DNA of 60,030 nt from Patescibacteria group bacterium (GTDB lineage: Bacteria > Patescibacteriota > Minisyncoccia > 2-02-FULL-40-12 > IGHO2-01-FULL-4-A): contig JBBTYI010000005.1 of the NCBI GenBank assembly GCA_038061865.1, forward strand, positions 1 through 60,030, written 5' to 3'. Numbering within the stretch: position 1 is the stretch's first letter; every line of letters begins with the position of its first letter. Below the pieces are notes generated by a model, which did no database searches, had not been told where the DNA came from, and was given only the letters and a program-made list of their open reading frames with translations. The translations under genes and the position numbers were made by a program. Positions 1 through 60,030 of the stretch are shown here, piece by piece.

Positions 1-14
1 GTGGACCTATTATT

Positions 15-401
15 TCATTTCCGGCAATTTCCTGCAAGGGTATAGCCGGCGGTGATGGCAGCGGTTTCGTTGGGGAAAGAAATTTTATTGGCGGCGGCGA
101 TCTGTTTGGCGCCCGGACACCAAGTAAAGTGATAAAGTTTTGAAGAGCTCTTTTTGGAGGCGACTACGGTTAGGTCGCGCGGGCTAGCGGCCGACTGAAT
201 ATTGGCTGCTTGGTTACTCCCCTGTCCCATTTCACGTCGCACAATATCTTGCGGGTCAGTAATAGTGAGCGGGGTCTTTATACTACGGTAAGCAATAATT
301 TTGCCGACATTGTAGCTAGTGATGGTGATTAAAATAATGGCAACAGCTAAAACAATATCGGCTTGGTATCTTTTGACTAGTTCAAGGAGTTTTGGTAACA
401 T
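15..401 (-). CDS. small membrane-anchored protein with a Cys-containing C-terminal tail; function unknown
   Basis: 128-aa ORF. It has an N-proximal hydrophobic segment (DIVLAVAIILITITSY). The C-terminal LYHFTWCPGAKQI..FPNETAAITAGYTLAGNC resembles the Ada-Zn-like tail seen on small secreted bacterial proteins; this is from memory, not searched. Confidence 0.5.
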   Translation of the reverse strand: MLPKLLELVKRYQADIVLAVAIILITITSYNVGKIIAYRSIKTPLTITDPQDIVRREMGQGSNQAANIQSAASPRDLTVVASKKSSSKLYHFTWCPGAKQIAAANKISFPNETAAITAGYTLAGNCRK

Positions 402-412
402 ATTTACACAAT

Positions 413-480
413 CACTAATTACTAATTGCCAATCTGTAATTATTATAAATTATTAGTTAGCAATTGGAAATTGCGTTAGC
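413..480. repeat. phased heptamer array pair (CTAAT-type units, then ATTAG/ATTGG/ATTGC-type units) filling the divergent spacer up to the rpmA ATG
   Basis: Read directly as cactaat|tactaat|tgccaat|ctgtaat|tattata|aattatt|agttagc|aattgga|aattgcg|ttagc. The core recurs every 7 nt. The first half carries (C)TAAT and the second half its complement ATT(A/G)G. Confidence 0.7.
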
Positions 481-753
481 ATGGCACATGCTAAATCCGG
501 CGGGACAACTAAACTCGGGCGGGATTCGGAGTCAAAGCGCTTAGGCGTCAAGCTTTCCTCTGGCCAGCTGGCGATTCCCGGTAACATCATTATCCGTCAG
601 CGCGGCAGCAAATATCTCGCCGGCCAAGGCGTGAAAATGGGTAAAGACGACACAATTTTCGCCATTACCAACGGTATTGTCAAATTCACCACCCGCAAAA
701 AAAAGAACTTCAACGGTTCCCGTCGCCTTGTCAAAACCGTGCATGTGGTGTAG
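481..753 (+). CDS. rpmA: 50S ribosomal protein L27
   Basis: The 90-aa [27 protein letters not shown]...[22 protein letters not shown] matches the canonical L27 N-terminus and core. Confidence 0.95.
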
Positions 754-983
754 CGGAACCTTGCGCAATTTTTTCCACTGCTCCGCATTCACAAATTGCG
801 GTCGCTTCACTAAATTTTCCGACAAAGCTTGCGGTTCCCGTTTCCCCCTCGGCCACCTCGGGATTACCCTCGTGTCCTGACGGGTTTTCCGACCGACTTT
901 GTTATCCGGAAAATTTGAACGCTCCGCTCCCTGATTTGTCCGAAAGCTCCGCAAATTACGAAAATTGCGCAAGGTTCCGCTAC
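750..983. repeat. 234-bp element bounded by 23-bp perfect inverted repeats (750-772 / 961-983); the interior is an imperfect palindrome
   Basis: gtagcggaaccttgcgcaatttt at 750-772 is the exact reverse complement of 961-983. The left arm contains the rpmA TAG stop (751-753). An inner arm pair is attttccg/acaaag vs ctttgt/(tatc)/cggaaaat. There is no credible ORF. Confidence 0.8.
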
Positions 984-1003
984 CTTGACACTTAGTTTTA
1001 TAC

Positions 1004-1040
1004 ACCTCAAGGTCATCTTGAGGTTCAACCTCGGTTTTTT
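1004..1040 (+). terminator. intrinsic terminator (hairpin 1018-1034 plus U6 at 1035-1040) overlapped by a competing 8-bp hairpin (1004-1024)
   Basis: Hairpin 1 is acctcaag/cttgaggt, an 8-bp stem with a 5-nt loop. Hairpin 2 is ttgagg/cctcgg, 6 bp including 2 G-U, directly followed by tttttt. The two share the segment cttgagg, so they are mutually exclusive. Confidence 0.5.
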
Positions 1041-1102
1041 AGTGGGAAGCTAATGTCTTTTTGAGAGTTCTGTCGAAACCTAAGGCCAAGCCGAAGTAGC
1101 GA

Positions 1103-1363
1103 GCTAATCCTCTCCTTAAGAAAACTTAGCGCAGTCTTCCGGGCACCAATTGAGAGCCCAGCACTTTTTTGTATCCAAAAGGGTACTGGGCGTGGAGCGA
1201 ATAGCGGAAAGCCCAGGCCCGCAGGCCGTACTCGCCCGAGTGCAAATGAGGGTCATCTCCGAACTTGAGAGGAGTGAGCCGAGGAATACTGGGAAGGACT
1301 TCCGCGTCAATGAGCGACCCAATTGGTCGGAAGGCAGAGCGGTTTTCGTAGGAGAGGGTTGGC
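1103..1363 (+). ncRNA. candidate structured non-coding RNA of unknown family, closed by a long rod
   Basis: Four consecutive nested helices: 1103-1116/1350-1363 (14 bp), 1120-1126/1341-1347 (7 bp), 1134-1142/1327-1335 (9 bp) and 1146-1152/1320-1326 (7 bp). The G-U pairs are only tolerable on the + strand. There is no convincing ORF. Internal hairpins lie at 1156-1191, 1216-1227 and 1228-1243. Confidence 0.4.
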
Positions 1364-1365
1364 GG

Positions 1366-1809
1366 CTACACCGACGTGACGATGATTTTGAGTTTGGTTT
1401 TTACTTCTGGGTGGAGTTCAATTTCTACTTCATGCTCGCCGACTGATTTGATGTGCTGGGCGAGATTGATTTGATCCGGGCTGATATCAAGATTTTTTTC
1501 TTTGAGAGCGTGGGCAATACTTTTTTCGTTGATAGAACCGTAAAGATGGCCTTGATCATTGGCGTCCTCTTTTATTTCCAGAGTCGCGCCCTCCAGTTGT
1601 TTAACTAACTCCAGTCCCCTCTCTTTCTGATTAGCGTTTTCCATTGCGCGCTGGTTCCGCAAAGTTTCCGCCAGCTTCTCGGCGTTCGCATCCGCCGGCT
1701 TGGCAATTTTTTTCGGAAACAGCATATTCCGGGCGTAACCGTCGGCCACGTTTTTGATGTCCCCGGTCTGGGCCACGCCTTTGATGGATTGGAGAAAAAT
1801 TACTTTCAT
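1366..1809 (-). CDS. rplI: 50S ribosomal protein L9
   Basis: [36 protein letters not shown] is the classic L9 N-terminus. I chose the internal ATG at 1809; the track ORF extends to 1875 with a non-L9 leader. Confidence 0.9.
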
Positions 1810-1884
1810 AGTTATACTACTCGCTGACCATGCAGTCCACTCTTTTGACGGTGCTATCAAGCGTTGCCGCCGCAACTATAAAAT

Positions 1885-3087
1885 CTATTTTAATCCCTTT
1901 ACTATTTCCCTCGCCTTATCCAACTGCGGGTCCTTTTCGGCGTTAATGTCGGCTTCGGTTCTTTCAACTTTAATGTCCGGCTCAATACCATTGTCGTTGA
2001 TGGATGTGCCTTTTGGCGTAAACCACTTGGCGACCGTCACTTTAACCGAGGACTTGCCGGGTAGTTCTTCTACTTGCTGAACCGAGCCCTTGCCGAAACT
2101 CTTCTCACCGATAATTGTTATACCCCGCTGGTCTTTAAGCGCGCCGGCCAAAATCTCCGACGCCGAGGCCGAACCCTTGTTAATCAAAATTACCAACGGG
2201 TAATTTTTGAGCCGGCCGTTGGCCGCGGCCCGGAAATCGTTTTCTTTACCGTCGCCGAACTTTTCTACTGTTACTATTTGGTCGCCGTCCAAGAAATAAC
2301 TGGTAATATTGACTGCCGAATCCAGCAAACCGCCCGGATTATTTCTCAAGTCCAAGATAATTCTTTTGGCCCGGGATTCGGTTATAGCTTTGGCGGTTTT
2401 ATCAAAATCAGCGTCCACGTTGCGGTTGAAAACAAACAGTTGGATATAGGCCGTTTCAGCATCAACCATTTTCCATCTAACCGTCGGCACTTTTATGGTG
2501 TCGCGGATTATACTGTATTCCTTGGGAGCGGCTACGCCTTCCCGAGCAGTAGTTAACTTAACCGGGGTCCCTTTCGGCCCGCGGATCTGACTAACCGCGT
2601 CGTTAATGCTCATCCCTTCGGTGGATTTGTCGCCGATTTTGATAATCTTATCTCCGGCCAACAACCCCGCCTTGGCCGCCGGTGTTCCTTCAATCGGCGC
2701 GATGACAGTGACCAAGTTATTGCGCAAACCAATCTCAATACCGATGCCGCCGAAGGAGCCGTTGATTTCTTGGGCAAAATCGGCGCTTTCTTTAGGTTTG
2801 AAAAATACCGTGTAAGGGTCGCCGACCGCCTTGACCAAGCCGTCAATCGCACCGTAAACCAAATCCTGGGTGTTGAGCTTGCTCTGGTCAACGTACTTTT
2901 TCTGAATCACATTCCAGGCTTTCCAGAAAAGGGTAAAATCAACTCCTTGGGGCTGGTCGGCTTCGCGATTGATAATGTCTTGCCCCAGCGGTAAGACCGT
3001 TTTGTATTGATTGAAATAAAAGCCGCCGGCAAAACCAAGGGCCAGCGAAACGAGGATGACGATTATGACACTTTTTTTGAAAATCAT
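1885..3087 (-). CDS. carboxy-terminal processing peptidase (S41 family, PDZ domain)
   Basis: 400 aa with an N-terminal TM segment. PDZ-like GGIGIEI...AAKAGLLAGDKIIKI and the S41 core LINKGSASASEILAGAL are present. Confidence 0.9.
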   Translation of the reverse strand: MIFKKSVIIVILVSLALGFAGGFYFNQYKTVLPLGQDIINREADQPQGVDFTLFWKAWNVIQKKYVDQSKLNTQDLVYGAIDGLVKAVGDPYTVFFKPKESADFAQEINGSFGGIGIEIGLRNNLVTVIAPIEGTPAAKAGLLAGDKIIKIGDKSTEGMSINDAVSQIRGPKGTPVKLTTAREGVAAPKEYSIIRDTIKVPTVRWKMVDAETAYIQLFVFNRNVDADFDKTAKAITESRAKRIILDLRNNPGGLLDSAVNITSYFLDGDQIVTVEKFGDGKENDFRAAANGRLKNYPLVILINKGSASASEILAGALKDQRGITIIGEKSFGKGSVQQVEELPGKSSVKVTVAKWFTPKGTSINDNGIEPDIKVERTEADINAEKDPQLDKAREIVKGLK

Positions 3088-3893
3088 TAGCGTAGTTGGG
3101 CGAGTTTTCGGTACTTTAGGAAAAATTTAAGCGCGCTGTGGATGTGCCAGCGGGTCTTGCGGTTCAGGATCGCGTCCCATACTCCAAAACGTGATTTGGA
3201 TTCCCGCTGGTGGTAATGATAAAAAATTGCTTCCGGGAAATACACTACCTTATACCCATTGTGCCAAAAGCGCCGTGCCCAGTCAACGTCCTCAAAATAC
3301 ATAAAAAAGCGTTCATCCATCAGCCCGACCCGGTTAACCGCCGCCCGTGAGACCATCAAGGCAGAACCCATCAACCAATCGGGGGTTTGGATTTTACTGA
3401 TATCGGCATCGGCCATTGTAAAGTCGGCCAGGGCTCGCCGGAACGGTCCGAAACCCGATAAAATCCCCCGCCGCGCCGGGATAGTGATCGGCCGGTAAAA
3501 ACTGAAATATGACTGTTGAATAGTATTGTTAAAATTACGCAGTTGGGGTCCGAGCATACCCACATCAGCGTGCTTTTTCATAAAATTGAGCATCCACAAA
3601 ACCGCTCCGTCGGTCAAAATAATGTCCGGATTGAGGATTAAAATATATTGGCCGGATGAGTGCTTGATTCCCCAATTGACGCCCCGGCTGAAACCGAGGT
3701 TTTCATTAGAAGTTAGAAATTGGACGCTGGCAGTTCGCTCGGTAACAATATCTCTTGACTCGCGAGTGCTCATTGAATCAACAACCACCAATTCATAATC
3801 CAAACTGGCGCAAGTTTGCTTGACTGAATCCAAACACAACTTCAAAAATCCTGGGGTGCGGTGATGGACAATGATGATGAACAGTTCGGGCAT
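3087..3893 (-). CDS. glycosyltransferase family 2
   Basis: 268 aa. It has the GT-A pattern (IIIVHHR..., VVVDSMS, NLGFSRGVNWG, ILNPDI, a DED-like FYFEDVDW). Confidence 0.85.
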   Translation of the reverse strand: MPELFIIIVHHRTPGFLKLCLDSVKQTCASLDYELVVVDSMSTRESRDIVTERTASVQFLTSNENLGFSRGVNWGIKHSSGQYILILNPDIILTDGAVLWMLNFMKKHADVGMLGPQLRNFNNTIQQSYFSFYRPITIPARRGILSGFGPFRRALADFTMADADISKIQTPDWLMGSALMVSRAAVNRVGLMDERFFMYFEDVDWARRFWHNGYKVVYFPEAIFYHYHQRESKSRFGVWDAILNRKTRWHIHSALKFFLKYRKLAQLR

Positions 3894-3931
3894 ATCGTCA
3901 AAGTACTATAAAGTAATAAAAATGCCAATCA

Positions 3932-4300
3932 TTAATGATTGGCACGGGCCTGCCGCAAAATATACAGTTGGAGATGCCCGGAAATAACGGCTAACTGGTT
4001 AGCTAAGAATTCAGCGAATAAGCCGCGCGATGGATTCCCAGATCCTCGCACGCTCGCCCGGTAGCGTTCAAACAACTCGGTCCAGTAAACAATATCTTGG
4101 GTTGTACACAAGTTCGGCGGAATATCGGCAATGGCATTGATAAAACTGTAAATCGCGCCATCAATCTCCTCATCCAACTCATTTGGCGCCATTCCCTCAA
4201 AATGAGCCAGATAAGGTACATTGAGCCGTTTGTATAATTCTTGGTCAGATTTCAGTTCAGCGACTTCGTTTACTAGCCAACCTCGTACTCGTATTTTCAT
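3932..4300 (-). CDS. hypothetical protein
   Basis: 122-aa ORF tightly packed between the GT2 and LCP genes. I recognise no motif. Confidence 0.5.
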   Translation of the reverse strand: MKIRVRGWLVNEVAELKSDQELYKRLNVPYLAHFEGMAPNELDEEIDGAIYSFINAIADIPPNLCTTQDIVYWTELFERYRASVRGSGNPSRGLFAEFLANQLAVISGHLQLYILRQARANH

Positions 4301-5340
4301 TACTCTTTCTCCAAAATAGTTAAGAACAGCTCTTTTGCCATATCATAATTATCCCCCTTTGGCAAGAGGAGATAATCGCCTTTGGCGGAGTGGGTTTCGT
4401 AGAGCAAATTGTCAATGCTCAAAACATAATTTTTAATTTGGCTTTTGGGACTGAAAGTGGCGGCCAAATCCAGCATATCTTTGATGTCCCAAATCTGAAA
4501 ATCGGTGCGGATATCGTCTTTCAGTTCGGAAAGCAAATTGGTAATCTTAACCGGATTAGTGAGGTAGTTGCTTTTTGCCGCCTTGTCTTTGATGGCGGCA
4601 ATTACTTCCTGCTGGCGGCGGGCGCGGTCAAAGTCGCTGGTGGAAAAACGCGAACGCACATAGTAAAGCGCCTGTTCGCCATTGAGATGGTTATTGCCGG
4701 CCGGCAGGGAGAATTCGTAACCCCACTGGTTTTTTTCCGTAAACGGCTTAGCCAGATAAATATCAATGCCGCCCAAAGTGTCCACAATGTGCTGGAAGGC
4801 GTTAAAATCAAAAACCACCGTCTTGTCTATATACACTCCGGTAAAGCGGGAGACGATTTGCTTGGCCAGCTCCAGTCCCTGCTTGCGCTCCAGTCCTCTT
4901 TCATATATCTCATTAACTTTACCTTTGACCCCCAGAATATCAACATACAAGTCGCGGGGGATGGAAACTAAAGCTGCCTTTTTTGTCGTTTTGTCAACGC
5001 TGGCAATGAGCAGTGTATCAGTCAGGAGCCCGCCTTCTTCTTCAATCGCCGTCTGGTCGGTGCCGCGAATACCCAGAATTAAAACGTCAAACCGATCGGG
5101 TTCCGGCGTCGGCATCGGATTGGGATCGGGTGTCGGCTTTTCTTGTTTGAGAATTGAGGCAAAATTGCCGAGCCAAGAACCGTTATCAATCACGATGGTG
5201 TTGTAAATAACACTCAACCGGATGGCAAACCAGCCGATGACAACAGCGACAACGGCTAATAAATAGAACCGCTGCCGCTTGAACCACGGCTTTTTCGGTT
5301 CAATAAATTGTGGAGATATGACAGCCATTAGTGGAACCAT
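4300..5340 (-). CDS. LytR-CpsA-Psr (LCP) family cell-envelope glycopolymer transferase
   Basis: A TM anchor is followed by FDVLILGIRG...LLTDTLLIASVDKTTKKAALVSIPRDLYV, which is typical of LCP. The alternative ATG at 5328 would give a TAATG overlap with the upstream stop. Confidence 0.85.
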   Translation of the reverse strand: MVPLMAVISPQFIEPKKPWFKRQRFYLLAVVAVVIGWFAIRLSVIYNTIVIDNGSWLGNFASILKQEKPTPDPNPMPTPEPDRFDVLILGIRGTDQTAIEEEGGLLTDTLLIASVDKTTKKAALVSIPRDLYVDILGVKGKVNEIYERGLERKQGLELAKQIVSRFTGVYIDKTVVFDFNAFQHIVDTLGGIDIYLAKPFTEKNQWGYEFSLPAGNNHLNGEQALYYVRSRFSTSDFDRARRQQEVIAAIKDKAAKSNYLTNPVKITNLLSELKDDIRTDFQIWDIKDMLDLAATFSPKSQIKNYVLSIDNLLYETHSAKGDYLLLPKGDNYDMAKELFLTILEKE

Positions 5341-6383
5341 TGGCGAATTTCTTTCGGGCCGATTTTTGCTTTCAGCATAATTTTTTTTCTTTTGTTTAAC
5401 GTTTTGGGCAATAATTTAAGAAATGTCGGGATTTCCAGAAAAATCTGCGATTCAAAGAGGATGGCATAGCCAAGCACCATAATTTCCCGCGCCGCAATCC
5501 GCGGCCAGTCGCGCAGAATATTTATCATATAATCATTTTTGATGATTGCCAAACGATAATTACGCCAGTCCAATCGCCGCTTGCGGATGGGAATTTGCCG
5601 GCGCCGGCCGACGCGGAAGAAGTAATCGTACCATTTCTGCTTGGTGTCTTTAGTGGTGGAGCGGTCGTGCCAGGCAATTACTGACGGAACGTAAACCTGT
5701 TTCCAGCCGAACAGCCGCATGCGCCAGACCAGGTCCAAGTCATCGCCATACCAGAACATATCATGGTCCACAATCTCTCCCTCCCCCGAGGTTGAACCTC
5801 GAGGGAGGCGGCAATCTTCCAGTGCTTCTCGGCGGAAGACCGGCACCGCTCCTTCCACGCCGAAAATTTCTTTTTCCTGATCATATTGTCCCCTATCTTC
5901 TTCGCCCTGTCCGATATTGATGAGCCGGCGATTGCGGAAGATCTTGAAACCCAAGGTGTCTATTAAATCGGTTTTTTCCGGTTGACCGTCGGCGGAGAAA
6001 CACCACTGTTTAACTTTGGCCTGCAAGGCGCCAATCTTTTCGTCCTGTTCCATTACTGCCAGCGCGTTTTTGATAAAATCCTTATCTAAAATCACATCTA
6101 CCGATAATAGAACAACAAATTCACTGTGACTGTATTTCAACGATTCCTCAAATCCGCCCCAAGGACCCAGATTAACAGGGTTCTCAATCAGGTTATAAGT
6201 TATAGGTGATAGGTGGTAGGAATTAATAATTTCTTTTGTCCGGTCGGTGGAATCATTGTCAAAAATGATCAGTTCAAAATCTTGGCAGCTTTGCGCCAAA
6301 ACCGCGTCCAAACACTGGCGGATGTATTTTTCGCCGTCGCGGACGATGAGATTAATGCTTATCATTTTGTTTTCCGCAAGCAA
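5328..6383 (-). CDS. glycosyltransferase family 2
   Basis: SINLIVRDGEKYIRQCLDAVLAQS...IIFDNDSTD is a GT-A N-terminus. A DxD-like YGDDLDL is present. The start may be the ATG at 6365. Confidence 0.85.
   Translation of the reverse strand: MLAENKMISINLIVRDGEKYIRQCLDAVLAQSCQDFELIIFDNDSTDRTKEIINSYHLSPITYNLIENPVNLGPWGGFEESLKYSHSEFVVLLSVDVILDKDFIKNALAVMEQDEKIGALQAKVKQWCFSADGQPEKTDLIDTLGFKIFRNRRLINIGQGEEDRGQYDQEKEIFGVEGAVPVFRREALEDCRLPRGSTSGEGEIVDHDMFWYGDDLDLVWRMRLFGWKQVYVPSVIAWHDRSTTKDTKQKWYDYFFRVGRRRQIPIRKRRLDWRNYRLAIIKNDYMINILRDWPRIAAREIMVLGYAILFESQIFLEIPTFLKLLPKTLNKRKKIMLKAKIGPKEIRQWFH
6192..6219. repeat. in-frame degenerate heptamer array inside the GT2 gene (gttataa|gttatag|gtgatag|gtggtag)
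   Basis: Read directly. On the coding strand it encodes ..SYHLSPITYNL... Confidence 0.6.
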
Positions 6384-7884
6384 TTAATAGGGCGACACTG
6401 ATAGAGAATATTAAAAATGCCCGCTCATCAAAAATAGCCACATCGGTCAAAGAGTAAAGCAAATTCCACGGGATAAATATTAAACTGGCCGCAAAATAAA
6501 TTGTCAATTGAGAACTGTCCTCAAGAAGGAAATTGCGCCAGCATCCGGCTAGCAGAAACCACAAAAAGTAAAGTGCCAGAATCAGCGCCGGAACGCCCAG
6601 CTCGGCGGCGATTTGGAGGTAGAGATTGTGCGCCGACGAGCCAGCCTTGGCTCGGGCCAAGTCCTCGCCCACCACCACCGGGAAGTTCCCAATTCCCACA
6701 CCCAGCAGCGGGTGTTTTTTTATTGAAGTCAGCGATGCTTTCCAAATCTCAATCCGCCGGGCGTTGGAGGTCTCGCTGAAATTGATCAGCGACCGGACCC
6801 GATTGGCCAGCAGTTTTGAACTGTCTTTGCTCAACTGAAATTGCGGCGAAGCGAAAATCGGATAGGCCACCCCAAAAAGGATGAAGAAAAAGATAAGATA
6901 GGAAGCAACGTATTTAAAAATATTTTTGTGATAGTTGTCTGCTTTCTTTTTTCGCAGCAAATAAACCAAACCAGCGATTAGTAAACCAGTAACCAGCCCC
7001 GCCGCCCACATCCCCCGGGTACCGCTTAAAATGACCGCCAGAAAGATGACCGGCACCATTACCACCCAAAGCCGTCCCCGGGCTTTATAAAGCGATTTTA
7101 GACTCATTTCCGGCCTGATGGCGGCGGCCAAGGACAAGGCCAAAACCGCCGGCAGGCCGGCGATCAGGAATATCGGAAAGGAATGGGAATCCGGAAAAAT
7201 CGAGAATAATCGCAAAGAAATCTGCTCGCCGTAGTAAGCAAACCAAGTATTGGCTTTGATAGCGATATCGGCCCAAACATTACCAAACAAATTGCGTTCC
7301 ACTACCCCGCCCCAAAAATCCACAAATTGAAAAATATTCATCAGATAAGTGGAAGCTAACTGGAGCAGACCGATAAGCGCGACGCTGACAGTCGGGATAG
7401 CCAGATTGACGATGAGCTTTCTTGAAAACTCGCGGTGCTTGGAAATTAAATCATAAACAACAATGGCCACCAGCGATAGATTGATGAAATATATCAATCG
7501 TTTAACGGCCAGAATATAACCGGCGGCTTGGGTGAGGGAGAGTAAGGCCAGTAAGAAAATAGCAAGCAGTAAATAAAAAATAGTAGAAAAGGGGGGGCGG
7601 AAAAATAACTTGATCTTCTCAAAATCTAACCAGCGCAGAAAAATAACCAGTGACAAAATCCGCCACAAATTGAGGGAATCAAAACCGGCCGTCAGCGGCA
7701 GGGCGACGAAAAACGGGATAGAGCGGGCAAAAAACAGTACTGATTCTTCTAACGGCACGGCTAAAAAATATACCACCAGTCCGGCGGCGGCGACATTAGC
7801 CAGCCAACGCGGTAAAATACCGGTTACCACCAGCCCGATAAATACCAAATAAACTATGAAAACAAAGTTGATGCGTTTAGGCAT
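6352..7884 (-). CDS. O-antigen ligase / polymerase-like (Wzy_C-type) polytopic membrane protein
   Basis: 510 aa with about 10 or more hydrophobic segments. A central loop (SGTRGMWAAGLV) resembles the O-antigen ligase domain. Confidence 0.7.
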   Translation of the reverse strand: MPKRINFVFIVYLVFIGLVVTGILPRWLANVAAAGLVVYFLAVPLEESVLFFARSIPFFVALPLTAGFDSLNLWRILSLVIFLRWLDFEKIKLFFRPPFSTIFYLLLAIFLLALLSLTQAAGYILAVKRLIYFINLSLVAIVVYDLISKHREFSRKLIVNLAIPTVSVALIGLLQLASTYLMNIFQFVDFWGGVVERNLFGNVWADIAIKANTWFAYYGEQISLRLFSIFPDSHSFPIFLIAGLPAVLALSLAAAIRPEMSLKSLYKARGRLWVVMVPVIFLAVILSGTRGMWAAGLVTGLLIAGLVYLLRKKKADNYHKNIFKYVASYLIFFFILFGVAYPIFASPQFQLSKDSSKLLANRVRSLINFSETSNARRIEIWKASLTSIKKHPLLGVGIGNFPVVVGEDLARAKAGSSAHNLYLQIAAELGVPALILALYFLWFLLAGCWRNFLLEDSSQLTIYFAASLIFIPWNLLYSLTDVAIFDERAFLIFSISVALLIACGKQNDKH

Positions 7885-8995
7885 TGGTCGTTCCTCTTAT
7901 TATCTCTAAAAATCGGTCGGTGTGGGCTTTCCAAGTATAGCGCTTGAGAATCTCCGGCGCAGCCAGTTTTATTTGTTCAATTTTGGCTTTATTAGCCAAA
8001 GCTGTTTTCATCGCCGTGGCGATAGTATCAATTGAATTGCCGTTCTTCACGAAAAAGGCGTTGTCACCGTATATCTCCCGATTTACTTCAGCCTCGGCGA
8101 CAATCGGCACGATGCCATAGGACAATGCTTCCAGCGGCGGCAGGCCGAAGGCTTCCCGATCGGAAACATACACTAGCGCTTTGGCGTTGGCGTATAAAGC
8201 GGCCAATTCATCATCACCGACATAATCATGATGAACTACAACCTTGGAGCCGGCGCGCTGATTGACTTGAGCGACAAGATTTTCAATAACCGGCGGATTG
8301 TATTTATCGGCGCCGATAGTGACCAACTTCAACTCCGGAAATTCAGGCAATATTTTCTCAAACGCCAAAATTGTTTCGCGCAAGTGCCGGCGCGGAAGGG
8401 CCTGGCCGACGTACAAAAGATAATCGCCAATCGCTAATCGCCAATCGCTAATTGCAGTAGTTGTCACCCCCAAGTGGTTTACGGTGATGCGGGCGGGAGA
8501 AATTTTGAAAACTTCACTTAATGCCTTTTTTGAGGACTCGGAGATGGCCATTATTCGGGTGGCGTGGCGGGCGGCCCAGTTGGAAAAAATTCGATAAGCC
8601 AATTTGTAGCGGAAAGGCAAAGTACCCTTCATTTCGTAATAAACATCTTCGGTTAAAGCGGTCAGGGACTTGCCGCGGGAAATCAAGGGCAGCATATAAT
8701 TGGGGAAATACATCATATCCAAACCTTCGAACCAGAGCTTAATGGGCAAGAGCAGATAATAGTAAATACTAAAAGAACGAGGTAAAAACGGCGGGCGGAC
8801 GATTTTTTTCACGAACAGCGGGCTGGCCAGATACGGATAGTCGGGAATCCGCGCTTTGAAGTAAAGAAAAAATTTGAACTCGTTTCCGAGTTCCGGCCGG
8901 CGGGAGAGCTCTTCGAGCAGTTTGTTGATTCCGCGTGCCACTCCCCAGGTCTGCGTTTCTTCTATGGATTCACATTCAATGCCAATTTTAATCAT
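7877..8995 (-). CDS. glycosyltransferase family 1 (GT4-like)
   Basis: The C-terminal half carries a GT-B signature: VSDREAFGLPPLEALSYGIPIV-like (EAFGLPPLEALSYGIVPIVA). Confidence 0.85.
   Translation of the reverse strand: MIKIGIECESIEETQTWGVARGINKLLEELSRRPELGNEFKFFLYFKARIPDYPYLASPLFVKKIVRPPFLPRSFSIYYYLLLPIKLWFEGLDMMYFPNYMLPLISRGKSLTALTEDVYYEMKGTLPFRYKLAYRIFSNWAARHATRIMAISESSKKALSEVFKISPARITVNHLGVTTTAISDWRLAIGDYLLYVGQALPRRHLRETILAFEKILPEFPELKLVTIGADKYNPPVIENLVAQVNQRAGSKVVVHHDYVGDDELAALYANAKALVYVSDREAFGLPPLEALSYGIVPIVAEAEVNREIYGDNAFFVKNGNSIDTIATAMKTALANKAKIEQIKLAAPEILKRYTWKAHTDRFLEIIRGTTNA
8421..8455. repeat. in-frame tandem heptamers (taatcgc|caatcgc|taatcgc|caatcgc|taattgc) inside the GT1 gene
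   Basis: Read directly. It encodes AISDWRLAIGDY on the coding strand. Confidence 0.7.
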
Positions 8996-9884
8996 CGATT
9001 TTTCCGAAATTGTCTAAATGAAAATCTAGCACACTGGTTAGAATTGCTTTGGATATTTTTCGTTTGTCTGGCAGAAAAGCAATTTTAACGAGTTGTTTCA
9101 TCATAATGAAAAACGACCAAAACGGCAATAAAATCTTATATCCGGCCGGCGCGTGCCGCCAGTTAAAATACAGCGCGTTGCGGAAATGATAACGCAGTAA
9201 AAGCGGCGCGCCAAGTTGTTCGGTAGAAGCAGAAACCTTATGCCGAACTAGAACTTCCGGCATTAATTTCAGGATAAATCCGGCCCGGCTGGCGCGCACG
9301 CAGTAGTCGGCATCTTCAAAATAAAGAAAATAATTTTCGTCCAATAATCCGATTTTTTCAATCACGGAACGTTTGATGAGTAAACAAACACCTGGCAAAT
9401 AATCTATAACGTCTTGCGATGACATTAGGTGGTTTAATTCCGGCCGTAACCACTTTATCCGGCCGCCATAAGTAATGCGTTTGCCTTCATCAATCGCCGG
9501 GGCGACAATGCCGATGTCGTCATCTGATTCGGCCTCGGAGACGAGTTTGCTTAACAAATCCTTTGGGACGACGGTATCGTTGTTCAGGACCAGCACATAA
9601 TCTGCCCCGTTTTCCAGCGCCCGCCGAATGCCGACATTATTGCCTCCGGCATAGCCTAAATTCTGGCTTAGAGCATCTAGCTTAAAGCGTATGACCTTTC
9701 CAATTTGACTTTCAATAAAAAGTCGGACATTATTAAAATGTTCCGGCCGGGAGTTATTGTCCACGACAACTGTAAAAGCCGGGTACGGGTAACCGAGTTC
9801 TTTAACAGATTCCAAACACCTCACGGTGTCTTGGGAATTATTATACTGGAGGATAACAATAATGAGTTTTACGGGGTTTTCCAT
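8988..9884 (-). CDS. glycosyltransferase family 2
   Basis: LIIVILQYNNSQDTVRCLESV...VVVDNNS...NLGYAGGNNVG...YFEDADY is the GT-A pattern. Confidence 0.85.
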   Translation of the reverse strand: MENPVKLIIVILQYNNSQDTVRCLESVKELGYPYPAFTVVVDNNSRPEHFNNVRLFIESQIGKVIRFKLDALSQNLGYAGGNNVGIRRALENGADYVLVLNNDTVVPKDLLSKLVSEAESDDDIGIVAPAIDEGKRITYGGRIKWLRPELNHLMSSQDVIDYLPGVCLLIKRSVIEKIGLLDENYFLYFEDADYCVRASRAGFILKLMPEVLVRHKVSASTEQLGAPLLLRYHFRNALYFNWRHAPAGYKILLPFWSFFIMMKQLVKIAFLPDKRKISKAILTSVLDFHLDNFGKIDD

Positions 9885-9913
9885 AGTTATAATAAGTTCG
9901 CTCGGACTGGTTT

Positions 9914-11050
9914 TTATTGCCGTAGGGCTTCGGCTCTACTATCAATCACGTCGGAGAAATTGGAAGTCCAAATGCCAAGGATTTCATTAATTTCTTTTTT
10001 GAATCGTTCTTTTCCGAACCGCTCGGCGGTTCTTTTTATTTGTTCCGGGTTATAACTGGGCAAATTTTCTTTCAGCTGCCGGGCGCCATTGGCCAGCATT
10101 TCTTCGCAGGGGTCTTCAAAAAATTCCCCGTTTATCCCCTCTTCAATATATTCCAACGCCCCGCCCTTTTTAAGAGCTAAAACCGGTTTGCCGCAACTCA
10201 TTGCTTCAATCGGCGCGATACCGAAATCTTCTTCCTGCGGCATAACGAAAGCCAGACAGTTGTTATAATATTCTTGGACAACCCGGTCCGGCTGCTGGCC
10301 GAGAAAAACAATATCGGCAGACCGATTGGCCAGACGCTGCAAACGCTTTTTCTCCGGACCGTCGCCAATGACAATCAGCGGCCATTCCAGTTTGCTGAAG
10401 GCCTTAACTGCCAGATGGATATTTTTGTGTTTGAACAACCGGCTGACAATCAGGAAATAGGTTCTAGGTTCTAGGTGATAGGTAATAGGTGAATGGGGTA
10501 AATCAATCGGAGGATAAATTACCGTGGCGTCGCGGTGGTAATATTTATAGATGCGTTGGCGCGTGTTTTGCGAGTTGGCGATATAGTAATCCACTCGGGT
10601 GGAAGCGTGGCGGTCCCACAGACGGGTCAGATGCTGAAACAGCGCCAACCAACTTTTAGGCGCGCGGCTTTCCTGTCGGTATTCCGCTTGCCAGTCCCAG
10701 ACTTGCCGAGTCGGGCTGGCGCAGTAATTGATATGACTGGTCTTGGGTTTGAGAATCAGGCCTTTTGAAAATTGAGCTGTAGAAATCACGACATCATAGG
10801 CCGCCAGATCAATGGATTCAACGGCCAGCGGCAGGAAGGGGGCCAGCAATTTATGGCCGTTGAAAGTCTCATACGCTTTTTGCAGGAAGGTCGGACGAAT
10901 ATCAACTCCCGGCAAAAACTGGTTGGTAAACCCCGGGTCGTGAAACAAAACATAAACCGGCGCTTGCGGAAAAATTTCATGAAAGGCCTTCAGTACCTTC
11001 TCCGCCCCGCCTATTCCCAACAACCAGTCGTGGACTAAAGCAATTTTCAT
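9914..11050 (-). CDS. glycosyltransferase family 1 (GT4-like)
   Basis: MKIALVHDWLLGIGGAEKV N-terminus and EEDFGIAPIEAMSCGKPVLA GT-B motif. Confidence 0.85.
   Translation of the reverse strand: MKIALVHDWLLGIGGAEKVLKAFHEIFPQAPVYVLFHDPGFTNQFLPGVDIRPTFLQKAYETFNGHKLLAPFLPLAVESIDLAAYDVVISTAQFSKGLILKPKTSHINYCASPTRQVWDWQAEYRQESRAPKSWLALFQHLTRLWDRHASTRVDYYIANSQNTRQRIYKYYHRDATVIYPPIDLPHSPITYHLEPRTYFLIVSRLFKHKNIHLAVKAFSKLEWPLIVIGDGPEKKRLQRLANRSADIVFLGQQPDRVVQEYYNNCLAFVMPQEEDFGIAPIEAMSCGKPVLALKKGGALEYIEEGINGEFFEDPCEEMLANGARQLKENLPSYNPEQIKRTAERFGKERFKKEINEILGIWTSNFSDVIDSRAEALRQ
10454..10495. repeat. in-frame degenerate heptamer array inside the GT1 gene (gaaatag|gttctag|gttctag|gtgatag|gtaatag|gtgaatg)
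   Basis: Read directly. It encodes ..PHSPITYHLEPRTYF.. on the coding strand. Confidence 0.7.
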
Positions 11051-11071
11051 AACATACAGGTAATAATTCCA

Positions 11072-12079
11072 CTAACGTTTCGCCATTATATTCTTTTTGT
11101 AAACCTCCAAATTTTCAAGCACTATCCCCGTCCCCCGGGCGACGCACAACAGCGGGTCGCCGGCGATGCGCGCCGGCACGCCGGTGATGCGAGTTATCAG
11201 AGTATCAATATTTTTTAACAAAGCGCCGCCGCCGGAAATTACCATACCCTTATCCATAATATCCGAACACAGTTCGGGCGGCGTTTCCTGCAGGACATTT
11301 TTAACCGTCTGAACGATTTCCCGCAGCTGTTCCTGCATTGATTCGGTGATTTCATTTGAAGTTAGTTCTATTGTTTTCGGATAACCGCTGGTCAGGTCGC
11401 GTCCCCGGACGTTTATTTTTTCTTCACTGCTTTGTTTGACAGCATTACCGACGGCAATTTTAATCAATTCCGCCGTTCGCTCGCCGATTGCTAGACCGTG
11501 TTTTTTCTTCACGAATTCGACGATTGCGGCGTCAATTTTGTTGCCGCCGACGCGGGTGGAGGCCGAACTGACAATGCCGCCCAAGCTAATCACCGCCACG
11601 TCCGTGGTGCCGCCGCCGACATTGACGATGAGATTGCCGACCGGGCTGTTAATGGGGATTTTAGCGCCAATGGCGGCCAGCACCGGCTCTTTGACCAAAT
11701 AAGCGGCTTTGGCGCCGGCGTTGATAGTCGCTTCAATCACCGCTCGCCTTTCGGTGGAAGTAATCCCAGCCGGCACCGAGACTAAAATCTCCGGTTTAAA
11801 AAATCCGAATTTACCGATGGCTTTGGTGATAAAATACTTAAGCATTGCCTCGGTCACGCGAAAATCGGCGATCACGCCGTCCCGCAGCGGACGGGAAACG
11901 ATAATGCTGTCCGGCGCCCGTCCGATCATCTCTTTGGCATAAGCGCCGACGGCAAGAATTTTATTGTCCAAAATTGAAATGGCGACGACCGACGGTTCGT
12001 TAATAACTACCCCTTTGCCCGGAACGAACACCAGAGTATTAGTCGTACCTAAATCAATGCCGATCTTTTTCACAAACAT
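11072..12079 (-). CDS. mreB: actin-like rod-shape protein MreB (paralog 1, not linked to mreCD)
   Basis: IGIDLGTTNTLVFVPGKGVVINEPSVVAI...VNVGGGTTDVAVISLGG are canonical MreB phosphate and adenosine motifs. Confidence 0.9.
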   Translation of the reverse strand: MFVKKIGIDLGTTNTLVFVPGKGVVINEPSVVAISILDNKILAVGAYAKEMIGRAPDSIIVSRPLRDGVIADFRVTEAMLKYFITKAIGKFGFFKPEILVSVPAGITSTERRAVIEATINAGAKAAYLVKEPVLAAIGAKIPINSPVGNLIVNVGGGTTDVAVISLGGIVSSASTRVGGNKIDAAIVEFVKKKHGLAIGERTAELIKIAVGNAVKQSSEEKINVRGRDLTSGYPKTIELTSNEITESMQEQLREIVQTVKNVLQETPPELCSDIMDKGMVISGGGALLKNIDTLITRITGVPARIAGDPLLCVARGTGIVLENLEVYKKNIMAKR

Positions 12080-12084
12080 AATAG

Positions 12085-12201
12085 GTAGCTTATTAGTTGA
12101 TTAGCTGCTTAGCTTATTAGGAATAACACGTAAAAAAAATCTCAACAAGTGTTTACAAAACCCTAAAAAGCTAGTAAGCTAGTAAGCTAATCGGCTACTT
12201 T
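12085..12201. repeat. inverted pair of phased octamer arrays: TTAGC-type x5 (12085-12124) and GCTAR-type x4 (12170-12201, ending at the ATG)
   Basis: The first array reads gtagctta|ttagttga|ttagctgc|ttagctta|ttaggaat. The second reads gctagtaa|gctagtaa|gctaatcg|gctacttt|ATG. The two cores are reverse complements of each other. Confidence 0.7.
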
Positions 12202-12966
12202 ATGGAACGGCGCACGCGACGTTTTGTTTTTTATATTTTTCTAGGCCTGTTTTTGGTAATCAGCTATCTGATGGCGGTTTATGCTTTCGGTTACCGATAT
12301 GATTTTATTGAAAATAAATTTGTCAAAACCGGGTCGCTTCAGTTCAAAGCGAATGTCAGCGCCGACGTTTATATTGACGACCGCTTTGCCGGCAGAACTT
12401 CTTTTTTGAATAATGTCTTTTCCGAAACCCGTTTTCTGCCGCGCTCCTATTCGGTACGGCTCCAAGACCCCGACTATCAAATCTGGCAGAAGACGACAGC
12501 GGTCAGCGCCGGATTAGTAATTGATTTTCCAAAAATAATTTTGCTGCCGAAAAATTTTACCGAGGAGACGGTATCATCAAAATCTTTTGTTCCGGCTTTT
12601 CCAGAAAATAAGCCCGAATCAAACAAACCAATCAATTCGCCTGACAGCGACAAGGAAGCTTGGTTTAACGAACGTGAAATTTGGGTCAAGTGGCGCAAAA
12701 ACACCAGTTACCAACCCTTTAAAAAATCCGGCGACACCGAACTGATAACCCGTTACTCCCAGCTCGTAAATGACGTCCAATGGTACAAAGATTCCGACCA
12801 CTTAATCGCTGATGTCGGCGGCATCCTCAAATTTATTGAGATTGACACCCGCGGCGGGATTAATTCTTACGACCTCGGCCCCATCAGCGGCCATTTCTAT
12901 TACGACGAAGGTGAGAACGTGATTTATAAACTCAATGACAACCAATTGGTAAAAGTCCAACTCTAA
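12202..12966 (+). CDS. membrane-anchored hypothetical protein with a PEGA-like beta domain
   Basis: 254 aa with an N-terminal TM segment. ANVSADVYIDDRFAGRT...YSVRLQDPDYQIW resembles a PEGA repeat; this is a weak assignment. Confidence 0.5.
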   Translation: MERRTRRFVFYIFLGLFLVISYLMAVYAFGYRYDFIENKFVKTGSLQFKANVSADVYIDDRFAGRTSFLNNVFSETRFLPRSYSVRLQDPDYQIWQKTTAVSAGLVIDFPKIILLPKNFTEETVSSKSFVPAFPENKPESNKPINSPDSDKEAWFNEREIWVKWRKNTSYQPFKKSGDTELITRYSQLVNDVQWYKDSDHLIADVGGILKFIEIDTRGGINSYDLGPISGHFYYDEGENVIYKLNDNQLVKVQL

Positions 12967-12967
12967 C

Positions 12968-13004
12968 GACATCGCAAGTCGTAAGATTTCTGACTTGCGA
13001 TGTC
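12968..13004. terminator. palindromic element copy 1 (13-bp stem gacatcgcaagtc/gacttgcgatgtc), placed as a bidirectional terminator between convergent genes
   Basis: The stem is perfect over 13 bp with an 11-nt loop, followed by aaaaaa. A second, inverted copy lies at 27955-27990. Confidence 0.65.
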
Positions 13005-13011
13005 AAAAAAG

Positions 13012-13587
13012 TTAGCGTTTAGACCAAGCTGGCGACTTCCTCGCCTTCTTGAGGCCGTACTTGCGGCGTTCTTTTTCGCGCGAGTCGCGCGTCAAATAGC
13101 CGGCTTTGCGAAGTTTTTTAGAAAAATTCGGGTCAAACAGAACCAACGCGCGGCTCAAACCGAACTTAATCGCATCGGCCTGCCCGGTCATGCCGCCGCC
13201 TTTTACTTTCACCGTTGCTTTGAAGCGGTTTAGTGATTTTAATTTCTTCAACGGCGCATCAACCATTTCCTGAAGCGCCGAGCTGTTAAAGTATTCAAAA
13301 TACGGCTTATCATTAATGACGATAATCGCTTGGTCTTCAGACGGCTGAAGGTCGGTGGATTTTTTGGTGTAAACCCTCACCCGGGCGGTGGCCGATTTGC
13401 GCCGGCCGACGGCTTCGTAATATTTTTCGGTCTTACTCTCCTTTTCAATGCCATCAGCGGCTTCTGGCCGAACACTGCTTTCTTCAATCACCGGTTCAAT
13501 TATGAGTTTTTCCTCTTTCTCCTTGGCCGGTTTAATTGCTTTGGGCTTGGGCTTCGTTTTTTTAGTTGTGGTTTTTTTGGTCGGCAT
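13012..13587 (-). CDS. rpsI: 30S ribosomal protein S9 with a ~55-aa Lys-rich N-terminal extension
   Basis: The core is YYEAVGRRKSATARVRV. The ...GGGMTGQADAIKFGLSRAL motif and the C-terminal ...KKARKSPAWSKR are typical S9. Confidence 0.9.
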   Translation of the reverse strand: MPTKKTTTKKTKPKPKAIKPAKEKEEKLIIEPVIEESSVRPEAADGIEKESKTEKYYEAVGRRKSATARVRVYTKKSTDLQPSEDQAIIVINDKPYFEYFNSSALQEMVDAPLKKLKSLNRFKATVKVKGGGMTGQADAIKFGLSRALVLFDPNFSKKLRKAGYLTRDSREKERRKYGLKKARKSPAWSKR

Positions 13588-13925
13588 TATTTGATCTCAA
13601 GATTTTTGATAATTTTATCCCGCAGGCGATTCCGGGCCAGCATCCGGTAAACCGCCAGCCATAATACTCTTTTCGGATTTTTTTCAAATACCGTTTTCAA
13701 TTTTCTGGCTTTTAGGCCGCCCGGATAGCCGGAATAGTGGTAATAGGTTTTTTGCTCCAACTTCTTGCCGGTGAATTTTAATTGCTTAACATTGGTAATA
13801 ATAACTTTTTCTTGGGGCAATTCATTGGGTTTATAATGCGGGTTGATTTTACCGCGCAAAATCACCGCGATTTGACTCGCTAACCGGCCGAGCGATTGAT
13901 TGGCGGCGTCAAGTTGGTGAACCAT
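13587..13925 (-). CDS. rplM: 50S ribosomal protein L13 (short form)
   Basis: LGRLASQIAVILRGKINPHYKPN...YYHYSGYPGGLK is the L13 core. It is 112 aa. Confidence 0.9.
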   Translation of the reverse strand: MVHQLDAANQSLGRLASQIAVILRGKINPHYKPNELPQEKVIITNVKQLKFTGKKLEQKTYYHYSGYPGGLKARKLKTVFEKNPKRVLWLAVYRMLARNRLRDKIIKNLEIK

Positions 13926-13927
13926 GG

Positions 13928-14278
13928 TTATGTTATCAGTTCTATTATCGCCATCTTTGCTCCATCGCTGATCCGCGAGGCTAATTTTCTGATTCTGACA
14001 TAACCGCCGCGGCGGTTTTGAAATCTAAGCGCGGTCTCTTTGGTCAGTTTAACGGCTGATTGGTAGTTCAGTTCACTGGTCAACTGACGAAACGCCGCTA
14101 AACCATCTCGTTTTCCTTTGGTAACAAGTTTTTCAAAATAGGTTTTCAAACTTTTAGCTTTGGCCTCGGTGGTGGTAATGCGGTTTTTTTCAATTAAAGC
14201 TACGGCCAGCGAGCGCATTAGGGCTTTGCGCTGTTTGGTCTCTCTGCCGAATTTTCGGATTTTTTTCTGATGCCTCAT
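13928..14278 (-). CDS. rplQ: 50S ribosomal protein L17
   Basis: The N-terminus is MRHQKKIRKFGRETKQRKALMRSLAVALIEKNRITTTEAKAK. The ...GGYVRI motif also fits L17. Confidence 0.9.
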   Translation of the reverse strand: MRHQKKIRKFGRETKQRKALMRSLAVALIEKNRITTTEAKAKSLKTYFEKLVTKGKRDGLAAFRQLTSELNYQSAVKLTKETALRFQNRRGGYVRIRKLASRISDGAKMAIIELIT

Positions 14279-14279
14279 G

Positions 14280-15023
14280 TTATTTTTCTTTTTTCACCCT
14301 GCTTTTCTTGGCTTTTTTCTCCGGTTTAGTCGCTTCTTTGGGAACCTCAACCTTGTCAATAATATTGAAATGTTCAATTAAAATTCGGCAGGCCTGCTGC
14401 AATGCCGCTTCCGGGCTGATACTGCCGTCAGTTTTAATATCCAACAGGAGCTTGTTGTAGTCGGTGCGTTGGCCGACGCGGATATTTTCCACCGTGAAGT
14501 TAACCCCTTTAATCGGCGTGAAAATGCCGTCAACGGCGATCTTGCCGATGCTTAATTTCTCTTTTTCTCTTTGTTCGGCCGGCACATAACCGATGCCTTT
14601 TTCAATAGTGATTTCCATCTCTATCTCGGTTTTTTTATCGGTGATAGTCGCGATGAGTTGGTCGGGGTTCACCACTTCCACGTCGGCAGTGATTTTAATA
14701 TCGGCGGCGGTAACTTCTTTTAGGCCTTTGGCGGAAAGAGTTAAGGTAACCGGTTCGTCTTTGAAAAGCATAAAGCGAACCTTTTTGACGTTTAGGATGA
14801 TGTCAATGACGTCTTCCAATACGCCGGCCATGGTTGAAAACTCGTGGTCAACGCCCTTGATTTTGAGCGAAGTGACGGCGGCGCCCTCCAGCGACGATAA
14901 AAGCACCCGGCGCAAAGTATTGCCGATAGTCATACCGTAACCGGGATAAAGCGGACTGATTTCAAAAACGCCGCGCGTTCCTTCTTTGGATACGACCTTG
15001 GGTTCGGCTGGGAGTTGGATCAT
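14280..15023 (-). CDS. rpoA: DNA-directed RNA polymerase alpha subunit, N-terminal domain only (no alpha-CTD)
   Basis: FEISPLYPGYGMTIGNTLRRVLLSSLEGAAVTS is the alpha-NTD. The protein ends after the NTD with a Lys-rich tail (VPKEATKPEKKAKKSRVKKEK). No helix-hairpin-helix CTD is present, and rplQ follows 1 nt later. Confidence 0.9.
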   Translation of the reverse strand: MIQLPAEPKVVSKEGTRGVFEISPLYPGYGMTIGNTLRRVLLSSLEGAAVTSLKIKGVDHEFSTMAGVLEDVIDIILNVKKVRFMLFKDEPVTLTLSAKGLKEVTAADIKITADVEVVNPDQLIATITDKKTEIEMEITIEKGIGYVPAEQREKEKLSIGKIAVDGIFTPIKGVNFTVENIRVGQRTDYNKLLLDIKTDGSISPEAALQQACRILIEHFNIIDKVEVPKEATKPEKKAKKSRVKKEK

Positions 15024-15038
15024 GTTTACACAACTGCG

Positions 15039-15104
15039 AATTACTAATCTCTAATTCCTAATTTACTTTTATTGGCAATTGGGAATTAGTAATTGGTAAT
15101 TGCG
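15039..15104. repeat. inverted pair of phased heptamer arrays in the rpsD-rpoA spacer (CTAAT-type 15039-15066; AATTAG/AATTGG/AATTGC-type 15077-15104)
   Basis: AAT recurs at 15039, 46, 53 and 60, and again at 15077, 84, 91 and 98. The second array runs into the rpsD stop codon (aattgcgTTAgcg). The same 12-mer aattgcgttagc precedes the rpmA ATG at 469-480. Confidence 0.7.
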
Positions 15105-15740
15105 TTAGCGGGAATAAAACTCAACTAACAATTGAATGTCTTTTGTATCCAAGCCGCTGTCTTCTAATGTCGGTTGGCTTATGACTTTGGCAGTCAGATT
15201 GTCGGCGTTTAACTCAATCCATTTTGGCGGTTGGTATTGTTTGATCCACTGCGGGACCAGAAGCGAAAAGTATTTTGACTGCAAACTACCCTCTCTGATT
15301 TTTATCACATCGCCGATCTTGACTGCAAAAGAAGGGATGGAAACTTTCCGGCCGTTCACCAAAATATGGCCATGATTTACGATTTGACGGGCTTGGTCGC
15401 GGGATTGGGCCAAACCAGAGCGGTAAACGAAATTATCCAAACGCCGTTCCAGTTTTTTCACTAAAACGTCGCCGGTTTGTCCGCCGGACTGAAGCGCGGC
15501 CTTGACCCAATTCTTAAATTGTCGCTCCAGCAGCCGGTAGGTTTTTTTCACTTTTTGTTTGGCGTACAGCTGGGCGCCGAATTCGGAAAGCCGGCCGGCG
15601 AATCTCTTGCCGTGCAGGCCCGGCGGATACATCCGTTTGACGGTCGCCGATTTGGGCGAAAGCGAACGCTCGCCCTTCAAAAAGAGCTTGGTGCGCAAGC
15701 GGCGTTCTATTTTTTCTCTGGGACCGGTGTATCTAGCCAT
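15105..15740 (-). CDS. rpsD: 30S ribosomal protein S4
   Basis: The N-terminus is [25 protein letters not shown]. The ...[34 protein letters not shown] motif is also typical S4. Confidence 0.95.
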
Positions 15741-15753
15741 TATAACTTAATAT

Positions 15754-16197
15754 CTATACTCTTCGGGGTTTAGGTGGCTTTACTCCATTATGCGGGATCG
15801 GCGTGTTGTCGATAATCGTGCTGATGTTAATGCCGGTGCTGACCACGCCGCGAATGGCGCCTTCACGCCCCGGGCCAATGCCTTTGACCGAAATCTTGGC
15901 CTCCTGCAAACCAAATTTTTTGGCTTTTTCGGTGGCGTCTTTTCCGACCAGCGTAGCGGCGTAGGGAGTTGATTTGCGCGCCCCTTTGAAACCCAACGTG
16001 CCGGCCGAGGACCAGGCAAAAATCTGGCCGTTTGAATCGGAAATTGAAACAATCGTGTTATTGTAGGTTGAAAAAATGTTGACCGTGCCTTTAAAAATTT
16101 GCTTCTTTGCCATTTTTTTGGGCGCGCTGACAGCACCAGTTTGCTGACCGGCCGTTTCAGTGTCGCCTTGGCTGGTGATGATGCGTTTTTTACCCAT
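15754..16197 (-). CDS. rpsK: 30S ribosomal protein S11
   Basis: VNIFSTYNNTIVSISDSNGQ...GFKGARKSTPYAA...GPGREGAIRG. Confidence 0.95.
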   Translation of the reverse strand: MGKKRIITSQGDTETAGQQTGAVSAPKKMAKKQIFKGTVNIFSTYNNTIVSISDSNGQIFAWSSAGTLGFKGARKSTPYAATLVGKDATEKAKKFGLQEAKISVKGIGPGREGAIRGVVSTGINISTIIDNTPIPHNGVKPPKPRRV

Positions 16198-16199
16198 GT

Positions 16200-16586
16200 T
16201 TATGTTTTTTGCCCGGTTGGCTTTCTTCCCGAACCCATCGTTTTACGCACGTTGCCGCGGATGGTCCGGGAGTTAGTTTTGGTTCGGCCGTGAATTGGCA
16301 AACGGCGGGCGTGACGGATGCCGCGCCAAGCGCCAATTTCTTTTAACCGCTTAACGTTTTCACTGGTTTCCCGGCGCAAATCCCCTTCCACTTTATAATT
16401 CCGGTCAATCAGATGCTGAATCCGGTTAATTTCCTCCAGCGTCAAATCTTTGGCTTTTTTAGTCAGGGCAACATTGGCCGATTTAAGAATCACCCGGCTC
16501 AAAGTCGGGCCGATGCCGTACAAGTAGCTAAGCGCCGTATCTATTTTTTTGTTTTCGGGAAGATTAACCCCCGAGATCCTGGGCAT
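16200..16586 (-). CDS. rpsM: 30S ribosomal protein S13
   Basis: The N-terminus is MPRISGVNLPENKKIDTALSYLYGIG. The ...RGIRHARRLPIHGRTKTNSRT motif is also typical S13. Confidence 0.95.
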   Translation of the reverse strand: MPRISGVNLPENKKIDTALSYLYGIGPTLSRVILKSANVALTKKAKDLTLEEINRIQHLIDRNYKVEGDLRRETSENVKRLKEIGAWRGIRHARRLPIHGRTKTNSRTIRGNVRKTMGSGRKPTGQKT

Positions 16587-16613
16587 AAAAAATATTTAAA
16601 TGTTTAGACCTAC

Positions 16614-16727
16614 TTATCCTTGCCTCTGTTTGTGCTTGGGATTCTTGCAAATACAATACAATCGGTTTTTGCGCCGGACCAGCTTGCAGTGGTTGCACAT
16701 TTTTTTGACGGAAGCCCTAACTTTCAT
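16614..16727 (-). CDS. rpmJ: 50S ribosomal protein L36 (below the ORF-track length cut-off)
   Basis: My manual translation of the reverse strand gives [37 protein letters not shown]. This is the canonical L36 with its C-x2-C...C-x-C Zn motif. Confidence 0.9.
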
Positions 16728-16730
16728 AAT

Positions 16731-16808
16731 TTCTAATGTCTAATCACTAATTTCTAAATAATGGCTGAACCCCAACCCCCGATTAGGAATTAGAAATTAG
16801 GAATTGGT
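16731..16808. repeat. inverted pair of phased heptamer arrays in the infA-rpmJ spacer (CTAAT x4 at 16731-16758; ATTAG-type x4 at 16781-16808)
   Basis: The first array reads ttctaat|gtctaat|cactaat|ttctaaa. The second reads gattagg|aattaga|aattagg|aattggt. The cores are exact reverse complements, separated by a C-rich 22-nt spacer. Confidence 0.75.
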
Positions 16809-17017
16809 TATTTACGGTATACAATACGACCACGAGTTCCGTCCGGGCTTAACTCCACCGTCACCCGGTCGCCGATCATCACTTTGATGTAATGCATTCT
16901 CATTTTGCCGGACAGGTAAGATAAGACCTCACGCTCGTCATCCAGTTTAACTTTAAATTTTGTATCAGGCAGGGCTTCAATCACGGTGCCCTCGGCCTTT
17001 GGTTTTTGATCGGCCAC
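16808..17017 (-). CDS. infA: translation initiation factor IF-1
   Basis: [60 protein letters not shown] is the IF-1 S1 fold. I prefer the GTG start at 17017, which gives 69 aa, over the track's upstream ATG at 17074. Confidence 0.85.
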
Positions 17018-17131
17018 GGTTAACCGTTTAATATGGAAAAACACAAAAAATACCTGTCTGCCCTCAACGAACAATACAGGAATCTCCGCGTCTATTCCAT
17101 TTTGTAATCATTTTCCAGAATAGCAAAAGGA

Positions 17132-18832
17132 TTAGTCGGTGTCAATGCGCAGATGGATTTTTGCGGGATTAGTCGGTATTTTCCGGACCCAAAAAGGAGA
17201 CAGATTTACCCGAGCCGATCCTATTTCTTTAATATTTCGGAAATAAACCCGGATTTGATCTTCCTCCAGTCCGGCTGCTTCTTTTAGAATCTTGGCGGTA
17301 TCAATCCGGCTGGCCGCCGTCAGCGCAATATCGGCGGTAAAAGACAAGGTTTTACCGCTGCTGTCTAAAGCCGGCAGTCGGTAACTAATAGCGATTTTCT
17401 TCTCAACTATTTCCAAATTCCCGTTTTTGGTCAGATAGCTTTTCACCAGCTCAATCACATCGGTTTCTCTGAAAGCAATGGTTTGGGCTGAACCCCGGAC
17501 GGTCATTTTCAATTCTTCGGCGACCTCGCCGGCTTTGGCATTGACCGCCGGGTCGTCAATTTTAACGTCGATTGAGTCAAGAATTTTCAAACCGTTGACC
17601 TGGCCCGCGAGCGAGTTGATCACTTTCTCCCTGACGGTCTTGGTTAATTCTTCTTGGGCCTTGACGAAATCGCTTTCCGAAACAACTTTTGACGGCCCGA
17701 CCAAGCCGCCAGTCATCGGCTGGTTGGCGGTCGCGTAAAATTCGCCGTATTTAGATGTGCCCTTAAGACCCGGGACGGTAAATCGTGCCGGCCCGATATT
17801 ATATTCCGCTCCGGCCCGGTCGGCAAAAACGGCTGACTCGATTGAGCCCGGCACGACCCGGCCGCCTTGCTTGGTTGAACCGGGGACGGTAATGGTGGCC
17901 GGTATTCTGAAAATAAACCCGGCCGGCGATTCAAAACGCGTCGTGGCTACCAGACGTTGTTCCAGCGGGGTTTGATTGTAAATGATGATCTCACCGCTGG
18001 CTTTTTGGACCACATTTTTGAAACCGGTGGCCGGAAAAGTATCGCCGGCCTCGGCTTGGGCGCTGATGCTTTGCCCCGGGATTTTATTGAACTCGGGACT
18101 GATCGCGGCGGCAGTACTGGAGGCGTTGATGGTTAACGGAAAGTTTAAGTTTTGAATTTGCGGTTTGATGATAATGTCGGCTCGGGCCAAAACGCCGTAA
18201 AGGATTGCCAACAGCGCCAGCAGCACCCCGACCCCGGCAAAACCAATAAGTTTTTTCCTTTTGCCTGAACCGTGCGATGTTCTTTTTTGCGGCTTTAGAA
18301 AAATTTCTTCATGATTTTCCGAACGCGGCGCCCAAACCTTGGCAATGTCCAGGTCAACGCTTTTTTCTTTCTCGCTCTTGACTTCCAGATTAACTTCCGG
18401 CTCTTCGGTAAAAATATCTCGGACTACTTTTTTCTGCAAGCGGGCCGAAGCCAAGGTTATTGAAGCGATTTCTTCCGGTTCGGGGCGTTCGTAATCGTCC
18501 GACTTGATTGTTTTTGGCTCCGCGCCGGAAATAATCGTCATACCGTGGCTGGCGGCTAGGTCGGCGACGATGGGATCGTTAGTCATAATACTGATAATTT
18601 TCCCCGTTTTCTCGGTTTCTTCCTTCAAGACGTTAAAATTATTTTCCTGTCTGGCGATTTTTGAACCTTTGGGGAAAATAAAAATCACTTCCTCGGCGGT
18701 GGCGTTTTTAAAAGCATCAAAAACATCCGCAAAGGAGTCGTCTTTTTGGATATTGATAATCTTGGTGTTGGCCACGTTAGATACGCTTAACGAATAGTGC
18801 ACGCGAATAATTACAGAAAAATTATACCACAA
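17132..18832 (-). CDS. large single-pass membrane protein of unknown function (cytoplasmic N-domain, TM, beta-rich extracytoplasmic domain)
   Basis: 566-aa ORF with one clear TM segment (LIGFAGVGVLLALLAILYGVLA). I recognise no catalytic motif. The real start may be the GTG (V-A-N-T-K) a few codons downstream, which would remove the overlap with alaS. Confidence 0.6.
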   Translation of the reverse strand: MWYNFSVIIRVHYSLSVSNVANTKIINIQKDDSFADVFDAFKNATAEEVIFIFPKGSKIARQENNFNVLKEETEKTGKIISIMTNDPIVADLAASHGMTIISGAEPKTIKSDDYERPEPEEIASITLASARLQKKVVRDIFTEEPEVNLEVKSEKEKSVDLDIAKVWAPRSENHEEIFLKPQKRTSHGSGKRKKLIGFAGVGVLLALLAILYGVLARADIIIKPQIQNLNFPLTINASSTAAAISPEFNKIPGQSISAQAEAGDTFPATGFKNVVQKASGEIIIYNQTPLEQRLVATTRFESPAGFIFRIPATITVPGSTKQGGRVVPGSIESAVFADRAGAEYNIGPARFTVPGLKGTSKYGEFYATANQPMTGGLVGPSKVVSESDFVKAQEELTKTVREKVINSLAGQVNGLKILDSIDVKIDDPAVNAKAGEVAEELKMTVRGSAQTIAFRETDVIELVKSYLTKNGNLEIVEKKIAISYRLPALDSSGKTLSFTADIALTAASRIDTAKILKEAAGLEEDQIRVYFRNIKEIGSARVNLSPFWVRKIPTNPAKIHLRIDTD

Positions 18833-20519
18833 GCACGGCTCGGATTCTCCTCATACCGGCTGATACCGCCTCTTCTTTAACAATTTTTACGCGGCCGATT
18901 TCTCCGGTATGACTGACATGCGGGCCGCCGCAGAGTTCCTTGGAGAAGTCACCCACCGAGTAGACATTGACCCGCGGCGGATATTTTTGCCCGAAAAAAC
19001 TCAACGCGCCGGTCTGGAGCGCGTTCTCGAAAGCCATTTCTTCTTTGGTAACTGGCCGGTCTTGACTTATTACCTCATTTACTGAATCTTCAACTTTTTT
19101 CAGTTCGGTTTCGGTAAGTTTTCTCGGAAAAGTAAAATCAAACCGCAATCGTTCGGCAGTGATGTCCGAACCGGCTTGGTGCACCTCATTGCCTAGCACT
19201 TTTCGCAAGGCGGCGTGCAGAAGATGCGTAGCAGTATGCAGGCGGGTGGCTTTTTTCAATTCTGCCTCATTCCCCGCCTTCAGTTCGCCCGTACCCGGCA
19301 ACAATCCGTGTCCGCCGAATTTCTTTTCCGCTCCGGCCCGGGATTTGGTCTGGTGCTGTTTGAATATTTCGTCAAAACTTTCGCGCGTCAAGCCAGCAGC
19401 CTTTTCTCCGCCTAATTCCTTGATGACCTCAAACGGCAAACCATAGCTCTCATAGAGCTTAAAAGCAGTCGGTGTATCAACCTGTTCCAGCCGTCCCAAC
19501 TCGCGCAGGCCTTGTTTGAGGGTTTTGGTGAATTTCCCTCTCTCTTCATCAAAGGCCAAAACGATCTTTTGCTGGTCTAGTTCCGGATAGAAACTCCGAT
19601 AGTTCTCGCACAACCAGGCAAATAGGGCGCCAAAATCAATCTCGCCGTGTATCTGACCCTGCGTGATGACCCGGCGCATCAGTCGGCGCAGGACATAACC
19701 CCGATCTTTATTGGACGGCAAGACGCCATCAGTGACTAGAAAAGTGATCGCCCGGATGTGGTCAGCGATAATCCGCCGTCCCCGTGCCGACATTTTCAGC
19801 GCGTTGAGCCGTTCCATCAACCCCAAAAACAAGTCAGTCTCAAAAATATTTTCCTTTTGCTGGACGACCATTGCCAAACGCTCCAGCCCCATTCCGGTAT
19901 CAATGCCGGGTGTCTTCAGCTTTTCCAATGTGCCGTCGGCTTTGTGGTAATACTCGTTGAAAACCAGATTCCAAATTTCCATCCCTTTAACATAAATCTC
20001 CGTAGTCGGTCCGCAGGGGCCTTCGTTGCCAGTCGGCCCCCAGAAGTTGTCTTTGCGGCCGAATTTTTTCACCGCCATGCCGGGATTAATTGATTTCCAG
20101 ATTTTTTCTGATTCTTCATCGGCCGGTATGTCGCCCTCCCCGCCAAATACTGCGACATAATCAATTGGCAAATTCATCTCCTTGGTGATGAATTCATGCG
20201 CCCATTGAATTGCCTCTTTTTTGAAATACCCGCCGAAGGAGAAATTGCCCAGCATTTCAAAAAAAGTCAGGTGGCTCTCATCCCCCACTTCGTCAATGTC
20301 CGAGGTGCGGAGGCATTTTTGGATAGAGGCAGTATTAAGCGAACCAAAATCTTTCACGGCGTCCGCCTCGCCGGTGTAATACGGTTTAAATTGTTGCATC
20401 CCAGCCGTCGTGAAAAGCACCGACGGGTCAGCGGGCAAAAGCGAAGACGACGGGACAATGGTGTGTCCCCGCTTCTCAAAAAATTCTAGAAATTTCCTCC
20501 GGATTTCTTGGTAGGTCAT
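18822..20519 (-). CDS. alaS: alanine--tRNA ligase, short form (catalytic plus editing domains, no C-Ala domain)
   Basis: The N-terminus is MTYQEIRRKFLEFFEKRGHTIVPSSSLLP. Three conserved motifs follow: ...FTTAGMQQFKP, the editing HTATHLLHAALRKVLG...HQAGS, and CGGPHV. It is only 565 aa. Confidence 0.9.
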   Translation of the reverse strand: MTYQEIRRKFLEFFEKRGHTIVPSSSLLPADPSVLFTTAGMQQFKPYYTGEADAVKDFGSLNTASIQKCLRTSDIDEVGDESHLTFFEMLGNFSFGGYFKKEAIQWAHEFITKEMNLPIDYVAVFGGEGDIPADEESEKIWKSINPGMAVKKFGRKDNFWGPTGNEGPCGPTTEIYVKGMEIWNLVFNEYYHKADGTLEKLKTPGIDTGMGLERLAMVVQQKENIFETDLFLGLMERLNALKMSARGRRIIADHIRAITFLVTDGVLPSNKDRGYVLRRLMRRVITQGQIHGEIDFGALFAWLCENYRSFYPELDQQKIVLAFDEERGKFTKTLKQGLRELGRLEQVDTPTAFKLYESYGLPFEVIKELGGEKAAGLTRESFDEIFKQHQTKSRAGAEKKFGGHGLLPGTGELKAGNEAELKKATRLHTATHLLHAALRKVLGNEVHQAGSDITAERLRFDFTFPRKLTETELKKVEDSVNEVISQDRPVTKEEMAFENALQTGALSFFGQKYPPRVNVYSVGDFSKELCGGPHVSHTGEIGRVKIVKEEAVSAGMRRIRAVLVV

Positions 20520-20520
20520 A

Positions 20521-21540
20521 TTAGCTGTTTAATTCAGAATAAACCTCCAGGATGGTTTTAATCAACTCCTGTTTGGCTTCGGCGAAGGGCTTGTTGATCG
20601 ATCCGCCAGCGGCAGCTTTGTGTCCTCCGCCGTTTAGACGTCCCGTAATTTTGCTGACATCGTATTTTTCCCCGTCACGACTGCGTAGCGATACCCGACA
20701 AAACCCAGGCGTGAACTCAATTAGGGTGCCAGCAATCTGACAACCGCGAATGGAGCGCAAGCTAATCGAAACCCAGCCGCCCTCAGTGTGCTTTGCTTCA
20801 ATACCAGCTTTGGTCATTTGCTTGGCACTAATTGAGGCCAAACGAAGTTTGTTCTTAAAATAAGTCTCGTGGTTAGCTAACATCATTGCTTCAAATTTAA
20901 TCTCTTCTGGTTCGCGATTATTGCCTAATTCAGAAACAGCTCTACTGTAGTTAGGAGCGATAGCCAACAGATTAGCCGCTGCCGAAAATGTACCTGGATT
21001 AATCCCGGGATGGATAAAGCCACCCGTATCACCGTGCAAACCGATCAATAAATAAACCGCCATACTAGGAATGATCTTGACCGACCAAAGTTTAAATAAG
21101 TCGTAGAGGATTTGCGCGGTGGCAGGATAATTGGAGGTAATTAAGTTAACGTCGGCAAAGCCAGTATTACTGGGGTGATGGTCAATAATTATAGTCTTTA
21201 GGGTATTAGGAAAAATTACCTCACCCTTTTTTGAAATTTGGTTAAGTGCGCCAGTGTCCTGAATTAAAAATAAATCAAATTTGTTTAGATCAACTTCAAA
21301 AAAAATTTTAGGAACAATACTATTTACGCCTGGCAATATAGAAAAGGCAACCGGTACGGCGGAATCGCCTTGGATTAGAGTGACAGTTTTACCTAGTGAA
21401 CTTAGCCACTCAGTCATAGCTAAAGTGCTGCCAATACTGTTGGAATCCGGCTTGGGATGAAGATGGAGCAGGATGTTTTGGGCACCCTCAATCTCCGCCC
21501 GAATGAGCGGAGCGGCGACCTTGATGTCGGCGATAATCAT
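20521..21540 (-). CDS. DHH/DHHA1 family phosphoesterase (NrnA-like oligoribonuclease / pAp phosphatase)
   Basis: LHLHPKPDSNSIGS, the IIDHHPSN (DHH) motif, and C-terminal GGGHKAAAG (DHHA1). Confidence 0.85.
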   Translation of the reverse strand: MIIADIKVAAPLIRAEIEGAQNILLHLHPKPDSNSIGSTLAMTEWLSSLGKTVTLIQGDSAVPVAFSILPGVNSIVPKIFFEVDLNKFDLFLIQDTGALNQISKKGEVIFPNTLKTIIIDHHPSNTGFADVNLITSNYPATAQILYDLFKLWSVKIIPSMAVYLLIGLHGDTGGFIHPGINPGTFSAAANLLAIAPNYSRAVSELGNNREPEEIKFEAMMLANHETYFKNKLRLASISAKQMTKAGIEAKHTEGGWVSISLRSIRGCQIAGTLIEFTPGFCRVSLRSRDGEKYDVSKITGRLNGGGHKAAAGGSINKPFAEAKQELIKTILEVYSELNS

Positions 21541-21543
21541 TTG

Positions 21544-21616
21544 GGAGACCTAGGGGATTCGCACCCCTTCTGACAGGTCCACAACCTGTAGTGCTAACTG
21601 TTACACTAAGGTCTCC
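21544..21616 (-). tRNA. tRNA-His (anticodon GTG) with genome-encoded G-1 opposite C73
   Basis: My manual fold is G(-1) GAGACCT TA GTGT AACAGTTA GCAC T ACAGG TTGTGGA CCTGT CAGA AGGGG TGCGAAT CCCCT AGGTCTC C. All four stems pair. Confidence 0.9.
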
Positions 21617-21620
21617 ATCT

Positions 21621-22067
21621 TCAGTCTTTCAAGCTTAAACGTCTAGCGTAGCCCCAGTCAATACGCAGTTCTTTACCAATTGCCCTATAAGTTAAGCCCT
21701 TAATTCTCAAGGATTTTATATGTTTAATACGATCAGTTCTTGTTTTTTCTCTTAATAATTGTCTAGCCACCAGGAATTCTATCACAGGTAATGCCAATTC
21801 AACTTTTTCTTTTTTGACAATTAGATAGATAAGGATTTTGTTTAAAAAATCGCAGATTTGTCTTTGGCTGGCAATATAATAAACCCAACTATCTTTCCAG
21901 TGTTTTTTCCGTTTTTTAGGTTCAATAATAGAACCAGCACTAGCGAATTTTCGTATTTTTTCTAGCACTTCAAAATTCGTCTGTGCGATTGTTATACGAT
22001 ATCCTTTTGTGTGGCGAGTTATACTACCTTCCCCATCGAAGAAGCCAGCAATATAGGCCCAGTTCAT
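21621..22067 (-). CDS. free-standing single-motif LAGLIDADG homing-endonuclease-family protein with a C-terminal helix-turn-helix
   Basis: The N-terminal NWAYIAGFFDGEGSI is a LAGLIDADG motif. The C-terminal IKSLRIKGLTYRAIGKELRIDWGYARRL looks like a resolvase/sigma-r4-type HTH. The gene is visibly more AT-rich than its neighbours. Its stop is 4 nt from the tRNA-His 5' end. Confidence 0.8.
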   Translation of the reverse strand: MNWAYIAGFFDGEGSITRHTKGYRITIAQTNFEVLEKIRKFASAGSIIEPKKRKKHWKDSWVYYIASQRQICDFLNKILIYLIVKKEKVELALPVIEFLVARQLLREKTRTDRIKHIKSLRIKGLTYRAIGKELRIDWGYARRLSLKD

Positions 22068-22147
22068 CCTATAACACTAACATTTTTGTGGACATTTGAG
22101 TAGGGGCAGCAATCAATACTTGTCCACATTTAGGTCCTTCAACTAGT

Positions 22148-22582
22148 TCAGGGCAAGCACCCCGATATGAGATAAAGACTGCGAGCGGCTTGTTGAATTT
22201 CCTGAACTTGCTCGGTGGTTCTGGTTCTTTCTTCCACTGACAAATTAGTATTTTCCAAAAAGTCCAGGACCACCGTGTTACTGGTCATCACCGTGTATAA
22301 TTTCGGGCACAGTTCGGACTTTTGCTGGGCAAAGGAGCTGGATAAACCGATACCAAGATTGAGCAGGGGCTTATGCTCAAAAGCAAATTTGATCCGGTCT
22401 TCGTAAACCTGCGTCGCGGCCACGGCGGCGTCAGGGCCAGTGGATTTTTTAATTGCCTCGCGGATTTCGGTGCGCAGGGCTTCCACCTGCCGATTGCGAT
22501 AAATTGTTTGTGTCAGAACGCTGACTACCAAAATTCCCAAGCCAGCGGTTATTAAAAGCAGAGTTTTATTTACCTTCAGCAT
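22148..22582 (-). CDS. hypothetical membrane-anchored protein
   Basis: 144-aa ORF with an N-terminal TM segment (LLLITAGLGILVVSVL). I recognise no motif. Confidence 0.5.
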   Translation of the reverse strand: MLKVNKTLLLITAGLGILVVSVLTQTIYRNRQVEALRTEIREAIKKSTGPDAAVAATQVYEDRIKFAFEHKPLLNLGIGLSSSFAQQKSELCPKLYTVMTSNTVVLDFLENTNLSVEERTRTTEQVQEIQQAARSLYLISGCLP

Positions 22583-22604
22583 ACAGATTATTTTATCACA
22601 CTTG

Positions 22605-22676
22605 TCTCCCCGGGGGGAATCGAACCCTCATCTAGAGATTAGAAGTCTCTCATTTTATCCATTAAACTACGGGGAG
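22605..22676 (-). tRNA. tRNA-Arg (anticodon TCT)
   Basis: My manual fold is CTCCCCG TA GTTT AATGGATA AAAT G AGAGA CTTCTAA TCTCT AGAT GAGGG TTCGATT CCCCC CGGGGAG A. There is one A-C mismatch in the T stem. Confidence 0.85.
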
Positions 22677-22745
22677 ATGGCTTTAAAGTACCAGTTTTTT
22701 GTGCTAAGGTAAAGCAAAACAGTTTGCCAACAACAAAATTTCTAA

Positions 22746-22819
22746 CGGGCTGTAGTGTAACGGCAGCACGAGACGTTTGGGACGTTTTAGCCCCGGTTCG
22801 AATCCGGGCAGCCCGACCA
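22746..22819 (+). tRNA. tRNA-Pro (anticodon TGG), CCA encoded
   Basis: My manual fold is CGGGCTG TA GTGT AACGGCA GCAC G AGACG TTTGGGA CGTTT TAGC CCCGG TTCGAAT CCGGG CAGCCCG A CCA. Confidence 0.9.
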
Positions 22820-22839
22820 ACATAGACATTTTGAATTTT

Positions 22840-22911
22840 GCGGGTGTAGTGTAATGGCAACACGTCTCCCTTCCAAGGAGAAGACTGCCGGTTCAACTCC
22901 GGTCGCCCGCT
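22840..22911 (+). tRNA. tRNA-Gly (anticodon TCC)
   Basis: My manual fold is GCGGGTG TA GTGT AATGGCA ACAC G TCTCC CTTCCAA GGAGA AGACT GCCGG TTCAACT CCGGT CGCCCGC T. Confidence 0.9.
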
Positions 22912-22925
22912 CTAAGTTTTTGTTT

Positions 22926-23189
22926 ATGCATTATGTTTACGTATTTTTAAGTAAGAAGGATGATAAACTATACATCGGTTATACTAATGATCTTATCTCA
23001 AGGATCAAGGAACATAACACCGGCAAAGTTCTGGCAACAAAGAGCAGATTACCCATCAAACTTATTTATTACGAAGCGCATCTTGATGAACAAGAGGCTA
23101 GAGATCGTGAAAAATTTCTAAAGACCGGGTGGGGAAGAAGTTTTATTTTAACAAAACTCGCCAGAACTTTGCAGAAAGCAAAAATTTAG
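22926..23189 (+). CDS. small stand-alone GIY-YIG nuclease-domain protein (UPF0213/YhbQ-like)
   Basis: MHYVYVFLSKKDDKLYIGYTNDLISRIKEHN...REKFLK contains the GIY(-like YVY)...YIG motifs, then R and E. I chose the ATG at 22926; the upstream part of the track ORF overlaps tRNA-Gly. Confidence 0.8.
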   Translation: MHYVYVFLSKKDDKLYIGYTNDLISRIKEHNTGKVLATKSRLPIKLIYYEAHLDEQEARDREKFLKTGWGRSFILTKLARTLQKAKI

Positions 23190-23192
23190 GCG

Positions 23193-23204
23193 GGTCGCCC
23201 GCTC
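23193..23204 (+). repeat. 12-nt direct repeat of the tRNA-Gly 3' end (ggtcgcccgctc, also at 22901-22912), located immediately after the GIY-YIG stop
   Basis: The 12-nt match was read directly. The two copies bracket a 280-bp segment that contains only the GIY-YIG ORF. The distal copy also forms a mini-hairpin (gcggg tcg cccgc). Confidence 0.7.
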
Positions 23205-23211
23205 CAACCCA

Positions 23212-23233
23212 AAAACCGCCGCACGGCGGTTTT
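23212..23233. terminator. bidirectional intrinsic terminator between the GIY-YIG (+) and hup (-) genes
   Basis: aaaaccgcc gcac ggcggtttt forms a 9-bp stem flanked by an A-run and a T-run. Confidence 0.7.
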
Positions 23234-23246
23234 GGAACAAATAATT

Positions 23247-23279
23247 ATTCGTGTGCGCTATTTGTAAGCGTATATACTA
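23247..23279. repeat. 33-nt 3'-flank motif copy A (attcgNNtgcgctatttgtaagcgtatNta), abutting the hup stop codon
   Basis: 30 of 33 nt are identical to 53457-53489, which abuts the mreC stop codon. The core folds as gcgct/agcgt with a 7-nt loop. Confidence 0.7.
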
Positions 23280-23558
23280 CAAAACTGATTCTTTCAAAAC
23301 TTTGCTGGGGGTGAAGCGGACTTTCTTGGAGGCCTTGATCTGGATGCTTTCGCCGGTGCGCGGGTTCCTCCCCATTCTGGCCGGCCGGTCGGCTACTTTG
23401 AAAATACCCAAACCGGAAACGTTCAGTTTATTGCCCTTCTTCAAAACATCAGTGACTCCGGCAACAAAGGCGTCAACAAACTCACCGGCCTGTTTTTTAG
23501 GCACGTTCATTTTTTCGGCGACCCATTGGATAAATTGTGTTTTCTTAACTGACTGCAT
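23277..23558 (-). CDS. hup: HU/IHF-family DNA-binding protein
   Basis: GFGIFKV-like LGIFKVADRPARMGRNPRTGESIQIKASKKVRFTPSK is the HU beta-arm signature. Confidence 0.9.
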   Translation of the reverse strand: MQSVKKTQFIQWVAEKMNVPKKQAGEFVDAFVAGVTDVLKKGNKLNVSGLGIFKVADRPARMGRNPRTGESIQIKASKKVRFTPSKVLKESVL

Positions 23559-23575
23559 AAAACACCTCCCTTCGC

Positions 23576-25114
23576 CTACCGCGCGTATTCTATAGCGCGG
23601 GTTTCTCTGATTACATTAACTTTGATCTCTCCGGGATATTTCATTTCCGATTCGATCCTTTTGGCGATGTCGCGCGCCAGTTTCAGCGCTGATAAATCGT
23701 CAACCTTGGTTGGCGTGACAAAGATTCTCAATTCCCGTCCGGCTTGGATGGCGTAGGACTTTTCCACACCCTCAAAAGAAGCGGCAATCTTTTCCAGGTC
23801 CTCTAAACGTTTCAGATAAATTTCCACCGTGTCGCGCCGGGCGCCGGGTCGGGCTCCGGAAATGGCGTCAGCGGCTTGGACAATGCGGGATTCCAAAGAA
23901 CTGTAAGGATACTCCTCGTGGTGGGCCTCCATAGCTTGAATCACCCGCTCATCCATGCCAAATTTTTGAAGTATTCTACGGCCAATCTCAACGTGCGTAC
24001 CTTGGACTTCGTGGTCAACCGCTTTGCCGATGTCATGAAACAAAGCGCCTTTTTTGGCGACTGAAGCATCGGCGCCGATTTCCGCCGCCAGCATGCCGGC
24101 GACGTGGGCCATTTCAATTGAGTGCAATAATACATTTTGGCCGAAACTGGTGCGAAAAGCAAGCCGGCCGAGCAAAAACGTCAATTTCGGGTCAGTGACG
24201 CCGGCGCCGACTTCAAACAACGCCGCTTCCCCGGCCTGCCGGATTTTTTCGTTTATTTCGGTTTTGGCTTTCTCAACCATTTCTTCAATTTTTGCCGGAT
24301 GAATCCGGCCGTCAGTGATTAATTTTTCCAGCGCTACCTTGGCGATTTGCCTTCTCACCGGGTCAAATCCTGATATTACCAGGGTCTCGGGGGTGTCATC
24401 AATGATAATATCCACACCGGTTAGCCGTTCGATGGTCTTGATATTCCGGCCTTCCTTACCGATAATTTTGCCTTTGAGGTCGTCGGAAGGCAGAGAAATT
24501 ACGGTAGTCGTAGCATCGGCGATGTGCGAGCCGGCGTAACGCTGAATTGCCAAGGCCAGAATCTCTCTGGCTTTGCGCTCCAGCTCTTCAGTGTTGGCTT
24601 GCTCCAGTTTGCGCAAGCCCCGATAAAGCTCATCACGGGATTCTTCTTCAATTTTTTTGAATAAGGCGTCTTTGGCCTCCTCGCGCTTCAAGCCGGCTGC
24701 TTTTTCCAGTTCTACGATTTGCTGTTGAAACTGCCGATCAAGCTCCAATTGGCGCTTTTCCACGCTGGCAATCTCGGCAGCTAATTGACTTTTTGTTTGT
24801 TCCAGCGCCTTGCTTCGGTCGTCAATCTCCGTTTCTTTTTTAGCCAGTATCGTTTCAATTCGGACCAATTGCTGATGCCGCGATTGTTCTTCTTTCTTTG
24901 ATTCCTCCAGAATCCTAAGTGTTTTATCTTTGGCTTCCAAAATCAGCTCCTGGGCCTTGTTTTTGGCCTCACCGAGCAGGTTTTCGGCCTTATTTCTGGC
25001 CGAACTTATTTTTTTGTTGGTGAGATATAAACTAAGTAAATAACCGATTATCAAACCGGTGATCAACGCCAACGAACCCCCGATCGCCAGGAGGGCGTAT
25101 TTTGACAGAACCAT
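23576..25114 (-). CDS. rny: ribonuclease Y
   Basis: An N-terminal TM segment and a long coiled coil are followed by a KH domain (GKIIGKEGRNIK) and an HD domain (LLHSIEMAHVAGMLA...ALFHDIGKA). Confidence 0.9.
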   Translation of the reverse strand: MVLSKYALLAIGGSLALITGLIIGYLLSLYLTNKKISSARNKAENLLGEAKNKAQELILEAKDKTLRILEESKKEEQSRHQQLVRIETILAKKETEIDDRSKALEQTKSQLAAEIASVEKRQLELDRQFQQQIVELEKAAGLKREEAKDALFKKIEEESRDELYRGLRKLEQANTEELERKAREILALAIQRYAGSHIADATTTVISLPSDDLKGKIIGKEGRNIKTIERLTGVDIIIDDTPETLVISGFDPVRRQIAKVALEKLITDGRIHPAKIEEMVEKAKTEINEKIRQAGEAALFEVGAGVTDPKLTFLLGRLAFRTSFGQNVLLHSIEMAHVAGMLAAEIGADASVAKKGALFHDIGKAVDHEVQGTHVEIGRRILQKFGMDERVIQAMEAHHEEYPYSSLESRIVQAADAISGARPGARRDTVEIYLKRLEDLEKIAASFEGVEKSYAIQAGRELRIFVTPTKVDDLSALKLARDIAKRIESEMKYPGEIKVNVIRETRAIEYAR

Positions 25115-25160
25115 ATTTTTGCGTCATAGAAACCATACTACTAGTTGAAATTTCTAGCCC

Positions 25161-25210
25161 CGATTTTCGCTTGCGAAAATCGAGGATCCGCGATGCCACA
25201 AATGGCATCG
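25161..25210 (-). promoter_or_regulatory. two stable hairpins in the rny 5' leader (25161-25182 and 25191-25210)
   Basis: cgattttcgc tt gcgaaaatcg is a 10-bp palindrome. cgatgcca caaa tggcatcg has an 8-bp stem. Both lie between the predicted promoter and the rny ATG. Confidence 0.5.
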
Positions 25211-25265
25211 GGATTTTTAGTTTCTAGTTTTTAGTTATTTAATTTAACGAATTAGGACCTGATGA

Positions 25266-25294
25266 ATTATAGAAAAAATAACGGTTAGTGTCAA
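25266..25294 (-). promoter_or_regulatory. consensus sigma-70-type promoter for rny (TTGACA-17-TATAAT)
   Basis: The reverse strand reads TTGACA ctaaccgttattttttc TATAAT. Both hexamers are perfect and the spacer is 17 nt. Confidence 0.7.
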
Positions 25295-25323
25295 TTTACC
25301 CGAGATTTTGTTAAAATTAGCTC

Positions 25324-26898
25324 GTGACTGATTCTGTCAAAAAACCAGTGGTGCTCGTTATCCTTGATGGCTGGGGTTTCAGTGAACAAACCACCGGCAA
25401 TCCCGTTAAGCAGGCCAAACTCTCCAACTTAGATGCTATCGCCGCCCAATATCCGATGGTTTTACTCCAGGCCTCCGGGCCGGCAGTGGGTTTGACTTGG
25501 GGTGAAGCCGGCAGTAGCGAGGTCGGCCATTTGGCCATCGGCGCCGGGCGAATTGTCAACCAATACAATCCCCGTATCAATGAAGCGATCAAGAATGGAA
25601 CCTTCTTCGTTAATCAAGTTCTGGTCGGCGCTTTTGAACACGCTAAACAAAGTAACGGGCGTGTTCACCTGGTCGGTCTGCTGACCTCTGGCACCGTCCA
25701 CGCCGCCTTCAATCATTTGATCGCTCTTATCCAAATGGCCGCTGAAAACAACCCAAGCCAAACGTTTGTTCATTTATTTTTGGATGGCCGGGATTCCGGT
25801 CTGCGGGAAGGGGTTGAATTGATTAAAAAACTCGAACAAGAAACGCAAAAAAATAACCATGGTAAAATCGCCGCCGTCATTGGCCGGGACTGGGCCATGG
25901 ACCGGAACAACAACTGGGAGCGCACGCAAAAAACTTATCAGCTGATTGCCAAAGCCGAAGGCGAAAAAACCGGCAATTTAATTGAGAGCATAACCGATTA
26001 TTACCAAAAGGGTGTCAATGATTCGCAGATGCCGGCGCTGGTCTCATCCGCATCGGGTTTTGACGGTATGGCCGACGGCGACGCAGTCATTTTTTTCAAC
26101 TTCCGCGAAGACAGCATGCGACAGATTTTCCGCTCGTTTACCGAAGAAAATTTCACGAATTTTCAGCGGGCGATACTTAAAAATGTGTATCTGTGTTCAA
26201 TGACCAAATATTTGGAGGAGCAGACGGCGCCGGTCGCGTTTCCGCCGCCGGAAGTCAAAAACTGTCTAGCTGAAGTTCTGGCCGCCGCCGGTAAAATGCA
26301 ACTCCATATCGCTGAAACAGATAAATATGCTCATGTCACGTATTTTTTTAACGCGCTGAATAATCAGCCATTTGCCGGCGAGACCGACGTTTTTATTGAT
26401 TCGGTTAAAAACATTGAACAAAACCCGGCCATGGCCAGCGTCGAAATTGGCGAAAAAGTCGCGGCGGCGCTGGAGCCGGGGCGTTATGATTTCATCCTGG
26501 CTAATTTTGCCAATGCTGATTTGCTGGCCCATACCGGGAATTTTGAAGCCGTGGTCAGAGGTATGGAAGCGGTTGACGCGGCGCTCGGGCGAGTTCTGAA
26601 TAAAGCGCTGGAAAAGGACGCCGTCTTGATTGTTACTGCCGACCACGGCAATGCCGAGTCGCTGATTTATAAAACCGGCGGCGAAGCCGAAACCAAGCAT
26701 GGCACTAATCCAGTGTTTTTCTACTTAGTCGACAACGTCTACCGGCGGCAAAAAAGTTTTGAACAAATCGCTGCCGAAAAAGCGGAAGTTAACGGCATCT
26801 TGCCCGACATCGCCCCGACGATTTTGGAACTAATGGATTTGCCCCAGCCGCCGGAGATGACCGGCCAGTCGCTACTGCCGTTGCTGCTAGAGCAATAA
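25324..26898 (+). CDS. gpmI: 2,3-bisphosphoglycerate-independent phosphoglycerate mutase
   Basis: PVVLVILDGWG...GNSEVGHL-like SSEVGHLAIGAGR...ADHGNAE. GTG start. Confidence 0.9.
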   Translation: MTDSVKKPVVLVILDGWGFSEQTTGNPVKQAKLSNLDAIAAQYPMVLLQASGPAVGLTWGEAGSSEVGHLAIGAGRIVNQYNPRINEAIKNGTFFVNQVLVGAFEHAKQSNGRVHLVGLLTSGTVHAAFNHLIALIQMAAENNPSQTFVHLFLDGRDSGLREGVELIKKLEQETQKNNHGKIAAVIGRDWAMDRNNNWERTQKTYQLIAKAEGEKTGNLIESITDYYQKGVNDSQMPALVSSASGFDGMADGDAVIFFNFREDSMRQIFRSFTEENFTNFQRAILKNVYLCSMTKYLEEQTAPVAFPPPEVKNCLAEVLAAAGKMQLHIAETDKYAHVTYFFNALNNQPFAGETDVFIDSVKNIEQNPAMASVEIGEKVAAALEPGRYDFILANFANADLLAHTGNFEAVVRGMEAVDAALGRVLNKALEKDAVLIVTADHGNAESLIYKTGGEAETKHGTNPVFFYLVDNVYRRQKSFEQIAAEKAEVNGILPDIAPTILELMDLPQPPEMTGQSLLPLLLEQ

Positions 26899-26943
26899 AT
26901 TCTCCTCTACTCCGGGACAAAAAAAAAGAGGGGGGATGGCCCT

Positions 26944-27936
26944 CTAGGTCCGGCCGATGGCGGTGGCCGGTTGGTTGCTGGTTTGTTCCACTTCGTAATC
27001 TACCATCAAGTCCACCAGTTCCGCAAAGCGGATAGTCGGTTCCCAGCCCAGCACCTGCTTGGCCAGTTTGGCGTTGCCGCATAGGTTATAAACCTCCGCC
27101 GGGCGGGTGTGGGCGGCGTCGAATTTCACAAACTGCCGCCAGTCTAGCCCGACCCGAGCAAAGGCCCGCTCAAGGAATTCCTGCACACTATGCGATTCGC
27201 CGGTGGCAATAACGAAATCGCGCGGCTTGGTTTGTTGCAGCATTAGCCACATCGCTTCTACATATTCGCCGGCAAAACCCCAATCGCGCTTGGCGCTTAG
27301 GTCGCCCAATGTCAGGGTGGATTGCAGACCATTGGCAATGCGCGCCGCTGCTAACGCGATCTTCTTGGTGACAAATTCTTCGCCTCGGCGCGGACTCTCA
27401 TGGTTAAAAAGAATACCCGACACCGCAAAAATGCGGTAGGATTCGCGGTAATTGACGGTCAAATAATGCGCATAAACCTTGGCGCAACCGTACGGACTGC
27501 GGGGATAAAAGGCGGAGCGCTCATCCTGCGGCGATTGCCGGATTTTACCGAACATTTCTGAGGAAGACGCCTGATAGAACCGGATTTTGGGATTTACCTG
27601 GCGAATTGCCTCAAGTACCCGCAATGCGCCCAGCCCAGTCGCCTCTCCGGTAGAAACCGGGGTGTCGTACGATTCACGCACGAACGATTGTGCCGCGAGA
27701 TTGTACACTTCATCTGGCCCAGCGTGCACCAAAGCACGGACCAGCGACGCCTGATCCAGCAAATCGCCGGACAATAGGTCAATCTGATTCAGTATGCCGG
27801 CGATATTTCCCCTCTGTTTCTGACTACTGCGGCGCTCCAGACCAAAAACTTTATAGCCCTTGCTAAGCAACAGTTCGGCTAAGTAACTGCCATCCTGGCC
27901 GGTGATTCCGGTAATCAGGGCGCGTTTTTCTCCCAC
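26944..27936 (-). CDS. gmd: GDP-mannose 4,6-dehydratase
   Basis: ALITGITGQDGSYLAELLLSKGYKV...SPYGCAKVYAHYLTVNYRESY...NHESPRRGEEFVTKKI. GTG start. Confidence 0.9.
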   Translation of the reverse strand: MGEKRALITGITGQDGSYLAELLLSKGYKVFGLERRSSQKQRGNIAGILNQIDLLSGDLLDQASLVRALVHAGPDEVYNLAAQSFVRESYDTPVSTGEATGLGALRVLEAIRQVNPKIRFYQASSSEMFGKIRQSPQDERSAFYPRSPYGCAKVYAHYLTVNYRESYRIFAVSGILFNHESPRRGEEFVTKKIALAAARIANGLQSTLTLGDLSAKRDWGFAGEYVEAMWLMLQQTKPRDFVIATGESHSVQEFLERAFARVGLDWRQFVKFDAAHTRPAEVYNLCGNAKLAKQVLGWEPTIRFAELVDLMVDYEVEQTSNQPATAIGRT

Positions 27937-27954
27937 TGCTTACCTCCATTTTCT

Positions 27955-27990
27955 GACATCGCAAGTCAGAAATTCACGACTTGCGATGTC
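27955..27990. terminator. palindromic element copy 2 (same 13-bp stem as 12968-13004, opposite orientation), downstream of mnmA
   Basis: gacatcgcaagtc agaaattcac gacttgcgatgtc. The loop is approximately the reverse complement of the copy-1 loop. Confidence 0.65.
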
Positions 27991-27996
27991 GTGAGA

Positions 27997-29121
27997 TTAA
28001 ATAATCACCCCGCCGCCCAGCAACTGGCGGCCGCGGTAAAACACCGCTGACTGGCCCGGCGAAATCGCCTTAGCCGGACGCTTGAATGCCAGCGTCAAAG
28101 TTTTTAATGAACCGTTCCGTTTAACCTTCGCCGGAACTATCTCTGTTCTATATCTTATTTTTATTCCAGCGTCAATCGGTAGTTTTTGTTTTTCGTTTAG
28201 CCAGTTAATTTTGGTCACGGTTGCGGCCTTAGCTAGCAAACTTTTTTTCTTCCGCGAAACATAGATGATATTCTTTTTTATGTCCTTGCCGGCCACATAA
28301 AACGGCCCATTGCCGGTTTGAATGTTCAGTCCATGCCGCTGGCCGGTAGTGTAGTAGTAAATGCCATCGTGCTGGCCAATAATTTGGCTAGTCTCCAATA
28401 ACCTAATTTCCCCCGCTTTGGGCAAGATATATTGCTTGAGGAAATCTTTAACGTCTAATTGGCCGACGAAGCACACCCCTTGACTGTCTTTTTTATTCCA
28501 ATTGGGTAGGCCGAACTTTTTGGCCAATTGCCTAACCTCCGATTTGGTATAATCCCCGATCGGAAACAGGCAGTGTTTTAATTGCTTTTGCGTTAACGTC
28601 CACAAAAAATAGGTTTGATCTTTATTCTTATCTCTGGCCTTTAATAATTTGAAAATTTGTGTTTTGGATTTGTTTGTGATTTGGTACTTGGTGTTTGGTG
28701 CTCCCCGCCGTAGCCGGGCATAGTGCCCCGTTGCAATATAATCCGCTCCCTCCGCCAATGCCTTTTTCAAAAACAGTCCAAACTTGATTTCTTTGTTGCA
28801 CATTACGTCCGGATTTGGTGTCAGGCCGCGCCGATAGCCATCTATCATGTAACGCGCCACTTTGCGGCCGTATTCTCGTGAGAAATCCCAGGTCTTGAAC
28901 GGAATCCCAATCACCGCTGCCGCCCGCATCGCCATTTGCCGCTCTTCCTGCCAATTACAGAAGCTGGGAGCCGGCAGCCAGGAGCTGGCAGCTGGCGGCA
29001 GCCACGGTTTGAAATACACTCCGACTACATCAAATCCCGTCTGCTTAAGCAGAGCTGCCGCCACCGAAGAATCCACGCCGCCGCTCATTGCCACATAGAC
29101 CTTTTTAGCGATCTTCTTCAT
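27997..29121 (-). CDS. mnmA: tRNA 2-thiouridine(34) synthase MnmA
   Basis: KVYVAMSGGVDSSVAAALL is a PP-loop, followed by ...TPNPDVMCNKEIKF...DQTYFL. Confidence 0.9.
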   Translation of the reverse strand: MKKIAKKVYVAMSGGVDSSVAAALLKQTGFDVVGVYFKPWLPPAASSWLPAPSFCNWQEERQMAMRAAAVIGIPFKTWDFSREYGRKVARYMIDGYRRGLTPNPDVMCNKEIKFGLFLKKALAEGADYIATGHYARLRRGAPNTKYQITNKSKTQIFKLLKARDKNKDQTYFLWTLTQKQLKHCLFPIGDYTKSEVRQLAKKFGLPNWNKKDSQGVCFVGQLDVKDFLKQYILPKAGEIRLLETSQIIGQHDGIYYYTTGQRHGLNIQTGNGPFYVAGKDIKKNIIYVSRKKKSLLAKAATVTKINWLNEKQKLPIDAGIKIRYRTEIVPAKVKRNGSLKTLTLAFKRPAKAISPGQSAVFYRGRQLLGGGVII

Positions 29122-29227
29122 CTCGATATTTTACAATAAAAACTAAGACTGGCAAGTCGATTAGTATTAATTTGTTTCTGTGGATATCTAATTGTTGACT
29201 GGCCCTTAATTCCGATAAGATTAAACT

Positions 29228-29890
29228 ATGAGTCAAATCTCCGTCGCCTCAATAATGACCAAACGGCCAATTGCCGTCGGTCCGGATGATTCGGTAGTAT
29301 TCGCCGCCAAAGTTCTGGCCGACCACAATTTCAACGGCTTGCCGGTGGTGGGCCAAGACAACAAACTTATCGGCATTGTTACCGAATACGACCTAATTTC
29401 CAAAAGCAGCGATCTCCACCTGCCAACTTTAATAAATATTTTGAGCAACCTCGGCGTTTATAAAAAAGACACGGCGCCGATCAAAGGCGAACTCAAGCGC
29501 CTGCTGTCGCTGAAAGTCAAAGACATTATGAATGCCGACCCATTGACGGTAAGTCAAAACGCGCCGGTGCAAGAACTAGTTGATCTATTTGCCCATCATC
29601 ATCGAGTCAATCCGATTCCGGTAATTGATGACAGCCAGCGGCTGGTCGGCATTGTCAGCCGGTTTGATCTGGTCCAGCTCTTTGTTGATGAGAACGCCCA
29701 CCGCGAGGTGCCGGCCGGCGAGACTGCGGTCTCCGATAAGCAAGTTGACCAATTCGTCACTGACTTTGAAAAGCGCTTTATCCTCGTCTCCAAAACCCGC
29801 GCCCGCTTCTGGCCGGTGATCTCGCTGGCCTTCGCTCTCGTCGGCTTCATCATCGCCTTCGGGATTATCATCCGGATCGCCGTCAAGTAA
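29228..29890 (+). CDS. CBS-pair domain protein with a C-terminal TM segment
   Basis: Two CBS repeats (IMTKRPIAVGPDDSV...GLPVV...LIGIVTEYDL and IMNADPLTV...IPVIDDSQRLVGIVSRFDL), followed by a hydrophobic tail. Confidence 0.8.
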   Translation: MSQISVASIMTKRPIAVGPDDSVVFAAKVLADHNFNGLPVVGQDNKLIGIVTEYDLISKSSDLHLPTLINILSNLGVYKKDTAPIKGELKRLLSLKVKDIMNADPLTVSQNAPVQELVDLFAHHHRVNPIPVIDDSQRLVGIVSRFDLVQLFVDENAHREVPAGETAVSDKQVDQFVTDFEKRFILVSKTRARFWPVISLAFALVGFIIAFGIIIRIAVK

Positions 29891-29910
29891 TGATACCCGG
29901 TGTTGTTAAT

Positions 29911-31134
29911 TTAGATTTTCAATTCCCTAATCGCCAAAAACTTTTTGATATAGTCCAGGGTCTCGGTTTTGAAGTTTCGCTTGCTTTTGGGTAGCTCAAG
30001 CTGCCGGCCGAGCCAGGCCAGGCCATAGTTATTGACCGCCCGGATGACGCGGTTGGGACCGCCGTTGTAGGTGGCGGCCAGCATTTCTTCCGTAATACCA
30101 AGTTGATTAAGAATGTTTTTATCGGCTATTTTGGCGACAATATTCTTTTTATAAGCGTCAAAAAACAAAACCATTGCTTTAATCGCGTTGGTATGGTCGG
30201 CCATACCCAAAGCGTAATCCGCAATCAGTCCGGCGGACGGATAGTTCCGTACTATGGTGTTATAAGTCGGCTTAATGAATTGGGCTAAACCATTGGCACC
30301 GGCTGGCGAACCGGTATAACGATAGGCGCGTTCCTGATTCGCGCCGATAATCACTAACACTCTTTCGGTCAGCTCTTTACCCCCATCGGCGGCGATAAAA
30401 AATGAATCCGGGTCCACGTGCTCCACCAGCATAATGGTTTTGACAAATTCCTTACTCACCGGATTCGAGGTTGAATCTTGAAACAGACCGTGGTTGGTCA
30501 AATCGGTAAACGCCGTTTCCACTCTGGCTTCAATGTAGCGTTTCCCCGCTTCCACCAGTTCCGGCCGGTGCAAAGCGGTGGAGTACGGAACATAAAAAAT
30601 TTCGCTGTATTTATTTTTTGATTTTTCCGGCAAACCGGTCAGGTATTTGCTTTCCAGCAAGTATTTATTGGCTACGACAATCAGCTCCGGCCGGCCTTCC
30701 ACCTCATAAAAAGTATTAAAACTGTTCCAATATTTGGGCTGGATGTCCAGCGGCTCGCCTGCTTCCACCGGTTCTAGCGCCAGCATTTTGGTCTTACCGT
30801 AGTTTTTGATTTCATCCTCTTTGACCCAGACCCGTTTTTCAAACACCGCTCCGTTTTTGGTATTAAAAATTGCCAAAGCAATCTGTTTGCGCAAAGTTTC
30901 GTTGGTGGTTACGACCTTGCCGCTTTTGTATCGGATGATTTTATTCTCTAACGCCAGCGGCTGGCTGTGTTTGAGCAAGTCCAAGCCGGCCTGGATTTTT
31001 TCTTGGATATCAAGGGTCTGGGTTATTAAAGGAGAGGGTCGATTAAAAACATTTATCTCATTAGCCAGAGTAAGTTTGGCGATTATCCCCAACCCGGCTA
31101 GAAATAAAGACAAGGACAAGATAAATTTAATCAT
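29911..31134 (-). CDS. secreted protein with a lytic-transglycosylase (SLT)-like C-terminal domain
   Basis: A signal or anchor segment, then ...GANGLAQFIKPTY...AATYNGGPNRV, which resembles SLT motifs. Confidence 0.6.
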   Translation of the reverse strand: MIKFILSLSLFLAGLGIIAKLTLANEINVFNRPSPLITQTLDIQEKIQAGLDLLKHSQPLALENKIIRYKSGKVVTTNETLRKQIALAIFNTKNGAVFEKRVWVKEDEIKNYGKTKMLALEPVEAGEPLDIQPKYWNSFNTFYEVEGRPELIVVANKYLLESKYLTGLPEKSKNKYSEIFYVPYSTALHRPELVEAGKRYIEARVETAFTDLTNHGLFQDSTSNPVSKEFVKTIMLVEHVDPDSFFIAADGGKELTERVLVIIGANQERAYRYTGSPAGANGLAQFIKPTYNTIVRNYPSAGLIADYALGMADHTNAIKAMVLFFDAYKKNIVAKIADKNILNQLGITEEMLAATYNGGPNRVIRAVNNYGLAWLGRQLELPKSKRNFKTETLDYIKKFLAIRELKI

Positions 31135-31144
31135 TGAAATTCAA

Positions 31145-32449
31145 TCAGAGGCTTTGTCCAATCGCCGCCGCCTTGCTCAACACCGCGTTGGCATAAGAGT
31201 TGCAAATGCGTTTAACGCAAGCGGCACTGCCGCTGATGTAGGCCTTGGCGGCGGCAATCTCACCGGCTCGGGTTTTTTTAGTGGCGCCGGCACGAGCCAG
31301 TTTGGCTGCCGAGGCCGTAAAAGCGTCCTCAATATTCCACGGGCTGGGGGGATTGTGGTCGGTTAGTCGGGCTACTTCTTCCTCATAACCCAGCCAAGTG
31401 GTCGGTAAAAATTGCGCTGGTCCCAGCGCGCCGCCGCAGCCGTAGTTGGGCTCGCGCGAGACCCTGACGGTGTCGGGATTCAGCCCCAGTTTATTGATAA
31501 TTTGGAAGAAAGCGTCTTTTTCTTTTTCCGCCCGCGCCAGCTGCCCCAATTTTTTGTAGCAGTTATACATATCATTCAGCCAATTGCCGGTGCCGACATT
31601 GCGGCCCAAACCGGATTCCACTTCCAAAATCGCTATCAAAAACGCCGGTCGGATGCCGACGGCAATCGCCGCCAACTGACCGAATTTTATCGCGTCGTCA
31701 ACGGTTACCCCGTTTTGTTCCAAATAAAATATCTGGTCGCGGATGCGGCTAATGTCCTGCTGGGAACGCTTGACCAGCTCCTGATAACGCGTTTCCTGCC
31801 CTTTAGTTTCTTTGAGCAACTGGTCCTTGGTTTTTTTCTGGCTTTGGACATCCCGCTGGGCGGCGACTTGCAGGCTTTTCAGCCGCTGCAGGTCTTCTTG
31901 TTTGCTTTCCAAATCGGCTTTTTTTTGCTCCAACTCGGTTTTAATTTCTTTAATCGCGACAATGGAGGTCTGGGCTTTGGCTTGAGTGTCTTGCAGGTTT
32001 TTTAGATTATTAAAAAAATCGGACAGCCGGCGGTTCTTGAAAAGTAAAGCGGTCAGATTTTCCCGGTCGGTTTGGTTGAGTATTCTGATATATTGGGCCA
32101 AAGCGCTCTTGTGAAGTTCCAGCTTCCGTTCGGCAACGATAATTTGCGCCTGGGTGCCGATAATTTCAGCCCTAGTTTCCTCTACCTCCAGACCTAAACT
32201 TTTTATTTGCAGTTCAATTTGCTTTATCTGGGCGTTGAGCGTGGAAATTTCTCCGGATAAGGTTCTGGCCTTGGTGCTGGTTTGCTCAATTTGCTGCTGG
32301 TACTGGTCAATCTGGCGCTGGATCTCTTCAATCTGGCGGTTGCGCGCGTTAATTTCTTCTTGCACCCCGGCTCTTAAAATGGAAACAGGCACCAGAGTCA
32401 GGGTGCCAATTATCAAGGTAAAAATTAATCTTCTGGCGATTAGAATCAC
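31145..32449 (-). CDS. coiled-coil protein with a C-terminal lytic murein transglycosylase-like domain
   Basis: A ~230-aa heptad-rich N-region is followed by ILEVESGLGRNVG...GALGPAQFLPTTW (SLT_2/MltB-like). Confidence 0.65.
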   Translation of the reverse strand: MILIARRLIFTLIIGTLTLVPVSILRAGVQEEINARNRQIEEIQRQIDQYQQQIEQTSTKARTLSGEISTLNAQIKQIELQIKSLGLEVEETRAEIIGTQAQIIVAERKLELHKSALAQYIRILNQTDRENLTALLFKNRRLSDFFNNLKNLQDTQAKAQTSIVAIKEIKTELEQKKADLESKQEDLQRLKSLQVAAQRDVQSQKKTKDQLLKETKGQETRYQELVKRSQQDISRIRDQIFYLEQNGVTVDDAIKFGQLAAIAVGIRPAFLIAILEVESGLGRNVGTGNWLNDMYNCYKKLGQLARAEKEKDAFFQIINKLGLNPDTVRVSREPNYGCGGALGPAQFLPTTWLGYEEEVARLTDHNPPSPWNIEDAFTASAAKLARAGATKKTRAGEIAAAKAYISGSAACVKRICNSYANAVLSKAAAIGQSL

Positions 32450-32498
32450 TTTTGGATGTTAGCACAATTAGGCCGGCCGTGCTATATTTGAGTCAACA

Positions 32499-33818
32499 GT
32501 GCTCGCCAAAATCAAGGAAAATTTTCTCACTAAAAAAGCGTTCTTCAAGGGCTCGTCAGTTTTGGCTTTAACGACTTTATTGAGTTATACCTTGGGCCTG
32601 CTCCGCGATCGGGTTTTCGCCCGGACCTTTGGCGCTGCGCACATCCTTGACGCTTACAACGCCGCTTTCACCCTGCCGGATTTGATTCTCAATATTTTTG
32701 TAGCCGGGGCTCTGACAGCGGCTTTTGTGCCGATTTTCAGCGACCTGACCAGTCAGAGAAAGTTCAAAGAAACCGGCGATTTTATCAATTCGGTTCTAAA
32801 CGGTTCGTTGCTGGTGGTGCTGTTGAGCGGCCTGGCCGTGTTTGCCCTCGCGCCGCAGTTGAGCAATTTAATCGTGCCGGGCTTCAGCCCCCAAGCCAAA
32901 GAAATATTTGTCAACCTTACCCGCTTGCTTTTGCTTTCGCCGCTGATTTTTTCCGTCAGCAACACCTTGGGCAATATTTTAGTGGCGCAGGAAAATTTTT
33001 TTTGGTTCGGCATTTCCGCTGCGCTTTATAATTTGGGCATCATCGCCGGCGCGGTGTTTTTGACTCCCTATTACGGCATTTACGGTGTCGCTATCGGCAC
33101 CATTGCCGGAGCGTTACTGCATCTGGCAACGCGCGTAATCGGTCTTAAATACCGTTATCGTTGGCGCCCAGTCATAAATTTCAGCTATGACTACCGGCGA
33201 TTTCTGAAACTGATGCTGCCCAAAGTGGTCGGCCATCCGATTGAACAATTGACTTTTTTAGGCTTTACGATTATCGCTTCTACCATCAGCGCCGGCTCCA
33301 TTGCCATTTTGAATTTCGCCCGCAACTTCCAAAGCGCGCCGATTAATATCATCGGGGCCACTTTTGCCTTGACCGCTTTCCCACTGCTGACTCGGGCGGT
33401 GTCGGCTGAAGACCGAAAAACTTTTCGTAAAGAATTATCTTTTACTTTTAACGCGATTTTGCTGATTAGCGCGGCCGCGGCGGTTGTTATTTATTTTTTG
33501 CGCCGGCCGTTGATCACCATTCTGCTGGGCGGCGGCGCCTTTAATCAAACGGCCATCGGTTTGACCGCGGCCACATTGGGCATTTTTGCATTATCCATCC
33601 CCACCGAAAGTTTGAGCCATCTGCTGGCTCGCGGTTTTTACGCCAAAAAAGACAGCTTGACGCCGGTGCTGGTTGGTCTGGGTTCGTTAGTAATCGCCGT
33701 TGCCAGCGCTTGGGGCTTTGCCAAAACACTTGGCGTCCCCGGCCTGGCCTGGGGATTTTTTATGGGCAGTATCCTAAAAACCGCGCTTTTATACGCGTTA
33801 TTGAATAATAAAAGTTAA
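32499..33818 (+). CDS. murJ: lipid II flippase MurJ (MviN)
   Basis: SRVLGLxRD-like SYTLGLLRDRVFARTFGA...AFTLPDLILNIF, and about 12 or more TM segments. GTG start. Confidence 0.85.
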   Translation: MLAKIKENFLTKKAFFKGSSVLALTTLLSYTLGLLRDRVFARTFGAAHILDAYNAAFTLPDLILNIFVAGALTAAFVPIFSDLTSQRKFKETGDFINSVLNGSLLVVLLSGLAVFALAPQLSNLIVPGFSPQAKEIFVNLTRLLLLSPLIFSVSNTLGNILVAQENFFWFGISAALYNLGIIAGAVFLTPYYGIYGVAIGTIAGALLHLATRVIGLKYRYRWRPVINFSYDYRRFLKLMLPKVVGHPIEQLTFLGFTIIASTISAGSIAILNFARNFQSAPINIIGATFALTAFPLLTRAVSAEDRKTFRKELSFTFNAILLISAAAAVVIYFLRRPLITILLGGGAFNQTAIGLTAATLGIFALSIPTESLSHLLARGFYAKKDSLTPVLVGLGSLVIAVASAWGFAKTLGVPGLAWGFFMGSILKTALLYALLNNKS

Positions 33819-33829
33819 CCCTGACGGAA

Positions 33830-33859
33830 TTGACTTGTTTGAGGCTTCAATTGTATAAT
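33830..33859 (+). promoter_or_regulatory. sigma-70-type promoter (TTGACT-18-TATAAT) for the 91-aa ORF
   Basis: ttgact tgtttgaggcttcaattg tataat. GGAGG lies 5 nt upstream of the ATG at 33889. Confidence 0.55.
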
Positions 33860-33888
33860 AATTTTAACTTGGTTCTTTTGGAGGAAAA

Positions 33889-34164
33889 ATGACAAAAAGT
33901 CCACATAACATCGCCGTTTTGGCAGAAGAAGCCGGGGAATTAATGGAACAAGAATTAATTAGCGAAAAAACCGCTTGCGAGCGCATTTGCCGACGGTATG
34001 ATGTGAAACCTTTCAACCAAATGGTGGAAAAGGTCAGAAACGAGCTACCCCGGTTGAAAAAAAGCCTGGCCGCCAATGACGAAACAAGACGGATTAAAGA
34101 ATTGCTCGCCGTTGCGGATTGTCAGCGCGAAAAAGTTCAAAGTCCTTGGTGGGACAGGGACTAA
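33889..34164 (+). CDS. hypothetical small protein
   Basis: 91-aa ORF with its own strong promoter and a GGAGG RBS. I recognise no motif. Confidence 0.55.
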   Translation: MTKSPHNIAVLAEEAGELMEQELISEKTACERICRRYDVKPFNQMVEKVRNELPRLKKSLAANDETRRIKELLAVADCQREKVQSPWWDRD

Positions 34165-34173
34165 CCAGAGGGA

Positions 34174-34437
34174 CTAACGGGACCGCAAAGTACCCGTTTT
34201 TTCTTTTCTTAGTAACCTAACTTTCTGTTTTACTCCCCGATTATATCCACCCAGTTGTCCGTCCGAGCGGATTACCCGATGGCAAGGAATTTTCGAGTCG
34301 TAGTTTTTGTTCAAAATATTCCCCACCGCCCGATAGGCCCGCGGCCTGCCGGCCCGGCGAGCTACTTCCCGGTAAGTTAAAACTAATCCCTTTGGAATTC
34401 CCGTCACAACACTTAAAACTTTTTCCTCAAAAGTCAT
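34174..34437 (-). CDS. MGMT-family (O6-alkylguanine-DNA alkyltransferase C-terminal domain only) protein
   Basis: The active-site PCHRVI motif is present (IPCHRVIRSDGQLGGY), with an upstream HTH (TYREVARRAG). It is only 87 aa. Confidence 0.8.
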   Translation of the reverse strand: MTFEEKVLSVVTGIPKGLVLTYREVARRAGRPRAYRAVGNILNKNYDSKIPCHRVIRSDGQLGGYNRGVKQKVRLLRKEKTGTLRSR

Positions 34438-34454
34438 CAGCGCTTAAACGTGTT

Positions 34455-35153
34455 TTAAAACCTAATATACCTCTCCCAGATCAAATACAATTCCCGGGTG
34501 GCGCGCAGGTCGCCGACATTGTAACGGGCGATGTCCAGATATTTGCCTTCTTTGAAAAGCTGGCCGACGTCCTCGCCGGTAATGCCCTCGGTCTTGGGGC
34601 TTTTGATGCCGAAGACCCGCGACCAGAGATGTAAATTCCCCTTTTTACGGACCGAGCCGTAAAAAGTCAGCTGATCCAGCAAATCCAAATGAGTGGTGTC
34701 ATTGGCGTAACGGTACGGCATCAAGTTAACCGTCGGCTTGATGCCGTGAACGGCGGAACGCACCAGCAAAAACGGTGCGTCAAATGCCCGGCCGTTGAAG
34801 CTGATGAACTGTTGGTACTTAACGGCGCCTTCCCAAAATTTCTCCAGCATTTCTTTCTCACCCATGGCCCGGAGGGTGATACCGCCCTCTTCGAAATCCT
34901 TGTCAGGTTTGCCGGGGTTTTGATAATAAACCGCCCCCAGATTTCGTTCCACGTCCAAAACGCCAATTGCCGCGATTGAGCCGGTCAGGGGCGAAAACCC
35001 CAAACCGGCTTTTAGTTCTTCCAGCGCGATTTTGTATTCTTCCTCGCTTTCCGATTCTTTTTTCAACCAGCGGGTCAACGAGTCCCGAGTAATTTTATCC
35101 AGAGAATCAAAATCCTCGCCGATGGTCTCAATGTCGAAAACTAGTTTTGCCAT
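34455..35153 (-). CDS. RNase H-fold 3'-5' exonuclease-like protein (PolB-exo-like)
   Basis: The N-terminal LVFDIETIG is an ExoI DxE motif, followed by ...FNGRAFDAPFL.. and ..YNVGDLRAT. This is a moderate-confidence family call. Confidence 0.6.
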   Translation of the reverse strand: MAKLVFDIETIGEDFDSLDKITRDSLTRWLKKESESEEEYKIALEELKAGLGFSPLTGSIAAIGVLDVERNLGAVYYQNPGKPDKDFEEGGITLRAMGEKEMLEKFWEGAVKYQQFISFNGRAFDAPFLLVRSAVHGIKPTVNLMPYRYANDTTHLDLLDQLTFYGSVRKKGNLHLWSRVFGIKSPKTEGITGEDVGQLFKEGKYLDIARYNVGDLRATRELYLIWERYIRF

Positions 35154-36133
35154 TATAACGGTTGTGGTTTATTACGCTTGTAGACATCCGGGTCAATGGT
35201 GCGGGAGAAACAGGCGCGGCCGGAGCCGTGGGCCCAGTTTTGCTGGCTGCCGTAGGGGTCATAGTAAACACTTTCCCCTCCCGGCGGCACCGGTTTTAAC
35301 AAACGCGGCGCGTAACCGGCGTCTTGATAATTGCTGTCGGTCTTGAAATTAGCGCACAATTCAAATGCTAAAGCGCTTCTGACCGTGTATTCGTAAAGTC
35401 GCTGGGTTTCCGGGTCCAACGGCGGAGTGTAGCCGGAGATGTCGTCTTTTAGATCGTCAAGTTTGGCCGGCAAACGATTTTTGTTCTGCCAATAGTTTAT
35501 CGCCTGATATTGAATGCTTTGTAAATCACTGACTCGCCTCTCGTCAAATCTCCGGGCGCGCTGGGTGGCCGGTGAACCGACGATGAAAAACCCGGCGATA
35601 ATTGCCGTGATTACGGCCAGCGTTGCCGCGGCGGCCACCGCTCTTTGCTTGCCCGGCATCACCGTCTGCCGTTTAATATCCCAAATATAGTAAGCAAAAA
35701 CTGCCGCGGCGACAATCAGCACCGCCAGTGTTTTGAGGAAAAATCTAGTGGTCAATTCACCGCTGTAAAAATTGTAAACCAGCGTCACTAAATCAACGAT
35801 GATGGTGACGGCGGAAATGAATAATGTCAGATAGACCAGCCATTTGCGAACTTTGATTTCTCGGCGCTCGGGCGCGGCGATGTACTCGCGGCTCAACAGC
35901 CAAAATAAAATTACAAACACCGGGAAGACAACTATCAGCGCCGCCGAGGAAAGGCGGATTTGGTTGAGTGAACAGGAGTAGCAGAAACTCAATTGGTCGG
36001 GGTACAAGACGTCAATATAGGCAAAGGTCAGCGCGATGAAACTGACTACGCTGGCATAAAGTGTTACCGTCACCAACAGATACATAAAAAAGTCGCGGGG
36101 CGTGCTTTTAGGTATAATATTTGTGTTTTCCAT
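35153..36133 (-). CDS. polytopic membrane protein fused to a pilin-like extracytoplasmic C-terminal domain
   Basis: About 5 TM segments. After them, RARRFDERRVSDLQSIQYQAINYW resembles the R-x-D-x2-R-x2-D-L-x2-I motif that follows the N-terminal helix in CPR type IV pilin-like proteins. Confidence 0.5.
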   Translation of the reverse strand: MENTNIIPKSTPRDFFMYLLVTVTLYASVVSFIALTFAYIDVLYPDQLSFCYSCSLNQIRLSSAALIVVFPVFVILFWLLSREYIAAPERREIKVRKWLVYLTLFISAVTIIVDLVTLVYNFYSGELTTRFFLKTLAVLIVAAAVFAYYIWDIKRQTVMPGKQRAVAAAATLAVITAIIAGFFIVGSPATQRARRFDERRVSDLQSIQYQAINYWQNKNRLPAKLDDLKDDISGYTPPLDPETQRLYEYTVRSALAFELCANFKTDSNYQDAGYAPRLLKPVPPGGESVYYDPYGSQQNWAHGSGRACFSRTIDPDVYKRNKPQPL

Positions 36134-36183
36134 TTGTGAAGGTGGGGACAGAAATGAGCGCCTTCAAAACAACATTACGAACC

Positions 36184-36732
36184 CTACCTACTACGAAAAT
36201 CTTTAAAGCCGTAATCCGGGATATTCCTCTCCGGGCCGGCGATATTGCGATGGGCTTTGATAAAAGCGTTAATTTGCACCTCGTCAATATTATCAAGTTT
36301 CAGCAAATACTGCCAGGCGGCCAGAGCAATCGGCGAATCGTTTTTCGCTCGGGGGGCCACGATTATCCGCGAGCCATAGCGCTTGGCAATATCGGCCAGT
36401 TTGTCTTGCTGATCTTTGGGCAAATCAAGGCGATAAGAGACCCAGATGTGGCCGTGCTCCAGGTTGTGAATTAACTGTTCATCTGGCGGTTCTTTATCAT
36501 AAATTCCGGTTTGGACCGGATTGTCATAATGCCAGCCGCCGGTGGGCGGGTTAGAATTGTAGTCGGGATGACTGGCGCCGACGTTGATATGGTTGCGCGA
36601 CTGCGCCGGAAAAAATTGACCGGGCAACGGCCCGCCGCCGCTTTTGGCCGCTTGATAAATCCCGTAAATTGCCAACCAAATTAATCCCAGACCAACCAGC
36701 CAATAAATAATTTTCTTTGCACTTTGACCCAC
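36184..36732 (-). CDS. DUF3105-like membrane-anchored protein
   Basis: A TM anchor, then ...PPTGGWHYDNP...LIHNLEHGHIWVSY...ALAAW, remembered as the DUF3105 pattern. GTG start. Confidence 0.6.
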   Translation of the reverse strand: MGQSAKKIIYWLVGLGLIWLAIYGIYQAAKSGGGPLPGQFFPAQSRNHINVGASHPDYNSNPPTGGWHYDNPVQTGIYDKEPPDEQLIHNLEHGHIWVSYRLDLPKDQQDKLADIAKRYGSRIIVAPRAKNDSPIALAAWQYLLKLDNIDEVQINAFIKAHRNIAGPERNIPDYGFKDFRSR

Positions 36733-36735
36733 GGA

Positions 36736-36927
36736 TTATTTTCTCAAAAATTTAAGGAATTTTTTCTTCTTATTTTTCCACCACATCCAACGGTGGCCGA
36801 AAGCCATATCCAATCCTATTAAAAGCAAGATTGAGCCGGGTGTAAAGGGGGTAAGCAAAATCAACAAGCCCAACGCGGCTAAAATCAAACCGGCTATTTT
36901 CCGATTGCCTTTTTTCATCGTTACCAT
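36736..36927 (-). CDS. small two-TM membrane protein
   Basis: 63-aa ORF, almost entirely hydrophobic, with a Lys-rich tail. Confidence 0.5.
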   Translation of the reverse strand: MVTMKKGNRKIAGLILAALGLLILLTPFTPGSILLLIGLDMAFGHRWMWWKNKKKKFLKFLRK

Positions 36928-37031
36928 ACTAGCAAAACCGCAATTATTTATCCACCGCTATTATTGTCAACCGGCGCTGTTCAAGTTATAGTATGCTCGG
37001 GTCGAGTAAAAATTATTTGTTTCTAAAAATT

Positions 37032-37532
37032 ATGAAAAAATTAATCACCGCGGGTATAGCGGTTACTATGCTTTTATCGGGGCTGGCGGTTTTTGCCGAT
37101 GAGACCTCGCCCACGTTTACTAACTCGCCTAAGGTTTCGCCGAGCCGAACGCCAAAAGTAAACCAACAGCAAAAAAAAGCGGAGCTGGAAGCCAAAAAAG
37201 CGCGGGAACGGGAATGCCGCGCGACCAAGCGCATCGCCGAGCAGGATTATCAAAACGCCCTTAAGAATGCCAGACAAATTTATCTGGCGGCGTTGGCAAA
37301 AGCCCGCGCCGAGCATAAAGCGGCAATAGCAAAGGCGAGAGCGAATCAATCACAGGAAGAAACCCGGGCGGCCAATCAGGTTCTCAATGAGGCCAAAAAA
37401 GCCGCGCAGAAAGCGTGGGAGGAAGCCAAACGGGCAGCCCGTCAGGCCTTTGCCGGAGCCAAAGCGGCGGCCAAAGATAAATGCGCCCGCCTTTTACCGA
37501 CCGCCAGTCCGACCCCAACGCCAAACCAGTAA
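37032..37532 (+). CDS. secreted Ala/Lys-rich low-complexity protein
   Basis: The signal peptide is MKKLITAGIAVTMLLSGLAVFA. It is followed by AKKA/EAKRAA-type helical repeats. Confidence 0.6.
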   Translation: MKKLITAGIAVTMLLSGLAVFADETSPTFTNSPKVSPSRTPKVNQQQKKAELEAKKARERECRATKRIAEQDYQNALKNARQIYLAALAKARAEHKAAIAKARANQSQEETRAANQVLNEAKKAAQKAWEEAKRAARQAFAGAKAAAKDKCARLLPTASPTPTPNQ

Positions 37533-37557
37533 CTTGAGTCTTGAGGTTCCCTGTACT

Positions 37558-38112
37558 ATGAAGAGATTTGAAGCTTTTTCAGCGATTGACCGCGCCGATT
37601 TTGTGTCCGACAAATACAAAGCAGAGGCCTATGCCGATGCGCCGCTCCCGATCGGCCACGGTTTTTTTACCAGTCAGCCTAGTACTATCGCTTTTATGTT
37701 GGAAAAACTGAAAGCGCAGCCCGACCAGAAAATTCTGGAAATCGGCACTGGCTCTGGCTATCTGACCGCTCTTCTGGCAAAAATTGTTGGCCCGGCCGGA
37801 AAAGTTTTTTCAATAGAATATCTGCTGGAACTCACAGAATTTGCCCGAAATAATCTGAAAAAGTACCATTTTGAAAATATAACGTTGGTGACCGGCGACG
37901 GCAAAAAAGGTCTGCCCGGCCAATCCCCTTTTGACCGGATAATTTCTTCGGCCGAGGCCCGCGCCATTCCCCGGGCCTGGAAACGGCAGCTGGCTGCCAG
38001 AGGCATAATACTAACACCATTCAACTCGCACCTTTTGAAACTTACCAAAATTGCGCGGGGCAAATTCAAGGAACAAAAATTCCCGGTTTTTGAGTTCGTG
38101 AAGCTAAGATAA
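37558..38112 (+). CDS. pcm: protein-L-isoaspartate O-methyltransferase
   Basis: It has the Pcm pre-motif TSQPSTIAFMLE and the SAM motif ILEIGTGSGYLTALLA. I chose the ATG at 37558; the upstream Arg/Pro-rich part of the track ORF is an alternate frame of the preceding gene. Confidence 0.85.
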   Translation: MKRFEAFSAIDRADFVSDKYKAEAYADAPLPIGHGFFTSQPSTIAFMLEKLKAQPDQKILEIGTGSGYLTALLAKIVGPAGKVFSIEYLLELTEFARNNLKKYHFENITLVTGDGKKGLPGQSPFDRIISSAEARAIPRAWKRQLAARGIILTPFNSHLLKLTKIARGKFKEQKFPVFEFVKLR

Positions 38113-38235
38113 GCGAAGCAAAAATTTTCTGATTTGGCGGCAAATTTTTTAGCACTTTTACAAAAAGAAAAAGGCCACGATTCACAGAGAATAAAAATAA
38201 TAATCTCTGCAAAACTTGGCCTGTTTAAAACTAAT

Positions 38236-38850
38236 CTAATCTGTCTCTGTCGGATGCTGTATCCGCGACACCCATTCTACTCCCAGAAAAATCAGGGCTA
38301 AATGTCGCAGGACACAGACAAATAACCACCGACCTTTCGATTTTTGGAGAACAGCCCTATGGGATGAGTCCCATAGTCCCTCCACGTTTTTTATTGCGAT
38401 TTTTGAATCTGGGAAGATTTCCTCCCAGATCATTTTAGCGCTTCTGGCGTGGGGCCAGTCAAGCACTATCACAATGTTTTTAGGGTTTAGACCGCAATTT
38501 AAAACAGCGGCCTTAATCTCCCGAGCTTCTGAAACGGAATTCGTAATTCCGGAAGCGATAATGGGAAGCCCCGAGATTCCCGCCCCGAGAAATTTTATTT
38601 TCTCCTCATCTTCTTTTTCTTTACAGCCTGGCCAAAAATATGTTGAGCTAGCCCAGGCTATTCTTACCCGATGTTTTTGTTTTTTGGCTATTTGGGCTGC
38701 CGCCCAAAGCGCTTTTCTTTCTGCATCAGGTAGCTCATCTCTCGTCGTCAACCCGTACCCCAGCGGGACCACCAAGTCGAAATCGTAACTTTCAACTTCA
38801 TCCCGCAGTCCATAAACAGACCGCATCAGACGATACCACCACGCTACCAT
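38236..38850 (-). CDS. DUF218 / YdcF-like protein
   Basis: 204 aa. ...VVPLGYGL... and ...NSVSEAREIK... resemble the DUF218 fold pattern; this is a weak assignment. The region is visibly AT-richer. Confidence 0.5.
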   Translation of the reverse strand: MVAWWYRLMRSVYGLRDEVESYDFDLVVPLGYGLTTRDELPDAERKALWAAAQIAKKQKHRVRIAWASSTYFWPGCKEKEDEEKIKFLGAGISGLPIIASGITNSVSEAREIKAAVLNCGLNPKNIVIVLDWPHARSAKMIWEEIFPDSKIAIKNVEGLWDSSHRAVLQKSKGRWLFVCVLRHLALIFLGVEWVSRIQHPTETD

Positions 38851-39132
38851 ACAGCACCCCCTATTTTGAATTTATTTTTTATTGTTAAGGTGCAAAAATC
38901 GCACCGTTACAGCCAGAAACTATCATTTCTGAATCCTACAAAAAGGGTATCATATAGCAACATAAATGTCAATAGTTGCCCGGTGAATTATCATTCTAAC
39001 CGCAACTAAGTTTGCAGGCTAACTGCAACCCCCAAGTTTTTTTTCGAATTGTTCAATATGCAAAATTCTAACAACTTGCTTTGAGCTCGTGTAGTGACCA
39101 CCCTAAATACGTCCTTCGGCTCACTACGTTCG

Positions 39133-39259
39133 CTCAGGACACTTCTCCTCGCTCAATACAAGAATGGCCTGCACTGAGCGAGCGAAGCGAGTCGAAGTGC
39201 CCTTCGATAAACTCAGGACACTTCTCCAATCTCAGCTTGCACTGAGCTTGTCGAAGTGC
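39133..39259. repeat. two tandem modules, each with three conserved blocks (ctcaggacacttctcc / tgcactgagc / gtcgaagtgc), abutting the tRNA-Gln 3' end
   Basis: Block a lies at 39133-39148 and 39212-39227 (16/16 identical). Block b lies at 39170-39179 and 39238-39247. Block c lies at 39191-39200 and 39250-39259. The spacers differ (21/11 nt vs 10/2 nt). Confidence 0.75.
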
Positions 39260-39329
39260 TGCGGGGGAAGGAGTCGGACCTTCATACCGGGATTCAAAGT
39301 CCCGTGTCCTACCGTTAGACGACCCCGCA
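39259..39329 (-). tRNA. tRNA-Gln (anticodon TTG), U1-A72, G73
   Basis: My manual fold is TGCGGGG TC GTCT AACGGTA GGAC A CGGGA CTTTGAA TCCCG GTAT GAAGG TCCGACT CCTTC CCCCGCA G. The T-loop (TCCGACT) is atypical. Confidence 0.8.
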
Positions 39330-39361
39330 AAATAAAAATATTATAACAATAAAACCTCGGT

Positions 39362-40423
39362 TTAACAATTTGCTTCCCACCGCTTGACGTAGCGGCGGTA
39401 AAGGAGCCAGCCGATGGGGATGGGAAGCCAAAAGCTGAAGGCGCGGAAAAGCAGGGTGATGGCCAGTGCGAGGTCCAGTGGCGTATCGAAAGTAGTCAAC
39501 ACGAAAATCATACTCCCCTCAAAGACGCCAAACGCGCCGGGAACAAATGATACCATCGCGATAAAACGGGCCAGGGTGAAAACCACGAAAGCGGCCACGA
39601 AAGCCAGCGGCGCGCCGACCGCATAGCCGACGAAGTACAATGTGAAGACATTGGCGAAGAACTGAAGCCCTTGCCAAAGGCAGGCGAGGAAAAATTTTTG
39701 CTTGTGTTTGCCAAGCTCCTTGAGGTTGAGCGTCTCGCGAATCTGGTCAAACAGTTCCGTGACGTGACCGGTATGTTCGCGCTTCTTGCCGTTTTCGAAA
39801 TAGCGGTGCAGTTTATTGACCACCCAGCGGGCCACCCGGCCGCGGCGTTTTTTCTGAAAACCGAAAAAAATGGCCGTGAACAGGACGGCAAAAAACAAGA
39901 ACAGATAAATGAAATAAGCGATCTGCGGGTAACGCCCGAAGCTGTCGCTCCAGAATAACAACAAAGCCGATAGCAAAAAGAAAACAGCAAAGGCGATATA
40001 GAGCGTCAGCAGTTCCAGCAGGGCCCGGCCGATCCCCTCCACCAGCGAGAGGCCGTGTTTTTTCAGGTATTGGACAAAAAAGGCTTGCCCGGAAATATTG
40101 GCCGAGGGCAGGGCTTGGTTGAGAAACTGGACGACAAAAGTAACCGGAAAAAGTTCGCGCACACTGATGGACAGATCCTTGATTTTCAGAACGTCGCGGT
40201 AGTTGAGCGCGAGGTAGTAATAAACCAGCAGCTGACTGATGATAATGCCAACCAGCCACCAGAGATTGGTCTTGAGGAAGATATTCCAAAGCAGGGCAAA
40301 TTCAGAGACACGCGAATAGACCAGTACCAGAACGGCAATGGTGACCAAATAAAACAATACGCGCCGGAGATTTAGGCGCGGACGGGAAAGCGGCAAAAAA
40401 TCACTGTTAGGATTGCTCATCAA
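39362..40423 (-). CDS. polytopic membrane protein, lysylphosphatidylglycerol-synthase-TM-like (UPF0104 / flippase-like)
   Basis: 353 aa with about 8 TM segments. A C-terminal FVPGAFGVFEGSM resembles the P-G-G-x-G-x-x-E motif of this family. Confidence 0.6.
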   Translation of the reverse strand: MMSNPNSDFLPLSRPRLNLRRVLFYLVTIAVLVLVYSRVSEFALLWNIFLKTNLWWLVGIIISQLLVYYYLALNYRDVLKIKDLSISVRELFPVTFVVQFLNQALPSANISGQAFFVQYLKKHGLSLVEGIGRALLELLTLYIAFAVFFLLSALLLFWSDSFGRYPQIAYFIYLFLFFAVLFTAIFFGFQKKRRGRVARWVVNKLHRYFENGKKREHTGHVTELFDQIRETLNLKELGKHKQKFFLACLWQGLQFFANVFTLYFVGYAVGAPLAFVAAFVVFTLARFIAMVSFVPGAFGVFEGSMIFVLTTFDTPLDLALAITLLFRAFSFWLPIPIGWLLYRRYVKRWEANC

Positions 40424-41474
40424 TTAGTTCCAACACCGCCAGTTCCAGCGGCAGTTGCGGCACCGGCGAGGATTTGAACTCGCTTTTGGCTTTGATAAAA
40501 GCGTTCATAATTTTGACTAAAGCTTGGGGATTGACTAAGCCAGTTGGTTGGGGTGAACCGATAAAAGTTATTAATTGGTTCCGGGTGTAATTGATAAACT
40601 GCCGCGTGAAGTTTTCCAAATCAACTCCCGATTCATACAGTTCGCTGATCTTGGCCAAAGCCGCAGCCGCCTCCCGATTAATTATCGCCGTCAAAAATTG
40701 CTCGTGCACTTCCATCGGCACCACGCCCAAAATTTCAAAAGTGTGTTCAGCGGTGATGCGCGCGCCGGCGTAGGAAATCAGCTTGGCCAGCGCCGATTCG
40801 GCGTCGCGCAATGAACCGCCGGCATGGCTCGCCAATGCGAACAGCGCTTGTTCTTCCACTTCTATTTTCTCGGCCTTAGCAACGCGTTTAAGTTTTTGGA
40901 CGATTTTGTCGTGAGCGAGTTTTTTGAAATCAAATCGCTGGACGCGCGACAAAATCGTCTCCGGCAATTTGTGCGGTTCGGTGGTGGCGAGGATGAAGAG
41001 CGCGTGCGCCGGCGGTTCTTCCAGCGTCTTGAGCAGAGCGTTGAAAGCCGATTTGGACAGCATATGCACTTCGTCAATCAAGAATATTTTGTACTGTCCG
41101 CCGCTGGCCGCGGTGCGCACCGAGTCATTCAGCTCACGGATATTGTCCACGCCGGTTTGCGAAGCGGCGTCAATTTCAATCAGGTCAAGGGAATTACCGA
41201 GATTAACAGCTTGGCAACTGGGGCACTGATTGCACGGCTCAATGTTATCAGGTTTTAGGCGATAGGTTTCAGGTGATAGGTTTTTACAATTGAGTGTCTT
41301 GGCAAATAATCTAGCAATCGTTGTCTTCCCCGTCCCCCGCGGGCCGCAAAAAAGATAAGCATGCCCGACGCGCCCAGTGGAGAGCGCGCCCTGAAGCGTT
41401 CGCACGACATGCTCCTGCCCCTCCACTTCACTGAATAATTGAGGTCTATATTTGCGGTAAAGAGTCAAAGGCAT
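40407..41474 (-). CDS. dnaX: DNA polymerase III subunit gamma/tau, short (domains I-III only)
   Basis: LYRKYRPQLFSEVEGQEHV...GPRGTGKTT...CNQCPSCQAV (Zn module)...IDEVHMLS...SRVQRF. I chose the ATG at 41474, which gives 355 aa. Confidence 0.9.
   Translation of the reverse strand: MPLTLYRKYRPQLFSEVEGQEHVVRTLQGALSTGRVGHAYLFCGPRGTGKTTIARLFAKTLNCKNLSPETYRLKPDNIEPCNQCPSCQAVNLGNSLDLIEIDAASQTGVDNIRELNDSVRTAASGGQYKIFLIDEVHMLSKSAFNALLKTLEEPPAHALFILATTEPHKLPETILSRVQRFDFKKLAHDKIVQKLKRVAKAEKIEVEEQALFALASHAGGSLRDAESALAKLISYAGARITAEHTFEILGVVPMEVHEQFLTAIINREAAAALAKISELYESGVDLENFTRQFINYTRNQLITFIGSPQPTGLVNPQALVKIMNAFIKAKSEFKSSPVPQLPLELAVLELIDEQS
41252..41286. repeat. in-frame degenerate heptamer array inside dnaX (gttttag|gcgatag|gtttcag|gtgatag|gttttta)
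   Basis: Read directly. It encodes ..KNLSPETYRLKPD.. just before the Zn-module cysteines. Confidence 0.6.
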
Positions 41475-41579
41475 AATTAAATGGATAACGCTTTTCATCA
41501 CCATTTGCAACCCCAGCGAGGTTGCTGCATTCCGTCAAAAGCGTGGATTCACCTCGCAGTGAAAAAAAAATTATACTGC

Positions 41580-42191
41580 TTAATTCTTTTGCTTGAATAC
41601 TCGCTGCCGTAAAATTACAAAGTTGACGGTAAGCGCGACCGCCGAGCCGATTACCGCACCGAGGTTAGCCCAGCGTTCGGGACTGAAGCCGGCCAGCGGT
41701 TTGATTAAATTGACTACCGCCGAAGCGGCGCCAATATTGATTGCAGCGGCAATGCCGGCGGCCACAACAAATTTGACAAACTCCCCCGCAATATTTTCAC
41801 GGCGCGAAGCAAACACCCAAGTCCGATTCCAAAAATAACTGTGGCTGACCGCGATCACCGCCGCCACTGTGCGGATACCGGCGTAAGCCGCGCCGCCGGT
41901 TACCCCGGTCAGTGCGATTTGTAGATTCAAAATGCCGAAATCCACCGCCGCGTTGGTAAAACCGATGGCCGAAAATTTTCCGAACTGACTGAAAAAAGCC
42001 AGCCACCGGCCCAACCAATAGCCCAGCCAGACGCCAATCACCCACAAAACCGGCACGGCAATTATCAGCCAAGCATAAGACCAGCCGTTAAACAGAGGCA
42101 GTTTGAGAAATCCGGCAACCAGCCAAGCGATCAGACCGGCATAAAAACCGGTAAACAGAGCAAACCAGAAATCTTTTTTAGTGAAGCTCAT
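41580..42191 (-). CDS. GtrA-family membrane protein with two extra N-terminal TM segments
   Basis: GKFSAIGFTNAAVDFGILNL...YFWNRTWVF is the GtrA-like signature. Confidence 0.75.
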   Translation of the reverse strand: MSFTKKDFWFALFTGFYAGLIAWLVAGFLKLPLFNGWSYAWLIIAVPVLWVIGVWLGYWLGRWLAFFSQFGKFSAIGFTNAAVDFGILNLQIALTGVTGGAAYAGIRTVAAVIAVSHSYFWNRTWVFASRRENIAGEFVKFVVAAGIAAAINIGAASAVVNLIKPLAGFSPERWANLGAVIGSAVALTVNFVILRQRVFKQKN

Positions 42192-42198
42192 AAAGAAA

Positions 42199-42876
42199 TC
42201 ACGCCGACAATTGTCGGCGGAACCGGGCTAGAAGTTCCCGCGCTCTAAAGGCCGACGCCGCCCAGGCCGCCAGTTTTACCTCAATCTCAAAAAGCCGGTT
42301 ATCGCCCTCGCCGGATTTGGGTTTAACGCTAAAAGTCATCAACCCCTGTTCGGTTTGATGGTTTAGGCCGGCGACGACGGTCCGGATTTGATTGAGATTA
42401 TCAAAAACCGGATTGAGTCGGATATGGGCGGCGTCGGCGGTGTAGTGGAAACTATCCGTAGCCGAGGCGTTCTCAAAATTAATCAAACTTACATTTTCCA
42501 CCTTGGCGATTTGAGCCGAAGGGAAATGGACAGTCAGAATCTCGCGGATGGAAAGTTCCTCTCCCGCCGGAAAATTAAGATAAAAACCGGTCATGCCTTG
42601 GCTCTGCAGAGCGGGGATTTGGACGGCTAAATGGGGTTCGCCGAGAATTAATTTATTCCAGCCCCGAATCCGACTGTGGCTGAATAAACCGATGACGCTC
42701 TTGAAAAAAACATTGGAGACAGTGGCCGCCATTGTCGGCACTTTCACCAGCAGGGTGCTAACACGGGCCGATTGGCGGGCTTGCCGCGCGGTTGTAAAAC
42801 CGCCGATCGCCACCAAACCGGCCACAGCCAAAAGTACTGATACTATTGCTAAACCCGCTAACGAGGCGATTTCCAT
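42199..42876 (-). CDS. hypothetical membrane-anchored protein
   Basis: 225-aa ORF with an N-terminal TM segment. I recognise no motif. Confidence 0.5.
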   Translation of the reverse strand: MEIASLAGLAIVSVLLAVAGLVAIGGFTTARQARQSARVSTLLVKVPTMAATVSNVFFKSVIGLFSHSRIRGWNKLILGEPHLAVQIPALQSQGMTGFYLNFPAGEELSIREILTVHFPSAQIAKVENVSLINFENASATDSFHYTADAAHIRLNPVFDNLNQIRTVVAGLNHQTEQGLMTFSVKPKSGEGDNRLFEIEVKLAAWAASAFRARELLARFRRQLSA

Positions 42877-42986
42877 TTCAATTTATTGTACTACCTTTCT
42901 TAGCGCAAGGCCACGGCGGGCAAAGCAATTCCCCGGCTTGTGGATACTCAAAGGCAGAGAACATTTTTTTGTGTTAAAATTAATCA

Positions 42987-44528
42987 ATGTCAAAACGCTG
43001 GTTTATCGTCCTCCTAATCTTAATTGTCGCGGCCGTTTTTCGTTTCCAGCATATTGGGTCAGTGCCGCCGGGGCTTTATCCGGATGAAGCGATGAACGGC
43101 AACAACGCGCTGGCAGCGCTGGAGACCGGCCCACCCGCCGGCGGATACAAAGTTTTCTATCCCGAAAACAACGGCCGCGAGGGATTGTTTATCGCTCTCC
43201 AAGCCCAGTCAATTAAATTTTTAGGGAATCAACCCTGGGCTTTGCGGCTGGTCTCGGCAATTTTTGGGGTGCTGACGGTGCTGGGTACGTATTTCCTGGC
43301 GGCTAAACTCTTTAATTGGCAGATTGGCGCTTTGTCCGGTTTTCTGCTGGCGATTTCATTTTGGCATACTTTGTTTTCGCGCATCGGCTTCCGGGCGATT
43401 ATGGCGCCGTTCTTCCTGGTCTGGGGTTTGTACTTTCTCTGGCGGGGTTTGCAAGGCGGACGACTGATCAATTTTGCCGTCAGTGGAATTCTCTGGGGCT
43501 TGGGTTTTTACACTTACATCGCTTTCCGGGCTATGCCTTTGGTTTTGATTTTGGTTTTGCTCGCCTACTGGGCGGCAGTGCACAAGGATTTTAGTCATGA
43601 AAAATATGTCTTTACCCGCGACCAAATGACCCGCGGGCTGGCGTTACTCTTAGTCGTTTTTATTTTGACGTTTTTGCCGCTGGGCTGGTATTTCTACAAT
43701 CATCCCGCCGATTTTTTCGGCCGCACCGGGCAACTGTCAATTTTCGCCTCGGGCGAAATTTTAAAAAATTTCTTGGCCAATACCGTTACCACTCTAGGCA
43801 TGTTCAATTTTGTCGGCGATTGGAACTGGCGGCATAATCTGGCCGGTCAACCCCTGCTTTTCTGGCCAATCGGCGTATTTTTCGCCGCCGGGTTTCTGCG
43901 TGCGTGGTTCAAGCTTTGGCGGGCTTACAAAAAGCATGGCCATTTCTCCACGGTCCAGACATTACTTTTATCCTGGTTTTTGGTCGGCCTTTTGCCGGTA
44001 ATTTTTTCCAACGAAGGTCTGCCCCACGCCTTGCGGGCGATTATTGTGGCGCCGGTAGTGTTTATTTTCGCCGGCGAGGGTTTGTGGTGGGTTTACGATA
44101 TGACCCGCGATTGGGCGTTCCAACCCCGATATTGGCTGGGCGTTAAGCCATCTCCCGCTGCCATTTCCGGTTCCGCCATTGCCCTGCTGGCCGTGCTAAT
44201 TATCCTCACTATTTCCGCCTATGCCGAATACGACAAATATTTCAACCGCTGGGCAACCAGCCCTAACGTTGCCGACGCTTTCGCGCAAAATTATCTTGAG
44301 CTTGGTCAACGCCTAAACGGGATGCCGACTAATATCAAAAAATATGTCTTAGTTAACACCGGCGGCGTCTTGGTTAATAATATTCCGATGCCGGCCCAGA
44401 CGGTAATGTTTATCACCGACACTTATGCCGCGGATAAACAAACAGCCCAAAATATTTACTACCTTACCGAGGAACAATTCCGAAAAGGACAATACGATCA
44501 CCGCGGAGTAATATTGCCGCTGGAATGA
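42987..44528 (+). CDS. GT-C fold glycosyltransferase (family 39 / ArnT / PMT_2-like)
   Basis: It is polytopic. The first-loop motif LYPDEAMNGNNA is a DE-type motif typical of ArnT/PMT-like enzymes. Confidence 0.8.
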   Translation: MSKRWFIVLLILIVAAVFRFQHIGSVPPGLYPDEAMNGNNALAALETGPPAGGYKVFYPENNGREGLFIALQAQSIKFLGNQPWALRLVSAIFGVLTVLGTYFLAAKLFNWQIGALSGFLLAISFWHTLFSRIGFRAIMAPFFLVWGLYFLWRGLQGGRLINFAVSGILWGLGFYTYIAFRAMPLVLILVLLAYWAAVHKDFSHEKYVFTRDQMTRGLALLLVVFILTFLPLGWYFYNHPADFFGRTGQLSIFASGEILKNFLANTVTTLGMFNFVGDWNWRHNLAGQPLLFWPIGVFFAAGFLRAWFKLWRAYKKHGHFSTVQTLLLSWFLVGLLPVIFSNEGLPHALRAIIVAPVVFIFAGEGLWWVYDMTRDWAFQPRYWLGVKPSPAAISGSAIALLAVLIILTISAYAEYDKYFNRWATSPNVADAFAQNYLELGQRLNGMPTNIKKYVLVNTGGVLVNNIPMPAQTVMFITDTYAADKQTAQNIYYLTEEQFRKGQYDHRGVILPLE

Positions 44529-46288
44529 CTAAGCATCAAAAAATAAAAATTTTTGCGGCGGTAATGATTATCATTGCGAGCATACTAGCCATCACCTCCG
44601 CCTGGGATGACTCGGTCATTGTGGATGAAGTGCCGCATATCGGCGCCGGCTATTCATATCTAGTCAAACAGGATATGCGGCTCAACCCAGAGCATCCGCC
44701 GCTGGCCAAAGATCTGGCGGCCATCCCCCTGTTTTTCCTGAATCTCAAACAGGACGCTTTTCAAACTCGTTTTTGGCAGAGTGACCTCAACGGCCAGTGG
44801 GAATTCGGTCGTTCTCTAATGTTCGGCTCGGGCAACGACGCCGACCTGATCAAACACGCCGCTAAACTGCCGATGTTAGTATTTTTTGTTTTGGCGGCGG
44901 TTTTGGTTTTTGTCTGGAGCCGACGGCTTTATGGCGACCTGGGAGCGATTATTGCACTGATTTTATTTTCTTTTTCCACGACCATTATGGCACACGCCCG
45001 GTTTGTGACCACCGATGTGCCGGCGTTGTTCGGCGTTTTACTGGCGACTTATTTTTTTATCAAGTTTTTACACCAGCCAAGCCGGAAAAATATTTTAATC
45101 AGCGGTTTGACTCTGGGTATCGCTTTACTGACCAAATTTTCCACTTTTCTCCTTATCCCCTATTTTATTCTACTGGTGTTTGCATTTTGGTTAATTTACA
45201 AATCCCGACCACCGTCCATCGTCTATCGTTTACTATCGGTTCTGATTATCGCCTTTATCTTTATTATCTGGCCGGTTTATTATTTCCACACCTATAATTA
45301 CCCGCCCGAGCGCCAGCGCCAAGACACCGAAACCCTGCTTAGTTCATTCGGCAACCGGACAGCGGCCGACGCCGTTGTCTGGCTATCAGACAAACCGGTG
45401 ATCCGGGCTCTGGGCCAATACGGGCTTGGCTTGCTGATGGTTACCCAGCGCGCCACTGGCGGCAACACCACCTATTTTCTGGGCGAGGTTTCGGCCAGCG
45501 GCTGGAAAAATTATTTTCCGGTTGTCTATTTTTTGAAAGAACCGCTGGCGTGGTGGGGACTGGTTATCATTGCGCTAGCCGCAACGATGACGAAACTTAA
45601 AAGCTTAAAGTTTAAAGAGTGGCTAAGAAACCACTTTGTTGAATTTGCGATGTTATTATGGCTGGTAATTTATTGGGGCACCAGTATTAAGGGCAACCTT
45701 AATATCGGGGTCAGGCATCTTTTACCGACCTACAGCTTTGCTATCATACTCGTCTCTGGCCAAGTCGCAAAAAGTATTAAGTATTTGGCGTCAAGTATTA
45801 AGCGAAAAGTGCTGCTTAATACTTACTACTTAATACTGGCTACTCTCTTGGGTTGGTACGTCTTTGAGAACCTCTCCGTCTATCCCTACTATCTCACCTA
45901 CTTCAATCAAGCCGGCGGCGGGCCGAGCGGCGGTTATCGCTATGTCGTTGATTCAAATCTGGACTGGGGACAGGACTTGTTGCGCTTGGGCCGATGGGTC
46001 AAAGAAAACAATATCCAAAAAATTGAACTGGATTATTTCGGCTGGGCCGACCCGGCCTATTATCTGGGCGACCGATTCATTTGGCTGACCTCCAGCAAGT
46101 ACAAAGATGCTGCCGATTTCATCGGACGCAATCAATCGGACGGCTGGCTGGCGGTATCGGCAACATTTTTACAGGGCTCGCGGGGCACGCCCGACAAGCC
46201 GGCGCCGATAAATTACGACAACTGGCTTAAAGCCCGCCAGCCCGTCACCGTCATCGGTAATTCAATTTTTGTGTATCAGATAAAGTAG
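44525..46288 (+). CDS. GT-C fold glycosyltransferase (family 39-like, phospholipid-carrier dependent)
   Basis: It is polytopic. The first loop reads DSVIVDEVPHIGAGYSY. There is a 4-nt ATGA overlap with the upstream paralog. Confidence 0.8.
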   Translation: MTKHQKIKIFAAVMIIIASILAITSAWDDSVIVDEVPHIGAGYSYLVKQDMRLNPEHPPLAKDLAAIPLFFLNLKQDAFQTRFWQSDLNGQWEFGRSLMFGSGNDADLIKHAAKLPMLVFFVLAAVLVFVWSRRLYGDLGAIIALILFSFSTTIMAHARFVTTDVPALFGVLLATYFFIKFLHQPSRKNILISGLTLGIALLTKFSTFLLIPYFILLVFAFWLIYKSRPPSIVYRLLSVLIIAFIFIIWPVYYFHTYNYPPERQRQDTETLLSSFGNRTAADAVVWLSDKPVIRALGQYGLGLLMVTQRATGGNTTYFLGEVSASGWKNYFPVVYFLKEPLAWWGLVIIALAATMTKLKSLKFKEWLRNHFVEFAMLLWLVIYWGTSIKGNLNIGVRHLLPTYSFAIILVSGQVAKSIKYLASSIKRKVLLNTYYLILATLLGWYVFENLSVYPYYLTYFNQAGGGPSGGYRYVVDSNLDWGQDLLRLGRWVKENNIQKIELDYFGWADPAYYLGDRFIWLTSSKYKDAADFIGRNQSDGWLAVSATFLQGSRGTPDKPAPINYDNWLKARQPVTVIGNSIFVYQIK

Positions 46289-46352
46289 CCCTCTGCAAAA
46301 GATGAGATACATAAGTAACACTATGTATCTCATCTTTTGCAGAGGGCTACTT
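46283..46352. repeat. 31-bp perfect inverted repeat (46283-46313 / 46322-46352, 8-nt loop) that contains the stop codon of the GT39-like gene
   Basis: aagtagccctctgcaaaagatgagatacata agtaacac tatgtatctcatcttttgcagagggctactt, verified base by base. Confidence 0.85.
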
Positions 46353-46402
46353 CGCCAAATGGCGAGATAGTCAACACTTATTTTTGTGCGTAATAGTGGC
46401 CC

Positions 46403-46431
46403 TTGCCAACGTTCTTAGAATAAAATATAAT
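46403..46431 (+). promoter_or_regulatory. near-consensus sigma-70-type promoter (TTGCCA-17-TATAAT)
   Basis: ttgcca acgttcttagaataaaa tataat. It is followed by a ~60-nt leader with two hairpins (gcctgtg/cacgggc and tcgttg/caacga), then the ATG at 46502. Confidence 0.65.
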
Positions 46432-46501
46432 ACTCTTGCCTGTGTGGGTGCACGGGCATAGTTCGTTGTACAACGAAAACAATCAAATAAGGGATGATGT
46501 T

Positions 46502-46732
46502 ATGGCTAGGGAAAAAATTTCAATGCTCACTCTCGACATCAACCCTGCCCAGGCGACACCGCGGCAGGTCTATGAAATGGCAACGACGCTCCGGAGAATG
46601 CGGGCAGATCGCAGACTTTCGGAAACCAGGAAATTCCAGGCAGAGGCTCGTTTGAGAGAGCTAATGCGAGACCCTGATTTTCGAGAGAAAATGGAAACCG
46701 CAACGCGCTGCGCTAGCCGTCCCCGTGTTTGA
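46502..46732 (+). CDS. hypothetical small basic protein
   Basis: 76 aa starting at the internal ATG (MAREKISMLTLDINPAQ...). It is Arg-rich and predicted helical. I recognise no motif. Confidence 0.5.
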   Translation: MAREKISMLTLDINPAQATPRQVYEMATTLRRMRADRRLSETRKFQAEARLRELMRDPDFREKMETATRCASRPRV

Positions 46733-46754
46733 ATTCTTTACGGTCTGAGACCTT

Positions 46755-46791
46755 AAAAAAACCCGAGCCACCAAGCAGTAACTGGCGGCTC
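46755..46791 (-). terminator. intrinsic terminator downstream of the ftsQ-like gene
   Basis: The reverse strand reads gagccgcc agttactgctt ggtggctc ggg ttttttt. Confidence 0.65.
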
Positions 46792-46793
46792 TT

Positions 46794-47627
46794 CTATTTC
46801 CAGTAAATCCGGTCCTGGATGCGCAAGTCAACATATTGCAGTTTGGCCCGCTGGCCTTTAGTCAGTTTATTTTTCAGCAGATTAATCAGTGAATTGATTT
46901 GCTGGGGGATGTTTGTGCCGTTATTGAACAAAATCTGCCAGTTTGCCCGGGCGTCAGACCGGTCTTCCACCACGCGGGCGCTGAATTCATTGAGTGAATT
47001 GTCAGGGATGCTGAAACTGGCAATTTCCAGACCGTTTTTTTGCAGTAACTCTTTGGCGCCGATAATATTATTGAGCCAATCTTTAGACGCCACGGCCGAG
47101 CCGATTTTCATCTCGCGTTCGCGCCGGTCATTAACCAAGGTCAGGATAAATCCCTCCGAAACCCCGGCTTTTTCATAGGCAACCGTGTTTTTGTCAAAAA
47201 AATAACATTCCTGTTTCCAGGTCAAACACCAGACGCCGATTGGTCTTCTTTCAATAATATTTATTTTCAGTTTGTGCCGGGACTCGCGCCGGATTTCCAG
47301 TGACTCAATTCTCGGCAAACTTCCGATGAGCTTCGCGCTCAACTGGGCCGGCGAAAAGATCACTGAATTGCTGCGGTGCCGGAAAACAAAGCTTTTCTCA
47401 TCCAGCCATGAGCTCACTACTTGTTCTGTGTCGGCCTTGACGCTATCCGCCGAGCCGTTGATTTCAACCGCTCTGATTTCAAACAATCCGGCGAAAAAGA
47501 GCAAATAAACCGCCAGCCCGGCCAATAAAAAAACTGCTCCGGCAAGCAGCCCGAGCTTTTTCAGGCGCCACCGGCGTTTTTTCAGGCGCAATTGGTCTTG
47601 GAATTGATGAGGCCGTAAACTAGTCAC
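46794..47627 (-). CDS. ftsQ: FtsQ/DivIB-type cell-division protein (POTRA domain)
   Basis: A TM anchor, then FEIRAVEINGS (the POTRA start). Size and architecture fit FtsQ. Confidence 0.7.
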   Translation of the reverse strand: MTSLRPHQFQDQLRLKKRRWRLKKLGLLAGAVFLLAGLAVYLLFFAGLFEIRAVEINGSADSVKADTEQVVSSWLDEKSFVFRHRSNSVIFSPAQLSAKLIGSLPRIESLEIRRESRHKLKINIIERRPIGVWCLTWKQECYFFDKNTVAYEKAGVSEGFILTLVNDRREREMKIGSAVASKDWLNNIIGAKELLQKNGLEIASFSIPDNSLNEFSARVVEDRSDARANWQILFNNGTNIPQQINSLINLLKNKLTKGQRAKLQYVDLRIQDRIYWK

Positions 47628-48918
47628 CGGTCACTGGTTGTTTTATTTCCTTAATTCCGCAATATTTCTGCAAAATCTTCGGTACCTTAACAGTCCCCTG
47701 TTCGGTCTGGTAATTTTCCATAATGGCGATCAAGGTCCGGCCGGCAAAAACTGTCGCATCGTTCATGTGGACAAATTCGTTTTTACTGCTCCGCTTGACT
47801 CTGGTATTGAGCCGGCGGGCCTGGTAGTCGGTCATCAAATCGGCGGTGTGAGTCTCTCGATATTGATTTTGTCCGGGCAACCAGGTCTCAATATCAATTT
47901 GCCGCGCGTCCGGACCGCCCATATCACCGGTGCAGATCATCACCACCTGATAGGGCAGTTCCAACGACTGCATCAAATACTCCTGAATGGCCACGAAAAA
48001 GTTTTGTTCATCAACAGAATTTTCCGAAACGGTGAATGATTCCATCTCCACTTTGTCAAATTGATGAACCCGCAGAATACCTCTGACGTCTTTGCCGTAA
48101 CTGCCGGCTTCACGCCGAAAAGCAGTAGAGAAACCGACATAGCGTATAGGTAATTGATTTTCCGGAATCGTCTCGCCCATGTGCAGCGGCCCGAGCGTGT
48201 GCTCGGCGCTGCCGACCAGATAGATATCATCGCTGGCGACATAATATCTTTCTTCTTTCGGCTCCAGCCGCGCCATTTTCTGAAAAACGTTCGGCCGGAT
48301 CATCACCGGCGGCATCACCGGCACAAACGGTTTAGCTGGTATCTTCAGCCCGGCTTTTTTGATTATTTTTTTCAAAATATCCTCGTCGGTAAGCGCCGCT
48401 AAAGCGTATTGAACCAGCGCAAATTCCAAGAACACCAAGTCACCTTTCAAGTACGAAAACCTAGTCCCGGAGACTTCCGCCGCTTTTTCAGTGTCAATAA
48501 TATCCAGTTCTTTGCCCAGCTGCCAGTGCTCTTTGGGCTTAAAATTAAATGACGGCAGCTTGCCCCACTGGCGGATGACTTTGTTGGCCGACGCGTCCGA
48601 CCCGACGGGCGTGTCCGCACTGGGAATATTGGGCACAGCCCAAAGCAACTTATTAAGTTCTTCCTCCGCCCGCCCCAATTCTTCTCCCAGAATTTTAATT
48701 TCGTCCTTGAATTTTTTTAGCGCTTCAATTTCTTCCGGACTCGGTTTCTCTCCTGATCTTTTATTCTGCTCCGCCCGCTTGGCTTCCAATTCGGTCATAA
48801 CGTGCCTTTTCCGTTCATCCAAAGCCAGCAATTGGTCAACGTCAACCTCGGCCCGTTTATCTTTGACGGCTTTTTTAACTATTTCCGGATTCTGACGAAT
48901 AAACTTTATATTCAACAT
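47620..48918 (-). CDS. serS: serine--tRNA ligase
   Basis: The N-terminus is MLNIKFIRQNPEIVKKAVKDK. It is followed by a coiled-coil arm, then class II motifs (FRREAGSYGKDVRGILRVHQFDKVE and GRTLIAIMENYQ). Confidence 0.95.
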   Translation of the reverse strand: MLNIKFIRQNPEIVKKAVKDKRAEVDVDQLLALDERKRHVMTELEAKRAEQNKRSGEKPSPEEIEALKKFKDEIKILGEELGRAEEELNKLLWAVPNIPSADTPVGSDASANKVIRQWGKLPSFNFKPKEHWQLGKELDIIDTEKAAEVSGTRFSYLKGDLVFLEFALVQYALAALTDEDILKKIIKKAGLKIPAKPFVPVMPPVMIRPNVFQKMARLEPKEERYYVASDDIYLVGSAEHTLGPLHMGETIPENQLPIRYVGFSTAFRREAGSYGKDVRGILRVHQFDKVEMESFTVSENSVDEQNFFVAIQEYLMQSLELPYQVVMICTGDMGGPDARQIDIETWLPGQNQYRETHTADLMTDYQARRLNTRVKRSSKNEFVHMNDATVFAGRTLIAIMENYQTEQGTVKVPKILQKYCGIKEIKQPVTGD

Positions 48919-48930
48919 AATTATTTTAAC

Positions 48931-48961
48931 AAGTCAATTGAGGACTACCCTCAATTGACTT
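48931..48961. other. 13-bp perfect hairpin between the lysS stop and the serS start
   Basis: aagtcaattgagg actac cctcaattgactt. No U-tract follows on either strand. Confidence 0.6.
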
Positions 48962-48967
48962 AATTCA

Positions 48968-50425
48968 CTATTTTGGTTTCATTAATGGAAACAATATTAC
49001 CTCTCTAATACCATGGCTATCTGTCAGCAAAGCCACCAATCTATCAATCCCCAACCCCCAGCCGGCGGCCGGCGGCATGCCGTATTCCAGCGCTTCAATG
49101 AAATCTTCATCCATTCTCTGCGCTTCCTCATCACCCTTCGCCCGCTTATTTTCTTGCGCCTTGAATCTTTCCCGTTGGTCAACCGGGTCATTTAATTCGG
49201 AAAAGGCCTTGATCATTTCAAACCCGCCGGCAAAAAATTGAAAAGCGCCGACATAATTGGGATTCGACAACTTTTTCGCCAGCGGCAGCATTTCCACCGG
49301 ATAATCGCGGACAAAGGTTGGGGGCGCCAGTTTAGGCCGGATCTGCTTTTTGAATATTTCATCCGCCAGCGTCGCCCGGTTAGCGTGTTTTTCAACGGTA
49401 AGGCCGAGGGCTTTTACTTTTTCAGCCAAGTCCTTTTCCGAAGCGGTGTCATAGTCAATCCCGGTATGTTCCTTTAATAAGTTCCCGAAGGTTGCTCTTT
49501 TGAAGGGCTTGGCAAAATTTATTTCTTTTTCCTGATATTTGATTTTAGTATTGCCAAAAATATTTTCCAGCACAAAAATAAACATATCCTCGGTAAAACC
49601 CATCAGCCAGTCCAAATCCCGGTAAGCGGCGTAAAACTCCAAACCGGAGTATTCCGGGTTATGGTCGCGATCCATCCCCTCATTGCGGAAATTAGTGGTA
49701 AATTCAAACACTTTCTCAAAACCGCCCACTAATAAACGCTTCAGATAAAGTTCCGGCGCGATGCGTAAAAAAACATCAATATCCAACGCGTTCAGGTGCG
49801 TTTTGAATGGCCGGGCCGAAGCGCCGCCGTAGAGCGGTTGGAGCGTGGGCGTGGCCACTTCCAAAAATCCGTGCTGCTGCAAAAAGTTTCTCAACTGCTT
49901 AATGATCTCCGACCGGGTTTTAAAGTTTTCTCTGACCGCGGGATTGAAAATCAGATCCAGATAGCGTTTGCGAAATCTTTCTTCCACGTCCTGCAAGCCG
50001 TGCCATTTCTCCGGCAGGGGCAGAAGCGACTTGGCCAGCATCCGCCAGCTTTGGGCTTCCAGCGTCGGTTCAGCTTTTTTGGTTTTAAACAGAAAACCCT
50101 TGGCTTCAATAAAATCACCGATGTCAACCGTCTCTATGAAAAGCCGGAAGGTATCGTCGCCTAAAACGTCTTTTTTGAAATATATTTGAATCCGGCCCGT
50201 GCTGTCCTCCACATCCAAAAATACCGAACCGCCATGCTCGCGCTTGGCCATCACCCGCCCGGCCAGAACAATTATTTTTTTCTCGCTAGCCAGCGCGTCA
50301 AAATCTTCCAGCGCTTGGTTTATTTCATGCGTCCGTTCCGAAACCGCCGGATAAGGGTCAATACCGGCTTTTTTGAGCTTCGCCAATTTCTCCAGCCGGG
50401 CTTGTTTAATGTCATCCAGAGGCAT
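48968..50425 (-). CDS. lysS: lysine--tRNA ligase (class II)
   Basis: An OB-fold N-domain, then ...FRNEGMDRDHNPEYSGLEFY...GGFEMIKAFSELNDP...GWGLGIDRLVALL. I chose the ATG at 50425. Confidence 0.95.
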   Translation of the reverse strand: MPLDDIKQARLEKLAKLKKAGIDPYPAVSERTHEINQALEDFDALASEKKIIVLAGRVMAKREHGGSVFLDVEDSTGRIQIYFKKDVLGDDTFRLFIETVDIGDFIEAKGFLFKTKKAEPTLEAQSWRMLAKSLLPLPEKWHGLQDVEERFRKRYLDLIFNPAVRENFKTRSEIIKQLRNFLQQHGFLEVATPTLQPLYGGASARPFKTHLNALDIDVFLRIAPELYLKRLLVGGFEKVFEFTTNFRNEGMDRDHNPEYSGLEFYAAYRDLDWLMGFTEDMFIFVLENIFGNTKIKYQEKEINFAKPFKRATFGNLLKEHTGIDYDTASEKDLAEKVKALGLTVEKHANRATLADEIFKKQIRPKLAPPTFVRDYPVEMLPLAKKLSNPNYVGAFQFFAGGFEMIKAFSELNDPVDQRERFKAQENKRAKGDEEAQRMDEDFIEALEYGMPPAAGWGLGIDRLVALLTDSHGIREVILFPLMKPK

Positions 50426-50506
50426 GGCTAAAGCATAACAAAAACTGCCGTAAATATAAATGCCGTCGGGGCACGCTACTGCCATTATGCGATGGTGGCA
50501 AACTAA

Positions 50507-50962
50507 TTATGCTATCTCCAGAATCTTATACTCCACCACTCCCCCCGGCGTTTTCACTTCCACTTCCTCGCCTTTTTTATGCCCGATAAAAGCGCTGCCC
50601 AGCGGCGACTCGTTGGAGATGAAACCTTGCGTCGGATCGGATTCGGCCGGACCGACAATGGTAAACCGATGTTCGCCCTGCGGCGATTTAACGCGGACGG
50701 TCGAACCGACTACGATAATATCGTGAGTATTGCCATTGCTTATGACGACGGCTTCTTTGATAATTTCTTCCAATTCAGCAATCCGCCCCTCGTTGAAACT
50801 TTGGGCTTCTTTGGCCTCAACGTACTCGGCGTTCTCCGACAGATCGCCCAGTTCTTTGGCAGCTAAAATCTTTCTGGTAATTTCCGTCCGGATTTGGCCT
50901 TTGCGTTCCTCCAGTTCTTTCTTCAATTTTCCCAAACCGTCGCGGCTAAGATATTGCGGCAT
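50507..50962 (-). CDS. greA: transcription elongation factor GreA
   Basis: KLKKELEERK...AKELGDLSENAEYVEAKEAQ...VSNESPLGSAFIGHKKGEEVEV. Confidence 0.95.
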   Translation of the reverse strand: MPQYLSRDGLGKLKKELEERKGQIRTEITRKILAAKELGDLSENAEYVEAKEAQSFNEGRIAELEEIIKEAVVISNGNTHDIIVVGSTVRVKSPQGEHRFTIVGPAESDPTQGFISNESPLGSAFIGHKKGEEVEVKTPGGVVEYKILEIA

Positions 50963-51126
50963 AATATTTAATCAAAGATTATAGCATAAGCGAACCATTT
51001 GACTATTTCAAGATGTGGACAACAAAAGAGCCAAAAGCGCAAAGTACAATTCCAGCTGTAAAATTAGCCAAGCATATGCCTGTTTAGTTTTACACTTTGC
51101 GTTTCAAGTTTGTTTTAAGCTTTAGG

Positions 51127-53016
51127 TTATTTCGTGAAATACCATGCCAGGAAATCATGAGCAATCCGCACCGCCAGTCCTTGGCTTTGCACATTTTCCA
51201 CCAACACCGTCAGAGCAATCTGGGGATCATCGTATGGGCCATAGACTGTAAACAGCGAGTTCAGGCCGCGGCCGGTTATTTGGGCCGTACCGGTTTTAGC
51301 CGCTACCGGCACGGGCAAGTCGTTTAAGAGCATGGCGGTGCCGGCGGTGACTGTTTGGCGCATGCCCGCTTTGACCGCAGCCATGGTTTGACTGTCAAAA
51401 GGCAAAATTGCCAAAGTTTCCGGTTCTCTTTCGTAAATTATTTGGCCGTTTGGGTTTTTGACGGCTTTAACCAGTTGCGGGCGCAGCAGGCGGCCGCCGT
51501 TGGCAATGGCGCTGATGTAACCGTTGAGCCAGAGCGGAGTTACCGACAAGTCACCTTGGCCGATGGAAATATTGTAAGTGTCCCCAATGAACCAAGGCTC
51601 GCCCTTGAAATCTTTTTTCCATTTCTCGGTTGGCACAAAACCGCTGACCTCGCCCGGCAAATCTATACCCAGCGTTTGGTCGGCCCAAAACGCTTTCAGG
51701 TATTCCACAATTTTGCCGGCCCCCAAACCGCGGATATTGCCCCAACCGCCGCCCAAAGCGTAAAAGTAAACATCCACCGAATCGGCGATCGCTTTTTTTA
51801 AATCGGTGACGCCGTGGACTTTCCAGTCATTAAAAGTATAGAAAACATCCGGGTCGTAGATACTTCGCACCGTAATACTGCCGGTGGCGTTAACTTTGGT
51901 CTGGGAAGTAATTATACCTTCTTTCAGTCCGGCCAACGCCAGAAGCGGCTTAATGGTGGAACCGGGGCTATAACGGCCGCTGACGACGCGATTGAAAAGC
52001 GGTTTATTCCGGTCGTTAAGGATCTTGCCGATTTTTTCGGTGTTAGCCGGGTCGGAAGAGTTTTCAAAAACATTCGGGTCAAAAGACGGAAAACTGACCA
52101 AGGCCAAAATTTGTCCAGTCTTCGGGTTTTGGACCACGGCCGCGCCCCGTTTCAGCCCCGAGGAAGCCAGGATGTTGCCCATTACCCGGTAAAGCTGACT
52201 TTGGATTTGGGCGTCAATATTCAGGAATAAGTCATGGCCGGCCGTCCCGGCGCCGATATTGCCAATATCGGCAGAAAATTGATCTTGCCCTAAAATGATA
52301 TTCCTGTGCTCGCCGCGCAGTTCTTTTTCATAATATTGTTCTAAACCCAGTCGGCCGACCCGGTCGGTTAACAGATAATAATCATCGGCGGCCAGATCTG
52401 CCGGGCTGACTTTGGCGGTATAGCCGAGCACCGGCGCCAGTACATTACTGTTCGGATAATAGCGTCGGGCGTTAGCGACCACGTAGACGCCCTTGAGCGC
52501 CAGCGCCTGGAGTTTGGCGACGGCTTCTTTACCAATGCCGTTTTTGATGCTGAATAAAGCCGAATTTTCGTTATCCTTGAAAGTTTTAGTTAAAAGTTCA
52601 TTTGGGTAGTCAATAACCGGGGCGATAGCATCAATCAGCGCCGCCGTTTCAGCGTCGCTTCTCGGCAAATCCGAGTAGAGCGCCACCAAATCAAAAACCG
52701 GAATATTTTCCACCAGCGCTTGGCCCCCGGCGTCAAAAATTATTCCTCGGAAGGCCGGTCCGAGATAACGGTAAGCACCGCTGCGTTGGGCCACTAAGCG
52801 ATAATGTCCGCCGTCTATAATTTGGAGCTGCAGTGATTTAAAAACCAAGAGTATGGCCAAGGCGGCAATGACCAAATAAAAAACGCGAAAAACCCCGCGC
52901 TCGATCGGCGCTTCCATTATTTGGTGCTCACTTAAAACGTCGGCCAGTGTTTCTTCAGGGTGAAGGTCGGCGTTTTCAGAACGTTTGATGTGGTATTTTT
53001 CGGGAATCATTGACAA
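51127..53016 (-). CDS. mrdA: penicillin-binding protein 2 (elongasome transpeptidase)
   Basis: A TM anchor and a PBP dimerisation region, then SPGSTIKP (SxxK), ...SIGQG.. (SxN-like) and KTGTA (KTG). The gene follows mreD. Confidence 0.9.
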   Translation of the reverse strand: MSMIPEKYHIKRSENADLHPEETLADVLSEHQIMEAPIERGVFRVFYLVIAALAILLVFKSLQLQIIDGGHYRLVAQRSGAYRYLGPAFRGIIFDAGGQALVENIPVFDLVALYSDLPRSDAETAALIDAIAPVIDYPNELLTKTFKDNENSALFSIKNGIGKEAVAKLQALALKGVYVVANARRYYPNSNVLAPVLGYTAKVSPADLAADDYYLLTDRVGRLGLEQYYEKELRGEHRNIILGQDQFSADIGNIGAGTAGHDLFLNIDAQIQSQLYRVMGNILASSGLKRGAAVVQNPKTGQILALVSFPSFDPNVFENSSDPANTEKIGKILNDRNKPLFNRVVSGRYSPGSTIKPLLALAGLKEGIITSQTKVNATGSITVRSIYDPDVFYTFNDWKVHGVTDLKKAIADSVDVYFYALGGGWGNIRGLGAGKIVEYLKAFWADQTLGIDLPGEVSGFVPTEKWKKDFKGEPWFIGDTYNISIGQGDLSVTPLWLNGYISAIANGGRLLRPQLVKAVKNPNGQIIYEREPETLAILPFDSQTMAAVKAGMRQTVTAGTAMLLNDLPVPVAAKTGTAQITGRGLNSLFTVYGPYDDPQIALTVLVENVQSQGLAVRIAHDFLAWYFTK

Positions 53017-53440
53017 AAGTGAATATGAACAAGATGATTAGACACTGTAAAAACCAGAAAGGCAATTGAAACCAAAGTTCTCCGGCCGAGAATTTGAATG
53101 AAAGTAGGATCAGATATTCGGCGCTGAACAATACCGAAAAAATCAGTAAAGACAAAAAAGATGACGGATTGATCACCAATACTTTTTTGGCCAGGAAAAT
53201 TGAAAAGATTAGAACCAGCAGTACCAAAGTCAATCGGCCGAATTCGTAGCCGGAGAAAAAATCAAAAACCAGGCCAGTCGAAGCCAAACGGCCGGCGGTT
53301 TGGTTTAAATCCCGGCTTTTTAAGAGCAAAATCACGGCAAAAACGGGAAATAAAAAAATCGGCCAGATTACAATAAACGGCAAAAGCCGCTCAAGAACAA
53401 AAATTACGGCTGCCGAAGTTAAAAAAACCGGAAAGCTCAT
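52976..53440 (-). CDS. mreD: rod-shape protein MreD-like membrane protein
   Basis: 154 aa with about 5 TM segments, positioned between mreC and PBP2. The assignment rests on context and topology. Confidence 0.65.
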   Translation of the reverse strand: MSFPVFLTSAAVIFVLERLLPFIVIWPIFLFPVFAVILLLKSRDLNQTAGRLASTGLVFDFFSGYEFGRLTLVLLVLIFSIFLAKKVLVINPSSFLSLLIFSVLFSAEYLILLSFKFSAGELWFQLPFWFLQCLIILFIFTFVNDSRKIPHQTF

Positions 53441-53456
53441 TGTTTAATTTTGCAGC

Positions 53457-53489
53457 ATTCGCATGCGCTATTTGTAAGCGTATGTAGCC
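53457..53489. repeat. 33-nt 3'-flank motif copy B, abutting the mreC stop codon
   Basis: attcgcatgcgctatttgtaagcgtatgta matches 23247-23279. The last 17 nt of mreC itself (53490-53507, gctattcgttaagcgtat) is a third, degenerate copy of the core. Confidence 0.7.
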
Positions 53490-53490
53490 G

Positions 53491-54294
53491 CTATTCGTTA
53501 AGCGTATCCACCACAAAAAGCTCCGGGTGGTTGAAGGGCTCAAAAAACAGCTTAACTTCAACCGCTTTAAATAAGTTGCCGCCGCTTAACTCGGCTCGGT
53601 TGACGCGGCCAATCAGCAGTCCCTCGGGCAGGTTGTCAAAACCACTGGTAGTAACCAAGTCGTCAACGGCCAAATTTTCCTGATTGGTGATCAAATCAAG
53701 CGAGACCTCGCCGAGCCGACCGGCGGCACCTCTGGCGCCGCCCACGATATTTTTACCAAGCACCCGGACACTGACCAGGGAGCGGGGGTCGTCAAGCAAG
53801 ATAACCCGGGCAGAATTATCAAAAACCTCTTTGACCACTCCCGCCAAGACATTGCCGCCGCTGATGATGGCCATTGATTTTTTAATGCCGTCTTTGGCGC
53901 CTTTATTGACCAAAATCGCCGAGGCTGCGCCGTTGTGAGTAAGATTAATAATCTTGATGAGCACTAGACGCCGTTCGTTTTCTGGCTGGATGTTCAGTTG
54001 TTCCCGCAAAAGGTCGTTGGTTTTTTCCAACTTGCTTAAATTAGTTAATTTTCCCAAAAGCCCGGCGTTTTCGTCTTTAAGCCGCCGGTTCTCGCCCAGA
54101 ATATTCTTGAGGTCAAAAACGCCGCGCCCGTAGCCGCTGGCTTTTGCGAATTGCCGGCTGAAAAAAATTCCTGGCTCCCGCAGAATTTGGTAAACCAGAT
54201 TAGAAATTGAGTTGTCAGAGAAGCGATTGACTCCGATTAATGCCAAAACTAGCCCCAAGATTATGAAATACTTTTTGTAAAACCCGGCAGTCAA
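53491..54294 (-). CDS. mreC: rod-shape protein MreC
   Basis: A TM anchor and a coiled coil (ENRRLKDENAGLLGKL), then beta domains with ...VVTSGFDNLPEGLLIG.V. The track predicts a TTG start. Confidence 0.85.
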   Translation of the reverse strand: MTAGFYKKYFIILGLVLALIGVNRFSDNSISNLVYQILREPGIFFSRQFAKASGYGRGVFDLKNILGENRRLKDENAGLLGKLTNLSKLEKTNDLLREQLNIQPENERRLVLIKIINLTHNGAASAILVNKGAKDGIKKSMAIISGGNVLAGVVKEVFDNSARVILLDDPRSLVSVRVLGKNIVGGARGAAGRLGEVSLDLITNQENLAVDDLVTTSGFDNLPEGLLIGRVNRAELSGGNLFKAVEVKLFFEPFNHPELFVVDTLNE

Positions 54295-54324
54295 AATTAG
54301 AAATTAACGATTAGTAATTTTTAA
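54295..54324. repeat. phased heptamer TAAT-type array filling the mreB-mreC spacer
   Basis: The reverse strand reads ttaatta|aaaatta|ctaatcg|ttaattt|ctaattt, followed by the TTG start. Confidence 0.6.
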
Positions 54325-55374
54325 TTAAATGTATGCCTCCTTCGGAGTCCAGACCAAAACCGATTTGAGAGAATCAATATGCTCCAAGACTAGGCCGCAG
54401 CCGCGCACCACCGAGGTCATTGGGTCATCTACGATCTTTACCGGCAGTTTGGTCTCGTGGCTGATAAGTTCGTCCAGGCCGCGCAATAAACTGCCGCCGC
54501 CGGTAATGAAAATACTGCGGTTGAGCAGGTCGGCGATTAGCTCCGGCGGCGTTTCCTCAATGGTACTGCGGATGGCGATAATGATGCTGCGGATTGAACG
54601 CTGGCCGGCTTTGCGAATCTCTTCCGAGTGGATGTTGATCTCTTTGGGCAAACCGGTCAGCAAATCCCGGCCACGGATGGGCATGGATAATTCTTCGGCC
54701 AAAGGATAAGCCGAGCCGATAGCTAGTTTAATGTTCTCGGCGGTGGCCTCGCCGATCAACATATTATGCTCTTCGCGGATATAACGGCTGATATCTTCGG
54801 TCAATTTGTCGCCGGCAATCCGGAGGGAGCGCGAAGCCACCACTCCGCCCATGGAAATCACCGCCACGTCGGTGGTGCCGCCCCCGATATCAACAATCAA
54901 ATTGGCGGCCGCTTCCTGAATCGGCAAACGGGCGCCGACGGCGGCGGCCATTGGTTCTTCAATCAGATACACCGCGCGGGCGCCGGCATTGTAAGCGGCG
55001 TCTTCCACCGCCCGCTTTTCCACTTCGGTCACACCGGCCGGGATGCCGATCACCACCCGCGGGCGGGGAATAATAGAAAAAGTTTTTTCGTGGGCTCGGT
55101 CAATGAAGTAACGAAGCATTTGCTCGGTAATTTCAAAGTCCGAGACCACGCCGGCCACCAGCGGCCGCGAGACGACGATGTAACCGGGCGTGCGGCCAAC
55201 CATTTTGCGGGCTTCATGGCCGATGGCCAGAATCTGCCCGGTTTTCTGGTTGACGGCCACGATTGACGGCTCGTTGATGATGATGCCTTTGCCCCGCACA
55301 TAAACCAAAGTGTTGGCCGTGCCTAAATCAATACCGATATCTTTGGACCAAAAATTGAAGAGGTTCCCCAACAT
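54325..55374 (-). CDS. mreB: actin-like rod-shape protein MreB (paralog 2, in the mreBCD-mrdA operon)
   Basis: IGIDLGTANTLVYVRGKGIIINEPSIVAV...VDIGGGTTDVAVISMGG. Confidence 0.95.
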   Translation of the reverse strand: MLGNLFNFWSKDIGIDLGTANTLVYVRGKGIIINEPSIVAVNQKTGQILAIGHEARKMVGRTPGYIVVSRPLVAGVVSDFEITEQMLRYFIDRAHEKTFSIIPRPRVVIGIPAGVTEVEKRAVEDAAYNAGARAVYLIEEPMAAAVGARLPIQEAAANLIVDIGGGTTDVAVISMGGVVASRSLRIAGDKLTEDISRYIREEHNMLIGEATAENIKLAIGSAYPLAEELSMPIRGRDLLTGLPKEINIHSEEIRKAGQRSIRSIIIAIRSTIEETPPELIADLLNRSIFITGGGSLLRGLDELISHETKLPVKIVDDPMTSVVRGCGLVLEHIDSLKSVLVWTPKEAYI

Positions 55375-55383
55375 ACGGGGGAA

Positions 55384-56652
55384 TTATAGCAGGAAAGAGG
55401 ACAGTTGAGTCAACTGGACAATTTTTGTTTCGCTCGCCGCGCGCCTTTTTACTTCCGCACCGCCCGCAGCCAGCGATTTTTTACTGACTACGATTCTTAT
55501 CGGACAGCCGATTAAATCGGCGTCGGCAAATTTTTCGCCCGCCGACGCTTCTCGTTGAAAAGCTTTGGCGGACAAGTCTGCTCCATTACGATCGTCATAT
55601 AGGACTTCTATGTCTTGGCCAATCAGGTCTTTGTAGATTTTTTCCGCTTCGGTTTTGCCACCTTCAAGAGCGATCAAGTGAACTTTGAATGGCGCGATGT
55701 TTTCCGGCCAGATGATGCCGTTTTCATCATGATGGATTTCTACCGCCGTGGCCATGACTCTGCCCAGACCAATGCCGTATGAGCCCATCACCACCAGTTT
55801 TTTATTGCCCGTTGCGTCGGTGTAATAAAGACCGAAGGCCTCGGAATATTTTGTGCCGAGCGGGAAAATATTGCCGACTTCAATGGCTTTTCGCTCCTCG
55901 ATCTTTCCGCCGCACTGGGAACACTGGCCGCTGTTTTTGAGTTTGGAGATTTCGGCGTTTTCGGCATAGTCGCATTTAGCGCAAACAAAAATCGTATCTT
56001 CGCCTACCGGCGCGATCACTTGAAATTCATGAGTGTTGCTAGCGGTGAACGCCCCGCCGGCCGCCAGCGTGTAAATCGTCTTCAACCCGCAGCGATGGAA
56101 AATTTTGTGGTAAGCACCCTTGACTGCTTCGTAGTAACGGTCAAGGTCGGCTTGGTCGGCGTGGAAACTGTATAAATCTTTCATCATAAACTCCCGCCCG
56201 CGCAGGAGACCCGATTTGGCGCGCGGCTCATTGCGGAATTTGTTCTGGATTTGGTAAGCGGCAAAGGGCAGGTCTTGGTAAGAACTGACGAATCTGGCGG
56301 CAATTTCGGTCAGAATTTCCTCGTGCGTCCAACCGAGAACAAAATTAGCTTTTTCATCGGTTTTACCTCTCACCTCAAAACCAATCGGCACATCCCAGCG
56401 GCCGGTGGCGTCCAGATATTTTTTTTCAACCATTGCCGGCATAAACATTTCTTGCCCGCCGATGGCGTTCATTTCCTCGCGGATGATGGTGGCGATTTTT
56501 TGCAATACCTGCCAGCCCAAGGGCAGATAAGAATAAATGCCGGCCGAATTTTTGTAAACAAAACCGCCGCGTTCCAACAGCTGGGCATTAACGCTGGTTT
56601 CACCGGCCGGATTTTCCCGGGCGGTTCTGGTAAATATTTGTGAAAGGCGCAT
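55384..56652 (-). CDS. proS: proline--tRNA ligase, bacterial-type but lacking the INS editing domain (a CxxC..CxxC insert takes its place)
   Basis: The N-terminus is MRLSQIFTRTARENPAGETSVNAQLLERGGF. Three further features follow: the ...FRNEPRAKSGLLRGREFMMKD motif, the short segment VCAKCDYAENAEISKLKNSGQCSQCGG where INS normally sits, and then GNIFPLGTKYSE. It is 422 aa. Confidence 0.9.
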   Translation of the reverse strand: MRLSQIFTRTARENPAGETSVNAQLLERGGFVYKNSAGIYSYLPLGWQVLQKIATIIREEMNAIGGQEMFMPAMVEKKYLDATGRWDVPIGFEVRGKTDEKANFVLGWTHEEILTEIAARFVSSYQDLPFAAYQIQNKFRNEPRAKSGLLRGREFMMKDLYSFHADQADLDRYYEAVKGAYHKIFHRCGLKTIYTLAAGGAFTASNTHEFQVIAPVGEDTIFVCAKCDYAENAEISKLKNSGQCSQCGGKIEERKAIEVGNIFPLGTKYSEAFGLYYTDATGNKKLVVMGSYGIGLGRVMATAVEIHHDENGIIWPENIAPFKVHLIALEGGKTEAEKIYKDLIGQDIEVLYDDRNGADLSAKAFQREASAGEKFADADLIGCPIRIVVSKKSLAAGGAEVKRRAASETKIVQLTQLSSFLL

Positions 56653-56697
56653 AAGTTAAATGATAGCAAACGGTAAAAATAAAAAAAGCCCGCCTAA

Positions 56698-56901
56698 CTA
56701 GGCGGTCTGGGTCGGACAGTGGAGGTGTTTGTAGACGAACCCATCCGGCTTTTCCCGGCAAAGCCAGATTTCCCCGGACCGGCAGCCGCCGCCGCAACTG
56801 GCACAAACTTCGTGCCCAGCGGTAACAAAGCCCAGCCAACTCTGAACTAATGGTCTCTGCCGCCCGAAAATACTTTCATACGTATCGTGCAAATCCGGCA
56901 T
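56698..56901 (-). CDS. small Cys-rich hypothetical protein
   Basis: 67 aa with C-x2-C-x3-C...C...C (EVCASCGGGCRSGEIWLC...HLHC). A hairpin plus T7 terminator overlaps its stop codon (56684-56710). Confidence 0.45.
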   Translation of the reverse strand: MPDLHDTYESIFGRQRPLVQSWLGFVTAGHEVCASCGGGCRSGEIWLCREKPDGFVYKHLHCPTQTA

Positions 56902-56911
56902 AATTTCCTTC

Positions 56912-58012
56912 TCAAAAGAACTTAATTATGTCTCTGGTGGTCACGAAGACCATCAGGAGTATCAAGAGGGCGAAGCCGACAGCGTTGACTGCTACCTCCA
57001 CCCTCTTGGGCGCGGGACGTCCAATCACCGCTTCAATTATTATAAACAATAGCCGGCCGCCGTCAAGGGCGGGAAAGGGAATAATATTGAGAATTGCCAG
57101 ATTTATGGAAATCAGGGCAACCAGTTGGATTAAATAAGCAAATCCGGTCCGGGCCGCCTGGCCGGTAATGACGGCAATGCCAATCGGTCCGGACAGTTCC
57201 ATTCCAGCTTGACCGGTGGTGAAAAGATTACCAATTATTCGGCCGTAGCCGAACGCTGTCTCGCGGGTAATAAAGTAAGTGTCCTGAATGCCCCGGTAAA
57301 CCGCCTGATGCCACGGATATTTAATCACACCGGTCAGCGCCAGCGATATTCCCAGCGCGCCCTCGCCCGGCGGCGGATCAGTTCTGGGAATTACTTTTAA
57401 CTCCTCAATTTTTGAACCCCGCTGTATTTTCAGTTCTATTTCCCGGCCTTTATTGGCCTTAATAATTGATTGGATTTCGGCAATATCGGCAATAATCCGG
57501 TTTTGCCCATCAATGGTTATTTCCTTGACTTCATCCAGTATCCGCAAACCGGCCATCTGGGCCGGGCTGTTTTCGGCCACTTGAATTATCTGAACTTTTA
57601 GGTTACGGGCGCGGTCGGCAATATCGGAATTAATACCCACCCGCAGACCAACGCCGTTGCCAATTATTAAAAGCGCCGCCGCCAACAACAGATTCATCAC
57701 CACGCCGGCGACAATCACGACGGCCCGAACGCCGGTTGATTTTGAGGCAAAGCTCCGCGGATTGTCTTTCCCTGAACCGTCTTCGCCTAAAATCTTCACA
57801 AACCCGCCGAAAGGTATCCAGTTTATTGAATAGGTCGTTTCCCCTTTTTTGATTCCAAAAATGCGCGGCGGAAAACCAAAACCGAATTCTTCCACTTTCA
57901 TCCCCGCCCGCTTGGCCATCCAAAAATGCCCCAGCTCGTGGATGAAAATCAGCACTCCGATAACGATGATAAAAATTAAAAAAGTAAGCATCTGTTCAAA
58001 TAATCTTAGCAA
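56912..58012 (-). CDS. rseP: RIP site-2 metalloprotease RseP (M50, PDZ)
   Basis: It has HELGHFWMAKRAGMKV (HExxH), a PDZ segment (AQMAGLRILDEV), and the C-terminal NLAILNIIPFPALDGG. Confidence 0.9.
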   Translation of the reverse strand: MLRLFEQMLTFLIFIIVIGVLIFIHELGHFWMAKRAGMKVEEFGFGFPPRIFGIKKGETTYSINWIPFGGFVKILGEDGSGKDNPRSFASKSTGVRAVVIVAGVVMNLLLAAALLIIGNGVGLRVGINSDIADRARNLKVQIIQVAENSPAQMAGLRILDEVKEITIDGQNRIIADIAEIQSIIKANKGREIELKIQRGSKIEELKVIPRTDPPPGEGALGISLALTGVIKYPWHQAVYRGIQDTYFITRETAFGYGRIIGNLFTTGQAGMELSGPIGIAVITGQAARTGFAYLIQLVALISINLAILNIIPFPALDGGRLLFIIIEAVIGRPAPKRVEVAVNAVGFALLILLMVFVTTRDIIKFF

Positions 58013-58040
58013 GCTTGGCTGACCTTGGTAAAGTTTCTCT

Positions 58041-58081
58041 AAAAATAAAAGCCGGTTTCAGTGCAGAAAGTGAACCGGCTT
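58041..58081 (-). terminator. intrinsic terminator overlapping the stop of the 69-aa ORF
   Basis: The reverse strand reads aagccggtt (15-nt loop) aaccggctt, followed by ttatttttag. Confidence 0.6.
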
Positions 58082-58267
58082 CTCCTTCCTCTCGCCCTCG
58101 CCGGCCGGCAGTTCCGGAAGTTTTGCTTTGTTGACACAAACTTCCAGATTTACCTCGCTGTGCTCGGCAAACCAGAATGCCAGCGCCCGGGCAGTGAGCC
58201 CGATATCTTGGTCACAAAGTTCATAGAGCCGCAAAACCGCTTTAACTAAAATTTCCAGATCTTTCAT
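58058..58267 (-). CDS. hypothetical small protein
   Basis: 69-aa ORF followed by a terminator. I recognise no motif. Confidence 0.45.
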   Translation of the reverse strand: MKDLEILVKAVLRLYELCDQDIGLTARALAFWFAEHSEVNLEVCVNKAKLPELPAGEGERKEKPVHFLH

Positions 58268-58370
58268 CTCCCCCTCCTTTAAACTTTTATAGAAGCGAAA
58301 ACAACTACTTTATTTTCCCGCCGCCGGTAATCCTTGGCAAACGGGATATCCACTTTATCGAGAAGTTATA

Positions 58371-59132
58371 TTACTGGGCTAGCCAGCCGCCATCAACGAA
58401 CAAAGTCGCCCCGGTGACGTAACTAGCTTCTTCCGAGGCCAAAAAAACTACTGCCGCTGAAATTTCCTCCGGCCGGCCCATCCGTTTAAGCGGCACTGCT
58501 GCCAGCAGGCCGGCCATAGCTTCTTTGGACATTCCCGCCGCGGCTATCATCGGCGTATCAATCGCACCGGGACCGATAACATTAACAGTAATGCCCAAGG
58601 GCGCGAACTCCACGGCCAATGTTTCACTCATGCCGGTGATGCCGCCCTTGGAAGCGGTGTAATGGGCGCCGCCGGCAATGCCGACGCCGACCTGCCCGGA
58701 AGCGACCGAAGCAATGTTGATTATCCGCCCCCAGTTGTTTTTGCCCATTTCTTTGGCCGCCCGCTGGGCGCAAAAAAACTGACCCTTTAGATTTATGTCA
58801 ATCATTTTGTCCCACTCTTCTTCGGTCAGCTCCAGTGCCGGTTTGGCAAAGTAAATGCCGGCATTGTTGACCAAAATGTCCAGCCGGCCGAACTGTTGAA
58901 TTACTGCGTCAAAAACTTGCTCCACTTCGGTTTTATTGGAAACATCTAATTTAAACGCCGCCGCTTCCCTGCCTCCGGATTTAATTTCCTCTACCACTTG
59001 CTGACATTCTTCCAGATCAATGTCAGTCACCGCCACTTTGGCGCCTTGTTTGGCCAAAGCTAGAGCGTGGGCTTTGCCCATCCCCCGCCGCGCGCCGGTT
59101 ACTAACGCGATTTTACTTGTTAATTCAAACAT
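58371..59132 (-). CDS. short-chain dehydrogenase/reductase (FabG / glucose-1-dehydrogenase-like)
   Basis: VTGARRGMGKA (TGxxxGxG), NNAG, and the catalytic YTASKGG (YxxxK). Confidence 0.9.
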   Translation of the reverse strand: MFELTSKIALVTGARRGMGKAHALALAKQGAKVAVTDIDLEECQQVVEEIKSGGREAAAFKLDVSNKTEVEQVFDAVIQQFGRLDILVNNAGIYFAKPALELTEEEWDKMIDINLKGQFFCAQRAAKEMGKNNWGRIINIASVASGQVGVGIAGGAHYTASKGGITGMSETLAVEFAPLGITVNVIGPGAIDTPMIAAAGMSKEAMAGLLAAVPLKRMGRPEEISAAVVFLASEEASYVTGATLFVDGGWLAQ

Positions 59133-59146
59133 TTTTAGTATGGATA

Positions 59147-59509
59147 TTATTTATTTGATTTCCTAAGCAGATATAATGTCAAGGGCGCTCCCCAATTAGC
59201 CCAGCGTTCAATGAAGTCCCAGACCGGCTCGCCGACAATCGGCCTGACCAGCGCTGTCCAGAATCCCCAAAAGGCCGCCCAAAGCAGAATCCAGTTAATC
59301 GGCCTAACCAGAATTATCAAGGCAATAACTACATCCACTAAACCAACCAACTGCAAAAGCTGGCCGGCCAGCTCCGGACCGGCGTTGGTCAGCTGGCTAA
59401 TCCAGCCGATCCAGGCCGGCTTGCCTTGTAACGCAAATACGCCATGGCCAAGAAATTCGCCGGCCACGGCAACTCGCAAAATCCACTGAATAAGTTTCGA
59501 GTTTTGCAT
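59147..59509 (-). CDS. DoxX-like small membrane protein
   Basis: 120 aa with 4 TM segments. The N-terminal RVAVAGEFLGHG fits the DoxX-like pattern; this is a weak assignment. Confidence 0.5.
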   Translation of the reverse strand: MQNSKLIQWILRVAVAGEFLGHGVFALQGKPAWIGWISQLTNAGPELAGQLLQLVGLVDVVIALIILVRPINWILLWAAFWGFWTALVRPIVGEPVWDFIERWANWGAPLTLYLLRKSNK

Positions 59510-59515
59510 ATTAAT

Positions 59516-59644
59516 TTAATTTTTTGAAATTTGTTTCCAGAGCCAGATGCCGAGCAGGATAAGATCAACAACTACCACGAGCCACGTGATAGAGCCGAAA
59601 ACCGCCCATCCTCCCATCATCCCTCCGTATCCATATCCCATCAT
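59516..59644 (-). CDS. 42-aa Gly/Met-rich single-TM peptide (below the ORF-track cut-off)
   Basis: My manual translation gives MMGYGYGGMMGGWAVFGSITWLVVVVDLILLGIWLWKQISKN. It sits immediately downstream of the metal ATPase gene. Confidence 0.45.
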   Translation of the reverse strand: MMGYGYGGMMGGWAVFGSITWLVVVVDLILLGIWLWKQISKN

Positions 59645-59685
59645 ATAAGGTAATTATACTAAAAAGTTACTAACAATTCAAAAGG

Positions 59686-60030
59686 TTATATCTTTAATCT
59701 CGGCTCGACCCGTTTCAAAAGCACGGCGTTGGTGGCAACGATAATAGACGATGCCGACATTAAAAGCGCCGCAATCTCCGGGCGTAATGACCAGCCCAAT
59801 GAATTATAGAACACGCCGGCGGCAATGGGAATAGCCAAGAGGTTATAAATCGCCGCCCAAAAAAGATTTTGTTTCATCTTAACTACCGTGGCTTTGCTCA
59901 AACGCAGCGCCGCCACAATGTCATAAGGGTCAGACTTCATAAGCACGATATTGCCGGTTTCAATGGCGACGTCGGTGCCGGCGCCGATGGCAATACCGAT
60001 ATCCGCTTGGGCCAGCGCCGGGGCATCATT
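59686..60030 (-). CDS. heavy-metal (CopA-type, P1B) P-type ATPase, C-terminal fragment; the 5' part lies outside the window
   Basis: The reverse translation to the window edge reads [34 protein letters not shown]... This is the hinge motif, followed by the last two TM helices. Confidence 0.85.

Follow-up and report, generated by a model that had tools for sequence, protein, structure and literature searches.

Transcribed intergenic palindromic repeats are known from several groups of bacteria, including the ERIC/IRU sequences of enterobacteria, the Correia/NEMIS elements of Neisseria and the RPE of Rickettsia; ERIC, Correia and RPE are multi-copy sequence families. In a 60,030-nucleotide stretch of DNA (hereafter the window), whose host is a groundwater CPR bacterium close to Candidatus Yanofskybacteria (Paceibacteria), we analyzed two elements, A and B, that resemble ERIC, Correia and RPE in being imperfect palindromes of 100–250 nt placed by gene ends, variably present, and presumably co-transcribed and folded in the mRNA. 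Unlike those families, A and B were each single-copy in the 60-kb window and had no relatives in the collections searched. Element B was confirmed to be real and far more structured than chance. Its occurrence is confined to a single species-level lineage of a Yanofskybacteria-like genome. The description that suits it best is that of a giant hairpin, specific to a strain lineage, within a convergent spacer that is hypervariable, and its interpretation as a conserved or known RNA gene was not supported.

The region lies in a housekeeping neighborhood, with ctpA, cell-envelope glycosyltransferases, mreB and a ribosomal-protein/rpoA cluster, and with priA, def and fmt upstream. An identical region sequence also occurred in the NCBI MAG GCA_964365395.1 (contig CAYIPO010000001.1), and near-identical copies were present in Hainich groundwater assemblies. 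The rpmA and rplI genes converge and are separated, stop to stop, by 612 nt, in a window where most other spacers are shorter than 100 nt, as the initial annotation had observed; the length of this spacer and the presence in it of a second, equally structured element (750–983) had been overlooked there. The features of the region are as follows.

481–753, plus strand: rpmA, ribosomal protein L27 (PF01016).
750–983, unstranded: element A, a 234-nt near-perfect palindrome whose 23-bp perfect arms start in the rpmA stop codon.
1004–1040, plus strand: rpmA intrinsic terminator, overlapping hairpins and then TTTTTT, homologous to the terminator of the relative L061 (19 nt at 89%).
1103–1363, unstranded: element B, 261 nt by sequence reading and folding, extendable to 1096–1369 across the rplI stop codon.
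1096–1100 with 1365–1369, unstranded: outermost (fifth) helix of B, GTAGC with GCTAC, including the rplI stop codon (CTA at 1366–1368 on the plus strand).
1103–1152, unstranded: 5′ rod arm of B (helices 1–4), with five G-U pairs on the plus strand.
1103–1116 with 1350–1363: helix 1, 14 bp, two G-U on the plus strand (this and the next three by sequence and folding).
1120–1126 with 1341–1347: helix 2, 7 bp, one G-U on the plus strand.
1134–1142 with 1327–1335: helix 3, 9 bp, two G-U on the plus strand.
1146–1152 with 1320–1326: helix 4, 7 bp.
1156–1191, unstranded: strong inner hairpin of B, 15 bp with two G-U on the plus strand and one C-A apposition, folding on the other strand too.
1192–1319, unstranded: weakly structured interior of B, with small GC hairpins at 1216–1227 and 1228–1243.
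1320–1363, unstranded: 3′ rod arm of B, ending 2 nt short of the rplI stop codon.
1366–1809, minus strand: rplI, ribosomal protein L9, 147 aa from the ATG at 1809 (PF01281 and PF03948).

The four nested helices of B (37 bp) and its three hairpins had been described in the initial annotation and were all located exactly where it had placed them, as was the duplicated UACUGGG (1184–1190 and 1287–1293). The comparison with dinucleotide shuffles, which that annotation had called for, gave z of about −5.8 on the plus strand (minimum free energy −116.7 kcal/mol; −5.87 and −5.77 in two runs) and between −4.5 and −5.1 on the minus strand (−101.3 kcal/mol; −5.11 and −4.51), and none of 200 shuffles matched the folding energy of B on either strand. 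The minus-strand fold, which is that of the rplI-sense copy, was 15 kcal/mol weaker than the plus-strand one. Pairs closing the ends, counted between the first and the last quarter of B in answer to the other computation requested there, numbered 40, whereas 500 shuffles averaged 8.3, with 26 at the 95th percentile and never more than 37. Because the ends of B were picked on the helix, the score is somewhat inflated. When folded as DNA, 1096–1369 gave a z of −4.2. The interior alone (1153–1319) was weakly structured, with z of −2.35 and −2.47 on the two strands, so that most of the folding signal of B is owed to its 50-nt arms and to the 1156–1191 hairpin. In essence, B is a pair of 50-nt arms, inverted and imperfect, that enclose about 167 nt, plus one strong hairpin; in its minimum free energy structure, a rod leads into a multi-branch loop. 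The earlier argument that G-U pairs favor a plus-strand transcript was correct but weak: the rod has five such pairs and the inner hairpin two, against one A-C apposition, a bias for which a sign test gave p of roughly 0.04–0.07.

Element A gave z of −9.0 and −7.0, with 79 of its 82 pairs Watson-Crick. It is part of the rpmA 3′ UTR, and no convincing promoter for a minus-strand A was found. The terminator at 1004–1040, with its run of six T, sits between A and B, and 1018–1040 was the sole plus-strand terminator site. No terminator-like site was detected at either end of B.

Other structured spacers occurred in the window. A perfect palindrome at 46283–46352 (31-bp arms, 8-nt loop, z about −10) starts at the stop codon, TAG, of the 44525–46288 gene, and its ends, AAG-TA-GCC and GGC-TA-CTT, are like those of A and B. 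The 407-nt spacer 38851–39257, beside tRNA-Gln, had a strong fold on each strand (z −5.0 and −5.3), had no Rfam match at E≤1 and contained short ORFs of at most 60 aa. The spacer 12080–12201 (z −5.4) has 27-nt imperfect arms rich in TAGCT, and 25115–25323 gave z of −3 to −4.

The earlier judgment that there is no credible ORF near B was borne out, no coding signal being found in the spacer ORFs. A Pfam search with five spacer ORFs and a tblastx comparison of the spacer with the relatives gave no match. Two translated pseudo-ORFs of B were also used as baits for miscalled genes; one gave no candidates, and the other gave four low-complexity matches in long repetitive proteins, which were judged spurious.

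No Rfam family reached the gathering score for the region in the window; relaxing the threshold to E≤10 over 700–1450 added just three matches, unrelated and of chance level (E 2–10). ARAGORN reported five tRNAs in the window and nothing else, in particular no tmRNA. The RNase P CR-I look-alike GGAAAGCCCAGGC was present at 1206–1218 as had been described; however, the RNase P covariance models (RF00010/RF00011) had no match at the gathering score or at E≤10, a regex search for CR-IV and CR-V found nothing, and no CR-V-like CGGCUUA or GGCUUA that could complete a P4 pseudoknot occurred on either strand. The tmRNA-like GGUUUCGAC was likewise present on the minus strand, but at 1069–1077, 3 nt off the position first given (1072–1080), and tmRNA was rejected because ARAGORN and Rfam were negative and a UCCACCA 3′ end was missing. 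For 6S RNA there was no Rfam match, the fold of B being a rod that ends in a multi-branch loop, and for SRP RNA there was neither a Domain IV motif nor an Rfam match. A retron ncRNA was rejected too, the neighbors being rpmA, rplI and ctpA with no adjacent reverse transcriptase.

Six contigs of the same species, from different Hainich samples, carried B in the same orientation with at most one substitution, the sole SNP in B being 1268 A>C in a predicted loop. The near-identity of these strains spans the whole of 502–1391 and is not specific to B, and for this reason the strain copies are uninformative on covariation. Between the same strains, 33 of 79 positions differed in the divergent spacer 402–480, between a membrane-protein gene and rpmA, which suggests a recombined promoter patch.

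Closer relatives were found through their L9 and L27 homologues. The order ctpA–rplI, with a converging rpmA and small membrane protein, was conserved in relatives with 59–67% identical L9. In most relatives the rpmA–rplI spacer was 22–65 nt and was mostly a single hairpin filling much or all of it; in some it was 190–1150 nt, and several of these long spacers carried small lineage-specific ORFs. The junction is thus a general insertion hot spot. No relative spacer in those sets resembled A or B. Cys-rich, zinc-ribbon-like ORFs of 84, 83 and 77 aa were seen in L003 (4536–4790), in L005 (2285–2536) and in the L038 spacer, and larger ones of 208 and 181 aa in the L014 and L006 spacers.

In L063, whose L9 is 95% and rplI DNA 93% identical, A was kept at 89% and homology stopped at 981; window positions 982–1365, holding the terminator and B, were replaced by 164 unrelated nt with two other hairpins, and homology resumed exactly at the rplI stop codon. 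In L036 and L037 (L9 91% and 88%) homology was lost at the stop codon, and the contigs ended 44 and 19 nt later, these tails (1535–1578 and 1924–1942) being Logan contig ends. L064 (L27 89%), from the same sample as L036, had a 77-nt spacer (1037–1113) that appears to be one hairpin and whose left arm resembles an arm of A. L061 (L9 84%) was without A and carried the homologous rpmA terminator followed by a different hairpin element of 170–210 nt (z −5.1 and −6.1), and L062 (L9 75%) carried another rod of about 120 nt (z −3.8). Between the same two stop codons, the long hairpin was a different one in each of five close lineages, and the breakpoints, one at the rplI stop codon and the other where A ends, were sharp. 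L036 and L064, two variants of one sample, had 22 nt next to rplI in common and then diverged, which is consistent with strain heterogeneity or assembly breaks at the junction.

In the 89% identical A of L063, the tip was swapped for a different hairpin and a T run followed directly after the stem; outside the swapped tip, three of four stem substitutions kept pairing through G-U on the plus strand. This copy looks like an oversized, 230-nt terminator.

Homologues of B outside the strain copies were not detected in the relatives and collections searched. A covariance model of B (R1) was tried on the relatives both with and without filters and hit nothing but itself and generic hairpins; the covarying homologues expected of a new class of conserved structured ncRNA were not found, only near-identical strain copies. 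Blastn and nhmmer searches with A and B found nothing in 12 relatives from genome contigs, blastn against 19 metagenome-contig loci picked up L023 and L030, both near-identical strain copies, and nothing more, phages and plasmids yielded no match to distant blastn, and four pattern scans of viral contigs gave chance 16-mers only. B and the L061 element have TAATCC(C)TCT...AGAG(G)GGTT and CCAA(AA)TTGAG in common. A hand alignment of their outer helices, which is statistically unsupported, had nine unchanged pairs, one one-sided change, three two-sided changes, one inserted pair and no disruption; the two were not significantly similar by blastn, nhmmer or covariance model, and global/local alignment scored only 2.2 sd above shuffles. 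Homology of B and the L061 element is suggested at most as a lead. The initial annotation had proposed a divergent known RNA or an undescribed one. The structure is indeed real and belongs to no Rfam family, whereas a conserved RNA gene largely fails the test which that annotation had set, namely conservation in syntenic spacers: these spacers were without sequence conservation in the relatives, B was absent from L063, and its covariance model found nothing in the relatives.

We put at about even the chance that B is a young, lineage-restricted foldback, co-transcribed with rplI and acting, if at all, as a 3′-end structure. Because the size and sequence of the junction hairpin turn over quickly, with sharp breakpoints, B is not an old, constrained RNA gene, and the conserved feature of the junction is a hairpin between two stop codons. 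The ancestral rpmA–rplI spacer may have been a single short terminator hairpin that, in several close lineages, was expanded or was replaced by unrelated long hairpins, B probably being an expansion of the rplI 3′ hairpin region. Since B is flanked by the rplI stop codon and the rpmA terminator, and the base of its stem includes that stop codon, rplI transcription must enter B; its minus-strand copy would then fold at the 3′ end of the rplI mRNA. There, a bulky stem could stop or slow the polymerase, block 3′ exonucleases and insulate two converging transcripts of what would be highly expressed genes, and B would not be a trans-acting RNA. B may equally be nearly neutral. This foldback reading is supported by the conserved gene order and the turnover at the junction, by the T run directly after A in L063, by the 77-nt, apparently one-hairpin spacer of L064 and the mostly single-hairpin spacers of the relatives, by the different long hairpins at the same place in L061 and L062, and by the lack of an ORF signal, of a plus-strand promoter-like site ahead of B and of a terminator-like site after it. 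The seven plus-strand G-U pairs and the weaker minus-strand fold, however, count against it. On the minus strand a U tract is missing after B, which leaves no evident sign of classical intrinsic termination, and a 261-nt structure is not needed for termination, because most relatives manage with a hairpin of 22–65 nt.

Alternatively, A and B could be non-autonomous mobile foldbacks of the MITE/ERIC/RPE type, lodged near stop codons in a tolerated spacer and with no function of their own. Their inverted termini (23 bp perfect in A, 12 of 14 pairs Watson-Crick in B), the sharp boundaries and variable presence among close relatives, and the acceptance of small foreign genes by the same spacer in relatives all fit such an origin. 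So do the G-TA-GC...GC-TA-C ends common to A, B and the palindrome at 46283, and the likeness of B to the L061 element in end-proximal motifs but not interiors. Nevertheless, blastn and nhmmer found no second A or B in the 60-kb window, nor did the 20-kb locus L058, which extends 10 kb further upstream, contain a second B. Among the Pfam-annotated genes between 10 kb upstream of the window and about 20 kb inside it, none matched a transposase, recombinase or reverse transcriptase family, a check in which several hypothetical proteins had no match of any kind, and the phage, plasmid and viral collections gave no match. Furthermore, no target-site duplication compatible with the conserved protein ends was found, L27 ending VV* in every relative read; the flanks of B show just the palindromic G-TA...TA-C, and TA is not acceptable as a duplication, because its removal deletes the stop codons, yet the L27 and L9 of relatives end at the same point or within a few residues. 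We consider a mobile origin unlikely.

A broader proposal combines two possibilities. In the first, the rpmA–rplI junction of this Yanofskybacteria-like clade would be a hot spot that swaps unrelated long, stop-codon-anchored hairpins, A and B belonging to an undescribed CPR foldback class that is mobile or made de novo by hairpin-templated copying and is used as oversized 3′-end structures; in the second, B would be a species-specific plus-strand sRNA. Taken as a whole, this proposal appears improbable.

That B is an independent, species-specific structured small RNA of the plus strand is a doubtful reading when taken by itself. The stronger fold of that strand (−116.7 versus −101.3 kcal/mol) and its five rod and two inner-hairpin G-U pairs against one A-C apposition argue for it, as do the interior, which is branched and not a simple palindrome, and the single differing position in B among strains whose flanks have divergent patches; the analogue in L062 also folded better on the plus strand. 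On the other hand, we found no sigma-70-like promoter between the rpmA terminator and B and no terminator after B, which abuts rplI antisense. The interior was barely more structured than shuffles, the near-identity of the strains is not specific to B, and B had no demonstrable homologue and was absent from the relative with 95% identical L9.

To the left of the window, in L058, a span of about 6 kb (roughly 8 to 2 kb away) had positive GC skew, whereas most of the 60 kb had negative skew. The sign thus changes near the window start in the way seen at a replication terminus, which is suggestive. A terminus or dif site at the locus was nevertheless rejected, as no dif-like XerC/D core occurred within 20 kb. 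B as a DNA-level site, whether a segment that can invert or a cassette for recombination at a terminus-like hot spot, would accord with this skew, with the inverted repeats around a segment of 167–233 nt and with the cassette-like replacement of the spacer between relatives. It is nonetheless highly improbable: six of six strain contigs had B in the same orientation, no Pfam recombinase was among the genes checked, and no dif-like core lay within 20 kb. The first two results also speak against an inverton.

A divergent RNase P, tmRNA, 6S or SRP RNA, to which the 13-nt CR-I and 9-nt tmRNA look-alikes and the long stem closing the ends of B had pointed, can be practically dismissed, as Rfam, even at E≤10, and ARAGORN were negative, CR-V, the tmRNA 3′ end and the SRP motif were missing, and an essential RNA would not be absent from the same locus of a 95% relative.

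B serves as a warning that even a very strong fold of a single sequence (z near −6, 40 closing pairs), met with in a compact CPR genome, can prove to be a lineage-specific foldback rather than a conserved RNA. Should turnover of this kind be general among CPR genomes, it would matter for the evolution of terminators and 3′ UTRs, for short-read assembly breaks at such sites and for the false-positive rate of structure-based ncRNA screens.

Compared with known systems, B recalls bacterial RNase P RNA in that GGAAAGCCCAGGC resembles CR-I and its terminal stem resembles P1, but it is too short and is without the CR-V/P4 partner or a covariance-model match. Like 6S RNA, B is long and has its ends closed by an extended stem; unlike 6S RNA, it has no large central bubble or Rfam match and is unconserved even inside a genus-level clade. 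B is similar to MITEs in size and in its inverted termini, the 14-nt arms being 86% complementary and extending to about 50 nt with gaps, whereas it is not AT-rich and is without a target-site duplication, further copies (in the 60-kb window and L058) or a cognate transposase among the checked genes. With respect to intrinsic or bidirectional terminator hairpins between converging genes, B differs in its length of 261–274 nt, its branched interior and the lack of a U tract on either strand, and the actual rpmA terminator is the separate hairpin at 1004–1040; yet B has the same place and basic form as the 22–77 nt hairpins of the relatives, and its stem starts at the stop codon.

Follow-up and report, generated by a model that had tools for sequence, protein, structure and literature searches.

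The best-known homing endonucleases are those encoded in introns and inteins, in organelles as well as in phages and archaea. A LAGLIDADG fold is also found in WhiA, a domesticated transcription factor with a C-terminal HTH and the product of a conserved housekeeping gene, which contains two degenerate LAGLIDADG domains that have lost their catalytic residues. The enzymes of the I-CreI group (I-CreI, I-MsoI, I-CvuI and I-Vdi141I) are encoded in rRNA introns and cut the intron insertion site; they are homodimers with a single domain per chain. Single-domain LAGLIDADG enzymes exemplified by I-ShaI are encoded in the CPR bacteria within insertions in the 16S and 23S rRNA genes; they have been shown to be homodimeric and cut the insertion site (PMC11270868). 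Two further precedents are relevant. SegB of phage T4, like other Seg/Mob enzymes a free-standing nuclease, is encoded in a tRNA gene cluster and recognises a conserved tRNA-gene motif, the T-psi-C stem-loop (PMC2330249), and its copying drags the neighbouring tRNA genes along, a process referred to as 'intronless homing' (PMC2330249; PMC2988022). The operator bound by I-TevI resembles the homing site of this enzyme and lies across the promoter of its gene, yet it is left uncut (PMC2988022). Our search of the full-text literature retrieved no paper on a bacterial tRNA-His-linked LAGLIDADG family, only the CPR rRNA-insertion enzymes and the phage precedents. The locus described here thus apparently represents an undescribed family, rare across the Patescibacteria, in which an element of an ordinary kind, a homing endonuclease gene, occurs in an unusual arrangement.

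The gene under study lies in a window of 60,030 nt (i.e. the whole stretch of DNA that was analyzed) from a Patescibacteria-type genome (529 kb in 21 contigs, 89.5% complete) in which it is single-copy. The features of the locus are listed in Table 1. The tRNA-His directly downstream is the sole tRNA-His among the 38 tRNAs of the assembly, and the minus-strand junction between the two genes reads ...TGA AG ATG GAGACC..., with the stop codon ending at 21621 and G-1 at 21616. On the other side, an orphan ORF, considered as possible cargo of the element, for which we found neither a Pfam family nor a homologue in 60 relatives is located between tRNA-Arg(TCT) and the nuclease cassette, and ARAGORN predicted a tRNA-Pro and a tRNA-Gly on the opposite strand of the window. 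There was no intron, intein or split gene at the locus: both neighbouring tRNAs are complete, and the ORF runs from a start to a stop codon of its own, being neither embedded in an intron nor in frame within a host protein, as are the members of the intron- and intein-encoded class. The GC content of the ORF is 0.34-0.35 versus ~0.45-0.51 on either side (0.354 versus 0.475 for the 6.6-kb flanks). These measurements agree with most of what the first-pass annotation had read from the letters, namely: a single-motif LAGLIDADG ORF with a C-terminal HTH (borne out by Pfam, the AlphaFold2 model and Foldseek; see below), an ORF end 4 nt before G-1 of tRNA-His, a tRNA-His end 3 nt before the DHH start codon (2-3 nt as measured), a context free of introns and inteins with tRNA-His and tRNA-Arg both intact (by ARAGORN and the ORF map), and an ORF that is more AT-rich than its neighbours (GC 35% versus 47% in the flanks).

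Table 1. Features of the tRNA-His-linked nuclease locus (coordinates refer to the window)
Feature	Position	Strand	Remarks and basis
DHH/DHHA1 phosphoesterase gene	20521-21540		ATG 2-3 nt past the tRNA-His end
tRNA-His(GTG), including the encoded G-1	21543..21616	-	ARAGORN (21543-21615) plus G-1 at 21616
4-nt spacer AGAT, stop codon to G-1	21617..21620	-	Junction sequence
LAGLIDADG-HTH gene	21621..22067	-	148-aa ORF, translation begins MNWAYIAGFFDGEGS; Pfam, AlphaFold2, Foldseek, family alignment
LAGLIDADG motif AGFFDGEG (residues 7-14)	22026..22049	-	Family alignment; alignment to I-CreI
Stretch between right arm and ATG, weak -10-like TAGTGT	22068..22086	-	Promoter support weak
Palindromic operator-like site	22087..22128	-	Unique in genome; family-wide core
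Orphan 144-aa ORF (context)	22148..22582	-	N-terminal hydrophobic stretch, host-like GC
tRNA-Arg(TCT), intact (context)	22604..22676	-	ARAGORN

The encoded protein consists of a nuclease core (residues 1-82), a long helix (86-122) and an HTH (~112-146). It matched the Pfam families LAGLIDADG_3 (PF14528; E 7.8e-9, 36.1 bits with the cut-off at 22.5) and LAGLIDADG_WhiA (PF14527; E 2.9e-6, 27.8 bits against 23.2) and scored just below the cut-off for LAGLIDADG_1 (PF00961; 22.5 bits against 23.1). An AlphaFold2 model, for which 35 family members served as input (mean pLDDT 94), shows an alpha-beta-beta-alpha-beta-beta-alpha core at residues 3-81, followed by the helix of 37 residues and two short helices (127-134 and 138-146) that make up an HTH-like end. 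The top Foldseek matches of this model were I-Vdi141I, I-CreI, I-CvuI and I-MsoI (probability 1.0, E-values 1e-7 to 1e-5; ~112 alignment columns, rmsd 2.3-3.4, TM about 0.55). In sequence and profile alignments the active-site residues D20, Q47 and K98 of I-CreI correspond to E13, Q29 and K85, respectively. E13, Q29 and the complete AGFFDGEG motif are invariant in the 35 aligned family members and K85 is found in at least 90% of them; the same degree of conservation (invariant or at least 90%) holds for W3, Y5, K52, R53, W57 and W61 and, within the HTH, for R128, I130 and R142. The comparison of the catalytic acidic residue with I-CreI-type enzymes, which had been proposed as a check, thus returned a conserved and family-invariant residue.

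The curated model score, the core fold and the acidic, Gln and Lys residues together place the protein within the LAGLIDADG superfamily. It is a LAGLIDADG nuclease of the I-CreI type, with a single nuclease domain to which a C-terminal HTH has been added. As judged from the alignments, its nuclease active site is intact; the presence of one domain per chain implies a homodimer on a palindromic site. It shares with the I-CreI group the fold, the LAGLIDADG helix with its acidic residue, the Gln and Lys residues and the single domain. The differences are the extra long helix and HTH, the predicted palindromic site at its own promoter, a sequence identity of only ~20-24% and the genomic setting, the gene being free-standing and next to a tRNA instead of residing within an rRNA intron. 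The I-ShaI-type enzymes stem from the same phylum-level group as the window genome, but differ likewise in that they are encoded within rRNA gene insertions; the paper describing them (PMC11270868) does not mention tRNA genes.

The protein has at least 242 relatives in a large protein collection (~148 aa, 48-60% identity), nearly all of which derive from Patescibacteria or from unlabelled metagenomes. A scan over one genome per GTDB species recovered 38 close loci, and 37 of these carry tRNA-His(GTG) directly downstream on the same strand (36 found by ARAGORN, and locus L040 added by a covariance model). The distance between stop codon and tRNA ranges from -23 to +27 nt in the intact copies; several ORFs run into the D arm of the tRNA, hence the '...SSIG' tails of the aligned proteins. 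The upstream neighbour is variable (often tRNA-Arg(TCT) at 61-90 nt, otherwise tRNA-Phe, -Pro, -Lys, -Arg(CCG) or none), so that the constant partner of the nuclease gene is tRNA-His and not the tRNA cluster. The family can be recognized by a length of ~148 aa, the signature AGFFDGEG...HWKDSW...YR.IG...ARR, a tRNA-His directly downstream and an upstream TGTGG-N31-CCACA, and the window locus displays all four. The two other carriers within the order of the window genome (G046 and G051, family f4) both show the order tRNA-Arg(TCT), nuclease gene, tRNA-His. The protein tree is star-like and uninformative with respect to the host labels (the NCBI labels being unreliable), and the window protein sits on a long branch, with a best identity of 57-60%.

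The inverted repeat upstream of the gene consists of TGTGGACA at 22087-22094 and TGTCCACA at 22121-22128, which on the strand of the gene reads TGTGGACA (22128-22121), 26 nt, TGTCCACA (22094-22087), with the left arm starting 60 nt upstream of the ATG. The 8-bp repeat had been noted in the first-pass annotation with an end at 22127, one base short of the actual 22128. No other TGTGG-N28-32-CCACA occurs in the 529-kb genome. In the 130 nt upstream of the family ORFs a corresponding element was found, composed of TGTGG(T/A)T, ~25 nt and (A)CCACA, and usually followed, in most family members, by an extended -10 sequence (TGnTAnnnT) with the ATG 5-9 nt further on. In the window a weak -10-like TAGTGT lies six bases ahead of the start codon and hints at a transcript that is nearly leaderless; a consensus scan of the window found no sigma-70 promoter. 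By a narrow definition (GTGG-N20-40-CCAC) the element is present in 25 of 35 loci versus 0.3 expected from shuffled sequences (maximum of 3 in 500 shuffles); a wider one that admits variant arms (GTG[GA]-N29-32-[CT]CAC, placed between -64 and -51) finds it in 29 of 37 loci, 17 of which have a spacing of exactly N31. Beyond the core of 5-6 bp the complementarity of the arms is about random, and the element should therefore be viewed as a conserved sequence rather than a hairpin; a hairpin or terminator was considered and rejected for the same reason, the terminator scan being empty at this position. That the repeat is a conserved element of the family was missed in the first-pass annotation, as were the specific link to tRNA-His and the fact that the low GC content is common to the hosts (see below).

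The base flanking the core covaries across the arms (T:A in 17 loci, C:G in 3 and G:C in 1). Variant arms were found in a few loci: TCAC as the right arm in L024, L035, L042 and L045, together with GTGA as the left arm in L035 and L042, and, by eye, GTGAT/ATCAC in L046. The predicted recognition helix of the HTH reads DHGY(V/I)RR in L035, L045 and L046, which form one clade in the tree, and DRGYIRR in L042; L024 keeps the usual D(W/F)GYARR in spite of its TCAC arm. The arm variants thus appear to go with changes in the recognition helix, an association that is suggestive only because it involves very few independent events. Alternatively, the two TGTCCACA boxes of the window could be sites of a host factor, for instance DnaA-box-like, instead of an operator read by the nuclease: the arms match TTATCCACA at 8/9 (left) and 7/9 (right) positions, and a third, intergenic TGTCCACA is located just upstream of the greA promoter in the window. 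We consider this interpretation of the repeat unlikely, as the relaxed DnaA-box consensus (TTWTNCACA) accommodates just one right arm and three left arms out of 29 each within the family, position 4 being A as often as T, and as the fixed N31 spacing and the HTH-linked arm variants are in better agreement with a dimer of the encoded protein.

The upstream region of several family members contains what look like remains of tRNA-His. Half-copies of the 5' part, preceded by an 'ATG-G' leader, are present in L021, L045, L018, L016 and L047; they end at a constant -56/-57 from the ATG, and the left arm of the palindrome coincides with their anticodon loop. In L021 there is even a full-length pseudo-tRNA-His (23.7 bits with the covariance model), which ends at the right arm. 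L045 has two stubs, the farther of which is 87% identical to the resident tRNA-His and the nearer of another D-arm type, as if the latter were of a foreign tRNA-His type that had been brought in with the cassette. In the window no tRNA-His stub was detected beyond the repeat arm (local alignment, p 0.46; no significant match with the covariance model). The geometry of the palindrome corresponds to that of the tRNA: within tRNA-His genes GTGG (positions 34-37, the anticodon and G37) and CCAC (positions 69-72, the 3' strand of the acceptor) are 31 nt apart, so that the spacing of the arms equals the anticodon-to-acceptor distance and the dyad centre falls on position 53. The two closest viral relatives (L173 and L174) lie in phage tRNA clusters next to tRNA stubs that are broken exactly at 53/54: in L173 a 5' stub of tRNA-Asp ends at the T-stem, and in L174 a 3' stub starts with T54 right after the stop codon. 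The carrier genomes keep an intact tRNA-His, a point that speaks against the homing scheme proposed below, which would call for some form of self-protection. In the tRNA-His of the window, positions 69-72 of the acceptor 3' strand are TCTC where CCAC would be expected, and the right half-site is hence lacking; the full GTGG-N29-32-CCAC is found in the tRNA-His of 5 of 35 carriers versus 10 of 29 non-carriers, a weak difference in a small sample that is confounded by relatedness.

The distribution of the gene is sporadic: we found it in 3 of 61 genomes of the same order (window genome included). Family f4 has it in 2 of its 9 species, and a sample of 400 other genomes, spread evenly over the phylum, contained a single carrier. 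For the corresponding loci in genomes lacking the gene we relied on the covariance model, which recovered tRNA-His in all 40 relatives searched, since BLAST-type searching at the DNA level, with the 74 nt of tRNA-His as the query, was too insensitive (2 of 61 genomes). Among 29 gene-less loci, the neighbour upstream of tRNA-His was tRNA-Arg(TCT) at 23, 44, 169 or 279 nt, tRNA-Pro at 18-22 nt, tRNA-Arg(TCG) at 3-4 nt, or nothing. The comparison between the same tRNAs in relatives that had been put forward earlier thus did reveal empty Arg-His sites; within the window's own family these consist of tRNA-Arg(TCT), 23-44 nt and tRNA-His, versus a spacing of 988 nt in the window. The last two bases of the spacer (AT) represent the conserved -3/-2 leader of the host tRNA-His. 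The 'ATG' before G-1 was discarded as an end of the element: the same 'ATG' precedes tRNA-His in 28 of the 29 gene-less relatives. A same-genus empty site was sought in G034, a congener of the carrier G051, but its contig ends ~40 nt after tRNA-Arg(TCT) and tRNA-His was not found. A search for close relatives in the JGI metagenomes, made with the neighbouring DHH protein, retrieved sequences that were at best 40-56% identical and not syntenic with tRNA-His.

Several observations bear on the mobility of the family. Three of the 38 copies are decayed and still reside upstream of tRNA-His (frameshifts disrupt L050 and L053, whereas ~50 internal residues are missing from L051). In two genome pairs the nuclease is clearly more similar than the syntenic neighbours (86% identity versus 36-60% for L029/L036, and 91% versus 60-69% for L016/L018); in other pairs it diverges like its neighbours, or faster. 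In several pairs the DNA similarity begins with the palindrome upstream of the gene and does not extend past the tRNA-His 3' end. The GC content of the ORF is below that of the flanks in 34 of 35 loci (means of 0.356 and 0.443) and it tracks the GC content of the host (r = 0.83), so that low GC is no evidence of recent arrival; AT-richness was accordingly dropped as a sign of recent transfer, the offset being constant across hosts. The tracking of host GC and the neighbour-like divergence in some pairs point to a long vertical residence.

Taken together, the rarity, the empty sites, the decayed copies and the excess similarity of the gene over its neighbours form the pattern of a homing endonuclease and not that of a housekeeping regulator. 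Presence and absence at a fixed site were observed among relatives at the level of order and family, and both degeneration and horizontal spread are visible within the family (in three decayed copies and two genome pairs). Such a pattern is expected for a homing endonuclease gene that invades, spreads horizontally to some extent, resides for a long time, decays and is lost, and it pertains to the family rather than to this particular copy. Of the earlier proposal of an invasive homing endonuclease that targets the tRNA cluster, the mobile character is upheld by the intact catalytic residues, the patchy family, the empty sites, the decay and the two pairs, whereas the cluster has to be replaced by tRNA-His as the linked partner.

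On balance we think it probable that the locus is a free-standing, tRNA-His-linked homing endonuclease cassette that spreads by intronless homing and is controlled by a target-derived operator, a reading that is in part inferential. The cassette of ~0.5 kb would comprise the palindrome over a weak and nearly leaderless promoter, the nuclease-HTH gene, the 4-nt spacer and the only tRNA-His of the genome. The homodimer is predicted to cut tRNA-His loci that lack the gene, and repair of the break from the carrier chromosome would copy the nuclease gene together with the linked tRNA-His. The natural target would be positions ~32-73 of the tRNA-His gene, with the cut near 53/54 in the T arm. The TGTGG-N31-CCACA element is probably a remnant of an invaded tRNA-His copy, its left arm deriving from the anticodon loop and its right arm from the 3' strand of the acceptor. 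It may have been retained because the dimer binds it through its two HTH domains: these would occupy the arms, with a decayed centre beneath the nuclease core, and the protein would silence transcription of its own gene without cleaving the site, i.e. exert autorepression. The 4-nt gap is too small for a promoter, and tRNA-His transcription therefore presumably runs through the cassette. Its place directly before an essential single-copy tRNA would make the cassette hard to silence or to delete imprecisely.

The proposed scheme resembles that of SegB in that the cut is predicted in the T arm. It differs from it in the fold (GIY-YIG in SegB), in the location (a phage instead of a bacterial chromosome) and in being locked to one tRNA species. 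We know of no tRNA-derived operator for SegB. I-TevI, too, is different, being an intron-encoded, monomeric GIY-YIG enzyme; the operator role is one that we infer in the present case, and the site is apparently a fossil of the invaded gene. A more specific version of the scheme holds that the palindrome is a tRNA-His fossil that persists because the dimer still binds it, that the dimer reads TGTGG and CCAC, which in combination mark tRNA-His, at a distance of 31 nt by means of its HTHs and cuts at 53/54, and that the cassette spreads by destroying the resident tRNA-His and supplying a less cleavable copy; we put it forward as a tentative proposal with rather less than an even chance of being right.

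A different view of the window locus is that it is a stranded relic, descended from a homing endonuclease but immobile in this lineage, and is retained because transcription of the essential tRNA-His passes through it, so that only precise deletions are tolerated. The single-copy tRNA-His and the gap without room for a promoter would suit a relic, as would the long terminal branch without a near relative found, the GC content that has ameliorated in step with the host, the window promoter that is weak or absent by consensus and the tRNA stub eroded down to the repeat arm. We nevertheless judge a relic rather improbable, because the ORF is intact and keeps all family-invariant residues, both catalytic and HTH, because the truly decayed copies elsewhere look different, and because an inactive enzyme would hardly account for purifying selection on the nuclease site. 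The least likely option, which the first-pass annotation had raised as a domesticated regulator or maturase and for which we see very little chance, is a dimerising 'half-WhiA' that controls the tRNA-His or tRNA operon through the palindrome and leaves its nuclease site unused: the LAGLIDADG plus C-terminal HTH architecture as in WhiA, the weak matches to PF14527 and to the NCBIfam model TIGR00647, the conserved palindrome that overlaps the promoter region and the invariant position upstream of one tRNA are compatible with it, but here a single domain with an intact site is present where the WhiA class has two, the TIGR00647 score of the protein (19 bits) is far below the cut-off of 44.1, its acidic, Gln and Lys residues are (nearly) invariant in the family, and the gene is sporadic (~1% of the sampled Patescibacteria or fewer, and few genomes of the order), occurs in frameshifted and deleted copies and, in two genome pairs, has diverged less than its neighbours.

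Under the preferred reading, that of a tRNA-His-linked homing endonuclease cassette, the window taken alone has the more modest value of providing one intact member, in a genome without close relatives by which to date its arrival. As a family, the free-standing nucleases tied to one essential tRNA on a bacterial chromosome would extend 'intronless homing' beyond the phages; the family would carry tRNA-His along, and self-regulation through a fossil of its target seems likely. The compact (148 aa) LAGLIDADG-HTH scaffolds with a long and predictable site of ~43 bp could be of interest to enzyme engineers. If the more specific version of the scheme were true, the family would constitute a natural 'cleave-and-rescue' drive, directed at a tRNA gene that minimal-genome bacteria need and have in one copy only. 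Cassettes of this kind might also offer a possible reason why nuclease genes and tRNA stubs are so frequent in the tRNA clusters of the Patescibacteria.

The rule that the nuclease gene lies directly upstream of a tRNA-His gene, on the same strand, has a single clear exception: a family member with 43% identity in a metagenome-assembled genome labelled Bacillota (L048), where tRNA-His is absent nearby and where the gene has a GC content of 0.49 versus 0.64 in its surroundings. Two phage-borne relatives, 37-44% identical to the nuclease and each within a tRNA cluster on an IMG/VR contig of approximately 100 kb, are flanked by complete and partial tRNA genes: in L173, a 5' stub of tRNA-Asp that is cut at the T-stem and a complete tRNA-Asp; and in L174, a complete tRNA-Asp and a tRNA 3' stub that begins at T54. 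At a further locus, L045, one nuclease gene is preceded by two successive tRNA-His 5' stubs: the stub farther from the gene is similar to the resident tRNA, and the nearer stub has a D arm of a different type.

The features discussed here, with their coordinates (in the window unless a locus is named).
Feature	Position	Strand	Remarks
'ATG' leader of tRNA-His	21616-21618		window copy
tRNA-His	21543-21616	-
Orphan 144-aa ORF	22148-22582	-	hydrophobic segment at N-terminus; between tRNA-Arg(TCT) and cassette
Small GIY-YIG nuclease-domain ORF	22926-23189	+	PF01541, E 2.5e-15
greA	50507-50962	-	TGTCCACA box upstream of its -35/-10
Third intergenic TGTCCACA box	51014-51021		immediately upstream of greA -35/-10
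Phage relative of nuclease	L173:2331-2913
Phage relative of nuclease	L174:2872-3452
Two tRNA-His 5' stubs upstream of a nuclease gene	L045:3840-4000

Within the window, the GIY-YIG ORF starts around 14 nt downstream of tRNA-Gly(TCC) and directly adjoins it, so that the tRNA island holds a second nuclease-like gene abutting a tRNA. The orphan ORF matched no Pfam family and had no homologue among the 60 relatives searched; its stop codon and the palindrome's left arm are 19 nt apart. The TGTCCACA octamer is found five times in the window, where 0.66 occurrences would be expected.

In G034, a congener of the carrier genome G051, a contig (C2, locus L130) ends about 40 nt past tRNA-Arg(TCT), which coincides with the expected start of the cassette; this break may reflect population polymorphism at that point.

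The tRNA-His of the window has a non-canonical T loop (TGCGAAT, with G at the expected U55) and a D loop without GG, a type that is common to four other carriers (L022, L043, L049 and L052) and to the non-carriers L114 and L126. Nearly all carrier loci, and 28 of the 29 relatives without the nuclease gene (loci L098-L127), have A(-3) T(-2) G(-1) in front of tRNA-His. This 'ATG' looks like a lineage-wide leader rule, and its role is perhaps the retention of G-1 by RNase P.
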